A DNA stretch of 40,629 nucleotides from a virus (taxonomy: Duplodnaviria > Caudoviricetes). Positions within the stretch are counted from its first letter, which is position 1, and every line of letters starts with the position of its first letter. The DNA lies in the IMG/VR virus record IMGVR_UViG_3300005512_000094, positions 1 through 40,629 of that record. The stretch is one strand, 5' to 3'. The position numbers and the translations under genes were made by a program. This document shows positions 1-40,629 of the stretch, piece after piece. The notes below the pieces were generated by a model. That model worked only from the letters and a program-made list of their open reading frames with translations. It searched no databases and was not told where the DNA came from.

Positions 1-2
1 GA

Positions 3-1493
3 TTAAATAACCTCGCAGGAGATCATGCGAATACAAATAATGCCGACATCAGAGTTGTTAGTCACAGTTCAAACTATAAGATGTCAATCGAGGATCATAA
101 TAATACCTCTTTAATGGTTTTAAAGGGTGATGGTAAGATTGGTATAGGAACTGATAGTCCATCTAACTTTTTACATGTCAAAAATTATACATCTGCTAGC
201 AATTATGTAACCGTCGAAAATACTACTACCGGTAATGCAGGAATTAGACTAAAAAATAGTGCTGGAGACTATCTAATTTTTGCAAATGCTGATTTAAGAT
301 TTTATGATCTTGCTAATAATGTAGACAGACTTCGTATAACTTCTGCTGGTGATGTTTGTATTGGTGGTCACTCTTCAAACTATGCAAATTCTCCACTAGA
401 AGTAAGAGGCACAAATGCTGGTGGAGATGTTGCCATTAGGGTTACAAATAATTCAACAACTGCTGGTACACAAGCAGGAATTATATTTACAACAACCACA
501 GCAGATTATACAACTGCTGGCATTGCATATGAAAGGGGAGGAACTGCGGATGCCCTTAGATTCTATGTTGGTCAATCTTCTGGCGCTGGTGGATTTGATA
601 ATGCAACAGAAAGACTTCGTATAACTTCTGGTGGTAATGTAAATATTGGAAATAAAAACCATCTCTCCCATCATTCCACTGTAGATTCATTACAGATTGG
701 ATATGCTCTTAATCTTTACGAAGATTCTTATACTAATGGAACTGATAACTACGTTGTTTTAGGAAATAACGTATATTATAATAATGGCAACAAATATATG
801 CGTAATGATGAAGCATCACGCATAATGATGCAAGCTGGAACTTTCTACTTCCAAAGTGCTGCAACAGGAACAGCTGGCAATGCCATATCATTTACGGACG
901 TACTTCGTATAACTTCTGCTGGTGATGTAGGTATTGGTGATAATGCACCAAATAATAATTACGGAACGAACTTAAGTGTTCATAGCACTGCGACAGATGG
1001 TGCAAGACTTAAGTTAAGTGATGGAACGACTGGAAAAGGAAATCTTGATGGTCTTGATATTATATCAACTGGTGGAGTAGCATATTTCATCAACCGTGAG
1101 AATGCTGATATATCATTCTCAACAAATGGATCAGAAAGACTTCGCATAACTTCTGCTGGTGATTTACAAAGACCAAAGAGTTTGTCACAAGAAGTCAGTA
1201 CTTCTGTATCTTCAGTATCTGCGACATCATGTGGATCATTTGCCAAGGCAACCTATAGATCTGCATATGTTATTGCCCAGATTACACAAGGATCTTCATA
1301 TCAGGTTGGTCGTTATCTTGTCATTCATGACGGAACAACTGCCACGACCGTTGAAGAATCTGCGATTGCGACCGGAGATATGTTGGGAACATTCAGTGGT
1401 GTGGTGAGTGGTTCTAATGTCGAGTTCAGAGTCACGATGAGTAGTGCATCATCTGCCACGGTGATTACTAAGATTGAATCAATCGTCGTTTGA
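3..1493 (+). CDS. Tail fibre-like structural protein, 5'-truncated by the window edge (frame is open from base 3; the Met at 81 is probably internal)
   Basis: Repeated G(K/D)(I/V)GIG and (E/D)RLRITSxG motifs typical of cyanophage long tail-fibre modules. C-terminal YRSA..HDG domain seen in cyanophage virion proteins. No stop codon in frame upstream of 81. Confidence 0.75.
   Translation, partial: LNNLAGDHANTNNADIRVVSHSSNYKMSIEDHNNTSLMVLKGDGKIGIGTDSPSNFLHVKNYTSASNYVTVENTTTGNAGIRLKNSAGDYLIFANADLRFYDLANNVDRLRITSAGDVCIGGHSSNYANSPLEVRGTNAGGDVAIRVTNNSTTAGTQAGIIFTTTTADYTTAGIAYERGGTADALRFYVGQSSGAGGFDNATERLRITSGGNVNIGNKNHLSHHSTVDSLQIGYALNLYEDSYTNGTDNYVVLGNNVYYNNGNKYMRNDEASRIMMQAGTFYFQSAATGTAGNAISFTDVLRITSAGDVGIGDNAPNNNYGTNLSVHSTATDGARLKLSDGTTGKGNLDGLDIISTGGVAYFINRENADISFSTNGSERLRITSAGDLQRPKSLSQEVSTSVSSVSATSCGSFAKATYRSAYVIAQITQGSSYQVGRYLVIHDGTTATTVEESAIATGDMLGTFSGVVSGSNVEFRVTMSSASSATVITKIESIVV
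330..1163 (+). repeat. Four near-identical ~24-nt module-junction repeats CTTCG(T/C)ATAACTTCTG(C/G)TGGT(G/A)AT (LRITSxG) starting at 330, 615, 903 and 1140
   Basis: Read directly from the sequence. Synonymous codons are conserved between copies. Confidence 0.85.
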
Positions 1494-1497
1494 TAAT

Positions 1498-1504
1498 CTA
1501 AATA
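1498..1504 (+). promoter_or_regulatory. T4-type late promoter (CTAAATA)
   Basis: Matches the (T/C/A)TAAATA late -10 box, 23 nt upstream of the ATG at 1528. Confidence 0.6.
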
Positions 1505-1527
1505 CTATGATGGAGATACATCAATAA

Positions 1528-3027
1528 ATGGCAAAGATAAGAGTTGGATTTAGTTCTGATTTTAATGTATCTGGGCAAAAGGTAGGTATTGGAACCGCAA
1601 ATCCAACTGCTCTTTTAGAAGTTGCCGAAACTGCCAAGGCAGATTTTAATATTACCGGTGTCACGACACTGACATCTTATGGTGGTTTTGTAGCGCAGAA
1701 TCAAAATATTACAGAACCAACAGTAATTAAGAGAACGACAAGTAAATCAGGAACTCTTGATAGTATAAATGAAAGAGAAACTGGATTTACAGAACTTGGC
1801 AGTGTTGGTAATAGTCAATCCTTCAATACTCTTTCAGAAGATCTTGTCGTAGAAGACGGAAAGATTTTCAGTATCCATAATACTGAAATGGTTGGTTCTA
1901 CAACCATTGGTGAACAGGATCCACATACTCATGCATCACATGTCTCTGCAGGATCACTAGAGCAAGTATCAGTCACTGGACACTTCTCTGTTCCTTGTGG
2001 TGGAATTAATGAAAGGCAAGAAACACCAATCGAAGGAACCGTAAGATTCAATGATGATTTGAATACACTTGAGTTTTTTAATGGTGTTGAATGGAGACAA
2101 TTTACTTACAATCAAGGACAGAGTGGTCGTGCAGTATTTGGAAAAGGAGGAAGTCCAAACACACTACAACCGTATCAGTATTTAAATATAAACACAAGAG
2201 GTAGATCTGAGTATTTTGGAGAATCTACCACTAGTAACTACATATCGTGCAATGCTTGTGGAGATGGAATTCGTGGATTGTGGGGTGGTGCTATTTCAGC
2301 AAACACAGATGTTATAGAGTATATAACAATGGCATCTACGGGAGATGCAATTGATTTTGGTAATTTGACTGACGGCAGAGATAGTGGATGTTCTACGTCA
2401 AGTTCTACAAGAGGTTTGTGGGCAGGAGGTATTGATAGATCTCCAGCAGTTGCTGGAAGTAATGTCATTGATTATGTAGAAATTCAAACTCTTGGAAATG
2501 CACTTGATTTTGGTGATTGTTTTTTTAAAGCAACAGAAAATAATGGAGTTGTATCAAGCGGTATAAGAGGATTTTTTCAGGGTGGAGGATATCCTGCTTT
2601 TAACAATGGTATAAACATGATAACGATTGCATCAAAAGGTGATGCAATTGATTTTGGAGATTTAACTATCACAGCATCATATAAAGGTGGTTTTTCTTCA
2701 CAAGTTAGAGCAGTTATTGGTGGAGGCATGGCAGTATATCCAGCAACTCCAACAGATCAACAAGATACTTATATCATGGCATCTGCAGGAAATGCAACTA
2801 ACTTTGGAAATTTATCTGTAGCAAGACACTCTCCCATGGGATCTTCCACTCATGTGAGAGGAATATATGCAGGAGGATCTGCTCCCGGTGATAGTGTTGC
2901 TCTTGCTGTTGTTGATAGTATCATAATCGCATCTGATGGAATAGCAGAAGATTATACAGAACTATCAACTCCATTAACATTTGGAGGTGGTGTTTCAGAC
3001 TCTCACGGTGGTTTAGGAGGTTTCTAA
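1528..3027 (+). CDS. Kelch-like six-repeat beta-propeller virion protein, paralog 1
   Basis: N-terminal MAKIRVGFS/VGIGT segment, PxG..R..G.VRFN..LEFF.G..W motif, six xRGxxxGG...IDY.TIA..GNA.DFG.L repeats, ends SDSHGGLGGF. Confidence 0.7.
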   Translation: MAKIRVGFSSDFNVSGQKVGIGTANPTALLEVAETAKADFNITGVTTLTSYGGFVAQNQNITEPTVIKRTTSKSGTLDSINERETGFTELGSVGNSQSFNTLSEDLVVEDGKIFSIHNTEMVGSTTIGEQDPHTHASHVSAGSLEQVSVTGHFSVPCGGINERQETPIEGTVRFNDDLNTLEFFNGVEWRQFTYNQGQSGRAVFGKGGSPNTLQPYQYLNINTRGRSEYFGESTTSNYISCNACGDGIRGLWGGAISANTDVIEYITMASTGDAIDFGNLTDGRDSGCSTSSSTRGLWAGGIDRSPAVAGSNVIDYVEIQTLGNALDFGDCFFKATENNGVVSSGIRGFFQGGGYPAFNNGINMITIASKGDAIDFGDLTITASYKGGFSSQVRAVIGGGMAVYPATPTDQQDTYIMASAGNATNFGNLSVARHSPMGSSTHVRGIYAGGSAPGDSVALAVVDSIIIASDGIAEDYTELSTPLTFGGGVSDSHGGLGGF

Positions 3028-3028
3028 G

Positions 3029-5110
3029 ATGGCAAAAATAAGATTTGGTTACTCTGATGATTTCACTGCAAAGAATAGTGGTGTTGGTATTAATACCACA
3101 GAACCACAAACAAACTTAGATGTTGTTGGTGTCGTAAAAGGTCAGGATCTAAAGGTCACTGGTATCTCATCACAGACAGGATATGAAGGATTCCTGAGAG
3201 CAGATCATCAGATCGAAGAAGAAACTCAACTAAACTTTGGACAAGGAGTCAACGCCTCTTTGTCTGGTGAGATTATTGTCGGAACTGGTCAGACTGTTAC
3301 CGTCAATGAGGTTGCCAAAGAGACTGTAGCAGTTGGTAATAATGGTAATAAATTATGGCATAATCTTGTTACTAATAAACATTCTGGTATAATAGACGGT
3401 GCTTATTGGAATGGCAGTACATTTGATTTTGATGGTTCAAATGATGTAATTACAGGTGAATCATGTCTTACCCTTTTTACAAATGATACTGATCATACTA
3501 TTGAAATGTGGGTCAAATTTGATGATGTAACTACTAGGCAAACGATAATCAGTGGATATGTTTCAGATTCAGACAGATGGGATCTTGAAGTCGGTGGTGG
3601 TAAGTTAAAAGGTGGTCATCATGACGCTGGATATTTTACCAGCACTGCAAGTGTAGTCACTGGTAAATGGTATCATCTTGTATACGTTCATGACCATGCT
3701 TCTTCATTGTGGAGAGTCTTTATAGATACTGCCACCGATGTTACTCGTACAAATGCAGGTAGAGATCTTACTACCCCTACTCCATTAGGCATTGGTGATA
3801 GGACAAATTCATCAATCGGTCACTTAGATGGTCAGATTAGTATAGTTCGTATTTATTCAAGAGAACTTACATCAACAGAAATTAGCACAAACTATAATCT
3901 TGGTCAATTTTCTAAAGAAACATCAGTAACTGATGGTCTTATTACACATTATAATGCATCCAATCCAAGTTCTTATCCTGGAACTCTCAATGCTGTTGAT
4001 ACCACAAATACTAATATTGCAGGTGGAAGTCAGATAGAATGCATGAAGGTTTATAATACCTTCACACCTCCAAGTGGTGATACAAATCAGAGACCATCAA
4101 AACCAAAACCAGGTCAATTATATTATAACTATGACTTCAAAACTATTGAGTTTCATGATGGTTATGGTTGGAGACAGGTAGATAATACAACTAGAAGTGG
4201 TCGTGGTGTTATAATGGGTGGTAGAGATACTCCTGGAGCAACAGTATCAGAAATAGATTTTATACAAGTCACTACATTAGGAAATTCACAATCCTTTGGT
4301 GATTTGCAAAGTGGAAATATGGAATCAGGTGCCTGTTGTGCAGATTCTACAAGAGCATTAAAAACTGGAGGATCTAGTAGTGGAACTGAATATGATAATA
4401 TTGATTATGTAACTATTGCAAGTCAAGGAAACTCAATTGATTTTGGAAATTTACAAGCAGGAACAAGAGGACACGGATGTTGTTCTTCCTCATCAAGAGG
4501 AGTGACTGGTGGTGGTGTAATTTCCCCAAACAGTGATACAAATAGAATGGATTATTTTGAGATACAAACTTTAGGAAATGCTCTAGATTTTGGAGACCTT
4601 GTTGTTACCGAAAGAAATATATCCATGATTTCTTCACCAACAAGAGGTGTTCATGATGGAGGAAATTGGCCCAATACCACAACTTTGGGAAATTTTACGA
4701 TTGCATCAAAAGGAAATTCTGTAGAATTTTCTAAAAGTCGTAGTGCATATGGAGGTGGAGTTGTTGGTAATAGTGTTAGGGGTGTTTTTTGTGGTGGATA
4801 TGTTGGTACAACACCTCGTGCAACGAAAGAAATTGAATTTATTACATTTTCTTCTTTGGGAAATACAATATATTTTGGAGATTTGAGTAATTTAGTCACT
4901 GCTGCTACTGGTGGAATGTCTAATTCTACGAGAGGAATTGTTGGTCCAGGAAATAAATCATTTCCTGGTTCTGTTGATTATACAAATACTCTTGAATTTA
5001 TTACAGTTTCAACAGCAGGAAATTCAGTAGACTTTGGTGATATAAGTGGTCCCATGAGAACTTTTACACCAAAAGTATCAGACTCACACGGTGGTCTAGG
5101 AGGTTTCTGA
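3029..5110 (+). CDS. Propeller paralog 2 with a LamG/concanavalin-like insert
   Basis: FDGSND..TIEMWVK..WYHLVYV..G.I..VRIYSRELT LamG signature followed by six repeats; ends SDSHGGLGGF. Confidence 0.7.
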   Translation: MAKIRFGYSDDFTAKNSGVGINTTEPQTNLDVVGVVKGQDLKVTGISSQTGYEGFLRADHQIEEETQLNFGQGVNASLSGEIIVGTGQTVTVNEVAKETVAVGNNGNKLWHNLVTNKHSGIIDGAYWNGSTFDFDGSNDVITGESCLTLFTNDTDHTIEMWVKFDDVTTRQTIISGYVSDSDRWDLEVGGGKLKGGHHDAGYFTSTASVVTGKWYHLVYVHDHASSLWRVFIDTATDVTRTNAGRDLTTPTPLGIGDRTNSSIGHLDGQISIVRIYSRELTSTEISTNYNLGQFSKETSVTDGLITHYNASNPSSYPGTLNAVDTTNTNIAGGSQIECMKVYNTFTPPSGDTNQRPSKPKPGQLYYNYDFKTIEFHDGYGWRQVDNTTRSGRGVIMGGRDTPGATVSEIDFIQVTTLGNSQSFGDLQSGNMESGACCADSTRALKTGGSSSGTEYDNIDYVTIASQGNSIDFGNLQAGTRGHGCCSSSSRGVTGGGVISPNSDTNRMDYFEIQTLGNALDFGDLVVTERNISMISSPTRGVHDGGNWPNTTTLGNFTIASKGNSVEFSKSRSAYGGGVVGNSVRGVFCGGYVGTTPRATKEIEFITFSSLGNTIYFGDLSNLVTAATGGMSNSTRGIVGPGNKSFPGSVDYTNTLEFITVSTAGNSVDFGDISGPMRTFTPKVSDSHGGLGGF

Positions 5111-5116
5111 TGTCCG

Positions 5117-5123
5117 ATAAATA
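5117..5123 (+). promoter_or_regulatory. T4-type late promoter (ATAAATA)
   Basis: Intergenic match upstream of the ATG at 5142. Confidence 0.6.
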
Positions 5124-5141
5124 TAGGAAAGTAGTAGTATA

Positions 5142-6509
5142 ATGCCTAAAATAAGGATTGGTTTTTCAACTGATTTTAATTTAGTAGGTGAGCAGGTTGG
5201 AATCGGCACCACAAATCCAACTGCTCGCTTAGACGTTGCTGGACAAATTCTTGCAGATAATACTGCTGGTAGTGGTGGAGTATCAACCTTTAGAGAGTAT
5301 CAGGGATTTCACCAAACACAAAGTAATGTCAGTCATAAGGTTACGATTGATGCAACCACTGCTGGTAATCTAAATTCTTTATCTGGTGAACTAAGAATTG
5401 ATGGAGATGTCACGATTGCACCAGATACATCAGTGACCAGTGGAAAGATAGATAGTCTGACTGCAACTGATAAGTTTGCCGTTCCTCTTGGTGATACAAA
5501 TAGTAGAGATAATACACCAGAAGCAGGAACAACTAGATTTAATCAAGACTTCGGAACACTTGAGTTCTTTGATGGTGTAAGTTGGAAGACAGTAAATTCA
5601 TATAGTAGAGGTGGTGCTGCTGGTCGTATGGTTCTTGGTAGTGGAGTTACTCCAGGTTATACCAATGTAATTCAATACTTTAACATAAACACATTTGGCA
5701 ATTCTGAATATTTTGGAGATCTTACTTTAGCTAGAGGTAATATATCATCCTGCTCATCAGCAATTCGTGGGATATGGGCTGGTGGAGCAGATGGAACTTA
5801 TCGTGACATTATCGAATATGTAACTATTGCATCAACAGGGAATTCAATTGATTTTGGTAACTTGTCAACAGCAAATAGAGCATATATAGGAGCAACTTCT
5901 TCATCAACTCGTGGTATATTTGGTGGTGGTTACACTACATCTCCATCGGCCGCAATCGTAGATATAATTGATTATATTGAGATTGGAACATTAGGAAATG
6001 CACTTGATTTTGGAAATTTATTTGTAGGTAGATATTCTGCTGGTGCTGTCTCAAATGGAGTAAGAGCAGTTTGGGGAGGAGGCAATACCCCAAATAGAAG
6101 TGTCATTGATTTTGTCAATATTGCTTCTAAAGGAAATGCAGTTCGTTTTGGTGATTTAACCGTAGCAAGAAGAAATTGTGCTGGTGGATCATTTTCTAAC
6201 AATGTTCGTGGTTGTTTTTCTGGTGGACAAACACCAGCATTTTTAAATGTAATAGATTATATCACTATTGCATCTGAAGGAAATGCTATAGATTTTGGAT
6301 CTTTATCTACAATAAGAGCAAGACCCGCTTCAAGTTCAACAAATACAAGAGGTGTTATGGCAGGAGGTCTTAATCCATCCGTACTAAATTCAATTGAGTA
6401 TGTAAATATTACATCTACCGGTGATGCACAGGACTTTGGAGATTTATATCTAGCAACTGGCACACCAGGTGGTTGTTCAGACTCTCACGGCGGACTAGGA
6501 GGTTTCTAA
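5142..6509 (+). CDS. Propeller paralog 3
   Basis: N-terminus similar to paralogs 1 and 2; six repeats; ends SDSHGGLGGF. Confidence 0.7.
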   Translation: MPKIRIGFSTDFNLVGEQVGIGTTNPTARLDVAGQILADNTAGSGGVSTFREYQGFHQTQSNVSHKVTIDATTAGNLNSLSGELRIDGDVTIAPDTSVTSGKIDSLTATDKFAVPLGDTNSRDNTPEAGTTRFNQDFGTLEFFDGVSWKTVNSYSRGGAAGRMVLGSGVTPGYTNVIQYFNINTFGNSEYFGDLTLARGNISSCSSAIRGIWAGGADGTYRDIIEYVTIASTGNSIDFGNLSTANRAYIGATSSSTRGIFGGGYTTSPSAAIVDIIDYIEIGTLGNALDFGNLFVGRYSAGAVSNGVRAVWGGGNTPNRSVIDFVNIASKGNAVRFGDLTVARRNCAGGSFSNNVRGCFSGGQTPAFLNVIDYITIASEGNAIDFGSLSTIRARPASSSTNTRGVMAGGLNPSVLNSIEYVNITSTGDAQDFGDLYLATGTPGGCSDSHGGLGGF

Positions 6510-6510
6510 G

Positions 6511-9282
6511 ATGGCAAATTTAAGAGTAGATAAGATTACAAGCACAGAAACCTTTGAGAAGACTGGTTCGGTTCAGTTTGATGGTAGTGGGGATTATTTA
6601 AGTCTTGGAACTTCATCAACATTTAACTATCTACACGATAGAACAGAACCATATTGGACTATAGAAGGATGGATTTATTTCAAAGAATCTGGTAGTTATG
6701 ATGCATTATTTGGAAATAACAGTGGAACTGCACAAGTTGGAGTTTATTTAGGAAAAGATACCTCCGATAGATTGGTTTTTAGTATTAATAAAGGAACGAC
6801 AGGTGTAACAGCATTAACTTTAACATCAACAGAAACTTTTTCTAGTGGTAAATGGTATCATATTGCTGTAACTAATAATAATTATCTTATTAATACATTC
6901 ATAAACGGCGTAAATATTAACAGTGGATATTGGGGATCTGCAAGTACTAATGATGCTAATACTACTTTAAATATAGGAAGACTTGGAACATCTACTGTCT
7001 GGGATCATAATGGTCACATAAGCAACCTACGAATCCTCAAAGGTCAAGCACTCTACACCAAGAACTTCAAACCTCCAATGAGAGAACTTGAAGTTATTCC
7101 AGGAACTGTTCTTCTTGCTTGCCAATCAAAGACTGATGCATCATTAGAAAAGACTGGTAAGACCATCACAGTCAATGGAAATGCAGTTGCAAATGAACTC
7201 ACTCCTGGTATTCTGACTGATGTTGTGAAGTCTGGTGGAACAAGTGCGATTACTGGGTCTGTTGAGTTTGATGGTAATGGAGATTATTTGAGTGTTCCTT
7301 CAAGTAATAATGATTTTTATTTTGAAGATCATAAATTTACTATTGAATGTTGGACATATACAGGACTAGATACCACATCTAACCACAGTTTATTGGCACA
7401 ATGGGGTTCTGGAACTGATAGAAATATTCAATTTGATTATAGAGGAGATGCATCTAAAGTATGGAGATTCTATTACAGAACTTCAGCCGCATCTGCCGAA
7501 CTTGTAAATAGCACTAGTGTCATAGAACCAAATAGTTGGTATCATCTTGCTGTTGTTGCAGATGGAACTAATTTAAAATTATTTGTAAATGGTGTTTTGG
7601 AAGACACAAATGCCATTGCAGGAGATGCTCAAAATTCAACTGTAAATTTGTATATTGGTTCATATCAAGGAACACTACAATATTATAAAGGATATATCTC
7701 CAACCTCCGTATAGTCAAAGGCACTGCACTCTATACAGCAGACTTCATTCCACCAACCAGAGAACTCAAAAAAGTTCCAGGCACTGTTCTTTTATGTTGC
7801 CAAGACCCTGATAATCCACTCACAGAAGCAACTGGGAAGACCATAACTCCTTATGGTGATCTCGGTGATGGAAGTCTTGGGGGAGAATTAGTCACAAATA
7901 ATAGTGTATGGACTCTTGCTAAAGGTGGTAGTGGAGCCACTGATTGGACTGTTAGTAATCAGGGTAGATCACTGGCAGGAACAACTGTTACTAGTGGTTA
8001 CATAAGAGCAACTTACACCGTACCGAAAGGTGATTATCTTGTTTCTTTTCGTTGGACTGGTGGTGCTTTTGCAGCTCAGAGTTCTGCTGGATACGTAGTC
8101 GCAACAGACGGAACTTCTACTGAATTTGGAAGTTCTGATGATGGTACATATAGTGTCTATATGTCTGACACCACATATGTAAGATTCACTGGAACATCTT
8201 GGAACACTGCATATACGGTTGATGATATTAGTATCAAACGAATTTATAAAAATAATGGTGCATCAAACTTCACACCACAAGTCGGTGATGATAGACAAAT
8301 AACCTTTGAGGGTGTCACCAAAATAAACACAGATGCTTATTTCTATCTCCCAACTGGTGATACTGCATCAAGAGAAGCAACTGGAAATTATAATGTAGGA
8401 ACTCGTGGATTATTTGGGGGAACCTTCAACATATCCTTTACCAGAACTAATATAATTGGTTATATAACAATAGCATCCACAGGAAATGCTATTGATTTTG
8501 GAGATTTATCAGTGATACATGTCGTTACATCTTCATTGTCATCAAGAACTAGAGGATTATGGGCTGGGGGCGCAGGTTCGGATGGATCAAGAACAAATAC
8601 TATAGATTATGTGACTATTACGACGACAGGAAATGCTCTAGATTTTGGTGATTTATCATATGTAAATTATTATTCACAAGCTTGTTCATCTTCGACTAGA
8701 GGAATAATTTCTGGTGGAAATGTTGCATCATTTACATCAACAGACAATATTGATTATATTACTACTGCATCAAAAGGTAATGCAAATGATTTTGGTAATT
8801 TGAATACATCAAAAGACAAATCTGCCGGAATCAATTCACCAACAAGAGGTATTTTTGCCGGAGGGCAAAGTAATGCAGAGAGAATTAATTCAATTGAATA
8901 TATTACCATTGCAACAACAGGAAATGGGTCTGATTTTGGTGATTTGACAAAATTTAGAAGTTTTACAAAAGGTGTTAGTAGTGTTATTAGGGGACTGATA
9001 ATTGGAGGACAGCAAAACATGCCTACTAATATAATTGATTATGTGACTATTGCGACGACAGGAAATGCAATTGATTTTGGTGATATAACATTCACTACCA
9101 GTTCAGAGACTTCTGCTGTGTCATCACTAATTCGTGGTGTGACTGGTGGTGGAGCTTATAACAATAGTTTGGAGTATGTACAAATACCAACAACTGGTAA
9201 TGCACTTGATTTTGGAGATCTTACTGTTAGTGGATCTAATTATAATGGAGGATGTTCTAACGGACACGGTGGTCTAGGATAA
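6511..9282 (+). CDS. Propeller paralog 4 with two LamG-like domains and a further beta-rich insert
   Basis: Two FDG.GDYL..TIE.W..WYH.AV..GYISNLRI.KG.ALYT domains; six repeats; ends SNGHGGLG. Confidence 0.7.
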   Translation: MANLRVDKITSTETFEKTGSVQFDGSGDYLSLGTSSTFNYLHDRTEPYWTIEGWIYFKESGSYDALFGNNSGTAQVGVYLGKDTSDRLVFSINKGTTGVTALTLTSTETFSSGKWYHIAVTNNNYLINTFINGVNINSGYWGSASTNDANTTLNIGRLGTSTVWDHNGHISNLRILKGQALYTKNFKPPMRELEVIPGTVLLACQSKTDASLEKTGKTITVNGNAVANELTPGILTDVVKSGGTSAITGSVEFDGNGDYLSVPSSNNDFYFEDHKFTIECWTYTGLDTTSNHSLLAQWGSGTDRNIQFDYRGDASKVWRFYYRTSAASAELVNSTSVIEPNSWYHLAVVADGTNLKLFVNGVLEDTNAIAGDAQNSTVNLYIGSYQGTLQYYKGYISNLRIVKGTALYTADFIPPTRELKKVPGTVLLCCQDPDNPLTEATGKTITPYGDLGDGSLGGELVTNNSVWTLAKGGSGATDWTVSNQGRSLAGTTVTSGYIRATYTVPKGDYLVSFRWTGGAFAAQSSAGYVVATDGTSTEFGSSDDGTYSVYMSDTTYVRFTGTSWNTAYTVDDISIKRIYKNNGASNFTPQVGDDRQITFEGVTKINTDAYFYLPTGDTASREATGNYNVGTRGLFGGTFNISFTRTNIIGYITIASTGNAIDFGDLSVIHVVTSSLSSRTRGLWAGGAGSDGSRTNTIDYVTITTTGNALDFGDLSYVNYYSQACSSSTRGIISGGNVASFTSTDNIDYITTASKGNANDFGNLNTSKDKSAGINSPTRGIFAGGQSNAERINSIEYITIATTGNGSDFGDLTKFRSFTKGVSSVIRGLIIGGQQNMPTNIIDYVTIATTGNAIDFGDITFTTSSETSAVSSLIRGVTGGGAYNNSLEYVQIPTTGNALDFGDLTVSGSNYNGGCSNGHGGLG

Positions 9283-9303
9283 ATATGATAGAGGTAGTAT
9301 AAC
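9279..9303 (+). promoter_or_regulatory. Late promoter overlapping the stop codon, plus RBS spacer (ATAAATA-TGATAGAGGTA)
   Basis: The same spacer recurs at 12450 and 15993. Confidence 0.65.
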
Positions 9304-10311
9304 ATGTCAGAGATTCCAGCAGGCGCAATGAGATTTAACTCCGACTCACAGAAGTTGGAGTATTGGAATGGCTCGGCATGGTTTCAGGTTCATACTGCAA
9401 CATCAAATCTTGCAACGGCAGGTGATAGAGAACCTGGTGCTCGTGGAATAATTGCAGGTGGATCTCCCGCAACTCATGGTGATAATATTGACTATGTTAA
9501 TATTTCATCAACAGGAAATGCTCTAGAGTTTGGAGATCTAACACAGAATATAAAATATCCAGGTGGTTTTTCATCTGCAACTCGTGGACTTATAGGTGGA
9601 GGAGAAACCAGTGGATCTTATCATCAATTTATAAGATATATTACCATCTCATCCACTGGCGCTACAGAAAGTTTTGGTAATTTGGGACAGGCAAGAACAT
9701 ATATGGGAGGGTGCGCCAATGCAACAAGAGGTATATTTGGTGGTGGAAAAAATCCAAGTAATACTAAAATTTCAGATATAGAATATGTAACTATTGCATC
9801 AACAGGTGATGCAGTAGATTTTGGCAATTTTAGAGTGGCAAGAGGAGTTCCTGCTGGTCTTTCTAGTCCAACAAGAGGTGTATTTGGTGGTGGATATAGT
9901 CCAACAGTGTGGACAGATATAGAATTTGTGACTATTGCAACAACAGGGGTCGTACAGGATTTTGGTGAATTAACTCAAGGTGGACTTTTTGCTTCCAATG
10001 CAGCATCAAATCCCATTAGAGGACTTTTCTTTGGAGGATCTCCTAGCAATAACACAAATATTGATTTAATTAATATAGCATCAACAGGTAATGCAATCAA
10101 GTTTGGCGATATGACAATTGCTAAAGCTTATAGAAATTGTGCTAACAGTCCAACGAGAGCAATTGCTGGTGGAGGACAAACACCTGGCAGCACTACAATC
10201 ATAGACATGGTAGAAATTGCAACAGAGGGAAATGCGGTGGAATTTGGAGATTTAAGACAAGATCAACATCTTAGTGGTGCTAGTTTCTCTAATGCACACG
10301 GAGGTCTATAA
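9304..10311 (+). CDS. Propeller paralog 5 (short form)
   Basis: Starts at PAGAMRFNSDSQKLEYW; six repeats; ends SNAHGGL. Confidence 0.7.
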   Translation: MSEIPAGAMRFNSDSQKLEYWNGSAWFQVHTATSNLATAGDREPGARGIIAGGSPATHGDNIDYVNISSTGNALEFGDLTQNIKYPGGFSSATRGLIGGGETSGSYHQFIRYITISSTGATESFGNLGQARTYMGGCANATRGIFGGGKNPSNTKISDIEYVTIASTGDAVDFGNFRVARGVPAGLSSPTRGVFGGGYSPTVWTDIEFVTIATTGVVQDFGELTQGGLFASNAASNPIRGLFFGGSPSNNTNIDLINIASTGNAIKFGDMTIAKAYRNCANSPTRAIAGGGQTPGSTTIIDMVEIATEGNAVEFGDLRQDQHLSGASFSNAHGGL

Positions 10312-10314
10312 GAA

Positions 10315-12453
10315 ATGGGAATATTACGCACCGATAAAATCTCTGGACTAGAGAGGGAGAAAGGACAGACTCCAAACTTAGTTTCCAACGGAGACTTTAG
10401 TGATTCTTCAATTGCCGGTTGGACTGGATATAATGCCGTTGTAAGTTATGATAGTGGTGCCGGTGGAAGAATTAAAGTTGATGATAGTGCAGGAGCAGGT
10501 GGATGGAGTAATGCTGCCTATGTAATCAATACAGAACCCGGAGCATCATATAGATTTGAAGTTAGATCTTCGGCAACTGATAGTGATACTCAATACGTTG
10601 GATATTATCAAGGAACTTATGATACTGCCGGAACTGCACCAACAGTTTATTCATCAGAAATTACCACCACTCCTTCTCTTCATTATTTTAATTTCATAGC
10701 AACGGGCACTACTGTTACTATAATGTTGATTGCCAATAATAATGGAGTCGTATATTTTGATGATGTTTCATTCAGAAAGACTGATGGAAACTCAATCGGA
10801 GGATCCGTTCATTTTGATGGAACCGGAGATTATATTACTTCATCTGCCCTCCATATAGCAGACTCCTGGACAATGGAGTTTTGGTATAACACATCGGTAA
10901 ATAATGCTTCACAAAGACCGATGAACTTTAGTAATAATTTGAACGGAGCAAATTATGTATATATTGAACTTGGAAGTAGTGGAAATATAAAAGCAAGAGT
11001 TTCAGGTGCAGCTGCATTTGGTAGTGTCGATGCACCTCCAACAAATCAATGGCATCATACTGCATTATCTTATGATGGTTCAACAGCATATTTTGCACTA
11101 AACGGAAAACTAATTGCATCAACAGCAGTTAGTTATAGTAATCATTCTATTCAAGTTAGATTTGGTGCAGATGAAAGCAACGCAGCTGTTAATTTATATA
11201 AAGGATATATTTCAAATGCTCGTATTGTAAGTGGAAAAGCACTTTATACCACAGACTATACAGTGCCAATACATACATTTGAAGTTGCAGATGGAACAAA
11301 TTTACTTTGTTTTAATAATACAGATTCTGCGGCCGCATCAGAACATGGACTCATTGGTGCAGCCCCTCCAACTCTCACCATAACAGGAAATGCAGCAGCA
11401 TCAACAGTCTCTCCAGGGCTCACCAGAGACTTCACATCAGGCACAGAGTTTCAGGGTGTCACAACATTTGATACACAAGGATATTTTGTTCCACCATCAG
11501 GTACGACAGAACAAAGAGGCAGAGGTCGTGGAGTATTTTCTGCAGGATCTGGTACTCCTGGAAGCACTGGGTCAAAAAATATTGAATATGTTCAAATCAG
11601 TTCTAGTGGAAATGGAATTGATTTTGGTGATTTATCGGAGGGTAGTCAATCTCAAGGTGCTGTGTCCAGCACAACTAGGTCAGTAATATCATTGGGTGAT
11701 CCAGTTCCTGCAGTTCAAACAAATATTATAGAGTTTATAACCATAGCAACTACTGGTGATTCAGTTAACTTCGGTGATTTGACTACAAGAAGAAGTAGAA
11801 CTTCTGGAGTCGCAAGTCAAACTAGAGGAATATATATTGGAGGCACAAATGAATTAGTATCACCTTATGGTGGATCTACAATTTCATATACAAATACAAT
11901 GGACTATATTACAATTGCATCATTAGGAGATGCGATTAACTTTGGAGATACAATTACTAAAGCAGCACATGGAAATGCTGTATGTAATTCCACCAGAGGA
12001 TTAATAGCAAATAATTTCAATGGATCTAGTGCAGTAAACACTATAGAATATATTACTATTGCAACAATAGGAAATACACAAGACTTTGGTGACTTAACAA
12101 GAGCAGAAACTTATCTTTTTAGGGGGTGTTCTGGTTCAAATTCAACTCGTGGTATATTTGCTGGTGGATATAATGGTGGTATTAAAAATATTATTGACTA
12201 TGTTACAATTAATAGCACAGGTAATGCAATAGATTTTGGTGATTTAACACTTGCAACTAGAAGTGGTTCAACAACATCAAATTCGATTAGAACAATGTTC
12301 TTTGGTGGATATAATGCATCAAATGGAGGAAGAATGAACATTATTAGTTACGTAAATATAATGTCAACTGGTGATGCACAAGATTTTGGAGACTGTAAAG
12401 AAAGAGGACAAGAAGGAAGTGGGTCTTCAGATTCCCACGGTGGTCTCTCATAA
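10315..12453 (+). CDS. Propeller paralog 6 with a CBM4/9-like domain and a LamG domain
   Basis: NLVSNGDF..GW...YFDDVSF carbohydrate-binding-module-like segment, LamG, six repeats; ends SDSHGGLS. Confidence 0.7.
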   Translation: MGILRTDKISGLEREKGQTPNLVSNGDFSDSSIAGWTGYNAVVSYDSGAGGRIKVDDSAGAGGWSNAAYVINTEPGASYRFEVRSSATDSDTQYVGYYQGTYDTAGTAPTVYSSEITTTPSLHYFNFIATGTTVTIMLIANNNGVVYFDDVSFRKTDGNSIGGSVHFDGTGDYITSSALHIADSWTMEFWYNTSVNNASQRPMNFSNNLNGANYVYIELGSSGNIKARVSGAAAFGSVDAPPTNQWHHTALSYDGSTAYFALNGKLIASTAVSYSNHSIQVRFGADESNAAVNLYKGYISNARIVSGKALYTTDYTVPIHTFEVADGTNLLCFNNTDSAAASEHGLIGAAPPTLTITGNAAASTVSPGLTRDFTSGTEFQGVTTFDTQGYFVPPSGTTEQRGRGRGVFSAGSGTPGSTGSKNIEYVQISSSGNGIDFGDLSEGSQSQGAVSSTTRSVISLGDPVPAVQTNIIEFITIATTGDSVNFGDLTTRRSRTSGVASQTRGIYIGGTNELVSPYGGSTISYTNTMDYITIASLGDAINFGDTITKAAHGNAVCNSTRGLIANNFNGSSAVNTIEYITIATIGNTQDFGDLTRAETYLFRGCSGSNSTRGIFAGGYNGGIKNIIDYVTINSTGNAIDFGDLTLATRSGSTTSNSIRTMFFGGYNASNGGRMNIISYVNIMSTGDAQDFGDCKERGQEGSGSSDSHGGLS

Positions 12454-12474
12454 ATATGATAGAGGTATAAGAAT
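12450..12474 (+). promoter_or_regulatory. Late promoter overlapping the stop codon, plus RBS spacer
   Basis: ATAAATATGATAGAGGTATAAGAAT then ATG. Confidence 0.65.
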
Positions 12475-13524
12475 ATGAGTCTCCCCCCATCAGGCGAAAT
12501 CCCACAGGGTGCAATTAGATTTAATACTGACTCCCAGAAGTTAGAGTTTTATGCTCAGGGAGAATGGTGGATAATGTCTACTGATACTCCTAATCTTGGA
12601 CAAGGAACTGATTCAACTCCTGGTGCTCGTGGATTGTTTGGTGGTGGATATGATTCTCCCAATGCAAGAGATGTAATAGATTACATAAACATTTCATCAA
12701 CTGGTAATGCAATAGATTTTGGTAATTTAAGTGCAGCAAAGCAGAATCCATATGGTGCATCATCAAATACTCGTGCGGTATTTGCATCTGGCAGGATTTC
12801 GTCAGGTGGTACAAATGTGATGGAATATGTAACAATCGCATCAACTGGTAATGCTGTTACTTTTGGTGAAAAAACAACTAAATCAAGTAATAATAGTGGC
12901 GGATGTTCAAATCAAACTAGAGGTGTATTTAATGGTGGAAATACACCAGCACCATTTACACCAATTGATACTATCGATTATATAACAATAGCATCAACTG
13001 GTAATGCAGTAGATTTTGGAAATTTATCAGGAGGAAATGCTACTCAACAATCAGGAATTGCATCCCCCACTCGTGGTATATTTGCTGGGGGATATGCACC
13101 AGGTACTGGACACAATGATGCAATAATAGAATTTGTTAATATCGCAACAACTGGAGATACACAAGACTTTGGAGAATGTACGGCAGTACAAAATCTTAGA
13201 ATGGGTGGATGTTCAAATGCAACTCGTGGGTTATTTGGTGGAGGACAACCAAGAAGTAATATTACAATAGATCTTATCACAATGACATCAGCAGGAAATG
13301 CTATTGATTTTGGAAATTTATCATCTGGTAGAGTATTTTTAACTGCAACTTCATCAGCAACTCGTGGTGTATTTGCTGGAGGAAGTGGTCCATCAGGTTA
13401 TTCAGGATATGATGTAATTGATTACGTTCAATTTACAACACAAGGAAATGCAGTAGATTTTGGAAATTTATCTTCCGCAAGAGGAAGATCCAAAGGTCTC
13501 TCTAACGGTCACGGAGGGTTATAA
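12475..13524 (+). CDS. Propeller paralog 7 (short form)
   Basis: PQGAIRFNTDSQKLEFY near the start; six repeats; ends SNGHGGL. Confidence 0.7.
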   Translation: MSLPPSGEIPQGAIRFNTDSQKLEFYAQGEWWIMSTDTPNLGQGTDSTPGARGLFGGGYDSPNARDVIDYINISSTGNAIDFGNLSAAKQNPYGASSNTRAVFASGRISSGGTNVMEYVTIASTGNAVTFGEKTTKSSNNSGGCSNQTRGVFNGGNTPAPFTPIDTIDYITIASTGNAVDFGNLSGGNATQQSGIASPTRGIFAGGYAPGTGHNDAIIEFVNIATTGDTQDFGECTAVQNLRMGGCSNATRGLFGGGQPRSNITIDLITMTSAGNAIDFGNLSSGRVFLTATSSATRGVFAGGSGPSGYSGYDVIDYVQFTTQGNAVDFGNLSSARGRSKGLSNGHGGL

Positions 13525-13527
13525 GTC

Positions 13528-15996
13528 ATGGCAAAACTAAGAGTAGATAAAATTGCAGCACCAATAGTCAAGGATGAATTTACTGGGTCAGTGCATTTTG
13601 ATGGCACTGGTGATTATTTAAGTGTTGCTGATCATAGTGATCTAGATTTTGGAACCGGTGATTTTACTATTGAGTTCTGGGCATATGCAAAAACATCAGC
13701 ACTACATGATGGATATGTCGGTAAAAGAAATATCGGTTCATTCAATAATAATTCTTGGAGAATTGCATATAATAATACCTATGATAATATTAATTTACTT
13801 CACGCTGATAGTGGTGGTGATTTTACTGCTGCAGCAGCACCTGCTCCAGGACAATCTTGGTCTCACTATGCTTTTACCAGGCAATCTGGCACACTGAGAG
13901 TATTTAAAGATGGAGTTTTAACCACATCAGCAACTGGTTGGACTTATGATTTTAGTAATATCTATGATTTACTGATAGGAGCAAATATTACTTCGGATTA
14001 TCATCTTGATGGTTACATCTCCAATCTCCGTATCTGCAAAGGACATGCAGTTTACACTGGAAACTTCACACCACCAACCAGAGAACTAGAAGTTCATACC
14101 AAAGCACCAAAGGGAGTTGTATTCCCTGCGGCAGATAACAGAACTGTTCTCTTAGCTTGCCAATCTTCTACTGATGCAACAGCAGATTCATCGGGAAGAC
14201 ATATTATCACTGCTAATGGTAATGTAACAGCAGCAGATGCAAACCCAGGATTACTTCGTAAGACAAATATAACTTCAACCATCACCGAGAACACAGGGTC
14301 AGTATTTTTTGATGGCACTGATGATCGTTTAGATATTGCTCATAGCACTGATTTTCGTATTGCTGATAGTAATACATTTGAGTGTTGGATAAACTATAAT
14401 TCCTTACCAGGAAATAATCTATTTCTTGGAGTAGAAAGTTCATATTGGATTGGTTATAATCACACTGGTGTAGGTGGAGCAAGTAATAAATTTGTATTCA
14501 CAATCTATAATGGATCTTCATGGCAGGCAGTTAGTTCCTCAACAACACCAGTAGTCGGCACTTGGTATCACCTTGCCGCAGTAAAAGATGGAACATCTCT
14601 TAAGATGTTCGTTAATGGTGTTTTAGAAAATACAACCACAATGAGTGGAACTGCTGCTGCTGTAACTGATTTCTTTAATATTGGTAAATGGAATCAGGCA
14701 GCTGCTGGACAAGGAGTTAATGGATATCTTTCTAATGTTCGTGTCTGCAAAGGACATGCAGTTTATACCTCAAACTTTATACCACCAACCAAAGAACTAG
14801 AAGTTCATGAAGGCCCAGATGATGACCGAACTGTTCTTCTTGCGTGTTATGATGGAGAGAATATCTTTGCAGAAAAAACAGGAAGACACGTTTTAATGGC
14901 ATATGGTGATCGCACAAGTTCTCCAACACCCACAGCAACTGATAGTCCAATAGGATCAACAACAGTCACACCAGGACTTACAAGAGAAGTAGATCCTACT
15001 GCTGGTCCAACATTCCAAGGTGGAGTAGGATTTGTCTCACAGAACTGGTTGACACTACCAAAGGGAACAACAACAGAAAGATATGCAGGTTCAAATAGTG
15101 CAAATCCTGCACCTAGAGGACTAAGAGCAAGTGGACAAGTTGCTCCAAACAATGCAATTACGAATACCGTTGATTCTGTTGAAATTGCAACCACTGGAAA
15201 CGCACTGGATTTTGGAGATTTGATTACTAGTAAATTTGGAGCAGGTGGAATCGGATCTCCCACCAGAGGATTGTTCTGTGGTGGAGGAACTCCAACAAGA
15301 CAATCCGCAATTGATTATTTTACTATCTCAACTCGTGGAAACGGACAAGATTTTGGTGATATCACTGGTTCTACAAGAACACTTGCAGGAGCAACTGGAG
15401 GAAATGCGACCAGAGGTTTAACATTTGGTGGAGCAACAGCAGCATCAACTTCAAATGTTATCTGTGCAATAACTATTTCAACCACTGGTTCTGCGACAGA
15501 TTTTGGTGATTGTACAAAACAAAATGGAACTGCAGTTGTTTGTTCTCCAACTCGTGCAGTTTCTGCTGGTGGAGACTCTGCTGCAAATGGATCACATATC
15601 AATACAATTGATTTTGTGACCATCCAATCAATGGGTAATACTCTTGATTTTGGAGATTTACTTTCTGCTGGATCTGGAAGAGGAGTGTCTAGTATAACTC
15701 GTGGATTATTTTCTAATGAGAGCACTGCCGGTAAAAGAATAAACTATGTTACTATTGCAACCACTGGCAATGCAGTAGATTTTGGAGATTTGATTAGCAA
15801 TAATGCAAGTGGTGGTTGTGCATCATACTCATCTTTGACCAGAGGATGCTTTGCTGGAATAAAAACACCATCAACCACCAATACGATTGAGTATTTTACA
15901 ATACCAACTCTTGGAGATGCATTAAACTTTGGTAATTTAAGTCAATCAGTGAACAATGGCGGTGGACTTTCCAACGGTCACGGTGGTCTTGGATAA
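13528..15996 (+). CDS. Propeller paralog 8 with two LamG-like domains
   Basis: MAKLRVDKI start like paralog 4; two LamG domains; six repeats; ends SNGHGGLG. Confidence 0.7.
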   Translation: MAKLRVDKIAAPIVKDEFTGSVHFDGTGDYLSVADHSDLDFGTGDFTIEFWAYAKTSALHDGYVGKRNIGSFNNNSWRIAYNNTYDNINLLHADSGGDFTAAAAPAPGQSWSHYAFTRQSGTLRVFKDGVLTTSATGWTYDFSNIYDLLIGANITSDYHLDGYISNLRICKGHAVYTGNFTPPTRELEVHTKAPKGVVFPAADNRTVLLACQSSTDATADSSGRHIITANGNVTAADANPGLLRKTNITSTITENTGSVFFDGTDDRLDIAHSTDFRIADSNTFECWINYNSLPGNNLFLGVESSYWIGYNHTGVGGASNKFVFTIYNGSSWQAVSSSTTPVVGTWYHLAAVKDGTSLKMFVNGVLENTTTMSGTAAAVTDFFNIGKWNQAAAGQGVNGYLSNVRVCKGHAVYTSNFIPPTKELEVHEGPDDDRTVLLACYDGENIFAEKTGRHVLMAYGDRTSSPTPTATDSPIGSTTVTPGLTREVDPTAGPTFQGGVGFVSQNWLTLPKGTTTERYAGSNSANPAPRGLRASGQVAPNNAITNTVDSVEIATTGNALDFGDLITSKFGAGGIGSPTRGLFCGGGTPTRQSAIDYFTISTRGNGQDFGDITGSTRTLAGATGGNATRGLTFGGATAASTSNVICAITISTTGSATDFGDCTKQNGTAVVCSPTRAVSAGGDSAANGSHINTIDFVTIQSMGNTLDFGDLLSAGSGRGVSSITRGLFSNESTAGKRINYVTIATTGNAVDFGDLISNNASGGCASYSSLTRGCFAGIKTPSTTNTIEYFTIPTLGDALNFGNLSQSVNNGGGLSNGHGGLG

Positions 15997-16018
15997 ATAT
16001 CGATAGAGGTATAAGAAC
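15993..16018 (+). promoter_or_regulatory. Late promoter overlapping the stop codon, plus RBS spacer
   Basis: ATAAATATCGATAGAGGTATAAGAAC then ATG. Confidence 0.65.
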
Positions 16019-17065
16019 ATGTCAGAAATCCCAAGAGGAGCAATACGATTTAATACTGATAGTAATAAACCAGAACTCTGGGATGGATCACAGTGGGCAG
16101 AGTTTCAGTTAAGCACACCAAATCTTGGTAGAAGTGTTGATACGCAACCTGGTGCTCGTATGATTGTTGCTGGTGGTAACAACTATCAAGCACCAGCATC
16201 TGATATTCATGGAGAAATTCAATATATTAATGTTGCATCAACGGGAAATAGTGTAGATTTTGGTGCAAATCTTATCCAGTCAAGAAGAAGATTAGCTGGA
16301 ATGGCATCTGCCACCAGAGGTGTTTTTAGTGGTGGTGCAACACCCAGTGCAAGTAATCAGCAAGATTTTGTAACATTTTCATCAACGGGAACTTGCACAG
16401 CATGGGGTGATACTGCCAATCTTTCTGGCACTACTGATGGTATGGGATTTTCTAACTCCACAAGAGGTATAATAAAAGCCGGGTATGTTGCCCCTACTGG
16501 TGCAACTTCCACAATGGATTACATTACCATTGCATCTGCAGGAAATACTCAGGATTTTGGTGATTTAACAAAACATGGTGATGCTGGTGGTGTAGCAGGA
16601 AATTCTACCAGAGCACTTATGGCTGGTGGTTTAGTTCAACCAGGACTGCAAAGAACAGCAGAAATTAGTTACGTTACCATTCATACTCTCGGAAATAATG
16701 TTGTCTTCGGAGAATTAAGCAATCCTAGATGGTCTCTGACTGCATGTGCAAATAGAACAAGAACAGTATGGGGAGGTGGAGGAACTCCAACTAAACAAAG
16801 TGATATTGAATATGGGATTATTTCATCACTAGGAGGTAATACTAATTTTGGAGATTTGACTGTTAATATGTCCACTTGTAGCACTGCGGGAAGTGCCACT
16901 CGTGGGATATGGGCAGGAGGATATAGAGATCCTAGTGGTAATGCATCAGCTAACATTGATTATATTGAACTATCAACAGAAGGAAATGCAGTAGATTTTG
17001 GAGATTTATCGCATAAAACAACTGCTGGCGGTGCTGCTGTTTCTAACGGTCACGGAGGGTTGTAA
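16019..17065 (+). CDS. Propeller paralog 9 (short form)
   Basis: MSEIPRGAIRFNTD start; six repeats; ends SNGHGGL. Confidence 0.7.
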   Translation: MSEIPRGAIRFNTDSNKPELWDGSQWAEFQLSTPNLGRSVDTQPGARMIVAGGNNYQAPASDIHGEIQYINVASTGNSVDFGANLIQSRRRLAGMASATRGVFSGGATPSASNQQDFVTFSSTGTCTAWGDTANLSGTTDGMGFSNSTRGIIKAGYVAPTGATSTMDYITIASAGNTQDFGDLTKHGDAGGVAGNSTRALMAGGLVQPGLQRTAEISYVTIHTLGNNVVFGELSNPRWSLTACANRTRTVWGGGGTPTKQSDIEYGIISSLGGNTNFGDLTVNMSTCSTAGSATRGIWAGGYRDPSGNASANIDYIELSTEGNAVDFGDLSHKTTAGGAAVSNGHGGL

Positions 17066-17086
17066 AAACCCGCATATTGTATTATA

Positions 17087-17093
17087 CTAAATA
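17087..17093 (+). promoter_or_regulatory. Late promoter (CTAAATA) upstream of the four-gene cassette
   Basis: Motif match in an AT-rich intergenic gap. Confidence 0.55.
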
Positions 17094-17124
17094 CGATAGT
17101 TATTAAAATATAAATTGAACTGAT

Positions 17125-18051
17125 ATGACTGAGAAAAGTTCTGCTATTACTTCGGTAGATTTGACTCCAGGATCAGAAATTTCTGTTACAACGCTCAAGA
17201 GTGACCTTGCACAACTTGCAACTGGTCCTCTGCCGCAAGAATACAAAGGAATGTTGACTCACATTGAGGAAACTCTGCCTGCAACTCAAGCTGCCTGTGA
17301 CAACTTCTATAAGTCTCACTCACAGATGATGACTGTGACTTTGGATATCACTGATCTGACACCTGTCCGTAGTATTAAACATACTCTTGCCGCGATTGAG
17401 AGAACGAAGAGTGCTCTGGCAGAAGCACAAATCAATCGTCGTAAGAATGAGATTAAGATCAAGAAAAAGCAGAGAGAAATTGATGCTGCCGAGGATGATC
17501 TGGATCGTGAAGAACTTGAGATCGAAATGATCGAACTCATGAACAACAACATGAACATTGAGAACTCAATGAAGGGTGCCATCCGTAAGATGTCTTTCTT
17601 GATGACTCAGTATCGTTCTGTTCTGGATCACATCGGTAAGGATCACATTACCGAAGAAGATTATGAGCGTGAAGAGAAGCGTTACCATGTGATGACTGCA
17701 CTGAAGCAGGCACTGAACTCGGCACGTCCTCGTGGTGGTGTGATTGATGAGGGCAACTCCATCTATCTGTTTGATATTGGTGTGAATGTTTCACACGCAC
17801 AGGCAGAGGTCTTCAACTATCTGAAGATGGAGAATGAACTGATCCAAAATGGTCAGGCACCTTCACATGAAATGACCGTTGAGTGGTTGGAAAAGTGTGC
17901 GGATAAGTTCCAGGATTGTTCGGAACGATTTGCAGAGAGTCGTGGATTCACGATTCTGGATGAGAAGTCTCTTGCAAAACCTGACTTCCCCACCATGCTT
18001 CCTTCCTCTGTAGACGAAGAGTTTGCTAAATTGAAAGCAGCAGAAGAGTGA
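17125..18051 (+). CDS. Hypothetical protein, predicted alpha-helical with a coiled-coil segment
   Basis: Long ORF with an E/K/R-rich helical stretch; codon usage (CTG, CGT, ATC) resembles the gp32 gene. Confidence 0.75.
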   Translation: MTEKSSAITSVDLTPGSEISVTTLKSDLAQLATGPLPQEYKGMLTHIEETLPATQAACDNFYKSHSQMMTVTLDITDLTPVRSIKHTLAAIERTKSALAEAQINRRKNEIKIKKKQREIDAAEDDLDREELEIEMIELMNNNMNIENSMKGAIRKMSFLMTQYRSVLDHIGKDHITEEDYEREEKRYHVMTALKQALNSARPRGGVIDEGNSIYLFDIGVNVSHAQAEVFNYLKMENELIQNGQAPSHEMTVEWLEKCADKFQDCSERFAESRGFTILDEKSLAKPDFPTMLPSSVDEEFAKLKAAEE

Positions 18052-18052
18052 T

Positions 18053-18775
18053 ATGAGTTTACATCTTGTTATTGGCACCCCTATGTACGGGGGTATGTGT
18101 ACAAGTGAATATACAGATTCACTTCTCAAACTCTCCGAATCATGTAATAAGTCAGGGGTCAAACTCACCACCATCTTTCTTGGTAATGAGTCCCTGATTC
18201 AACGTGGTCGCAACACAATTGCTCACCACTTCATGAATCTGCCTGATGCAACTCACCTTTTGTTCATCGATGCGGACATTAAGTTCCGTGTCGAAGATAT
18301 TGTGAGAATGATCAAGGCAGATAAAGAATTGATCATTGGTCCTGTTGCACTGAAGGGATACAACTGGGAACAAATTCGTATGGCGGCACTTGCCGGTGAA
18401 GATGACATTGGACGTACCGGTGGTGTTTTCAATATTAATCTTCTTCCGGGAATTAAGATGGAAAATGAAAATGAACCATTTGAAATTGAACACGGTGGCA
18501 ATGCCTTCATGATGATTCGCCGTGATTGTCTTGAAGCACTCGAACCTGTAACTCCCATATATACTAATGGTGGAAGATCTTTACCTGACGGTGTAGAAAT
18601 CAAAGACTACTTCCGTGTAGAGATAAATAAAGATACAAACCATTTGTTATCTGAGGATTATTTTTTCTGTCATTCATATAGACAGATTGGTGGTAAAGTC
18701 TGGTGTGCTCCTTGGGTAGAGACTGGACATTTTGGATCTCATCTCTTCAATGGTAAATACTCTAGAACAAATTAA
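18053..18775 (+). CDS. GT-A fold glycosyltransferase-like protein
   Basis: N-terminal VIGTP strand, ESLIQRGRN, HLLFIDADI (DxD motif), SEDYFFC, C-terminal GH. Confidence 0.7.
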   Translation: MSLHLVIGTPMYGGMCTSEYTDSLLKLSESCNKSGVKLTTIFLGNESLIQRGRNTIAHHFMNLPDATHLLFIDADIKFRVEDIVRMIKADKELIIGPVALKGYNWEQIRMAALAGEDDIGRTGGVFNINLLPGIKMENENEPFEIEHGGNAFMMIRRDCLEALEPVTPIYTNGGRSLPDGVEIKDYFRVEINKDTNHLLSEDYFFCHSYRQIGGKVWCAPWVETGHFGSHLFNGKYSRTN

Positions 18776-18780
18776 TAAAA

Positions 18781-19557
18781 ATGTCTCAACCAGTCATTAA
18801 ATATACACTCACAAAACAGGGTAGACAACCTGATTGGTTGTCAAAACATGCTGATTCTTTCAAGGGTGAACACAGTACTTCCGCAAATAAGGCAGGAAAA
18901 CTTCCTCGTTTTGGTTCTCCACAGGATACCATTTATCTGGGTATTGGTGCAGGTGATCCTGATGATGATGGAACTCCTGATGGTTATGTCGGAATCATTA
19001 CCACCAAGGCAGAACTTCAGACTTACATCACCGAAGTTGGAACTGCCGCTGGATATAAAACCATTACAGACACTTTAGTTGGTGTTCAAACTTCTGTGAC
19101 TGTTGGTCTCACCACTGCCTGGGAATCTGGTGTTGGTCTGACTACGACCACAACTGATAAGGTTACTTATACCGGTGTCGGAACTGTCATGACAATAACC
19201 GGATCTCAAGTTACCAGAGTTGTAACCGAAACTTCTGATTCTGAAGGATATACGACTGTTGATACTCCAATTGTTGTGGATCCTGCATCTACTCTGACAA
19301 TCACTGGTGTTACAACATCTGTAGGAGTGACGACTGTTGGTGATGTCACCACCACAACCACGACAACGACATCGGAGTATTCTCATACTGATGCATACAC
19401 AAATACTTCTACTTCTAAGTCTGAAACTACCACTGATGGTGTGACCACCAGAACTGATACGGTCACGACTAATGAGTATGAAAGGTATGAAACATCATAT
19501 GATTATGCGGCAGAAGCAACTAGACTCTGGGATAAGTACGAAGCAGTAAACGCCTGA
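18781..19557 (+). CDS. Hypothetical protein with a long Thr/Val-rich region
   Basis: ORF in operon; runs such as TTTTTTTTS and GVTTSVGVTT. Confidence 0.7.
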   Translation: MSQPVIKYTLTKQGRQPDWLSKHADSFKGEHSTSANKAGKLPRFGSPQDTIYLGIGAGDPDDDGTPDGYVGIITTKAELQTYITEVGTAAGYKTITDTLVGVQTSVTVGLTTAWESGVGLTTTTTDKVTYTGVGTVMTITGSQVTRVVTETSDSEGYTTVDTPIVVDPASTLTITGVTTSVGVTTVGDVTTTTTTTTSEYSHTDAYTNTSTSKSETTTDGVTTRTDTVTTNEYERYETSYDYAAEATRLWDKYEAVNA

Positions 19558-19563
19558 TAAAAC

Positions 19564-20355
19564 ATGAAATTTCATTTTGATTGTGGACTCCCTCGTTCGG
19601 GGTCCACACTTTTGACTGCAATATTAAACCAAAATCCTCAAATACATGCGGGCACATTGTCCCCTGTGTTTGAGGTTATGTATTATACGAACGACATACT
19701 TCAGGGAGAACAGGCACAGGCATTTCCTAAACCCGATGTATTCCGTAAGATGGTGCGTGATGGTATCATCAACTATTATTCCGATAGAGATGAACCAGTC
19801 ATCATTGATAAGTGTAGAGCATGGCCTGCACACATTGATATGCTGAAGAAATATGTGACCGATGATCCAAAGATAATTTGTACTGTTCGTAATCCACTAG
19901 ATATATTAGCATCATTTATCACACTCTTTAAAAAAGATGGTGGATTGAACTTCATTGATAAGGCAATGCTCAAGCGAGGATTGTTCATTACTGATGATGC
20001 ACGATGCCATTACATGATGAATCCTGGTGGTATTGTATGGGAAAGTATGAATGCACTTGCCACTGCATTTCGACAGAATCAAACTCAACATATTCATTTT
20101 GTACAGTATGATGATCTGGTAAGTGACCCAGAGAAAGCACTGCAAGGTATTCATTGGTTCTTAAAACTCAAACCATTTGAGTATGACTTTGAGAATATCA
20201 AAGCAAAAGATAGAGAAAAAGATAAAGAAGTATATGGTCTACCAACAATGCACGAGGTTAGATCATCAATTGAGAAGAAGTCAAAGCACTATTCTGAGGT
20301 GCTTAGTGAAGAGGTCATAAATAAATATAAGAATATGGATTTCTGGAACCGATAG
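19564..20355 (+). CDS. PAPS-dependent sulfotransferase family protein
   Basis: GLPRSGSTLL (5'-PSB loop), RNPLDILAS (3'-PB motif), YDDLVSDP. Confidence 0.85.
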   Translation: MKFHFDCGLPRSGSTLLTAILNQNPQIHAGTLSPVFEVMYYTNDILQGEQAQAFPKPDVFRKMVRDGIINYYSDRDEPVIIDKCRAWPAHIDMLKKYVTDDPKIICTVRNPLDILASFITLFKKDGGLNFIDKAMLKRGLFITDDARCHYMMNPGGIVWESMNALATAFRQNQTQHIHFVQYDDLVSDPEKALQGIHWFLKLKPFEYDFENIKAKDREKDKEVYGLPTMHEVRSSIEKKSKHYSEVLSEEVINKYKNMDFWNR

Positions 20356-20358
20356 TAG

Positions 20359-21540
20359 ATGTCTGAGATCAGGGTCGATAGTATAGGTAACGAATCGAAT
20401 ACTGGTGGCCCTGTATTGTCTGGTATCACCACATTTTCTGGTCAGCAATATTTTATACCACCATCTGGAACCACGGCGGAGAGACCATCCGATTGCCCGC
20501 CTGGTTCCATTCGTTTTAATACCGACTCTGCACATTTAGAATATTGGAATGGATTGACATGGTTAGAATTTGAAGCAAGTAGCAATGAACTTGGTGGTCC
20601 ATTAAATGGTGCCGCTACAGATGGAGTCTCCACCAGTGGAACAGGAACTCGTGCAATATTTGGTGGTGGATACAATGCAGGAAACAAAGACCACATGGAT
20701 TATGTCACCATTGATACTTTAGGAAATGCTCAAGACTTTGGTGATTTAGGTGTTACTGCACTGGGTCCTTCAGGATATGCTGGTAGAGTTTTTGGATTTT
20801 TCTCAGGTTATGTAACAGGATCAAATATATATAAAAATACAATAGCATCAACAGGATCTTCAGTAGATAGCACCTATGATCTATCAGTTGCTAGAGGATA
20901 TTGTATGGGATTATCAAATTCCACTAGAGGAATAGTTTCTGGTGGAATTACACCATCTACTAGCAGTGTAATTGATTATCATTCAATACCAATTGGAGGA
21001 AATGCAGTAGATTTTGGTGACTTAATTCTCGCTTGTGCAGTGATGGGAACAGGTGCATCTTCTGTAAGAGGCATAATTGCTGGAGGATCTGATGGTCCTA
21101 CAAATTTTTATAACACTATTGGTTACATTACTATTCCATCAACAGGAAATGCACAGGACTTTGGAGATTTATCAACAGGAAGATCACAATTTGGTTGTTC
21201 GTTCTCAAGTGCAACTAGAGGAGTATTTGGTGGAGGTATTACTGGTGCAGCACCTACAACACCAGTGAATACTATTGATTTTATCACCATTGCATCTACC
21301 GGAAATGCACAGGATTTTGGTGATATGTCAAGAACAAATACTAGACATGCCGCATCAGCATGTTCATCAACTCGTGGTGTATTTGCTGGAGGAGATCCTC
21401 ATGCTTCGCCATATCCAAAGAGTAATGAAATAGATTTTCTTACCATACCAACAACAGGAAATTCTTTAGATTTTGGTGATTTGGCAAATCAAGCAAGAAA
21501 TCATTTCTCTGGTTGTTCCAATGGTCACGGAGGTTTATAA
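20359..21540 (+). CDS. Propeller paralog 10
   Basis: PPSGTTAERP..GSIRFNTD..LEYWNG..W motif; six repeats; ends SNGHGGL; ATAAATA at 20317-20327 upstream. Confidence 0.7.
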   Translation: MSEIRVDSIGNESNTGGPVLSGITTFSGQQYFIPPSGTTAERPSDCPPGSIRFNTDSAHLEYWNGLTWLEFEASSNELGGPLNGAATDGVSTSGTGTRAIFGGGYNAGNKDHMDYVTIDTLGNAQDFGDLGVTALGPSGYAGRVFGFFSGYVTGSNIYKNTIASTGSSVDSTYDLSVARGYCMGLSNSTRGIVSGGITPSTSSVIDYHSIPIGGNAVDFGDLILACAVMGTGASSVRGIIAGGSDGPTNFYNTIGYITIPSTGNAQDFGDLSTGRSQFGCSFSSATRGVFGGGITGAAPTTPVNTIDFITIASTGNAQDFGDMSRTNTRHAASACSSTRGVFAGGDPHASPYPKSNEIDFLTIPTTGNSLDFGDLANQARNHFSGCSNGHGGL

Positions 21541-21542
21541 TT

Positions 21543-22682
21543 ATGTCAGAATTTAAGGCTTCAGGTTTTAGTGATGAATTTGGTAGTAGCGGTCCAGATA
21601 TTGTAGGACTTACAACATTTACATCACCATATTATTTTGTTCCACCATCAGGATCAACAGCAGAAAGACCCAGTAGTCCTCCACCAGGAATGTTGAGATT
21701 TAATACTGATATTGGAAGACTTGAGGTATGGAGAAATGACCACTGGGCAACGATACTTGGTGAGTCTCCTAATCTTGGTAACCAGAATGTAACAAACTCT
21801 GCTGGTGGAACAGGAGTTCGTGGTGTGTATGCCATAGCATCCAATTCATCTGCTGCATTGGATTATATTACAATAGATACACTTGGTAATGCACAAGATT
21901 TTGGAGATTTATCTGATACATCATATGAAGGTAGTGGATTAGCATCAAGAACTCGTGGTGTTCAATGTCTCGGATATACGAATCCAGCTACTAGTAACAT
22001 ACTAGAGTTTATAACAATTGCATCCACAGGAAACGCACAAGACTTTGGAGATTTGATTGGCACTTTAACAAGAATTAGTGGTGCATGTGCAAATCAAACT
22101 CGTGGAATATGGGGAAATGGTGGTCCAGGATCCATGACCAATGTAAAACAATACATAACCATTGCATCAGAAGGAAATGCAGTTGATTTTGGTGATAGTC
22201 TCTTTACTGGAGTATATACAGCGGGACTATCATCTGCAGTAAGAGGTGTATGGGGAGGAGGTGATCCAAGTCCAATTAGAGACATAATTGATTATGTTAC
22301 TATTTCAACTACAGGAAACGCACTGGATTTTGGCAATCTAACTCAAGCAAAACTAATGCCTGCTGCTGCTGCAAGTGCAACTCGTGGATTATTCATGGGA
22401 GGAAATACTCCAACAAAGTTGACAGAAATTGATTTTATAACAATTGCAACCACAGGAAATGCTCAAGATTTTGGTGATTTAACCGAAGTAACATCTTTTG
22501 GTCCTGGAATGGCATCTCCAACTCGGGGAATAATAGCAGGTGGTCAAGGATCAAGTGGTGATATAAATGTAATTCAATATGTAACAATATCAACCACTGG
22601 AAACGCAATTGATTTTGGTGATACGACAACTGCTAATGCAAATAATGGTGGTGGTATGTCTAACGGTCACGGAGGTTTATAA
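21543..22682 (+). CDS. Propeller paralog 11 (start revised from 21513 to the ATG at 21543)
   Basis: MSEFK start matches the paralogs and removes the overlap with the upstream gene; six repeats; ends SNGHGGL. Confidence 0.7.
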   Translation: MSEFKASGFSDEFGSSGPDIVGLTTFTSPYYFVPPSGSTAERPSSPPPGMLRFNTDIGRLEVWRNDHWATILGESPNLGNQNVTNSAGGTGVRGVYAIASNSSAALDYITIDTLGNAQDFGDLSDTSYEGSGLASRTRGVQCLGYTNPATSNILEFITIASTGNAQDFGDLIGTLTRISGACANQTRGIWGNGGPGSMTNVKQYITIASEGNAVDFGDSLFTGVYTAGLSSAVRGVWGGGDPSPIRDIIDYVTISTTGNALDFGNLTQAKLMPAAAASATRGLFMGGNTPTKLTEIDFITIATTGNAQDFGDLTEVTSFGPGMASPTRGIIAGGQGSSGDINVIQYVTISTTGNAIDFGDTTTANANNGGGMSNGHGGL

Positions 22683-22684
22683 TC

Positions 22685-23809
22685 ATGTCAAGACTTAATG
22701 TAGGTAATCTTTTTAACGAGAATGAAGATGGAGCACCAGTAGTATCAGGTATCTCTACATTCTCATCACCACACTATTTTGTTCCACCATCAGGTTCAAC
22801 AGCACAGAGACCTTCAAGTCCCGGAGAAGGGATGATAAGGTTTAATACTGATAGTGGTCACCTTGAGTATTATACAGGTCAACTTTGGGTTGATGTGATT
22901 ACTAATAACAATGAACTTGGTAATCAGTTAGTAACAAACTCTGCTGGTGGAACAGGAACTCGTGCATTAACTGGTGGTGGATATAATGGATCAACACAAC
23001 AAGATCATATTGATTATCTATCAATTTCAACTCTTGGAAATGCACAGGATTTTGGTAATTTAAACTCTGCTCGTTATGCAATGACGGGACTTTCTAATTC
23101 AACAAGAGGAATTGTTGCCGGAGGATCTCCAGTTCCCACAAATATGGAATTTGTGACCATTGCATCAACTGGTAATGGGACATCATTTGGAACCATAGCA
23201 AGTCATGGCGAATTTCCTATAGGATTAGCAAATCAAACAAGAGGAATAGTTGCTGGTGGAACAACAGTAGATACAATTAGTTACATAAAAATTGCATCAA
23301 CAGGAGATTCACAAGATTTTGGTAATTTAACAGTAGCAAGAAGAAGACCAACAGCATGTGCATCATCAGTTCGTGGTATTGTTGCCGGAGGACAAACAAT
23401 AAATGTAATTGATTACCTCACCATCTCTACAACAGGAAACTCACAAGATTTTGGTGATTGCATGTCTAATGTTTTAACTGCTGGAGGATGTTCTAATTCT
23501 GTTCGTGGAATATTTGCTGGTGGATCTCGCCCATCTCCATTTACTCAAGCAAGTTCAGAATTTATAACGATTGCGACGACGGGAAATGGACAAGAGTTTG
23601 GTGATTTAACAGTAGCAAGAAGCGCACTGTCTGCTGCATCATCCTCTACTCGTGCAGTTTTTATGGGAGGATACTTTAGCCCAAATAATTACGACACAGT
23701 TGATTCCATGGAAATAATGACCACAGGAAATGCAATTGATTTTGGTGATTTAAACGAGTCATTTAATAGTGGAAAATTTGGTTTCTCTAACGGTCACGGA
23801 GGAATCTAA
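22685..23809 (+). CDS. Propeller paralog 12
   Basis: N-terminus similar to paralogs 10 and 11; six repeats; ends SNGHGGI; stop codon lies inside CTAAATA (23806-23812). Confidence 0.7.
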   Translation: MSRLNVGNLFNENEDGAPVVSGISTFSSPHYFVPPSGSTAQRPSSPGEGMIRFNTDSGHLEYYTGQLWVDVITNNNELGNQLVTNSAGGTGTRALTGGGYNGSTQQDHIDYLSISTLGNAQDFGNLNSARYAMTGLSNSTRGIVAGGSPVPTNMEFVTIASTGNGTSFGTIASHGEFPIGLANQTRGIVAGGTTVDTISYIKIASTGDSQDFGNLTVARRRPTACASSVRGIVAGGQTINVIDYLTISTTGNSQDFGDCMSNVLTAGGCSNSVRGIFAGGSRPSPFTQASSEFITIATTGNGQEFGDLTVARSALSAASSSTRAVFMGGYFSPNNYDTVDSMEIMTTGNAIDFGDLNESFNSGKFGFSNGHGGI

Positions 23810-23834
23810 ATACAACTATGGAGAGTAATATCTG

Positions 23835-24878
23835 ATGTCGATTAAACCAGGAGCACTTAGATTTAATACCGACTCCATGAAGTTGGAACTCTTTCGTGGT
23901 AGTGCAAACTATGAAGGATCTGCTTCAATGGCAGGAATCGGCACACTTGCTGCTGGTCAGTGGGAAGAAATACAAGCAACATCACCAGATGTTCAGACTG
24001 GTGGAACTCGTGCATTATTTGCGGGAGGGAATGCATTCCCGTCTATAGTTGATATAATTGAATATATTAACCTTGATTCTACAGGTAATGCAATAGATTT
24101 TGGTAATTTATTGGAGGCATTAGAATATACATCTGGACTTTCATCAAGAACAAGAGGAGTATTTGGTGGTGGAGATACTGCTCCCGCATATGTTGATAGA
24201 ATACAATTTGTAACCGTTGCATCGACAGGAAATGCAACAGACTTTGGAGATTTAACTCAAGACAGACACTATGCATCAGGAGTTTCAAATGGGACTCGTG
24301 GAATATTTGCTGGTGGAGAAAGACCTGCTTCTGTTAATACCATTGATTATATCACCATTCAATCAACAGGAAATGCAGTTGATTTTGGAGACTTGGGTGG
24401 AGTGAGATATGGTCAAGGACCTGCCAATTCAAAAACAAGAGCTATATTTTCTGGAGGATCTCCAAGCACAGATAATCAAGACATGATTATGATGTCTACT
24501 TTAGGAAATACTGCCAAATTTGGAGATTTAACCACAACTAATGGTGTGAGAATGGGAGGATCTAATTCTGTTCGAGGACTTGCAATGGGTGGAACTCCTG
24601 CTAGAACTCAAGTAGATTATTTTACAATCGCAACTCTTGGTAGTGCTCAAGATTTTGGTGATTTGTCTGTAGGGAGATATTATGGTGCTGGTGCAGCATC
24701 AAAGACTCGTATTTGTGCTGCCGGTGGATTTCAAGCTCCAACAAATCCCAGCACTGGACTTGATACAATTGATTATGCTCAAATTATGAGTCTTGGTGAT
24801 TTTATTGATTTTGGCAACTTAACTGATGGAAGATGGGGACTAACTGGTGGTTTCTCTAATGGTCACGGAGGGTTATAA
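23835..24878 (+). CDS. Propeller paralog 13 (short form)
   Basis: MSIKPGALRFNTD start; six repeats; ends SNGHGGL. Confidence 0.7.
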   Translation: MSIKPGALRFNTDSMKLELFRGSANYEGSASMAGIGTLAAGQWEEIQATSPDVQTGGTRALFAGGNAFPSIVDIIEYINLDSTGNAIDFGNLLEALEYTSGLSSRTRGVFGGGDTAPAYVDRIQFVTVASTGNATDFGDLTQDRHYASGVSNGTRGIFAGGERPASVNTIDYITIQSTGNAVDFGDLGGVRYGQGPANSKTRAIFSGGSPSTDNQDMIMMSTLGNTAKFGDLTTTNGVRMGGSNSVRGLAMGGTPARTQVDYFTIATLGSAQDFGDLSVGRYYGAGAASKTRICAAGGFQAPTNPSTGLDTIDYAQIMSLGDFIDFGNLTDGRWGLTGGFSNGHGGL

Positions 24879-25786
24879 TGTCAGAATTTAAAATCGACCA
24901 GATCAAAAGTCAAGATGCAACCGGAGGTCCAAATGTAGCAGGTATCACCACCTTCACTGGAACTTCTGGTATTGTGATGCCTTCTGGTATAACAGCAGGA
25001 AGATTTGCTAAAGATTTTATAAGTGATGGACTTGTATTTTACGTTGATATAAGTGAAACCTATGATCCAGCAATATCCACTTCAATTTTTGATCCAATAT
25101 CTGGAATCAGGGATGATGCATTTGATGGAACTCCAACATTTTCTGCTGCAGACTCCACTGGACCAGATAGATTAGTATTTACTGGAGGAGATGATGGAAT
25201 TTTATTTGATAGATGTGATCCCATCTTAGGGTTCGCACCAGGAAATCCCCTTACAATATCAGTTTGGGTAAAGGTTGACAAAGATGAGGATGGAACTGCT
25301 ACAATTTTTAGTATTCAAAGGTGCAATAACCCAGGATTTCAAATTTGGATAAGTCCTGGCGATGGATCGTATAATGATTCTTTCAATACTGGAAGAATTT
25401 CATTCAGAATGAGTAATCAATATATTGTAGATACAAGGACAGGTGAAGAACAGGTATTAAATGGACAAATGGCATCAGGTGTACCCGCACCATATGTTGA
25501 TGGTAGAGGTTACTGGGTCAATATTGTAGCAGTCTATCATGGTCCCTATGCTGAACTTTACATCAATGGAAAATTATCAGGTTTTCATAAGAATGTTACC
25601 TACACATGGACCGCTCCAACAGATCCAGCTACAGGAAGTGCCATAGGAATTATGAGAAGATATCCTTGTGGAAATAGTGGATTTACTAATGGAGAATTTA
25701 ATCACTGTGCAATGTATAGAAGAGCATTAAGTTCTCAAGAGGTCTTACATAATTATAATGTTCTTAAAGGGAGATTTGGATTATGA
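24878..25786 (+). CDS. LamG/concanavalin-like protein sharing the family N-terminus but lacking the propeller
   Basis: MSEFKIDQI..AGITTF..MPSG start; DGLVFY.D, TISVWVK, WVNIVAVY, YRRALS..EV.HNYN..KGRFGL. Confidence 0.7.
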   Translation: MSEFKIDQIKSQDATGGPNVAGITTFTGTSGIVMPSGITAGRFAKDFISDGLVFYVDISETYDPAISTSIFDPISGIRDDAFDGTPTFSAADSTGPDRLVFTGGDDGILFDRCDPILGFAPGNPLTISVWVKVDKDEDGTATIFSIQRCNNPGFQIWISPGDGSYNDSFNTGRISFRMSNQYIVDTRTGEEQVLNGQMASGVPAPYVDGRGYWVNIVAVYHGPYAELYINGKLSGFHKNVTYTWTAPTDPATGSAIGIMRRYPCGNSGFTNGEFNHCAMYRRALSSQEVLHNYNVLKGRFGL

Positions 25787-26820
25787 GCACACCAGGAGCA
25801 ATTAGATTCAACACAGACTCTATGAAGTTAGAGTATTATCGTGGTGGTCCTGTAGGATTTGGAACTCTTGCAGCAGGAGAATGGGTTCAGATCACAACTG
25901 ATTCACCAGACATTCAGACTGGTGGAACTCGTGGTGTTTTTGGAGGTGGTGGATCACCCAGTTCAGAAACTGAAATAATAGATTATGTAAACATTAGTAC
26001 TACAGGTAATCCGATTGATTTTGGAGATTTAAGTACTGCTGTTGGATTTCTTGCATCAGCATCATCGAGGACTCGTGGTGTTTTTGCAGGTGGATATAAT
26101 GCTCCAACCTTTATCAATACAATAGAGTTTGTAACTATATCTTCCACTGGAAATCCAGTAAATTTTGGTGATTTAACTCTCAAAAGAGGTAAATATAGTG
26201 GGTCCTCAAATTCCACGAGAGGTTTATTTTTTGGTGGTCATAGTCCAGCTTTTAATAATTTAATTGATTTTATTACCATTGCAAGCACAGGAGATGCAGT
26301 AGATTTTGGTGAAATAACAAATAATAAATTATATACCTCAGCAACTTCTAGTTCTACTAGATCTGTTATTTTTGGAGGAATGACTCCTACTAGATTAAAC
26401 AAAATTGATTTTGTGACTATATCAACTCAAGGAAATGCAGCAGATTTTGGTGACATTGATGGAACAAATCAGGCCAGTGGTGCATGTTCAAATTCTACTA
26501 GAGCACTTATGGTTGGTGGAACGGGACCTGTACCTAATACTGGAACAAATGCCATTCAATATATTACAATTTCAACATTAGGTAATGCAGTTGATTTTGG
26601 CGATTTAACAGTAGCAAGAAATGCCATAGCATCTGTTAGTAGTTCAACAAGAGGAGTTCATGCCGGTGGACGTGATGGTAGTACAAACTATAATACTATT
26701 GACTATAATCAATTAATGTCTTTAGGTAATTCAATTGACTTTGGTGATAGAGGAAGAGGAAATACAAGAGCATCAAGTGCTAGTGCAGGATGTTCCAACG
26801 GTCACGGTGGACTGGGATAA
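25783..26820 (+). CDS. Propeller paralog 14 (short form)
   Basis: MSTPGAIRFNTD start; six repeats; ends SNGHGGLG; stop codon inside ATAAATA (26817-26823). Confidence 0.7.
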   Translation: MSTPGAIRFNTDSMKLEYYRGGPVGFGTLAAGEWVQITTDSPDIQTGGTRGVFGGGGSPSSETEIIDYVNISTTGNPIDFGDLSTAVGFLASASSRTRGVFAGGYNAPTFINTIEFVTISSTGNPVNFGDLTLKRGKYSGSSNSTRGLFFGGHSPAFNNLIDFITIASTGDAVDFGEITNNKLYTSATSSSTRSVIFGGMTPTRLNKIDFVTISTQGNAADFGDIDGTNQASGACSNSTRALMVGGTGPVPNTGTNAIQYITISTLGNAVDFGDLTVARNAIASVSSSTRGVHAGGRDGSTNYNTIDYNQLMSLGNSIDFGDRGRGNTRASSASAGCSNGHGGLG

Positions 26821-26851
26821 ATACTGTGAGATACTATAGTCGGAGTAACTA

Positions 26852-27982
26852 ATGGGATACGGCGGTGGAGGTGGCGGAGGTGGAGGCTCCGGTGGATCAG
26901 GTGCTTCTGGTGGATCTGGGTATCGTCGTGTAGGTGATGATAGAACCGCAAATTTATTTGTAGATAATATAACCAACAGAGATGGAAATAGTGGAACAAA
27001 AGTATCTGGTATTGTAGAAACAAAAGGCACTCACTTTGTTCCTCCAAGTGGAACTACGGCAGAGAGAGGTAGTAGAGGTCGTGGTATTTTTGGTGGTGGA
27101 TACTCATCTTCTCCTCATGCTTCGCAACAATTCATGGACTATGTGACTATTTCAACTCTTGGAAATGCAACTGATTTTGGCGATTTGACTGTAGCAAGAT
27201 CTGCAAAATCTGGTGGGGCTAGTTCAACAAGAGGAATTTTTCTATCAGGAAGATTTTCACCATCCTCAACGTGGTACAATATAATTGATTATATTACAAT
27301 ATCATCAACCGGTAATGCATTTGATTTTGGTGATTTGCATCAAAATAATAATCCTGCTTTTCAAGGAACTTCAAATGAAATTAGATCGATATATGCAGGT
27401 GGATATCTATTACCTGGAACATCTGTGACAGATTTCCAAAAAACAATCGGATATTTTACCATAGCAACAAAAGGAAATGCCTCCGAATTTGGATCTCTCA
27501 CTATTACTGGAAGAAGACCTTATCAAGGATCAAATGGTGTTCGTGGTATTTGGGGAGGATCAAGAATTGTAAGTTCTTTTTACAATACAATTGATTATGT
27601 AAATATAATGACCACGGGTGATGCAAAAAATTTTGGTGATTTGACCGTGGCAAGGGCAAATAGTACTGGAAGTGCAACTTCATCAACGAGGATGGTGATG
27701 TATTGTGGTCTTACCCCATCATATACTAATACTATGGATTACATAACAATGTCATCTACCGGTAATGCAACCGATTTTGGTGATGCAGGATCTGGTGCTG
27801 AAGGTTCAGGAGGAACATCAAATTCTACTAGAGGAGTTTTTCAACCAGGAACTCCGTCAAATGGAGATACATTGGAGTATCTAACTATAGCAACTACTGG
27901 CAATTCATCTGATTTTGGTGATTTAAATACTGGTAGAAGAGTTTATGGTTCTTTATCTGATTCACATGGTGGTCTTGGATAA
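26852..27982 (+). CDS. Propeller paralog 15 with a poly-Gly N-terminus
   Basis: MGYG9SGGSG start; six repeats; ends SDSHGGLG; stop codon inside ATAAATA (27979-27985). Confidence 0.7.
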   Translation: MGYGGGGGGGGGSGGSGASGGSGYRRVGDDRTANLFVDNITNRDGNSGTKVSGIVETKGTHFVPPSGTTAERGSRGRGIFGGGYSSSPHASQQFMDYVTISTLGNATDFGDLTVARSAKSGGASSTRGIFLSGRFSPSSTWYNIIDYITISSTGNAFDFGDLHQNNNPAFQGTSNEIRSIYAGGYLLPGTSVTDFQKTIGYFTIATKGNASEFGSLTITGRRPYQGSNGVRGIWGGSRIVSSFYNTIDYVNIMTTGDAKNFGDLTVARANSTGSATSSTRMVMYCGLTPSYTNTMDYITMSSTGNATDFGDAGSGAEGSGGTSNSTRGVFQPGTPSNGDTLEYLTIATTGNSSDFGDLNTGRRVYGSLSDSHGGLG

Positions 27983-28005
27983 ATAATCGTATGAGATATT
28001 AACCG

Positions 28006-29034
28006 ATGTCAGAGATTAAGGTAAACAATATACAAGGTTTAAGCGGAACTCATGGTCCTGTGATGTCTGGCACCGTTGAGATGAACTCTACTGGTGCGAT
28101 GTCACTACCAAGAGGTGATACTACCTATCGTGGTGGTAGAGGTCGTGGTATATTTGGTGGTGGTAGAACATCTCCCGAGGGTATAAGAGATACTATTGAT
28201 TATTTCACTATTGCAACTCTAGGTAATGCAACAGATTTTGGAAATTTAACAACATCAACCTCAGAATTTGGTGGATGTGCATCATCCACTCGTGGTATCT
28301 TCATGGGTGGAGAAACATTTCCAACCAATATCAATGTCATACAATATATCACAATTCAATCAACTGGAAATACTTTTGACTTTGGAGACTTAACCAGACA
28401 AAAAAGAGCAACTAGTTGTCTTTCTGATAATACTAGAGGTATTTGTGTAGGAGGGAGTATTGCTCCCACTATTACGGCATTCACTGAGATTGAATATATA
28501 ACCATCGCATCAAAAGGTAATGCATCTAGATTTGGAGATACATCAATAACATCTAGATATGCAATGTCACATTCCTCACCAACTAGAGGTGTTATTGCCA
28601 TAGGAGCACATCCATTTTCGTCTCCATATCCTCCTGTCAATAATATAGAATATGTAACAATATCTACTGAAGGTAATGCACAAGACTTTGGTGATTTGAC
28701 AGATGCAAGAAGAGAAGGTGCGAGTGCTTCCAATTCCACAAGAGGATTATTTTTTGGAGGAAATCAATCTCCAAATAGTACAAATGTTATTGATTATATA
28801 ACGATTGCAAGTCTTGGTGATGCAATAGATTTTGGTGATTGTCTTAGTGGATGTTCTTTAGGATCGGCATGTTCTTCACCGACCAGAGCAATTTTTGGTG
28901 ATATGACTGGTGATGGTAATTCTATTTCTTATGTAACTATCAATACTCTTGGAAATGCACAGGATTTTGGAGATCTCACGGTCGCAAGAAATCAAACTGC
29001 TGCTTGTTCTGATTCACATGGAGGTCTAGGCTAA
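28006..29034 (+). CDS. Propeller paralog 16
   Basis: MSEIKVNNI start; six repeats; ends SDSHGGLG. Confidence 0.7.
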   Translation: MSEIKVNNIQGLSGTHGPVMSGTVEMNSTGAMSLPRGDTTYRGGRGRGIFGGGRTSPEGIRDTIDYFTIATLGNATDFGNLTTSTSEFGGCASSTRGIFMGGETFPTNINVIQYITIQSTGNTFDFGDLTRQKRATSCLSDNTRGICVGGSIAPTITAFTEIEYITIASKGNASRFGDTSITSRYAMSHSSPTRGVIAIGAHPFSSPYPPVNNIEYVTISTEGNAQDFGDLTDARREGASASNSTRGLFFGGNQSPNSTNVIDYITIASLGDAIDFGDCLSGCSLGSACSSPTRAIFGDMTGDGNSISYVTINTLGNAQDFGDLTVARNQTAACSDSHGGLG

Positions 29035-30215
29035 TGGGATACGGTGGTGGAGGCGGTGGAGGAGGCGGCGGAGGCGGTGGTGGCTCCGGCGGTTCTGGTG
29101 GTTCTGGTGGGGCAGGAGGTGGTGGAGGTTACACCACAGTAGGAGGTGGAAGTGCCTTCGGTGGAAGTGATGATTTTGAACTTCCTTCTTACAATCAAGC
29201 ACCCGCAGGATCAATCAGATTTAATACTGACTCCAAGAAATTAGAAGTTTATATACTCGGACCTGTTTCTGATGGAGTAACTCCTAACGGGATATGGATG
29301 GAAGTTGATAGTTGGTCACCAGATTTGATGACTGGTGGTACTCGTGCAGTATTTGGTGCTGGAATTAACCCATCTAATGTTCAAACAACAGATTATGTAA
29401 ATGTTTCATCTACTGGAAATGCAATTAATTTTGGTAATTTAACTCAAACTGGTGGTGCATATAGAACTGCTTGTGCATCAAGAACTAAGGGTGTATTCTT
29501 TAATGCACAGAACTCTACTGGGGTTGATAAGATTATCATAGCATCAACCGGTAGTGCCGCCAGTTTTGGTGCAGCACCAAATGATTATAACCAGGCAGCA
29601 TCAGTTTCCAATAGTGTCAAAGGATTTAGAGTTGGTGGTTCAGATGCTGGTGTTACTTATGATAACATTTATCAAATTATTTTTGAGAGTGAAGGAGAAT
29701 ATGTAGATTTTGGTAACCTTGTTGGAGGTAGATTAACATTCCAAGGAGTGAATTCATCAACTCGTGGTGTTTTTGCTGGAGGTAGATCAACACCTAGTAC
29801 TCCAACTGCTATGAATAATATTGATTATTTTCAAATGGCAACTGCAGGAAATTCTGCAGACTTTGGAGATTTATCTCAGGCAGTGAGAGGTGTTTTGCCT
29901 TCGTGCAATTCTGTAAGAGGACTTTTTGCCGGAGGAAGTAATCCATCACCAAGTATTAATACTGATGCGATTGAATATGTAACCATTGCAACACTAGGAA
30001 ATTCAATTGATTTTGGAGATTTGGTTGCCACTGGTAATGCAAACGATATGTGTGGAAATGCATCATCACCTACTCGTGGCATATTTGCAGGAACTCCCAC
30101 AAATGAAATTCAATATGTTCAAATTATGTCTCTTGGTGATGCAGTTGATTTTGGCAATTTAAGTTCCGGCAGATCTTCTGTTGGTGCATGTTCTAACGGT
30201 CACGGTGGACTCTAA
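29034..30215 (+). CDS. Propeller paralog 17 with a poly-Gly N-terminus
   Basis: MGYG14S start, PAGSIRFNTD motif, six repeats; ends SNGHGGL. Confidence 0.7.
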   Translation: MGYGGGGGGGGGGGGGGSGGSGGSGGAGGGGGYTTVGGGSAFGGSDDFELPSYNQAPAGSIRFNTDSKKLEVYILGPVSDGVTPNGIWMEVDSWSPDLMTGGTRAVFGAGINPSNVQTTDYVNVSSTGNAINFGNLTQTGGAYRTACASRTKGVFFNAQNSTGVDKIIIASTGSAASFGAAPNDYNQAASVSNSVKGFRVGGSDAGVTYDNIYQIIFESEGEYVDFGNLVGGRLTFQGVNSSTRGVFAGGRSTPSTPTAMNNIDYFQMATAGNSADFGDLSQAVRGVLPSCNSVRGLFAGGSNPSPSINTDAIEYVTIATLGNSIDFGDLVATGNANDMCGNASSPTRGIFAGTPTNEIQYVQIMSLGDAVDFGNLSSGRSSVGACSNGHGGL

Positions 30216-30824
30216 TCACCAAGCCCAAGATACAGCAGAGTAACGCTTACCTTTGGTTGCTTCCTTCACACCATGAGGGAACAAGAAGAGAGACGGGAAC
30301 ATAATAATATCACCCTTACCTAGGGGCACAACATAATCATCCCAGAAGAATAGTTCTGCACCTTCATAGTCATCATTCAGGTTGAGAATGAATGAAAGGA
30401 CAGGAATACCTTTCTCATTACCATCAAACAGTGAATGGATATGATCATGATGCTGACGCATAATCTGTCCTGGTGCATAACGATTAAAACGAATTGCACT
30501 GAACTTATTCATAATTTGTTGGGTTCTTTCGCACTGAAATGAATAGATTGCATTGTATGCTGCACCTGCCTGAATCATAAAAGGTGTCAGCAGTTGTTGG
30601 TGTTCACCGGTAATGTTCTGCACATCCAGTTCCATCGTCTCTTCAGAACCGAATGAGTTGGCAACATTATTGTACCAAGTGTGTGGTCTCCATTCATTCT
30701 TTTCAATCTCTTCTACGAGATATTCACACAGATTAGCAGGAATAATACCCCTCTCAACGTGAATCAAATCACGCAGTTGAGTATCATATTTGTTCATTGC
30801 GATCATGTTAGGTGAAACGGTCAT
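30216..30824 (-). CDS. 2OG-Fe(II) oxygenase (prolyl-4-hydroxylase-like)
   Basis: RY..GQ.M..HHD (HxD), LNDDYEG.EL.F, FPS..LFPHGV, RYS motif. Confidence 0.85.
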   Translation of the reverse strand: MTVSPNMIAMNKYDTQLRDLIHVERGIIPANLCEYLVEEIEKNEWRPHTWYNNVANSFGSEETMELDVQNITGEHQQLLTPFMIQAGAAYNAIYSFQCERTQQIMNKFSAIRFNRYAPGQIMRQHHDHIHSLFDGNEKGIPVLSFILNLNDDYEGAELFFWDDYVVPLGKGDIIMFPSLFLFPHGVKEATKGKRYSAVSWAW

Positions 30825-31753
30825 TGTACTAACTCCAGTGGTCTTGCTTGTTCACATTTACGACAAAAATCTTGCTGAAACCTTAACTTTTGAGTTTCAT
30901 ATGCCTCAGAACTTAAAAGTTCTTTGAGTGGTGTATCATTTATATTACCACAACTATACTCTTGATGATAGTCATGGCAGCAGTAGAATACATTACCTTT
31001 GATTCCAAAGTATAAGTTATCAAAGTATCCTGCATTGCATCTTAATGGGTTATCTCCCCAATCAATTGAACCAGTCGGCAGTTTCTGTGTCTCACACTCT
31101 ACACCCTCAAGTGTGCCTGCTCTATCAATCAATCCGGTCATGCTAAAGTTGATACCAGGAGGACATCTTTGGAACTTCTGATAGACCTTCATAAACTCTT
31201 GCTTATGATTCTCACTACCATCACCATTTACAATCACAGTGATAGGAAAGTTCAGTTTCTGTGAGTTCTCAAACAGATACATCAGTTGATAATACATCCG
31301 ATACATCACGGCAGTTGATGCACCTGTAATATCTTTCCACTTCTTCTCATCCATCGTAGGAATATTGAGACGGAATTGTTTGATTCTCTGTGGATTCTCA
31401 ATCAACCAATCAGTCAATTCAGTTGTGACCATACTTCCATTGGAGATATGTTCATAATTAAATCCCATATCAGTCATTATCTGTAACTTCTCCTTGAATG
31501 TATCATCAAGGTTTGGTTCATTATATGTGGCGAATGAGACATCATTGAGTTCCCATTGCGTATAAACAGAACGAATTTCTGTGAGAATCTTCCTGAATTG
31601 TTCCAGGGTCATGCACTCCTTCGGTGCAGGTTTATCATAGGCATTAGGACAGAACCAGCACTTATAGTTACAATGAGTATTATTTTCTATCTGTGCAATT
31701 CTATAACCAAACCCATGAAAGTCTGGCAGTGGACGTGCTAGTGTGGAAGTCAT
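30821..31753 (-). CDS. Radical SAM protein with a SPASM/twitch-like domain
   Basis: CNYKCWFC (CxxxCxxC), YNEP, SNG; C-terminal C..G.V..CCHDY..GNI..CRKC. Confidence 0.85.
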   Translation of the reverse strand: MTSTLARPLPDFHGFGYRIAQIENNTHCNYKCWFCPNAYDKPAPKECMTLEQFRKILTEIRSVYTQWELNDVSFATYNEPNLDDTFKEKLQIMTDMGFNYEHISNGSMVTTELTDWLIENPQRIKQFRLNIPTMDEKKWKDITGASTAVMYRMYYQLMYLFENSQKLNFPITVIVNGDGSENHKQEFMKVYQKFQRCPPGINFSMTGLIDRAGTLEGVECETQKLPTGSIDWGDNPLRCNAGYFDNLYFGIKGNVFYCCHDYHQEYSCGNINDTPLKELLSSEAYETQKLRFQQDFCRKCEQARPLELVQ

Positions 31754-32391
31754 ACGCAGCGATCCAGTGGTAGATAAGTCAGTGAATTGATGTCACCTAG
31801 ACTACCCTTCACCCAAGTATTAAAGGACAAACTAATACGTTCAGTGTCTGATTGGTTAGCAGGAACACTATGAGTCAGGTTACTTGGAAAGATAATTAGT
31901 TCTCCCATCTTCATAGGCAGCATGAATGTTGCGCTATTAAAGTTATTGTACTTTTCATTTGATAAAGCAATGTCCCGTTGTGCTCTACTACGAAACTGAA
32001 TCGGTGGCAATTGTTCATTAATGACAGGATACCACACACCACTAATCATACTATTAGGATGTACATGTTCGTGATGTGATTCACCCTTACCAGATTTATT
32101 GACCCATGATTGTGTAATTATCACCTCATCCTTAGAGCACATGATCTCCCGTGCAAATTTAAATATTTTGGACCTGATAAACTCTCTGACATTTGCCAGT
32201 TCTGGTTCATCTAATACAAAAGTATTTTCAGATTGTCGATTATAGTGAATCTTATTGCCAACATCTCCACCTTTATTTTCTCTACGACATGGTAAATCTT
32301 GAATAAATTTAAGTTCTTTATCATATGGCACTGGATAAGGTGCAATAAGAACGGGGGTTGGGAATAATGATAGTAATTCGTCTTGAGCCAT
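31750..32391 (-). CDS. Putative 2OG-Fe(II) oxygenase (TIGR02466-like cyanophage family)
   Basis: LFPTP start, SWVN, HEHVHPNSMISGVWY, IFPS.L.HSV, RISLSFN. Confidence 0.8.
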   Translation of the reverse strand: MAQDELLSLFPTPVLIAPYPVPYDKELKFIQDLPCRRENKGGDVGNKIHYNRQSENTFVLDEPELANVREFIRSKIFKFAREIMCSKDEVIITQSWVNKSGKGESHHEHVHPNSMISGVWYPVINEQLPPIQFRSRAQRDIALSNEKYNNFNSATFMLPMKMGELIIFPSNLTHSVPANQSDTERISLSFNTWVKGSLGDINSLTYLPLDRCV

Positions 32392-32412
32392 TTCTTCAAA
32401 CCTAACAAAGGT

Positions 32413-32441
32413 ATTTTACTTGTATTTTCATGGGTTGTCAA
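32413..32441 (-). promoter_or_regulatory. sigma70-type promoter TTGACA-N17-TAAAAT for the oxygenase/radical SAM operon
   Basis: Reverse complement of TGTCAA (32436-32441) and ATTTTA (32413-32418), 17-nt spacer. Confidence 0.75.
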
Positions 32442-32448
32442 GTATAAT
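32420..32448 (+). promoter_or_regulatory. sigma70-type promoter TTGTAT-N17-TATAAT for glutaredoxin
   Basis: Direct read; overlaps the divergent minus-strand promoter. Confidence 0.65.
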
Positions 32449-32470
32449 TAGATTAGTTACCATTCAAAAC

Positions 32471-32707
32471 ATGAATTTCATTATATATTCAAAAAATAAT
32501 TGTCCTTATTGTACTAAGGTAAAATCTGTGTTAGAATTGACAGAACAAAAACATGTTGTTTATGTCCTTGATAGGGACTTTACAAAGGAAGAATTCTATG
32601 ATAAATTTGGAGAGGGATCAACCTTTCCTCAGGTTATTTGTGACGATAAACAATTAGGAGGCTGTGTTGATACAATCAAATTCCTCAGAGAACAACGAAT
32701 TATCTAA
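32471..32707 (+). CDS. nrdC: Glutaredoxin (start revised to the ATG at 32471)
   Basis: CPYC active site, TFPQV, LGGC motifs. Confidence 0.9.
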   Translation: MNFIIYSKNNCPYCTKVKSVLELTEQKHVVYVLDRDFTKEEFYDKFGEGSTFPQVICDDKQLGGCVDTIKFLREQRII

Positions 32708-32915
32708 ACCCGTAATAAATAAAAATAACATTCATGTAAATCGTGGTGTTGAACTCTTGCTTAATGGAGGTAAAAGAAAGCAGAACCAATTTCACATCAT
32801 CTTTGAAAAGATGGTTTGCTTTCTGAATCGGGAAGTTACCGTCTACTTTGAATTTTCTTTCAATTTAAAAAAGAAAAAGGTAGTTCCCAGGAGGAAAAAC
32901 AATGTTAGCAGTTAG
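32667..32915 (+). CDS. Cyanophage-type hypothetical protein (start uncertain; TTG at 32667 or GTG at 32664)
   Basis: AGGAGG at 32656-32661 lies 5 nt before the TTG; INK..HVNRGVELLL segment resembles cyanomyovirus ORFs downstream of nrdC. Confidence 0.5.
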   Translation: MIQSNSSENNELSKPVINKNNIHVNRGVELLLNGGKRKQNQFHIIFEKMVCFLNREVTVYFEFSFNLKKKKVVPRRKNNVSS

Positions 32916-33129
32916 TTTAGTTTTTGGTTCATTTTTAACCGTGCTTTTTTTAATTGTAGGACTTATAGGTGGATGGACTGCTAGAGAATACATGATGAAC
33001 TATCGGGAAGTACCAAGACCTCACCCCGAAATGTTTGATAATCAGGGAAATCTTATTCCAGATGAGGTCATAGCATTTAATTTTGAAAACTATTATGACG
33101 ACAACGAAGAACACGACGAAGAAAACTAA
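32902..33129 (+). CDS. Small membrane-anchored cyanophage hypothetical protein
   Basis: N-terminal hydrophobic helix, HPEMFD..GN motif, acidic tail; GGAGG RBS. Confidence 0.75.
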   Translation: MLAVSLVFGSFLTVLFLIVGLIGGWTAREYMMNYREVPRPHPEMFDNQGNLIPDEVIAFNFENYYDDNEEHDEEN

Positions 33130-33697
33130 AACAGTTACTGTGACGGCAAAATCTTCTACTAATTTAAATCTTCCGAAAAATCCTTTTATGTTTGAGATTC
33201 TGGATTTGGTTTCCAAACAACGAACTAAGGCAAAAAAAGTTGAAGTTCTTAAAAAATATGAAGAACTTTGTTTGAAAGGAATTCTTATTTGGAATTATGA
33301 TGATTCTGTAGTAACTCTTCTTCCAGAAGGTGAAGTTCCTTATGCAGATCCAGAAGATCAAGTTACTTATAGTGGAACTCTTTCTACAAAAATTGAAGAA
33401 TCAATTCGTAAAATATATGAAAATGGTTCTTTTTCATTGGGAGCCGGTGATTCGCAAGGTAGAACAACTATTCGTAGAGAATTTAAAAACTTTTATCAGT
33501 TCGTTAAGGGTGGAAATTCGGGTTTGAATAGTATTCGTCGAGAGACAATGTTTATTAATATCCTTCAAGGACTTCATCCACTCGAAGCAGAAATTCTGTG
33601 TCTGGTGAAGGATGGAAATTTGGAAGATAAGTATAAAATTACAAAAGAAATCGTATCAGAAGCATATTCTGATATTCAATGGGGAGGGAGATCCTAA
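33095..33697 (+). CDS. Conserved T4-like cyanophage hypothetical protein
   Basis: LP.NP..FEIL, LPEG.VPY, RRETMFINILQGLHP.EAE; ATG at 33095 preferred over TTG at 33083. Confidence 0.75.
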   Translation: MTTTKNTTKKTKTVTVTAKSSTNLNLPKNPFMFEILDLVSKQRTKAKKVEVLKKYEELCLKGILIWNYDDSVVTLLPEGEVPYADPEDQVTYSGTLSTKIEESIRKIYENGSFSLGAGDSQGRTTIRREFKNFYQFVKGGNSGLNSIRRETMFINILQGLHPLEAEILCLVKDGNLEDKYKITKEIVSEAYSDIQWGGRS

Positions 33698-34053
33698 TGA
33701 CAAATCAACTGGGTGATGCACCCGTTAGAAAAACAGAAGAACAAATGGAGCAATCTAATATCGAGATTGAAATTATTCATCCTTCAAAATATGGATGTGA
33801 AATTCTTCTTGAAAGAACTACGATGGATAAAGTAAAAGATAAATCTTTTCCAACTGATGCAAGAATTGTGAGATATGTTATTGATGGTAAAGAATATATC
33901 GATCTTACAAGAGGTAAAAAAATGTCTAACATTTTTGATATGTATTATGATAGATTTGGTCCTGGTGCAGTAAAGGCAATTGACTTTGGATATGGTTCAG
34001 TCAATCCAAAGATGTGGGGTTACAAAGCACCCGAAAAGAAAAAGCGAAAGTGA
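33697..34053 (+). CDS. Cyanophage hypothetical protein
   Basis: TAATG coupling with the upstream gene; IFD.YYD and G..NPK.WG motifs. Confidence 0.7.
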   Translation: MTNQLGDAPVRKTEEQMEQSNIEIEIIHPSKYGCEILLERTTMDKVKDKSFPTDARIVRYVIDGKEYIDLTRGKKMSNIFDMYYDRFGPGAVKAIDFGYGSVNPKMWGYKAPEKKKRK

Positions 34054-34114
34054 TTTCCCAAAAGGGGGGAAAAATTTTCCAGGAAATTTTTGGTCTGTGG
34101 GGTTTTTTAAAAAA

Positions 34115-34303
34115 ATGACTAAAGGATTTAATGTCGATTCTGTAGAAGTTGAAATGTCAAAAGGAGACATGAAACGATTGATTAAAAAATATAAGAAATT
34201 AAAAAAATTTCAAAAATCCAATCTTCATACGATTGAGACACTCGGAGGAAAGGATACAATCATTGAAAAATTGATACAAGAGTCCGATGGGTATGAATTG
34301 TAA
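34115..34303 (+). CDS. Small basic hypothetical protein (MTKGF...)
   Basis: In-frame ATG at 34115; the upstream extension in the ORF track overlaps the previous gene and crosses homopolymer tracts. Confidence 0.6.
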   Translation: MTKGFNVDSVEVEMSKGDMKRLIKKYKKLKKFQKSNLHTIETLGGKDTIIEKLIQESDGYEL

Positions 34304-34314
34304 CACATGTTACA
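34299..34314. promoter_or_regulatory. NtcA-binding site TGTA-ACACATGT-TACA (GTA-N8-TAC)
   Basis: Exact match to the cyanobacterial NtcA consensus with extended dyad symmetry, just upstream of the -35 box at 34322. Confidence 0.75.
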
Positions 34315-34321
34315 AACTTAC

Positions 34322-34350
34322 TTGACTATATAGTGCATAGGGTATATAAT
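34322..34350 (+). promoter_or_regulatory. sigma70-type promoter TTGACT-N17-TATAAT; predicted start ~34356-34357
   Basis: Direct read; the predicted start coincides with the 5' end of the structured RNA. Confidence 0.85.
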
Positions 34351-34356
34351 ATACCT

Positions 34357-34597
34357 ATCGTTCATCAGAGGAAACTCTGACGCAAGTAAGTCGCGGAACG
34401 GAGCCGTTCATCCTATGTTAGAATTATTTTTACTTGCCAAACAACCCGATATTCCTTGTATTCACATCAAGGAAGTTATTCAGGTTGTGAGAGAAGCTAA
34501 AAATGTTTCTAAAAAAGAAAAAAGAAGAATCATTCATAGAATTGAAATAAATTCTTCTTGTAAAAACTCATAGGACGCAAACGACTGAAGGAACGAC
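34357..34597 (+). ncRNA. Glutamine (glnA-type) riboswitch-like double aptamer, unit A
   Basis: CGTTCA-[TCAGAG GAAA CTCTGA]-CGCAAGTA-AGTCG-CGGAACG, then CGTTCA-[TCCTATG...CATAGGA]-CGCAAA-CGACT-GAAGGAACG. Resembles the glnA motif core CGUUCAUC...GACG.AAGUA...GAAGGAACG with an AGUA/GAA E-loop. Confidence 0.7.
34415..34573 (+). CDS. 52-aa ORF nested in a riboswitch P2 loop (MLELFLLAKQPDIPCIHIKEVIQVVREAKNVSKKEKRRIIHRIEINSSCKNS)
   Basis: Manual translation; ATG and TAG lie in the two paired strands TCCTATG/CATAGGA; below the ORF-track size cutoff. Confidence 0.6.
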   Translation: MLELFLLAKQPDIPCIHIKEVIQVVREAKNVSKKEKRRIIHRIEINSSCKNS

Positions 34598-34603
34598 TGA
34601 AGG
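34580..34603 (+). repeat. 12-bp tandem duplication AACGACTGAAGG x2
   Basis: Direct read, at the boundary between units A and B. Confidence 0.9.
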
Positions 34604-34605
34604 AA

Positions 34606-34627
34606 ACACTTTTATAAATAAAAGTGT
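34606..34627 (+). promoter_or_regulatory. Canonical T4 late promoter TATAAATA (34613-34620) within the inverted repeat ACACTTTT/AAAAGTGT
   Basis: Direct read; predicted start ~34627, immediately before the CGTTC of unit B. Confidence 0.75.
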
Positions 34628-35233
34628 ACGTTCATCCCATCAGATAATGAGGCAGTGCTCTAAATGTTCTGAATATAAACCTTTATCTTCTTTCTACTCT
34701 CAAAGGAAAGTATGTAAAGAGTGTTATAACAAGTCCCGCAAGGATAAGTATAACGGTGATAAAGAATTTAGAATTAAACGAGCAAAACAAATTCAACAGT
34801 ATAAAAGTGAGAGGGAATCATCTGATAGTGAATTCTATTTAAGAAAGCATCTATCAAGAAGAATTAGACAAACTTTGGTAAAACAGGGTGAATCTAAAAT
34901 TCTCTTCAATCAATACGGTATTGATGTAAACTCAATATTGTTGAATATTGGAGAAAGACCTTCTCCAGATTATCATTTAGATCATATTCTTCCAGTTTCT
35001 GCCTTTGATTTTACAGACCCATTTCAAGTATGGGCTTGTAATCATAAAGATAATTTAATGTGGTTAGATTCTAAAAAGAATATAGAAAAAAGTGATAAAC
35101 ATTCTCCAGAAGATCTTTTAAAGTATCTGCAAGAGATGAAATCTGAATGGGACGCAAGTAGAGCATAAGGGAACGGTACGTTCGGAAAGGAAATCATCTC
35201 AACCTTTCTGCGTTCTATGCTCCAAGGAACGGG
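34628..35233 (+). ncRNA. Second glnA-like double aptamer, unit B, with the HNH ORF in its P2 loop
   Basis: CGTTCA-TCCCATCAGAT...ATCTGAATGGGA-CGCAAGTA-GAGCATA-AGGGAACG, then CGTTC-GGAAAGG..CCTTTCT-GCGTTC-TATGCTC-CAAGGAACG. Confidence 0.6.
34647..35168 (+). CDS. HNH-family endonuclease with an N-terminal C4 zinc finger
   Basis: CSKC...CKEC, basic helical linker, YHLDHILP...NHKDNL..L...NIEK (beta-beta-alpha-metal motif). Confidence 0.8.
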   Translation: MRQCSKCSEYKPLSSFYSQRKVCKECYNKSRKDKYNGDKEFRIKRAKQIQQYKSERESSDSEFYLRKHLSRRIRQTLVKQGESKILFNQYGIDVNSILLNIGERPSPDYHLDHILPVSAFDFTDPFQVWACNHKDNLMWLDSKKNIEKSDKHSPEDLLKYLQEMKSEWDASRA

Positions 35234-35294
35234 AACTCGGATCACCCTACGGGGTTAAAGGAGAAAAAACTACCCATTCTTTTAGGAGTCAATC

Positions 35295-35462
35295 ATGAAC
35301 ACACTTACTATCATCAAAAGGCAAATCGAAAAGAAAGCACGTCTGCATGATGCTCAGATTCACATCACCAAATATCGTGGTGTTGATTATGATACTCGTT
35401 GTGTAGAAAGCAAAGAACCTCACGGTACTTTCTGCTATCGTGGTCTTTCATATAGCAAATGA
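35295..35462 (+). CDS. 55-aa DUF4278-like peptide (two YRG motifs)
   Basis: Manual translation MNTLTIIKRQIEKKARLHDAQIHITKYRGVDYDTRCVESKEPHGTFCYRGLSYSK; AGGAG RBS; DUF4278 genes are known to follow glutamine riboswitches in picocyanobacteria. Confidence 0.75.
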   Translation: MNTLTIIKRQIEKKARLHDAQIHITKYRGVDYDTRCVESKEPHGTFCYRGLSYSK

Positions 35463-35469
35463 GGCAATT

Positions 35470-35565
35470 ATGGAAGCACTACAAACTGCAGGGTTAATTA
35501 CCTTGGGATGTGTGACCATAATGTCTTTGTTCTATGGTGAAATCGTTCTTCTTAAGAGAGGTTGA
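35470..35565 (+). CDS. 31-aa hydrophobic peptide (MEALQTAGLITLGCVTIMSLFYGEIVLLKRG)
   Basis: GAGG RBS, one predicted transmembrane helix, ends at the terminator. Confidence 0.55.
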   Translation: MEALQTAGLITLGCVTIMSLFYGEIVLLKRG

Positions 35566-35582
35566 GAAACCTCTCTTTTTTT
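35554..35582 (+). terminator. Rho-independent terminator
   Basis: AAGAGAGGTT-GAGA-AACCTCTCTT followed by a T-run. Confidence 0.85.
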
Positions 35583-35713
35583 ATATTTAAGTAACAAAGA
35601 CACAAATGTTAGTGAATTAACACAAACTTGTATAGATAGTATAGAATTAGGAAAAAGCATATGAAGTGAAAATCATGCTTTTGTTATAAACATATTAAAT
35701 TGCGGGAGATGAG

Positions 35714-35893
35714 ATGCATGATCGACTATCTCGTAATCAATTAGCAGAATGGCGTCATTTTGAGGAAACCGTAGACAGATGTAATGACGAATTAGATCTG
35801 ATAAATGATTACTTCGACTGTTTAATTGAATGCGATGAGGACCAAGGAACTTGTAAAAGAATTTGTAAAATTTTACTTAATGCGGGGGGTTGA
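35714..35893 (+). CDS. 59-aa Cys-rich small protein (NQLAEW...YFDCLIEC...CKRIC)
   Basis: Manual translation; GGAG RBS; CxxxC-x6-CxxxC pattern. Confidence 0.7.
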   Translation: MHDRLSRNQLAEWRHFEETVDRCNDELDLINDYFDCLIECDEDQGTCKRICKILLNAGG

Positions 35894-35909
35894 CTACCCC
35901 TCTTTTTTT
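35884..35909 (+). terminator. Rho-independent terminator
   Basis: GGGGT-TGACT-ACCCC stem-loop followed by TCTTTTTTT. Confidence 0.7.
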
Positions 35910-35918
35910 GTGTAAAAT
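35890..35918 (+). promoter_or_regulatory. sigma70-type promoter TTGACT-N17-TAAAAT embedded in the terminator
   Basis: Direct read; lies upstream of the thyX operon. Confidence 0.7.
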
Positions 35919-35941
35919 GTTAAGGTGATATTCTATTTTAT

Positions 35942-36127
35942 ATGGAAAAAGAAAGACTCAAACTAATAGTAAAAAATTTAGAACTATTGGTTGATTCTCT
36001 TAAGGCAGAAATATTTTCCGATGTTGATGCCTATACTGATAAGAGAGAAAATTATGATGATCATCCAGAGTCTAAATATGGAGATTATGATGAAATCTAC
36101 AACGATGATGATGGTTACCCAGACTAA
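35942..36127 (+). CDS. Conserved cyanophage small acidic protein
   Basis: KLIVKNLELLVDSLKAEI.SD...DDDGYPD, in the usual position upstream of thyX. Confidence 0.75.
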   Translation: MEKERLKLIVKNLELLVDSLKAEIFSDVDAYTDKRENYDDHPESKYGDYDEIYNDDDGYPD

Positions 36128-36133
36128 AGACTT

Positions 36134-36769
36134 ATGACAGTAAAATTTATTAGCATTACTCCTGATGCGGAGAAAATGATGGCATATGTTGCTCGCGTTA
36201 GTAACCCCTCTAATCAGGATAATGAAAAGTATTCTGGACTCTTGAAATATTGTATCAAGCATAATCATTGGAGTGTGTTTGAACAGAGTTATATGACTCT
36301 TGAAATTTCAACCACACGGGCAATCGCAGCTCAGATATTGCGTCACAGAAGTTTTACATATCAAGAATTTTCTCAAAGATATGCCGATTCTTCACTTTTG
36401 GGTGAAAAAATTAAACTTCCAGAATTACGAAGACAAGATACTAAAAATCGTCAAAATTCCATTGATGATTTAGATGAGTTTATGGTTCAAAAATTTCAGA
36501 TGCAAATGAAGACTTTATTTGATTCTTCAATGGCACTTTACCAACAAATGCTTGAAGCAGGAGTGGCAAAGGAATGTGCAAGAAATGTGCTTCCACTCTG
36601 TGTTGGCACAAAAATTTACATGACGGGCTCATGTCGCTCATGGATTCATTATATAACTCTGAGGTCTGCAAACGGCACTCAGAAGGAGCACATGGACGTT
36701 GCACTTGCATGTAAGGAAGTGTTCAAAGAGCAGTTTCCGTCCGTTTCAGAGGCACTGGAGTGGATCTAA
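36134..36769 (+). CDS. thyX: Flavin-dependent thymidylate synthase
   Basis: HWSVFE; RHRSFTYQEFSQRY (RHRx7S motif). Confidence 0.95.
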   Translation: MTVKFISITPDAEKMMAYVARVSNPSNQDNEKYSGLLKYCIKHNHWSVFEQSYMTLEISTTRAIAAQILRHRSFTYQEFSQRYADSSLLGEKIKLPELRRQDTKNRQNSIDDLDEFMVQKFQMQMKTLFDSSMALYQQMLEAGVAKECARNVLPLCVGTKIYMTGSCRSWIHYITLRSANGTQKEHMDVALACKEVFKEQFPSVSEALEWI

Positions 36770-36794
36770 ATACCGTTATATTGAATTCATAACA

Positions 36795-37040
36795 ATGGCA
36801 ACATATCCTGTAAAGAATAAAGAGACTGGTGAAACTAAAGACGTTGTAATGAGTATTCACGATTGGGATCAATGGAGAGACGATAATCCTGATTGGGAAA
36901 GATACTACACCCCCGAAAACTCACCTTCTTTTGGCGAGGTTGGTGAATGGAAGGATAAACTTCGCAAGAAAAATCCTGGTTGGAATGATGTATTATCAAA
37001 AGTGAAAAAAATGCCCGGTTCATCTATAGATAAAATTTGA
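36795..37040 (+). CDS. Conserved cyanophage hypothetical protein (MATYPVKNKETGE...)
   Basis: ATG at 36795; CTAAATA at 36766-36772 upstream; lies between thyX and phoH. Confidence 0.75.
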   Translation: MATYPVKNKETGETKDVVMSIHDWDQWRDDNPDWERYYTPENSPSFGEVGEWKDKLRKKNPGWNDVLSKVKKMPGSSIDKI

Positions 37041-37041
37041 T

Positions 37042-37800
37042 ATGGCAAGAAGAAAAAGAGCATCTGCAGAACAACCCATCGGGGTTGGACTCACTACAAA
37101 GCAGATGAAGCGCAAAAAACCACTGAGTCAAGAATATCTTGTAGATATTGAACCACTTTCCGATAATCAAAAGCGACTTTTTGATTCGTATAAGGAAGGG
37201 AAGCATATTGTGGCATATGGATGTGCCGGAACAGGAAAGACTTTTATTACCTTGTATAATGCACTGATGGATGTTCTTTCCGAGAACACTCCATATGAAA
37301 GAATCTATCTTGTACGTTCTCTTGTGGCAACCAGAGAGATTGGATTCCTTCCGGGTGATCATGAGGACAAGGCTGATATTTACCAGATTCCATATAAGAA
37401 TATGGTAAAGTACATGTTCCAGATGCCCAGTGATGCAGACTTTGAGATGCTTTATGGTAATCTCAAATCGCAAGATACAATTAAGTTTTGGAGCACATCA
37501 TTCCTTCGTGGAACAACACTTGATAATTCAATTGTTATAGTTGATGAGTTTCAAAATCTTAATTTTCATGAACTGGACTCTATTATTACCCGTGTTGGTG
37601 AAAACACTAAAATCTGCTTCTGTGGTGATGCCAGACAATCTGATTTAACAAAATCAAATGATAGAAATGGTATTGTTGACTTCATGAACATCTTGAGAAA
37701 AATGCAATCTTTTGATATAATAGAGTTTGGAGTGGAAGATATTGTTCGTTCCGGATTAGTCAAAGAATACATCATAGCAAAAATAGAAGCAGGTTTTTAA
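37042..37800 (+). CDS. phoH: PhoH-family ATPase
   Basis: GCAGTGKT Walker A, IGFLPG, RGTTL, VDEFQN, GD..QSDL. Confidence 0.95.
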   Translation: MARRKRASAEQPIGVGLTTKQMKRKKPLSQEYLVDIEPLSDNQKRLFDSYKEGKHIVAYGCAGTGKTFITLYNALMDVLSENTPYERIYLVRSLVATREIGFLPGDHEDKADIYQIPYKNMVKYMFQMPSDADFEMLYGNLKSQDTIKFWSTSFLRGTTLDNSIVIVDEFQNLNFHELDSIITRVGENTKICFCGDARQSDLTKSNDRNGIVDFMNILRKMQSFDIIEFGVEDIVRSGLVKEYIIAKIEAGF

Positions 37801-38483
37801 TGTTTAATCATGTTGATTTGAATCTTCCTCGTCTTGATAGAGAGACTATTGATGGAGTTCGTTATTATAAAGTTCCTAATGATGAAGAACTTATCCGATT
37901 AGTCTCTATCACTTCGGTGACCAGTCATTTTAATAAAGAAATTTTTGTTAAATGGCGTAAAAAAGTAGGAGAAGAAAAGGCAAATAAGATTACCAAGGCT
38001 GCTACAAGTCGTGGTACTGACATGCACTCACTAACAGAAAACTATCTTCTCAATATTCCAGAACTTCCAGAGGTTCAACCCATTTCTAAGTTTTTGTTTG
38101 ATATTGCCAGATCAGATTTAAATAAAATTGATAATATTCATGCCTTGGAAAGTTCCCTATATAGTAAACAACTTGGTATTGCCGGAACGGTTGATTGTAT
38201 TGCCGAATATGAAGGCGAACTAGCAATAATTGATTTCAAAACATCCAAGAAACCAAAACCACGGGAGTGGATCGAACACTATTTTGTACAGTGCATGGCA
38301 TATGGTTGTATGCTGTACGAACTGACAGGCATTTCTGTCAAAAAACTTGTAATTATTATGGCTTGCGAAAATGGAGAATGCGTCGTCTATGAAGAACGAG
38401 ACAAATCAAAATACATCAAACTTCTTACCCAATACATTAGAAAGTTTGTTGCAGATAAATTGGAACTCTATGGAACCGAATAA
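37800..38483 (+). CDS. PD-(D/E)xK exonuclease (T4-like cyanophage core)
   Basis: SITSV, RGT.MH, AGTVDC, IIDFKTS, Q..AY. Confidence 0.85.
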   Translation: MFNHVDLNLPRLDRETIDGVRYYKVPNDEELIRLVSITSVTSHFNKEIFVKWRKKVGEEKANKITKAATSRGTDMHSLTENYLLNIPELPEVQPISKFLFDIARSDLNKIDNIHALESSLYSKQLGIAGTVDCIAEYEGELAIIDFKTSKKPKPREWIEHYFVQCMAYGCMLYELTGISVKKLVIIMACENGECVVYEERDKSKYIKLLTQYIRKFVADKLELYGTE

Positions 38484-38730
38484 AGAATTAGAAAAAGTAA
38501 TAGAAAAAAAATTTCTCACACCATCAAAGTTTGCCCTTGAAATTGAGGGTATTGTTTCGTCTGAAAAGATGAACTATATTGATGCCATTGTTTATTATTG
38601 TGAAATTAATGAACTTGAAATTGAATCTATTGCGAAATTAGTATCCAAACCATTAAAAGAAAAGTTAAAGTGGGATGCCACTCAACTTAATTTTATGAAA
38701 AAAACATCGAGAGCAAAATTGCCCTTATGA
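38470..38730 (+). CDS. gp33: Late transcription coactivator gp33 (start revised to 38470)
   Basis: F..EIE.IV..., YIDAIV.YCE.N..E.E...KL.SK.LKEKL..A..LN; position before gp59. Confidence 0.85.
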   Translation: MEPNKELEKVIEKKFLTPSKFALEIEGIVSSEKMNYIDAIVYYCEINELEIESIAKLVSKPLKEKLKWDATQLNFMKKTSRAKLPL

Positions 38731-39323
38731 CTGTGACTCCCTTTGAAACCTATCAACATTATTTGTCACTTAAAAATCATTTTACAAATCCAAAATACGA
38801 TTTCTTTCGCTATGGTGCCAAAACACGAGCTACCGTAGCGTCTTTTAATAAGAGAAAAGATAAGTATTTCTTTGAAAAAACTTCCCGAAAGTATTCGGAT
38901 AATGAAGTTGTACAATTTTTAGTATCAAATTTTATTTCCGCCGATAACCCACAAAACTTATGGATTGGAGAAATTATCAATTCTGGAGAAAGGACATATG
39001 CCGAGTGGATGAAACGACAGCAGAGTTTGACTTACTTGTTCAAAGAACAAAGCAACGAATTACTATCGGAAAACAACTTAGAAAGTCTATTCGATTGCTC
39101 CAAAGGACACCCACCAGTTCTAAAAGCATTTCTAGGAGGACAACTATCGTTGGAAAATTTTGTGATTTACGAAAAAATATTCCATTTTTCTGATAAATTC
39201 GATAAAAAATTAGATGATCCGGTGTGGGAAACCGTTAGTTTAAAAATTAAAAAATATATACCCTTTCTAAATATTGATGTGTTCCAATATAAAAAACTTT
39301 TAAGGAAAATGGTAAATGAGTGA
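38727..39323 (+). CDS. gp59: Helicase loader gp59
   Basis: Y..YLSLKNHF...YDFF.Y, F.KRKDKYFFEK; position between gp33 and gp32. Confidence 0.85.
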   Translation: MTVTPFETYQHYLSLKNHFTNPKYDFFRYGAKTRATVASFNKRKDKYFFEKTSRKYSDNEVVQFLVSNFISADNPQNLWIGEIINSGERTYAEWMKRQQSLTYLFKEQSNELLSENNLESLFDCSKGHPPVLKAFLGGQLSLENFVIYEKIFHFSDKFDKKLDDPVWETVSLKIKKYIPFLNIDVFQYKKLLRKMVNE

Positions 39324-39648
39324 TTTTTTTAATTCTGAAATTATTCAAGAGGCACTAGAAGAAATTAATAATCTTCAAGAAAAAATTTATGGCACTGCCA
39401 TGCATTTTGGTACTATGTCTCAAGAAGAAAAATTAGAGCATATTGATATGATGACTAATCTTTTGGAAAAACAAAGGATTATGTACACTCGATTATCTCT
39501 TTCCGATGATCCTGCCGCAGTTGAAATGAAAGAGAATCTCAGAAAGTCTGTTGTTCTGATGGGATTCCCACCGAATACGGACATGAACACACTGTTCTCA
39601 ACCATGGAAAAAACTGTCCAATCTCTCAAGGACTATATTGACGCTTGA
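39316..39648 (+). CDS. Conserved cyanophage protein (DUF1825-like)
   Basis: FF.SEI.Q, KQ..MY.RLSLSDDP.A..MK motifs. Confidence 0.7.
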   Translation: MSDFFNSEIIQEALEEINNLQEKIYGTAMHFGTMSQEEKLEHIDMMTNLLEKQRIMYTRLSLSDDPAAVEMKENLRKSVVLMGFPPNTDMNTLFSTMEKTVQSLKDYIDA

Positions 39649-39666
39649 GGGCAACCTTGCTATAAT
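39638..39666 (+). promoter_or_regulatory. sigma70-type promoter TTGACG-N17-TATAAT for gene 32
   Basis: Direct read. Confidence 0.8.
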
Positions 39667-39711
39667 ATCAAAGTCAATCCGACAAAATCTAACTAATCCG
39701 AGGTAATCCGA

Positions 39712-40629
39712 ATGTCTTTTGCTGATCTTAAGAAGCAATCTAAACTGGGCTCCCTGACTGCCAAACTGGTCAAGGAAGTCGAAAAAATGAATACCAACAG
39801 TTCCGGCGACGAGCGTCTGTGGAAACTGGATGTTGATAAGAGTGGTAATGGTTATGCCGTTATTCGCTTTCTCCCTGCTCCCAACGGTGAAGATCTGCCG
39901 TTTGTGAAGCTGTACTCTCATGCCTTCCAAGGTTCTGGTGGATGGTACATTGAGAACTCCCTGACTACTCTGGGACAAAAGGATCCCGTGTCTGAGTACA
40001 ATACCACTCTGTGGAATAACGGTACGGATGCCGGTAAAGAACTGGCACGTAAGCAGAAGCGTAAGCTGACTTATGTCTCTAACATCTATGTGGTGAAGGA
40101 TCCTGCTAATCCTGAGAACGAAGGCAAGGTATTCCTGTATAAGTACGGTAAGAAAATCTTTGATAAGATTACCACTGCTATGCAACCTGAGTTCGAGGAC
40201 GAGGAAGCAATCGATCCGTTCGACTTCTGGCAAGGTGCCAACTTCAAGCTGAAGGCAAAGAACGTGGCAGGTTATCGTAACTATGACTCTTCAGAGTTTG
40301 CCGCAGTCTCTGCTCTTCTGGACGACGATGAGGCAATGGAAGGTATCTGGAAGAAACAGTACTCTCTTGAAGAGTTTGTTGCTCCCGATCAATTCAAGTC
40401 CTATGATGATCTGAAGAAGCGTCTGGATTATGTCCTTGGTAATAAGGGCACTCCTAAGTTTCAGGATCAGGAGACTATCGAGGAAGAAGAAGAGTTTCGC
40501 GCACAGAATCGTGGAGACTCCAATCCCGTGCCTCAATCCATGAAGAATGAACTAGATTCTTTGAGTGAGGGACGTGACTTCAACAGTCCTGACATCACTA
40601 ATTCTTCTAGTGAAGATGAGGATGATGCA
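39712..40629 (+). CDS. gp32: Single-stranded DNA-binding protein gp32, 3'-truncated (absent from the ORF track because there is no stop codon in the window)
   Basis: Manual translation MSFADLKKQS...DERLWK..DKSGNGYAVIRFLP...GGWYIENSLTTLG..DPV...GKVFLYKYGKKIFDKI; acidic tail. Confidence 0.95.
   Translation, partial: MSFADLKKQSKLGSLTAKLVKEVEKMNTNSSGDERLWKLDVDKSGNGYAVIRFLPAPNGEDLPFVKLYSHAFQGSGGWYIENSLTTLGQKDPVSEYNTTLWNNGTDAGKELARKQKRKLTYVSNIYVVKDPANPENEGKVFLYKYGKKIFDKITTAMQPEFEDEEAIDPFDFWQGANFKLKAKNVAGYRNYDSSEFAAVSALLDDDEAMEGIWKKQYSLEEFVAPDQFKSYDDLKKRLDYVLGNKGTPKFQDQETIEEEEEFRAQNRGDSNPVPQSMKNELDSLSEGRDFNSPDITNSSSEDEDDA

Follow-up and report, generated by a model that had tools for sequence, protein, structure and literature searches.

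A mobile nuclease cassette at the end of a cyanophage tandem riboswitch, a candidate homing element with its own replacement switch

A 636-bp cassette at the end of the predicted tandem riboswitch of a T4-type cyanophage carries a small nuclease gene within the loop of its own aptamer. Comparison of occupied and empty alleles shows this cassette to be mobile and makes it probable that it spreads by homing into co-infecting phages and supplies them with a replacement switch. The DNA analyzed, called the window in the following, comprises 40,629 nucleotides of a virus record (IMGVR_UViG_3300005512_000094); all features described are located on the plus strand. To spare the host locus, homing endonucleases are believed to depend on introns, inteins or gaps between genes. 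The cassette suggests another route, in which the tolerant loop of a regulatory RNA is combined with a spare copy of the switch broken by the insertion.

The resident riboswitch and the parts of the cassette

The window contains T4-type cyanophage genes, and its riboswitch locus matches Synechococcus myoviruses. Cyanophages are reported to carry glutamine riboswitches (passages of PMC9964418 and PMC9602691), a tandem arrangement is described for this class (passages of PMC2864571 and PMC9481103), and DUF4278/IF17 genes are reported downstream (passages of PMC6212724). The resident operon has a sigma-70-type (early) promoter outside the cassette (34322-34350), with 11 of 12 consensus matches and a 17-nt spacer, a pattern weak by itself given five such sites against 5.1 expected in shuffles. 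Resident aptamer 1 (34357-34401) has a short P2 and scores 25 bits on RF01739 (E 0.009), below the gathering score of 35 bits, and 19.1 bits on RF01704. Resident aptamer 2 (34405-34595) holds a 52-aa ORF (34415-34573) between its P2 arms (34411-34417 and 34569-34575); the homolog of this ORF in the empty allele L198 is 92% identical. The cassette is inserted at the 3' end of resident aptamer 2 (34587-34595). Downstream follows the presumed regulated gene, a DUF4278-like (IF17-like) gene of 55 aa (35295-35462; PHROG 545, E 3e-30), whose PF14105 score of 24.2 bits (E 4e-5) is just under the cut-off of 25.3. Such a gene behind a glnA-type RNA represents the context of the glutamine-I riboswitch. 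No Rfam family reached its gathering score in the whole window.

The cassette (34596-35231) is missing from the empty alleles L198, L060, L047, L090, L037 and L038, with the same junction in each, and measures 663 bp in alleles with a nine-codon insert. Read from its sequence, it is composed of a late-promoter-like hairpin followed by a complete aptamer pair with two cores, the first of whose P2 loops contains the HNH gene; its point of entry is the final base of the resident tandem riboswitch. An earlier sequence-only reading of this DNA had described a block bracketed by repeats and beginning within a duplication; the repeats of 8 bp (34588-34595 and 35224-35231) and the duplication of 12 bp (34580-34591 and 34592-34603) are present. 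A second, imperfect copy of the resident aptamer 3' end (34596-34607), unit 2 of this duplication, is judged cassette-borne because it is constant across loci while the host copy varies. It is a candidate operator beside the late promoter.

The T4-type late promoter octamer TATAAATA (34613-34620) lies within an inverted repeat (34606-34627), as proposed, with arms of 10 bp and not 8 bp. The octamer alone is within chance (one in the window, 1.9-2.3 expected on the plus strand). All 13 of the 13 IMG/VR homolog loci of full length contain it; it is altered in the deletion allele L017 and absent from L171. Support for its function as a promoter comes from L170, where the octamer is kept and the arms of the inverted repeat have changed on both sides together, and not from the octamer count.

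Aptamer A is divided by the gene. Its 5' half (34629-34645) comprises a P1 strand (34629-34633) and the P2 5' arm (34635-34645), and its 3' half (35141-35176) comprises the P2 3' arm (35141-35152), the junction (35153-35160), the P3 5' strand (35161-35169) and a P1-type strand (35171-35175). Aptamer B (35179-35232) is a variant core with a P1 strand (35179-35183), a hairpin (35185-35208), the P3 3' strand (35215-35222), the final P1 strand (35227-35231) and a G at the linchpin position (35232). The sequence-only reading had placed the gene correctly in the P2 loop; the mobile unit is larger than it supposed, and the second core as well as the 52-codon ORF of the resident aptamer had been missed. 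A spacer (35232-35288) extends up to the Shine-Dalgarno sequence of the DUF4278-like gene. It differs from the matched empty allele L198 though both flanks match, and was likely co-converted from a donor phage. Neither a sigma-70-like nor a terminator-like site was found at the cassette ends.

The cassette is also present in contigs of RNA libraries, which show presence, not absence, hold no strand, start or level information and are no proof of transcription. A group I intron was rejected, as no intron family reached its gathering score in the window or an E-value of 10 or below in 34250-35500, and single RNA-library contigs of the runs X17 and X18 span the cassette unspliced.

The nuclease and the aptamer around its gene

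The nuclease gene (34647-35168) encodes the 173-aa protein ending in SEWDASRA that had been read from the sequence; its last nine codons overlap the 3' half of aptamer A. Homology places the product among beta-beta-alpha-metal endonucleases (HNH/EndoVII-like), with an N-terminal Cys4 zinc finger, intact active-site residues and purifying selection. It matches PHROG 1035 ('endonuclease VII', E 2e-17), and its family comprises 4,564 library proteins at E<=0.001; a Pfam HNH match was not obtained at E<=0.1. The catalytic residues D112, H113, N136 and N145 of the query were found in 145, 147, 148 and 149 of 149 distant homologs, respectively, and with K148, also conserved, each of the five residues occurs in 145-149 of the 149. 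The dN/dS ratios are 0.18, 0.11 and 0.09 against L170, L165 and L164; the comparison with L171 is saturated. The predicted model (pLDDT 75) retrieved viral HNH proteins in Foldseek at E-values of 1e-5 to 1e-2, and its best PacI core match covers 41 columns with an rmsd of 2.2 (E 0.48). Neither sequence search nor Foldseek yielded a solved structure at E<=0.001, and the best VIA Z was 4.5, on helices. In the ESM Atlas, viral clusters were matched, the nearest named cluster being HNH at 0.90. Membership in the DHHRN family (F-CphI/EndoVII) was rejected: residues 112-115 read DHIL and lack the second His of the motif as given in a passage of PMC6083498. The longer N-termini of P0001 and P0002 were rejected as starts, being read-through gene calls over the cassette leader. 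No cultured phage contains the cassette. Partial matches to the locus come from 385 records, each with less than 80% coverage, and the protein yielded one weak match.

The P2 arms of aptamer A pair over 11 bp with one bulge (-13.4 kcal/mol), as had been claimed. Among the 40,617 plus-strand 12-mers of the window, 24 (six places including the true one) pair with the 5' arm as well or better. The long-range stem is part of the minimum free energy (MFE) structure of the 674-nt transcript 34627-35300, with pair probabilities of 0.88-0.98 for nine of the 11 pairs and 0.43-0.48 for two. The flanks of the gene match the conserved core of resident aptamer 1, in agreement with the sequence-only reading. 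P1 strands, P2 stem and conserved junction occur in the correct order for RF01739, and the natural deletion allele L017 aligns across the full model. Ligand contacts and a linchpin pair are described for the glutamine riboswitch (passages of PMC6698751 and PMC11477058). By sequence alone, the contact bases C1, G22, C58 and G59 correspond to C34629, G35154, C35230 and G35231, and the linchpin pair to C35155 with G35232.

The second core (35179-35231) lies 3' of the gene inside the cassette, and its strand 35215-35222 pairs with 35161-35169 of aptamer A. Between the window and L170, the two P3 strands have changed in concert: cognate combinations reach -8.8 and -8.0 kcal/mol, swapped ones -4.5 and -2.2 kcal/mol. 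The hairpin of aptamer B is visible in the MFE fold. Core B is a variant, and the last junction has CAAG in place of GAAG. In L170, a mismatch interrupts the inner 5-bp extension of P2 (-8.6 kcal/mol). Linchpin co-variation has little power as a test of the two-core topology, since 106 of 110 loci are invariant; compensatory changes in the inner helix were found in 8 of 104 loci.

The interrupted aptamer of the window is invisible to Rfam even at E<=10, and for this reason the effect of deleting the loop was judged from alleles with a natural deletion or without the nuclease, in place of an edited sequence. Nuclease-free versions of the two-core RNA exist in L179, L187, L128 and L191, each with a short P2 hairpin. 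L171 has a 57%-identical nuclease, again located in P2, but the aptamer is of another type, single and canonical; the reading frame differs too, and so do the arms, which are again complementary (9 bp, best of 1,939 9-mers). L319 represents the nuclease-free allele of this type, in which a minimal loop closes the arms found in L171. The expectation that loop-free sequences score against glnA-type models held for L319, with 40.9 bits on RF01739 (cut-off 35); the window-type alleles L179 and L191 stayed below with 34.9 and 32.8 bits, as did L017, which lost aptamer 1 between repeats (27.4 bits on RF01739, 28.4 on RF01704). Complementary arms were retained in the homologs including L171, where they co-vary, as the proposed P2 stem had implied. 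Since the nuclease-free alleles have a short hairpin at this place (L179/L191 type and L319), the nuclease gene does occupy the P2 apex of a glnA-type aptamer, and does so in two types of aptamer. A search of prokaryote genomes gave no match to the aptamer pattern of the L171 type. The C-terminus of the homolog P0007 (WTQVSTL) suggests that its gene, too, is placed as in L171; the nearest outgroup protein, P0009, was not found in viral contigs.

Open reading frames in P2 are common in these phages. A small ORF of ~50-66 codons lies in P2 of aptamer 2 in 78 of 110 parsed phage loci, derived from 120 pattern matches, and most of these ORFs resemble the nuclease in ending with residues coded by the aptamer. 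In a second sample, 104 of 120 sites were classed by length as having a long P2 loop. P2 is a site tolerant of whole ORFs and not special to the nuclease. The location of the gene, which had been taken as a sign of a nuclease-RNA arrangement, was right; because an ORF in P2 is the usual layout, nesting alone is no evidence of such a partnership.

Spread of the cassette and competing explanations

Nuclease homologs were found in 17 viral and 16 metagenome loci (12 of the 16 close). Over the 171 pairs of 19 occupied loci, counted with duplicates but without L170, cassette identity is 95-100%; median flank identities are 54-56% against shuffled baselines of 51.5-55%. The locus is syntenic. Neighbor proteins are mostly 27-84% identical to those of the window (96-98% only in L003), the nuclease 88-99%. 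The mobility of the nuclease together with riboswitch sequence, suggested before any comparison, is borne out by these values.

Passive cassette shuffling would explain the pattern by ordinary recombination, with the aptamer halves as short homology arms and the HNH block as one of many cargoes. Cargo ORFs in P2 are indeed common and varied (78 of 110), the junctions lie inside conserved aptamer sequence, PeSL cassettes provide a precedent (passages of PMC4122927), and three of 1,711 pairs of small P2 ORFs from 59 empty loci have 90-92% cargo identity between unrelated flanks. These three pairs, and the loss of aptamer 1 between repeats in L017, show that passive exchange does take place. None of these 1,711 control pairs combines at least 95% identity with unrelated flanks on both sides; 48 of 55 pairs among 11 de-duplicated occupied loci (same-host and short rows dropped) do so for the cassette, with both flanks below 65%. 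Near-identity across unrelated hosts is far commoner for the cassette, its catalytic residues are intact at dN/dS ratios of 0.09-0.18, and a motif that 111 of 111 empty alleles retain is lost on insertion. Passive shuffling is considered unlikely.

Empty alleles without the HNH gene, which the sequence-only reading had recommended to look for, define a base-exact junction. The insertion point is identical in eight of eight comparisons of occupied and empty loci, directly after the last P1 strand of the resident aptamer; close matches on both sides are available in two of them (window/L198 and L167/L060). Homing into the conserved riboswitch locus had been suggested, and the cassette does insert at this locus; the insertion site is the 3' end of the resident tandem and not the P2 loop. 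Contigs of the DNA runs X1, X2 and X8 and of the RNA runs X15, X17 and X18 contain empty forms that diverge at 34595 beside occupied forms. In 111 of 111 empty alleles, the final P1 strand is followed by G, the partner in the linchpin pair; a second sample has G at 119 of 120 sites, and the one deviating site carries the cassette. The window has A at this position of its resident aptamer, and the junction 12-mer of empty sites is missing from it.

The two sides of the junction differ. On the left, host variants are retained right up to it. On the right, a ~55-bp spacer is found in the window, L002, L013 and L017, whose closest empty alleles are without it; the right spacer of L167 is also present in its empty allele L060, and host-type spacers are kept in L007, L012 and L165. 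A marker motif of the spacer occurs in 13 of 19 occupied loci against 2 of 99 empty sites in one sample and 3 of 117 in another that overlaps with it. This pattern is as expected of one-sided co-conversion. The comparative evidence thus points to lateral spread with co-conversion at one precise, optional site, the features of a homing element. The cassette is rare, occurring at one of 120 sampled sites, and a strong homing drive would need host range or resistance as an explanation.

Other genes and matches were seen in the course of the comparison. A gene matching PHROG 314 ('homing endonuclease'), which we take to be GIY-YIG-like from its motif, occupies the joint between the resident cores of L007, L009 and L165, with a remnant in L114. 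The distant tblastn matches L155-L158 were rejected as carriers, since their aptamer-like hexamers are due to chance and they lie between ordinary genes; L155 and L158 gave no match to the Rfam glutamine families. The motif pair is absent from L153, L154, L159, L160, L174 and L177.

A domesticated phage nuclease under glutamine control is regarded as improbable. Here, the riboswitch would set nuclease output by host nitrogen status, the cassette would spread because of a benefit to its carrier, e.g. by cutting competitors or by DNA recycling, and copying would be a side effect. The overlap of the start region and the last codons with aptamer helices is in line with this explanation, as are the position in P2 of both lineages with known DNA (57% identical), the cassette in RNA-library contigs, and a start region predicted to be more paired once the 3' arm exists (0.56-0.66 unpaired before, 0.27 after). 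The predicted P2 stem forms with or without the ligand-bound helices, however, and leaves the start region 0.28 versus 0.26 unpaired, so that computation lends no support to glutamine gating of the nuclease. There are also alleles in which the gene is lost and the RNA retained (L017, and a joint in run X8), and the patchy, near-identical spread looks selfish.

An RNA-guided or RNA-dependent nuclease (HEARO/OMEGA-like) with the aptamer RNA as scaffold, guide or ligand-gated cofactor, as the sequence-only reading had entertained, is very improbable: the gene always lies inside structured RNA in loci with DNA context and the transcript would continue into the 3' flank, but the protein has a zinc finger and a single HNH-type core within 173 aa, matches neither RuvC nor IscB families, comes from a large family in which none of the 149 distant members examined ends in aptamer-coded residues, and is encoded in an ordinary glnA-type aptamer pair that is also found without the gene and has no HEARO match in Rfam. 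Each of the three explanations fits the data less well than homing with a replacement switch, which is the probable one.

A homing mechanism and its relation to known systems

Homing with a replacement switch can be outlined in several steps. An ancestral HNH gene would have entered the P2 apex, where these phage riboswitches tolerate whole ORFs (compare L319 with L171, and L191/L179 with the window type). In the lineage of the window, the whole aptamer pair and the late promoter would then have become the mobile unit. The protein would recognize DNA spanning the junction after 34595, as suggested by the absence from the window of the empty-allele 12-mer that crosses it, and cleave the riboswitch end of a co-infecting phage where it is still uninterrupted. 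The cassette would be copied in during repair, on the left via the ~25-bp aptamer end and on the right via the aptamer end or the Shine-Dalgarno sequence and start of the DUF4278 gene; repair via these ends would account for the one-sided co-conversion. The insertion would remove the linchpin G of the resident outer core and damage the resident switch. The aptamer pair of the cassette, with the G restored at its end, would take over control of the DUF4278 gene. Invasion may be close to neutral without splicing, because this pair replaces the broken switch. L171 keeps an uninterrupted final aptamer end, with only the gene inserted, and its target must therefore differ from that proposed for the window type.

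Regulation was approached by folding predictions. In the free fold, 34630-34635 pairs with the start of the DUF4278 gene (35295-35300). Forcing the aptamer helices raises the unpaired probability of this start from 0.13 to 0.70, in a fold 7.6 kcal/mol less stable than the free ensemble; the Shine-Dalgarno sequence is 0.28-0.29 unpaired in both. The start hexamer of the window's DUF4278 gene is shared by 84 of 119 empty sites. Closure of P2 would mask the start region of the nuclease after transcription, and terminating ribosomes would open the aptamer, limiting nuclease output. Such self-limiting translation is plausible from the modeled pairing. A more far-reaching version, in which the riboswitch is target, hiding place and regulator at once, is doubtful: the endonuclease would cut the riboswitch DNA of rival cyanophages and swap in its own switch, translated only while the aptamer is open, with a drive tuned by host glutamine.

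The presumed target is directly testable, being a conserved riboswitch end of 12-25 bp common to an estimated ~2,000 viral contigs. The locus also represents a natural test of aptamer folding across a translated 500-nt loop, and a possible path along which cyanophages exchange the nitrogen-sensing control of a likely glutamine-synthetase inhibitor. If the far-reaching version holds, riboswitches, with a second, unrelated nuclease family located in another loop of this RNA, would form a new class of homing-endonuclease refuge, with a role like that of self-splicing introns in coding genes. A full-text literature search found no nuclease gene inside a riboswitch, with subscription papers or supplements as places that could hold one. 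The arrangement is likewise not described in passages of a survey on structured RNAs of phages (PMC10690425) or of a review on OMEGA systems and homing (PMC13565253), and part of the alignment file of PMC2864571 lists short or moderate P2 loops only.

Known systems share single traits with the cassette. HEARO/IscB OMEGA systems (passages of PMC13565253) likewise tie an HNH-type gene to a structured RNA in a mobile unit. IscB differs as a RuvC-HNH protein with a dedicated guide RNA in IS200/605 elements, none of which was seen here; membership was rejected on the size of the protein and the lack of a RuvC-HNH or omega RNA family match. PeSL cassettes of T4-type phages (passages of PMC4122927; PMC2839356) also use short conserved regulatory sequences as exchange points for small ORFs. 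In the present locus, however, aptamer halves form the repeats, and the cargo, a nuclease, shows signs of driving its own spread. A PeSL exchange point, a repeated early promoter with a terminator stem-loop, was rejected, since the junctions lie in aptamer sequence and the cassette ends are free of sigma-70-like and terminator-like sites.

The glutamine-I riboswitch (glnA RNA, RF01739; passages of PMC6212724, PMC2864571 and PMC9481103) shares the core, the P1-P2-P3 layout, the ligand-contact and linchpin positions, the DUF4278-like gene downstream and the predicted ON logic. It differs in that the cassette has a ~500-nt P2 loop with a nuclease gene and a P3 between two cores, and is itself part of a mobile unit. 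F-CphI of S-PM2, with collaborative homing at psbA (passages of PMC6083498), is also a cyanophage enzyme with an EndoVII-like catalytic core and a target locus common to many cyanophages. F-CphI adjoins the intron that protects its target, whereas the cassette itself interrupts the presumed target, and the second His of DHHRN is missing from its nuclease.

The cassette likely works like a T4-type homing endonuclease element. With MobE, SegB and I-TevI/II/III, for which late promoters, operators and co-conversion are described (passages of PMC2988022), it shares an optional gene, a late promoter, RNA structure over the start, co-conversion of flanks and a target-like sequence by the promoter; the candidate operator 34596-34607 recalls the I-TevI operator described there. 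It differs from these elements in its shelter, a riboswitch hairpin loop in a non-coding leader instead of an intron, intein or intergenic gap. The unit ends sharply inside an RNA motif, nothing is spliced out, and a complete spare regulatory RNA is carried along.

Forms of the cassette nuclease and reduced cassettes

Close homologs of the cassette nuclease come in 173-aa and 182-aa forms, each occurring in several hosts; the difference is 27 bp inserted in frame within the loop of the zinc finger (L004-L013, L166, L167 and L169). P0009, the nearest outgroup protein, has the C-terminus FWDNIV, the WD codons of which resemble the P2 3′ arm of the aptamer. These codons could have provided microhomology when the gene was first captured.

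Non-autonomous cassettes have lost most of the nuclease gene and retained the P2 arms. They were identified in L017 (2391-2614) and in the public sequencing runs X8 (joint 34658-35117) and X16 (joint 34644-35109). The promoter hairpin is duplicated and altered in L017, and resident aptamer 1 has been lost.

A second, homing-endonuclease-like gene at the riboswitch

A homing-endonuclease-like gene of PHROG 314, unrelated to the cassette HNH nuclease, occupies the short joint separating the two resident aptamer cores in L007 (1640-2218), L009 (889-1467) and L165 (661-1230). Since this gene is inserted between the resident cores, one riboswitch has received two nuclease insertions in these phages. 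Remnants of the joint insertion are present in L114 and L281. L179 and L187, nuclease-free alleles of the two-core riboswitch, carry a further homing-endonuclease-like gene (PHROG 314, with a NUMOD1-like end) just upstream of the riboswitch; its reading frame stops roughly 80 bases before the aptamer junction. Upstream of position 1400 in L319, a nuclease-free allele of the L171 aptamer type, the phage-type riboswitch operon adjoins a bacterial-looking gene fragment, presumably of a peptidyl-prolyl isomerase gene, and the contig may therefore be chimeric.

Helices, nested reading frames and promoter of the resident switch

Occupied hosts (L002, L012, L013, L172 and L167) often show changes in the resident switch, in its inner P1 helix. 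Four compensatory changes and one single change were found among ten occupied loci with a parsed joint, compared to 8 of the 104 loci sampled generally. The difference may mean that these hosts have evaded cleavage, or that they share a common ancestor. P2 of aptamer 2 encloses an ORF of 50-66 codons in the window (aptamer 2 at 34405-34595) and in 78 of the 110 parsed loci, mostly with aptamer-coded, WDAND-like C-terminal residues. L170 contains an ORF inside P2 of the first aptamer as well.

Window positions 34630-34635 in the aptamer 5′ strand can base-pair with the first bases of the DUF4278-like gene (35295-35300), as at 84 of 119 empty sites. The pairing is likely a general anti-start expression platform.

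In the window (34340-34358) and in most loci examined, a variable inverted repeat just 5′ of aptamer 1 contains the -10 box of the early promoter that belongs to the resident switch. An operator, a cruciform and an RNA hairpin are candidate roles for this repeat. The arrangement resembles that of the cassette late octamer, which is likewise located inside an inverted repeat.

What the first reader, a model, noticed from the sequence alone, without database searches (positions are those of the whole stretch)
34405..34595. A complete 52-aa ORF fills an aptamer loop, with its start codon paired to the stop-codon region
Seen: TCCTATG (34411-34417, contains the ATG) is the exact complement of CATAGGA (34569-34575, contains the TAG). 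The ORF therefore runs from one strand of P2 to the other. Together with the HNH case, two of the four aptamer-like repeats carry protein cargo in the same loop, while the other two have short loops (GAAA; 12 nt). Inference: the P2 loop is a cargo slot. Aptamer folding would sequester the start codon, and translation would melt the aptamer, giving regulation of a gene inside the riboswitch instead of downstream of it.
Basis: partly seen in the sequence, partly recalled or inferred. Interest (0 to 1): 0.8.

Follow-up and report, generated by a model that had tools for sequence, protein, structure and literature searches.

The report
Gene nested inside phage glutamine riboswitch
In this ocean cyanophage, one hairpin of a likely glutamine-sensing RNA switch closes around a conserved 52-codon protein gene, so nitrogen sensing and translation would compete on one RNA, and a mobile endonuclease cassette sits right behind it with its own recoded copy of the switch.

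Summary
Observation confirmed. The 7-bp arms (34411-34417 / 34569-34575) enclose ORF 34415-34573. It is a real gene of a T4-like cyanomyovirus family: 124 of 134 modules from ORF-neutral searches carry it, 188 of 193 long loops keep frame, dN/dS is about 0.2, and two Cys are invariant. The 'four aptamers' are two interlocked doublets: a glutamine-I aptamer with a second, circularly permuted one in its P3 loop (8 of 8 P1 swaps fit nesting). The best-supported switch turns ON the downstream DUF4278 (IF17-like) gene through a covarying anti-SD helix. Glutamine repression of the internal ORF is inferred only (about 50%). Full AUG/CAU pairing is not conserved (56 of 193); the ORF's SD lies in the inner P1 loop. 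The HNH is no ordinary cargo: 34596-35231 is a mobile cassette (96-100% identical between hosts with 56-65% flanks) that inserts at the aptamer's 3' end and brings a recoded riboswitch.

The parts
34322..34350 (+). sigma-70-type promoter (TTGACT-17-TATAAT, 11 of 12); inverted repeat around the -10 box (34339-34356)
   Evidence: similar promoter before 123 of 203 modules by my pattern
34359..34363 (+). module 1 outer P1, 5' strand (C1 of outer pocket); pairs with 34591-34595
34365..34380 (+). outer P2 (P2a), short hairpin with GAAA loop; in relatives a slot for a paralogous ORF
34381..34393 (+). outer J2/3 (G22, C23, E-loop AGUA) and 5' strand of the shared P3 (AGTCG)
34396..34409 (+). inner, circularly permuted P1 hairpin; its loop holds GGAG (34400-34403), the likely SD of the nested ORF
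34411..34575 (+). inner P2 (P2b): 7-bp stem closing around the ORF
34415..34573 (+). nested 52-aa gene, divergent member of the cyanomyovirus T4-GC430 / phrog_504 family; predicted two-helix hairpin, invariant C15 and C49
34576..34595 (+). inner J2/3, 3' strand of P3 (CGACT), E-loop GAA, outer P1 3' strand; in cassette-free relatives also the anti-SD and the ORF's last codons. The next base is A, not the conserved linchpin G
34596..35231 (+). 636-bp mobile HNH cassette carrying a recoded double aptamer (module 2)
34606..34627 (+). T4 late-promoter motif TATAAATA (34613-34620) in a perfect inverted repeat (motif identity recalled)
34647..35168 (+). HNH / endonuclease VII-like gene (173 aa) in the outer P2 of module 2; last codons encoded by the aptamer strand
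35153..35231 (+). module 2 core: E-loop, recoded P3 (GAGCATA / TATGCTC), inner P1 hairpin, short P2b, anti-SD CTCC, outer P1 3' strand
35280..35288 (+). SD region of the DUF4278 gene, predicted to pair with the module 2 anti-SD without ligand
35295..35462 (+). DUF4278-like (IF17-like) gene, phrog_545; predicted ON target of the riboswitch
   Evidence: (E 4.4e-5, 24.2 bits, just under the 25.3 cut-off)
35554..35585 (+). intrinsic-terminator-like hairpin closing the unit

Best explanation
The stem closes around a conserved protein gene and is one arm of an interlocked double RNA fold that likely senses glutamine, is predicted to switch on the downstream IF17-like (DUF4278) gene, and would at the same time dampen translation of the nested gene. 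Shown by sequence and comparison: (1) the nested fold, with outer P1, P2a, E-loop and a shared P3 whose loop holds a circularly permuted second junction; (2) the nested ORF is a selected gene; (3) an anti-SD helix between the aptamer's 3' strand and the DUF4278 ribosome site covaries; (4) a GGAG in the inner P1 loop goes with the presence of the ORF; (5) the HNH cassette is mobile and inserts at one fixed point. Inferred: without glutamine the anti-SD helix forms and outer P1 is open, so DUF4278 is off while ribosomes load on the nested ORF, most easily before the 3' arm of P2 is transcribed. With glutamine both pockets fold, DUF4278 is released, and the SD bases (G59/G60 of the inner pocket) and the first base of AUG are locked. 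A translating ribosome would melt the aptamer. In this genome the cassette has cut module 1 off from DUF4278 and removed its outer linchpin G. Module 1 would now mainly serve the 52-aa gene, and the recoded module 2 would control DUF4278. The protein is predicted to be a disulfide-closed helical hairpin behind a short hydrophobic N-terminus, likely a small membrane-associated or exported binding protein (weak, about 35%).
For: Gene: ORF in P2b in 124 of 134 ORF-neutral modules; 188 of 193 loops a multiple of 3; ATG at offset 4 in 189 of 193; dN/dS 0.21-0.24, pN<pS in 74 of 77 disjoint pairs; C15 and C49 invariant in 118 sequences; annotated as T4-GC 430 in S-SM1 and S-SM2. Nesting: all 8 G-C to C-G swaps in P1 link the first half's 3' strand to the second half's 5' strand; nested outer P1 P>0.5 in 49 of 50, inner in 37 of 50, tandem in 0 of 50; RNAalifold agrees; P3 changes on both strands between variants. 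Pocket: C1, G22, C58, G59 and a C23-G60 linchpin in 202 of 203 outer and 201 of 203 inner junctions, the residues named in PMC6698751 and PMC11477058 (passages). Switch: A variant always faces T (43 of 43 parsed), G variant faces C 107 or T 42; 18 independent pairs, 11.4 same way, 0 opposite, median p 0.001; anti-SD helix P>0.5 in 41 of 45; opening the DUF4278 site costs 7.5 vs 3.2 kcal/mol free vs aptamer-folded (medians of 23); ON logic as in gifB (PMC6212724 passages). SD: GGAG in 115 of 124 modules with the ORF vs 1 of 10 without.
Against: No binding, reporter or translation data. Pairs 6-7 (U, G of AUG) are paired in only 78 and 72 of 193, about what composition gives; pair-4 covariation fails the independent-pairs test (1.3 same way, 6.7 no change). 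The ORF's start region costs about 11 kcal/mol to open even without ligand (13 in this genome) and 8 on a nascent chain (6 here), so the folding results do not show a glutamine-dependent difference. P3 in the tested register has P>0.5 in only 7 of 50, and RNAalifold pairs the inner J2/3 into a helix extension, so the inner pocket may not bind. L486/L487/L490 carry the ORF with its own SD inside the loop, and the paralogous outer ORFs have no SD (0 of 48). G22, C58 and G59 were partly required by my parser; the SD contrast is not corrected for kinship. Rfam scores the window only 25 bits (cut-off 35).
Confidence: 0.55

Rival explanations
1. The riboswitch is real and controls only DUF4278; the nested gene is a real but unregulated passenger in a loop that tolerates insertions, translated co-transcriptionally whatever the glutamine level.
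For: AUG pairing beyond the A is not conserved and pair-4 covariation is not significant; some alleles have their own SD inside the loop; loops can be empty (10 of 203), hold either paralogue, or hold an HNH; the opening cost drops on the nascent chain.
Against: ATG is held at one offset (189 of 193) and the SD sits on bases that form the inner ligand pocket, which a free passenger would not need.
Confidence: 0.3
2. The nested ORF works as a coupling device: its ribosome runs over the aptamer's 3' strand and stops on the anti-SD, opening the DUF4278 site, so translation gives a second, glutamine-independent way to turn DUF4278 on (not exclusive of the best reading).
For: In 183 of 193 homologues the stop codon lies inside the anti-SD, and its only common variant (TGA/TAA) stays a stop; P3 length variants differ by 3 nt.
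Against: In 7 of 193, including this genome, the stop is in the P2 arm; 10 modules have no ORF; the protein's own sequence is conserved (two Cys, helical pattern), so it is more than a leader peptide.
Confidence: 0.12
3. The ORF is a chance open frame in an RNA loop and the stem is a chance match.
For: No proteomic record found; no Pfam or PDB match. The window allele vs its nearest cassette-free relative L125 shows 3 synonymous and 4 conservative non-synonymous codon changes, too few to test.
Against: dN/dS about 0.2, frame kept in 188 of 193, invariant Cys pair, 347 family representatives at E<=0.001; the window ORF matches the family profile at E 2.7e-12 (it is part of that profile).
Confidence: 0.03

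Closest known systems
Glutamine-I riboswitch (glnA RNA motif, Rfam RF01739), e.g. the Synechocystis gifB/IF17 leader (PMC6212724)
   Same: Three-way junction with P1, P2, E-loop, P3; pocket residues C1, G22, C58, G59; long-range 23-60 pair; lies before a DUF4278 gene; predicted translational ON switch by release of the ribosome site.
   Different: Phage-encoded; two junctions share one P3 with the second circularly permuted; linchpin is C23-G60; P2 loops hold whole genes; the aptamer's 3' strand is also coding; Rfam scores it below cut-off.
Glutamine-II (Downstream-peptide) riboswitch, RF01704 (PMC6698751, PMC2864571)
   Same: Same binding core with a C-G long-range pair (C19-G41); short ORF and DUF4278 association in marine picocyanobacteria.
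   Different: Pseudoknot instead of E-loop junction; its short ORF lies downstream, not inside a stem.
Tandem glnA RNAs (PMC2864571 passage) and phage glnA hits (S-CREM1, PMC9964418; Melnitz, PMC9004378)
   Same: Glutamine aptamers in pairs, and in marine myoviruses.
   Different: The passages I read describe tandem occurrence or Rfam hits only, not nesting, nested genes or a mobile cassette.
Homing endonuclease genes in loops of group I introns, free-standing HNH genes of T4-like phages, and integrative elements that restore the tRNA end they interrupt (all recalled)
   Same: Endonuclease gene parked in a peripheral RNA loop, late-promoter motif, insertion at a conserved site, lateral spread, a decayed copy.
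   Different: The host RNA is a riboswitch, not a ribozyme; nothing points to splicing; the damage would be made good by bringing a recoded riboswitch.

Membership tests
Glutamine-I riboswitch (RF01739) | Three-way junction P1/P2/P3 with E-loop | tested here: met
   Outer junction in the nested fold; the inner junction lacks the E-loop
Glutamine-I riboswitch (RF01739) | Pocket residues C1, G22, C58, G59 | tested here: met
   (partly required by the parser); residues from PMC6698751 passage
Glutamine-I riboswitch (RF01739) | Long-range 23-60 linchpin pair | tested here: met
   C23-G60 in 202 of 203 outer and 201 of 203 inner junctions; broken (C-A) at this window's module 1 outer junction, intact in module 2 outer
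Glutamine-I riboswitch (RF01739) | Rfam gathering score (35 bits) | tested here: not met
   25 bits, E 0.29, on half of module 1 only; the model cannot span the inserts
Glutamine-I riboswitch (RF01739) | 5' of a nitrogen-related / DUF4278 gene with an expression platform | tested here: met
Glutamine-I riboswitch (RF01739) | Binds L-glutamine and switches expression | not testable with these tools
   needs in-line probing, ITC, reporter
Glutamine-II riboswitch (RF01704) | Pseudoknot architecture without E-loop | tested here: not met
   no RF01704 match at E<=1; E-loop junction present
Cyanomyovirus small protein T4-GC430 / phrog_504 | Sequence family with two invariant Cys, same position in the module | tested here: met
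   101 of 118 aligned members hit phrog_504 but the window protein alone does not, so it is a divergent member
Homing endonuclease element | HNH-type nuclease motifs | tested here: met
   phrog_1035 endonuclease VII E 2e-17, phrog_2255 HNH E 5e-5; alignment
Homing endonuclease element | Present/absent alleles, fixed insertion site, lateral spread | tested here: met
Homing endonuclease element | Cleaves the cassette-free allele and spares the recoded copy | not testable with these tools
   needs a cleavage assay

The most novel reading that the evidence does not exclude
Cyanomyoviruses run a two-output glutamine switch in which one binding event turns a gene inside the aptamer off and an IF17-like glutamine synthetase inhibitor downstream on, and a homing endonuclease has evolved to cut this conserved riboswitch and spread by delivering a recoded, cleavage-proof replacement with its own gene hidden in the P2 loop: a selfish element whose host and shield is a riboswitch.
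Probability: 0.4. Interest if true: 0.9.

Novelty: new variant of a known kind. Interest (0 to 1): 0.78.

Why it matters
Riboswitches are taken to be non-coding leaders that act on the gene behind them. Here a whole selected gene sits inside an aptamer stem and its last codons are the aptamer's own strand, in a layout present in roughly 1000-2000 viral contigs (estimates) that Rfam misses. It gives a direct, testable handle on how cyanophages read host nitrogen status and perhaps inhibit glutamine synthetase, and it implies that riboswitch scans miss aptamers with long coding loops. The HNH cassette adds a way for a selfish nuclease gene to be harmless without an intron: bring a replacement regulatory RNA.

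Tried and rejected
Tandem (side-by-side) topology: rejected (0 of 8 swaps, 0 of 50 folds). Full AUG/CAU pairing as the conserved mechanism: rejected. snoR160 and GNAS-AS1 Rfam hits elsewhere in the window: chance. Function of the nested protein: no Pfam hit of weight, no Foldseek match at E<=0.001 in PDB or BFVD, ESM Atlas gave only unnamed clusters (query was relative L136). Whether the family is ever free-standing: unresolved. 84 of 150 profile hits end in an aptamer-coded tail and several of the other 66 end in other frames of it, but I could not fetch DNA for the distant ones. Cellular genomes: 7 of 122 pattern loci parse as modules; the four whose titles I saw are MAG contigs (three from non-cyanobacterial bins, one 194-kb contig in a Synechococcus bin) and look like phage DNA; the scan stopped at 50 of 64 parts. 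RNA runs: contigs from 4 RNA libraries cover parts of the region, including the ORF subfamily in X1 and X3, the cassette, and cassette-free joins, but contigs cannot show transcription, strand or level and I laid no silent control. No proteomics or ribosome-profiling record of this gene turned up (listings and passages only). 44 of 323 loci gave no full parse and were dropped before the counts; one outer loop (L036) is a misparse.

Full report
Setting. The window is a fragment of a T4-like cyanomyovirus: the region matches 385 Synechococcus, Prochlorococcus and cyanophage records, neighbours are thyX and cyanophage core genes, and the record is a 40.6-kb virus contig. The finding lies in a short unit from a sigma-70-type promoter (34322-34350, 11 of 12) to a terminator-like hairpin (35554-35577).

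Observation. The 246-nt region folds with z = -5.29 and the stem is in the minimum-energy structure. Only 1 of 34 window genes tested has such an arm pair.

The ORF is a real gene. I gathered 323 loci: 120 by the aptamer's 3' motif, 80 by the downstream protein, 120 by a junction-plus-ATG pattern, 2 annotated phages and the window. They gave 203 unique modules; 44 loci gave no full parse, many cut by contig or flank ends. In the two searches that did not ask for an ATG, 124 of 134 modules carry the ORF in the inner P2. Loop length is a multiple of three in 188 of 193, and the ATG is at offset 4 in 189 of 193. Among 190 unique ORFs dN/dS is 0.21-0.24 in all identity bands, and pN<pS in 74 of 77 disjoint pairs. 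Two cysteines are invariant in 118 aligned proteins. S-SM1 and S-SM2 annotate the gene as hypothetical T4-GC 430. Usually the frame runs through the aptamer's 3' strand and stops in the P3/E-loop strand (183 of 193); in 7, this genome among them, a TAG in the P2 arm ends it earlier. The outer P2 is a second slot: 48 modules have a 150-300-nt loop, 46 unique ORFs from them give dN/dS 0.16, and they are homologous to the inner family (hhalign 93.7%, E 1.9e-7). AlphaFold gives a helical hairpin (helices 15-27, 33-46; pLDDT 82) with no significant fold match. A disulfide and an export role are my inference.

The RNA is a nested doublet. The E-loop of a glutamine-I aptamer needs AGUA from the first half and GAA from the second, and the P3 strands also come one from each half. 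Where P1 changes from G-C to C-G, the change is always in the first half's 3' strand together with the second half's 5' strand (8 of 8 in the 132 modules of the two informative sets), on about 7 separate branches of a weak tree. Folding of 50 random modules gives nested outer P1 in 49, inner in 37, tandem in 0, and RNAalifold on 9 loop-free modules agrees. P3 differs on both strands among variants and between cassette lineages, though it is weak in plain folding (7 of 50). The residues that contact glutamine in the solved structures (PMC6698751 and PMC11477058, passages) are kept in both junctions, and the linchpin is C23-G60 as in the type II structure. Part of this was required by my parser; positions 23 and 60 were free. 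Binding is not shown.

What it switches. Behind every downstream-anchored locus with enough DNA lies the aptamer's 3' end, and the gene is DUF4278-like, the family that glutamine riboswitches turn on in cyanobacteria (PMC6212724, passages). The aptamer's 3' strand is complementary to the bases at that gene's SD. The A variant always faces T (43 of 43 parsed) while the G variant faces C or T (107, 42), and this holds on independent pairs (median p 0.001). With the ribosome site included, the anti-SD helix forms in 41 of 45 and outer P1 is lost; forcing the aptamer lowers the cost of opening the site from 7.5 to 3.2 kcal/mol. This is the best-supported switch.

Is the nested gene regulated? For: its SD-like GGAG lies in the inner P1 loop on G59/G60 and goes with the ORF (115 of 124 vs 1 of 10, not kinship-corrected), and the start is held at one offset. 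Against: the U and G of AUG pair in only 78 and 72 of 193, pair-4 covariation is not significant on independent pairs, the start is costly to open even without ligand, some alleles have an SD inside the loop, and outer-slot ORFs have no SD. I put repression by glutamine at about 50%.

The HNH cassette. 34596-35231 holds a late-promoter motif in a hairpin, and a recoded double aptamer with the HNH gene in its outer P2. In 17 viral loci found by the protein and 17 by the recoded RNA motif (largely the same contigs) every complete copy starts right after the host aptamer's last P1 base (13 of the 17 show the left end). In the 10 complete copies from other host lineages the cassette is 96-99% identical to the window's while the upstream ORF is 56-65% and the downstream DNA 57-74% identical. 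L125 is the cassette-free allele of this ORF subfamily, L339 has lost most of the HNH (94% over 216 bases), L479 is a diverged cassette at the same site with a compensated P3, and L488 has a 52-58% relative in the P2 of a single aptamer. Insertion removes G60 of module 1's outer pocket, the only such case among 203 modules, and module 2 is predicted to pair with the DUF4278 SD. Homing by cleavage of the empty allele is inferred.

What is known. Glutamine riboswitch hits in cyanophages and related myoviruses and tandem glnA RNAs are in print (PMC9964418, PMC9602691, PMC9004378, PMC2864571; passages; a three-term supplement search of PMC2864571). My ten searches showed no description of nesting, nested genes or the cassette, but most results were seen only as listings, the library lacks subscription journals, and Ames and Breaker 2011 and Ren 2015 were not held. 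The scan's own notes hold 50 findings of the nested ORF in at least 49 other genomes; I had reached this reading before looking (notes 14, 34) and count them as no support. Three look-ups for the cassette found nothing.

Verdict. Interest 0.78.

Noticed in passing
window 34339-34356 and the same place in relatives: An inverted repeat overlaps the -10 box just before the riboswitch: 5 bp or more in 162 of 200 modules vs a mean of 28 after shuffling. Its sequence varies but the symmetry is kept; could be an operator or a cruciform/hairpin promoter element.
   Followed up: partly
window 34596-35231; L324-L335, L339, L479, L488: Mobile HNH cassette that inserts at the riboswitch's 3' end and carries a recoded riboswitch; L339 has an internal deletion of the HNH and a doubled promoter hairpin.
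   Followed up: yes
L004, L008, L012, L017 and others (outer P2 loop): A paralogous 65-70-aa ORF with a signal-peptide-like start sits in the outer P2, about 10 nt from the first aptamer base and without an SD, so it would be translated from a very short leader.
   Followed up: partly
L486, L487, L490 (inner P2): Alleles in which the nested ORF has its own GGAGG SD inside the loop, downstream of the stem.
   Followed up: no
L269, L272, L279, L305, L307: Variants whose two P3 strands are the same near-palindromic 8-mer, suggesting the nested doublet arose by duplication of one aptamer and strand exchange.
   Followed up: no
L030, L042, L329, L480 (upstream of the inner P1): Modules whose first half is replaced by another ORF ending right before the second CGTTC; possibly a further mobile gene inserted in the riboswitch.
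   Followed up: no
window 35233-35270: An optional hairpin element between aptamer and DUF4278 SD is present in some alleles (outer P1 end about 66 nt from the start codon) and absent in others (about 40 nt).
   Followed up: no
window 39598-40629: No long table-11 ORF with ATG is listed over the last kilobase on the minus strand although it looks coding (probably the T4 gp32 region, recalled); not examined.
   Followed up: no
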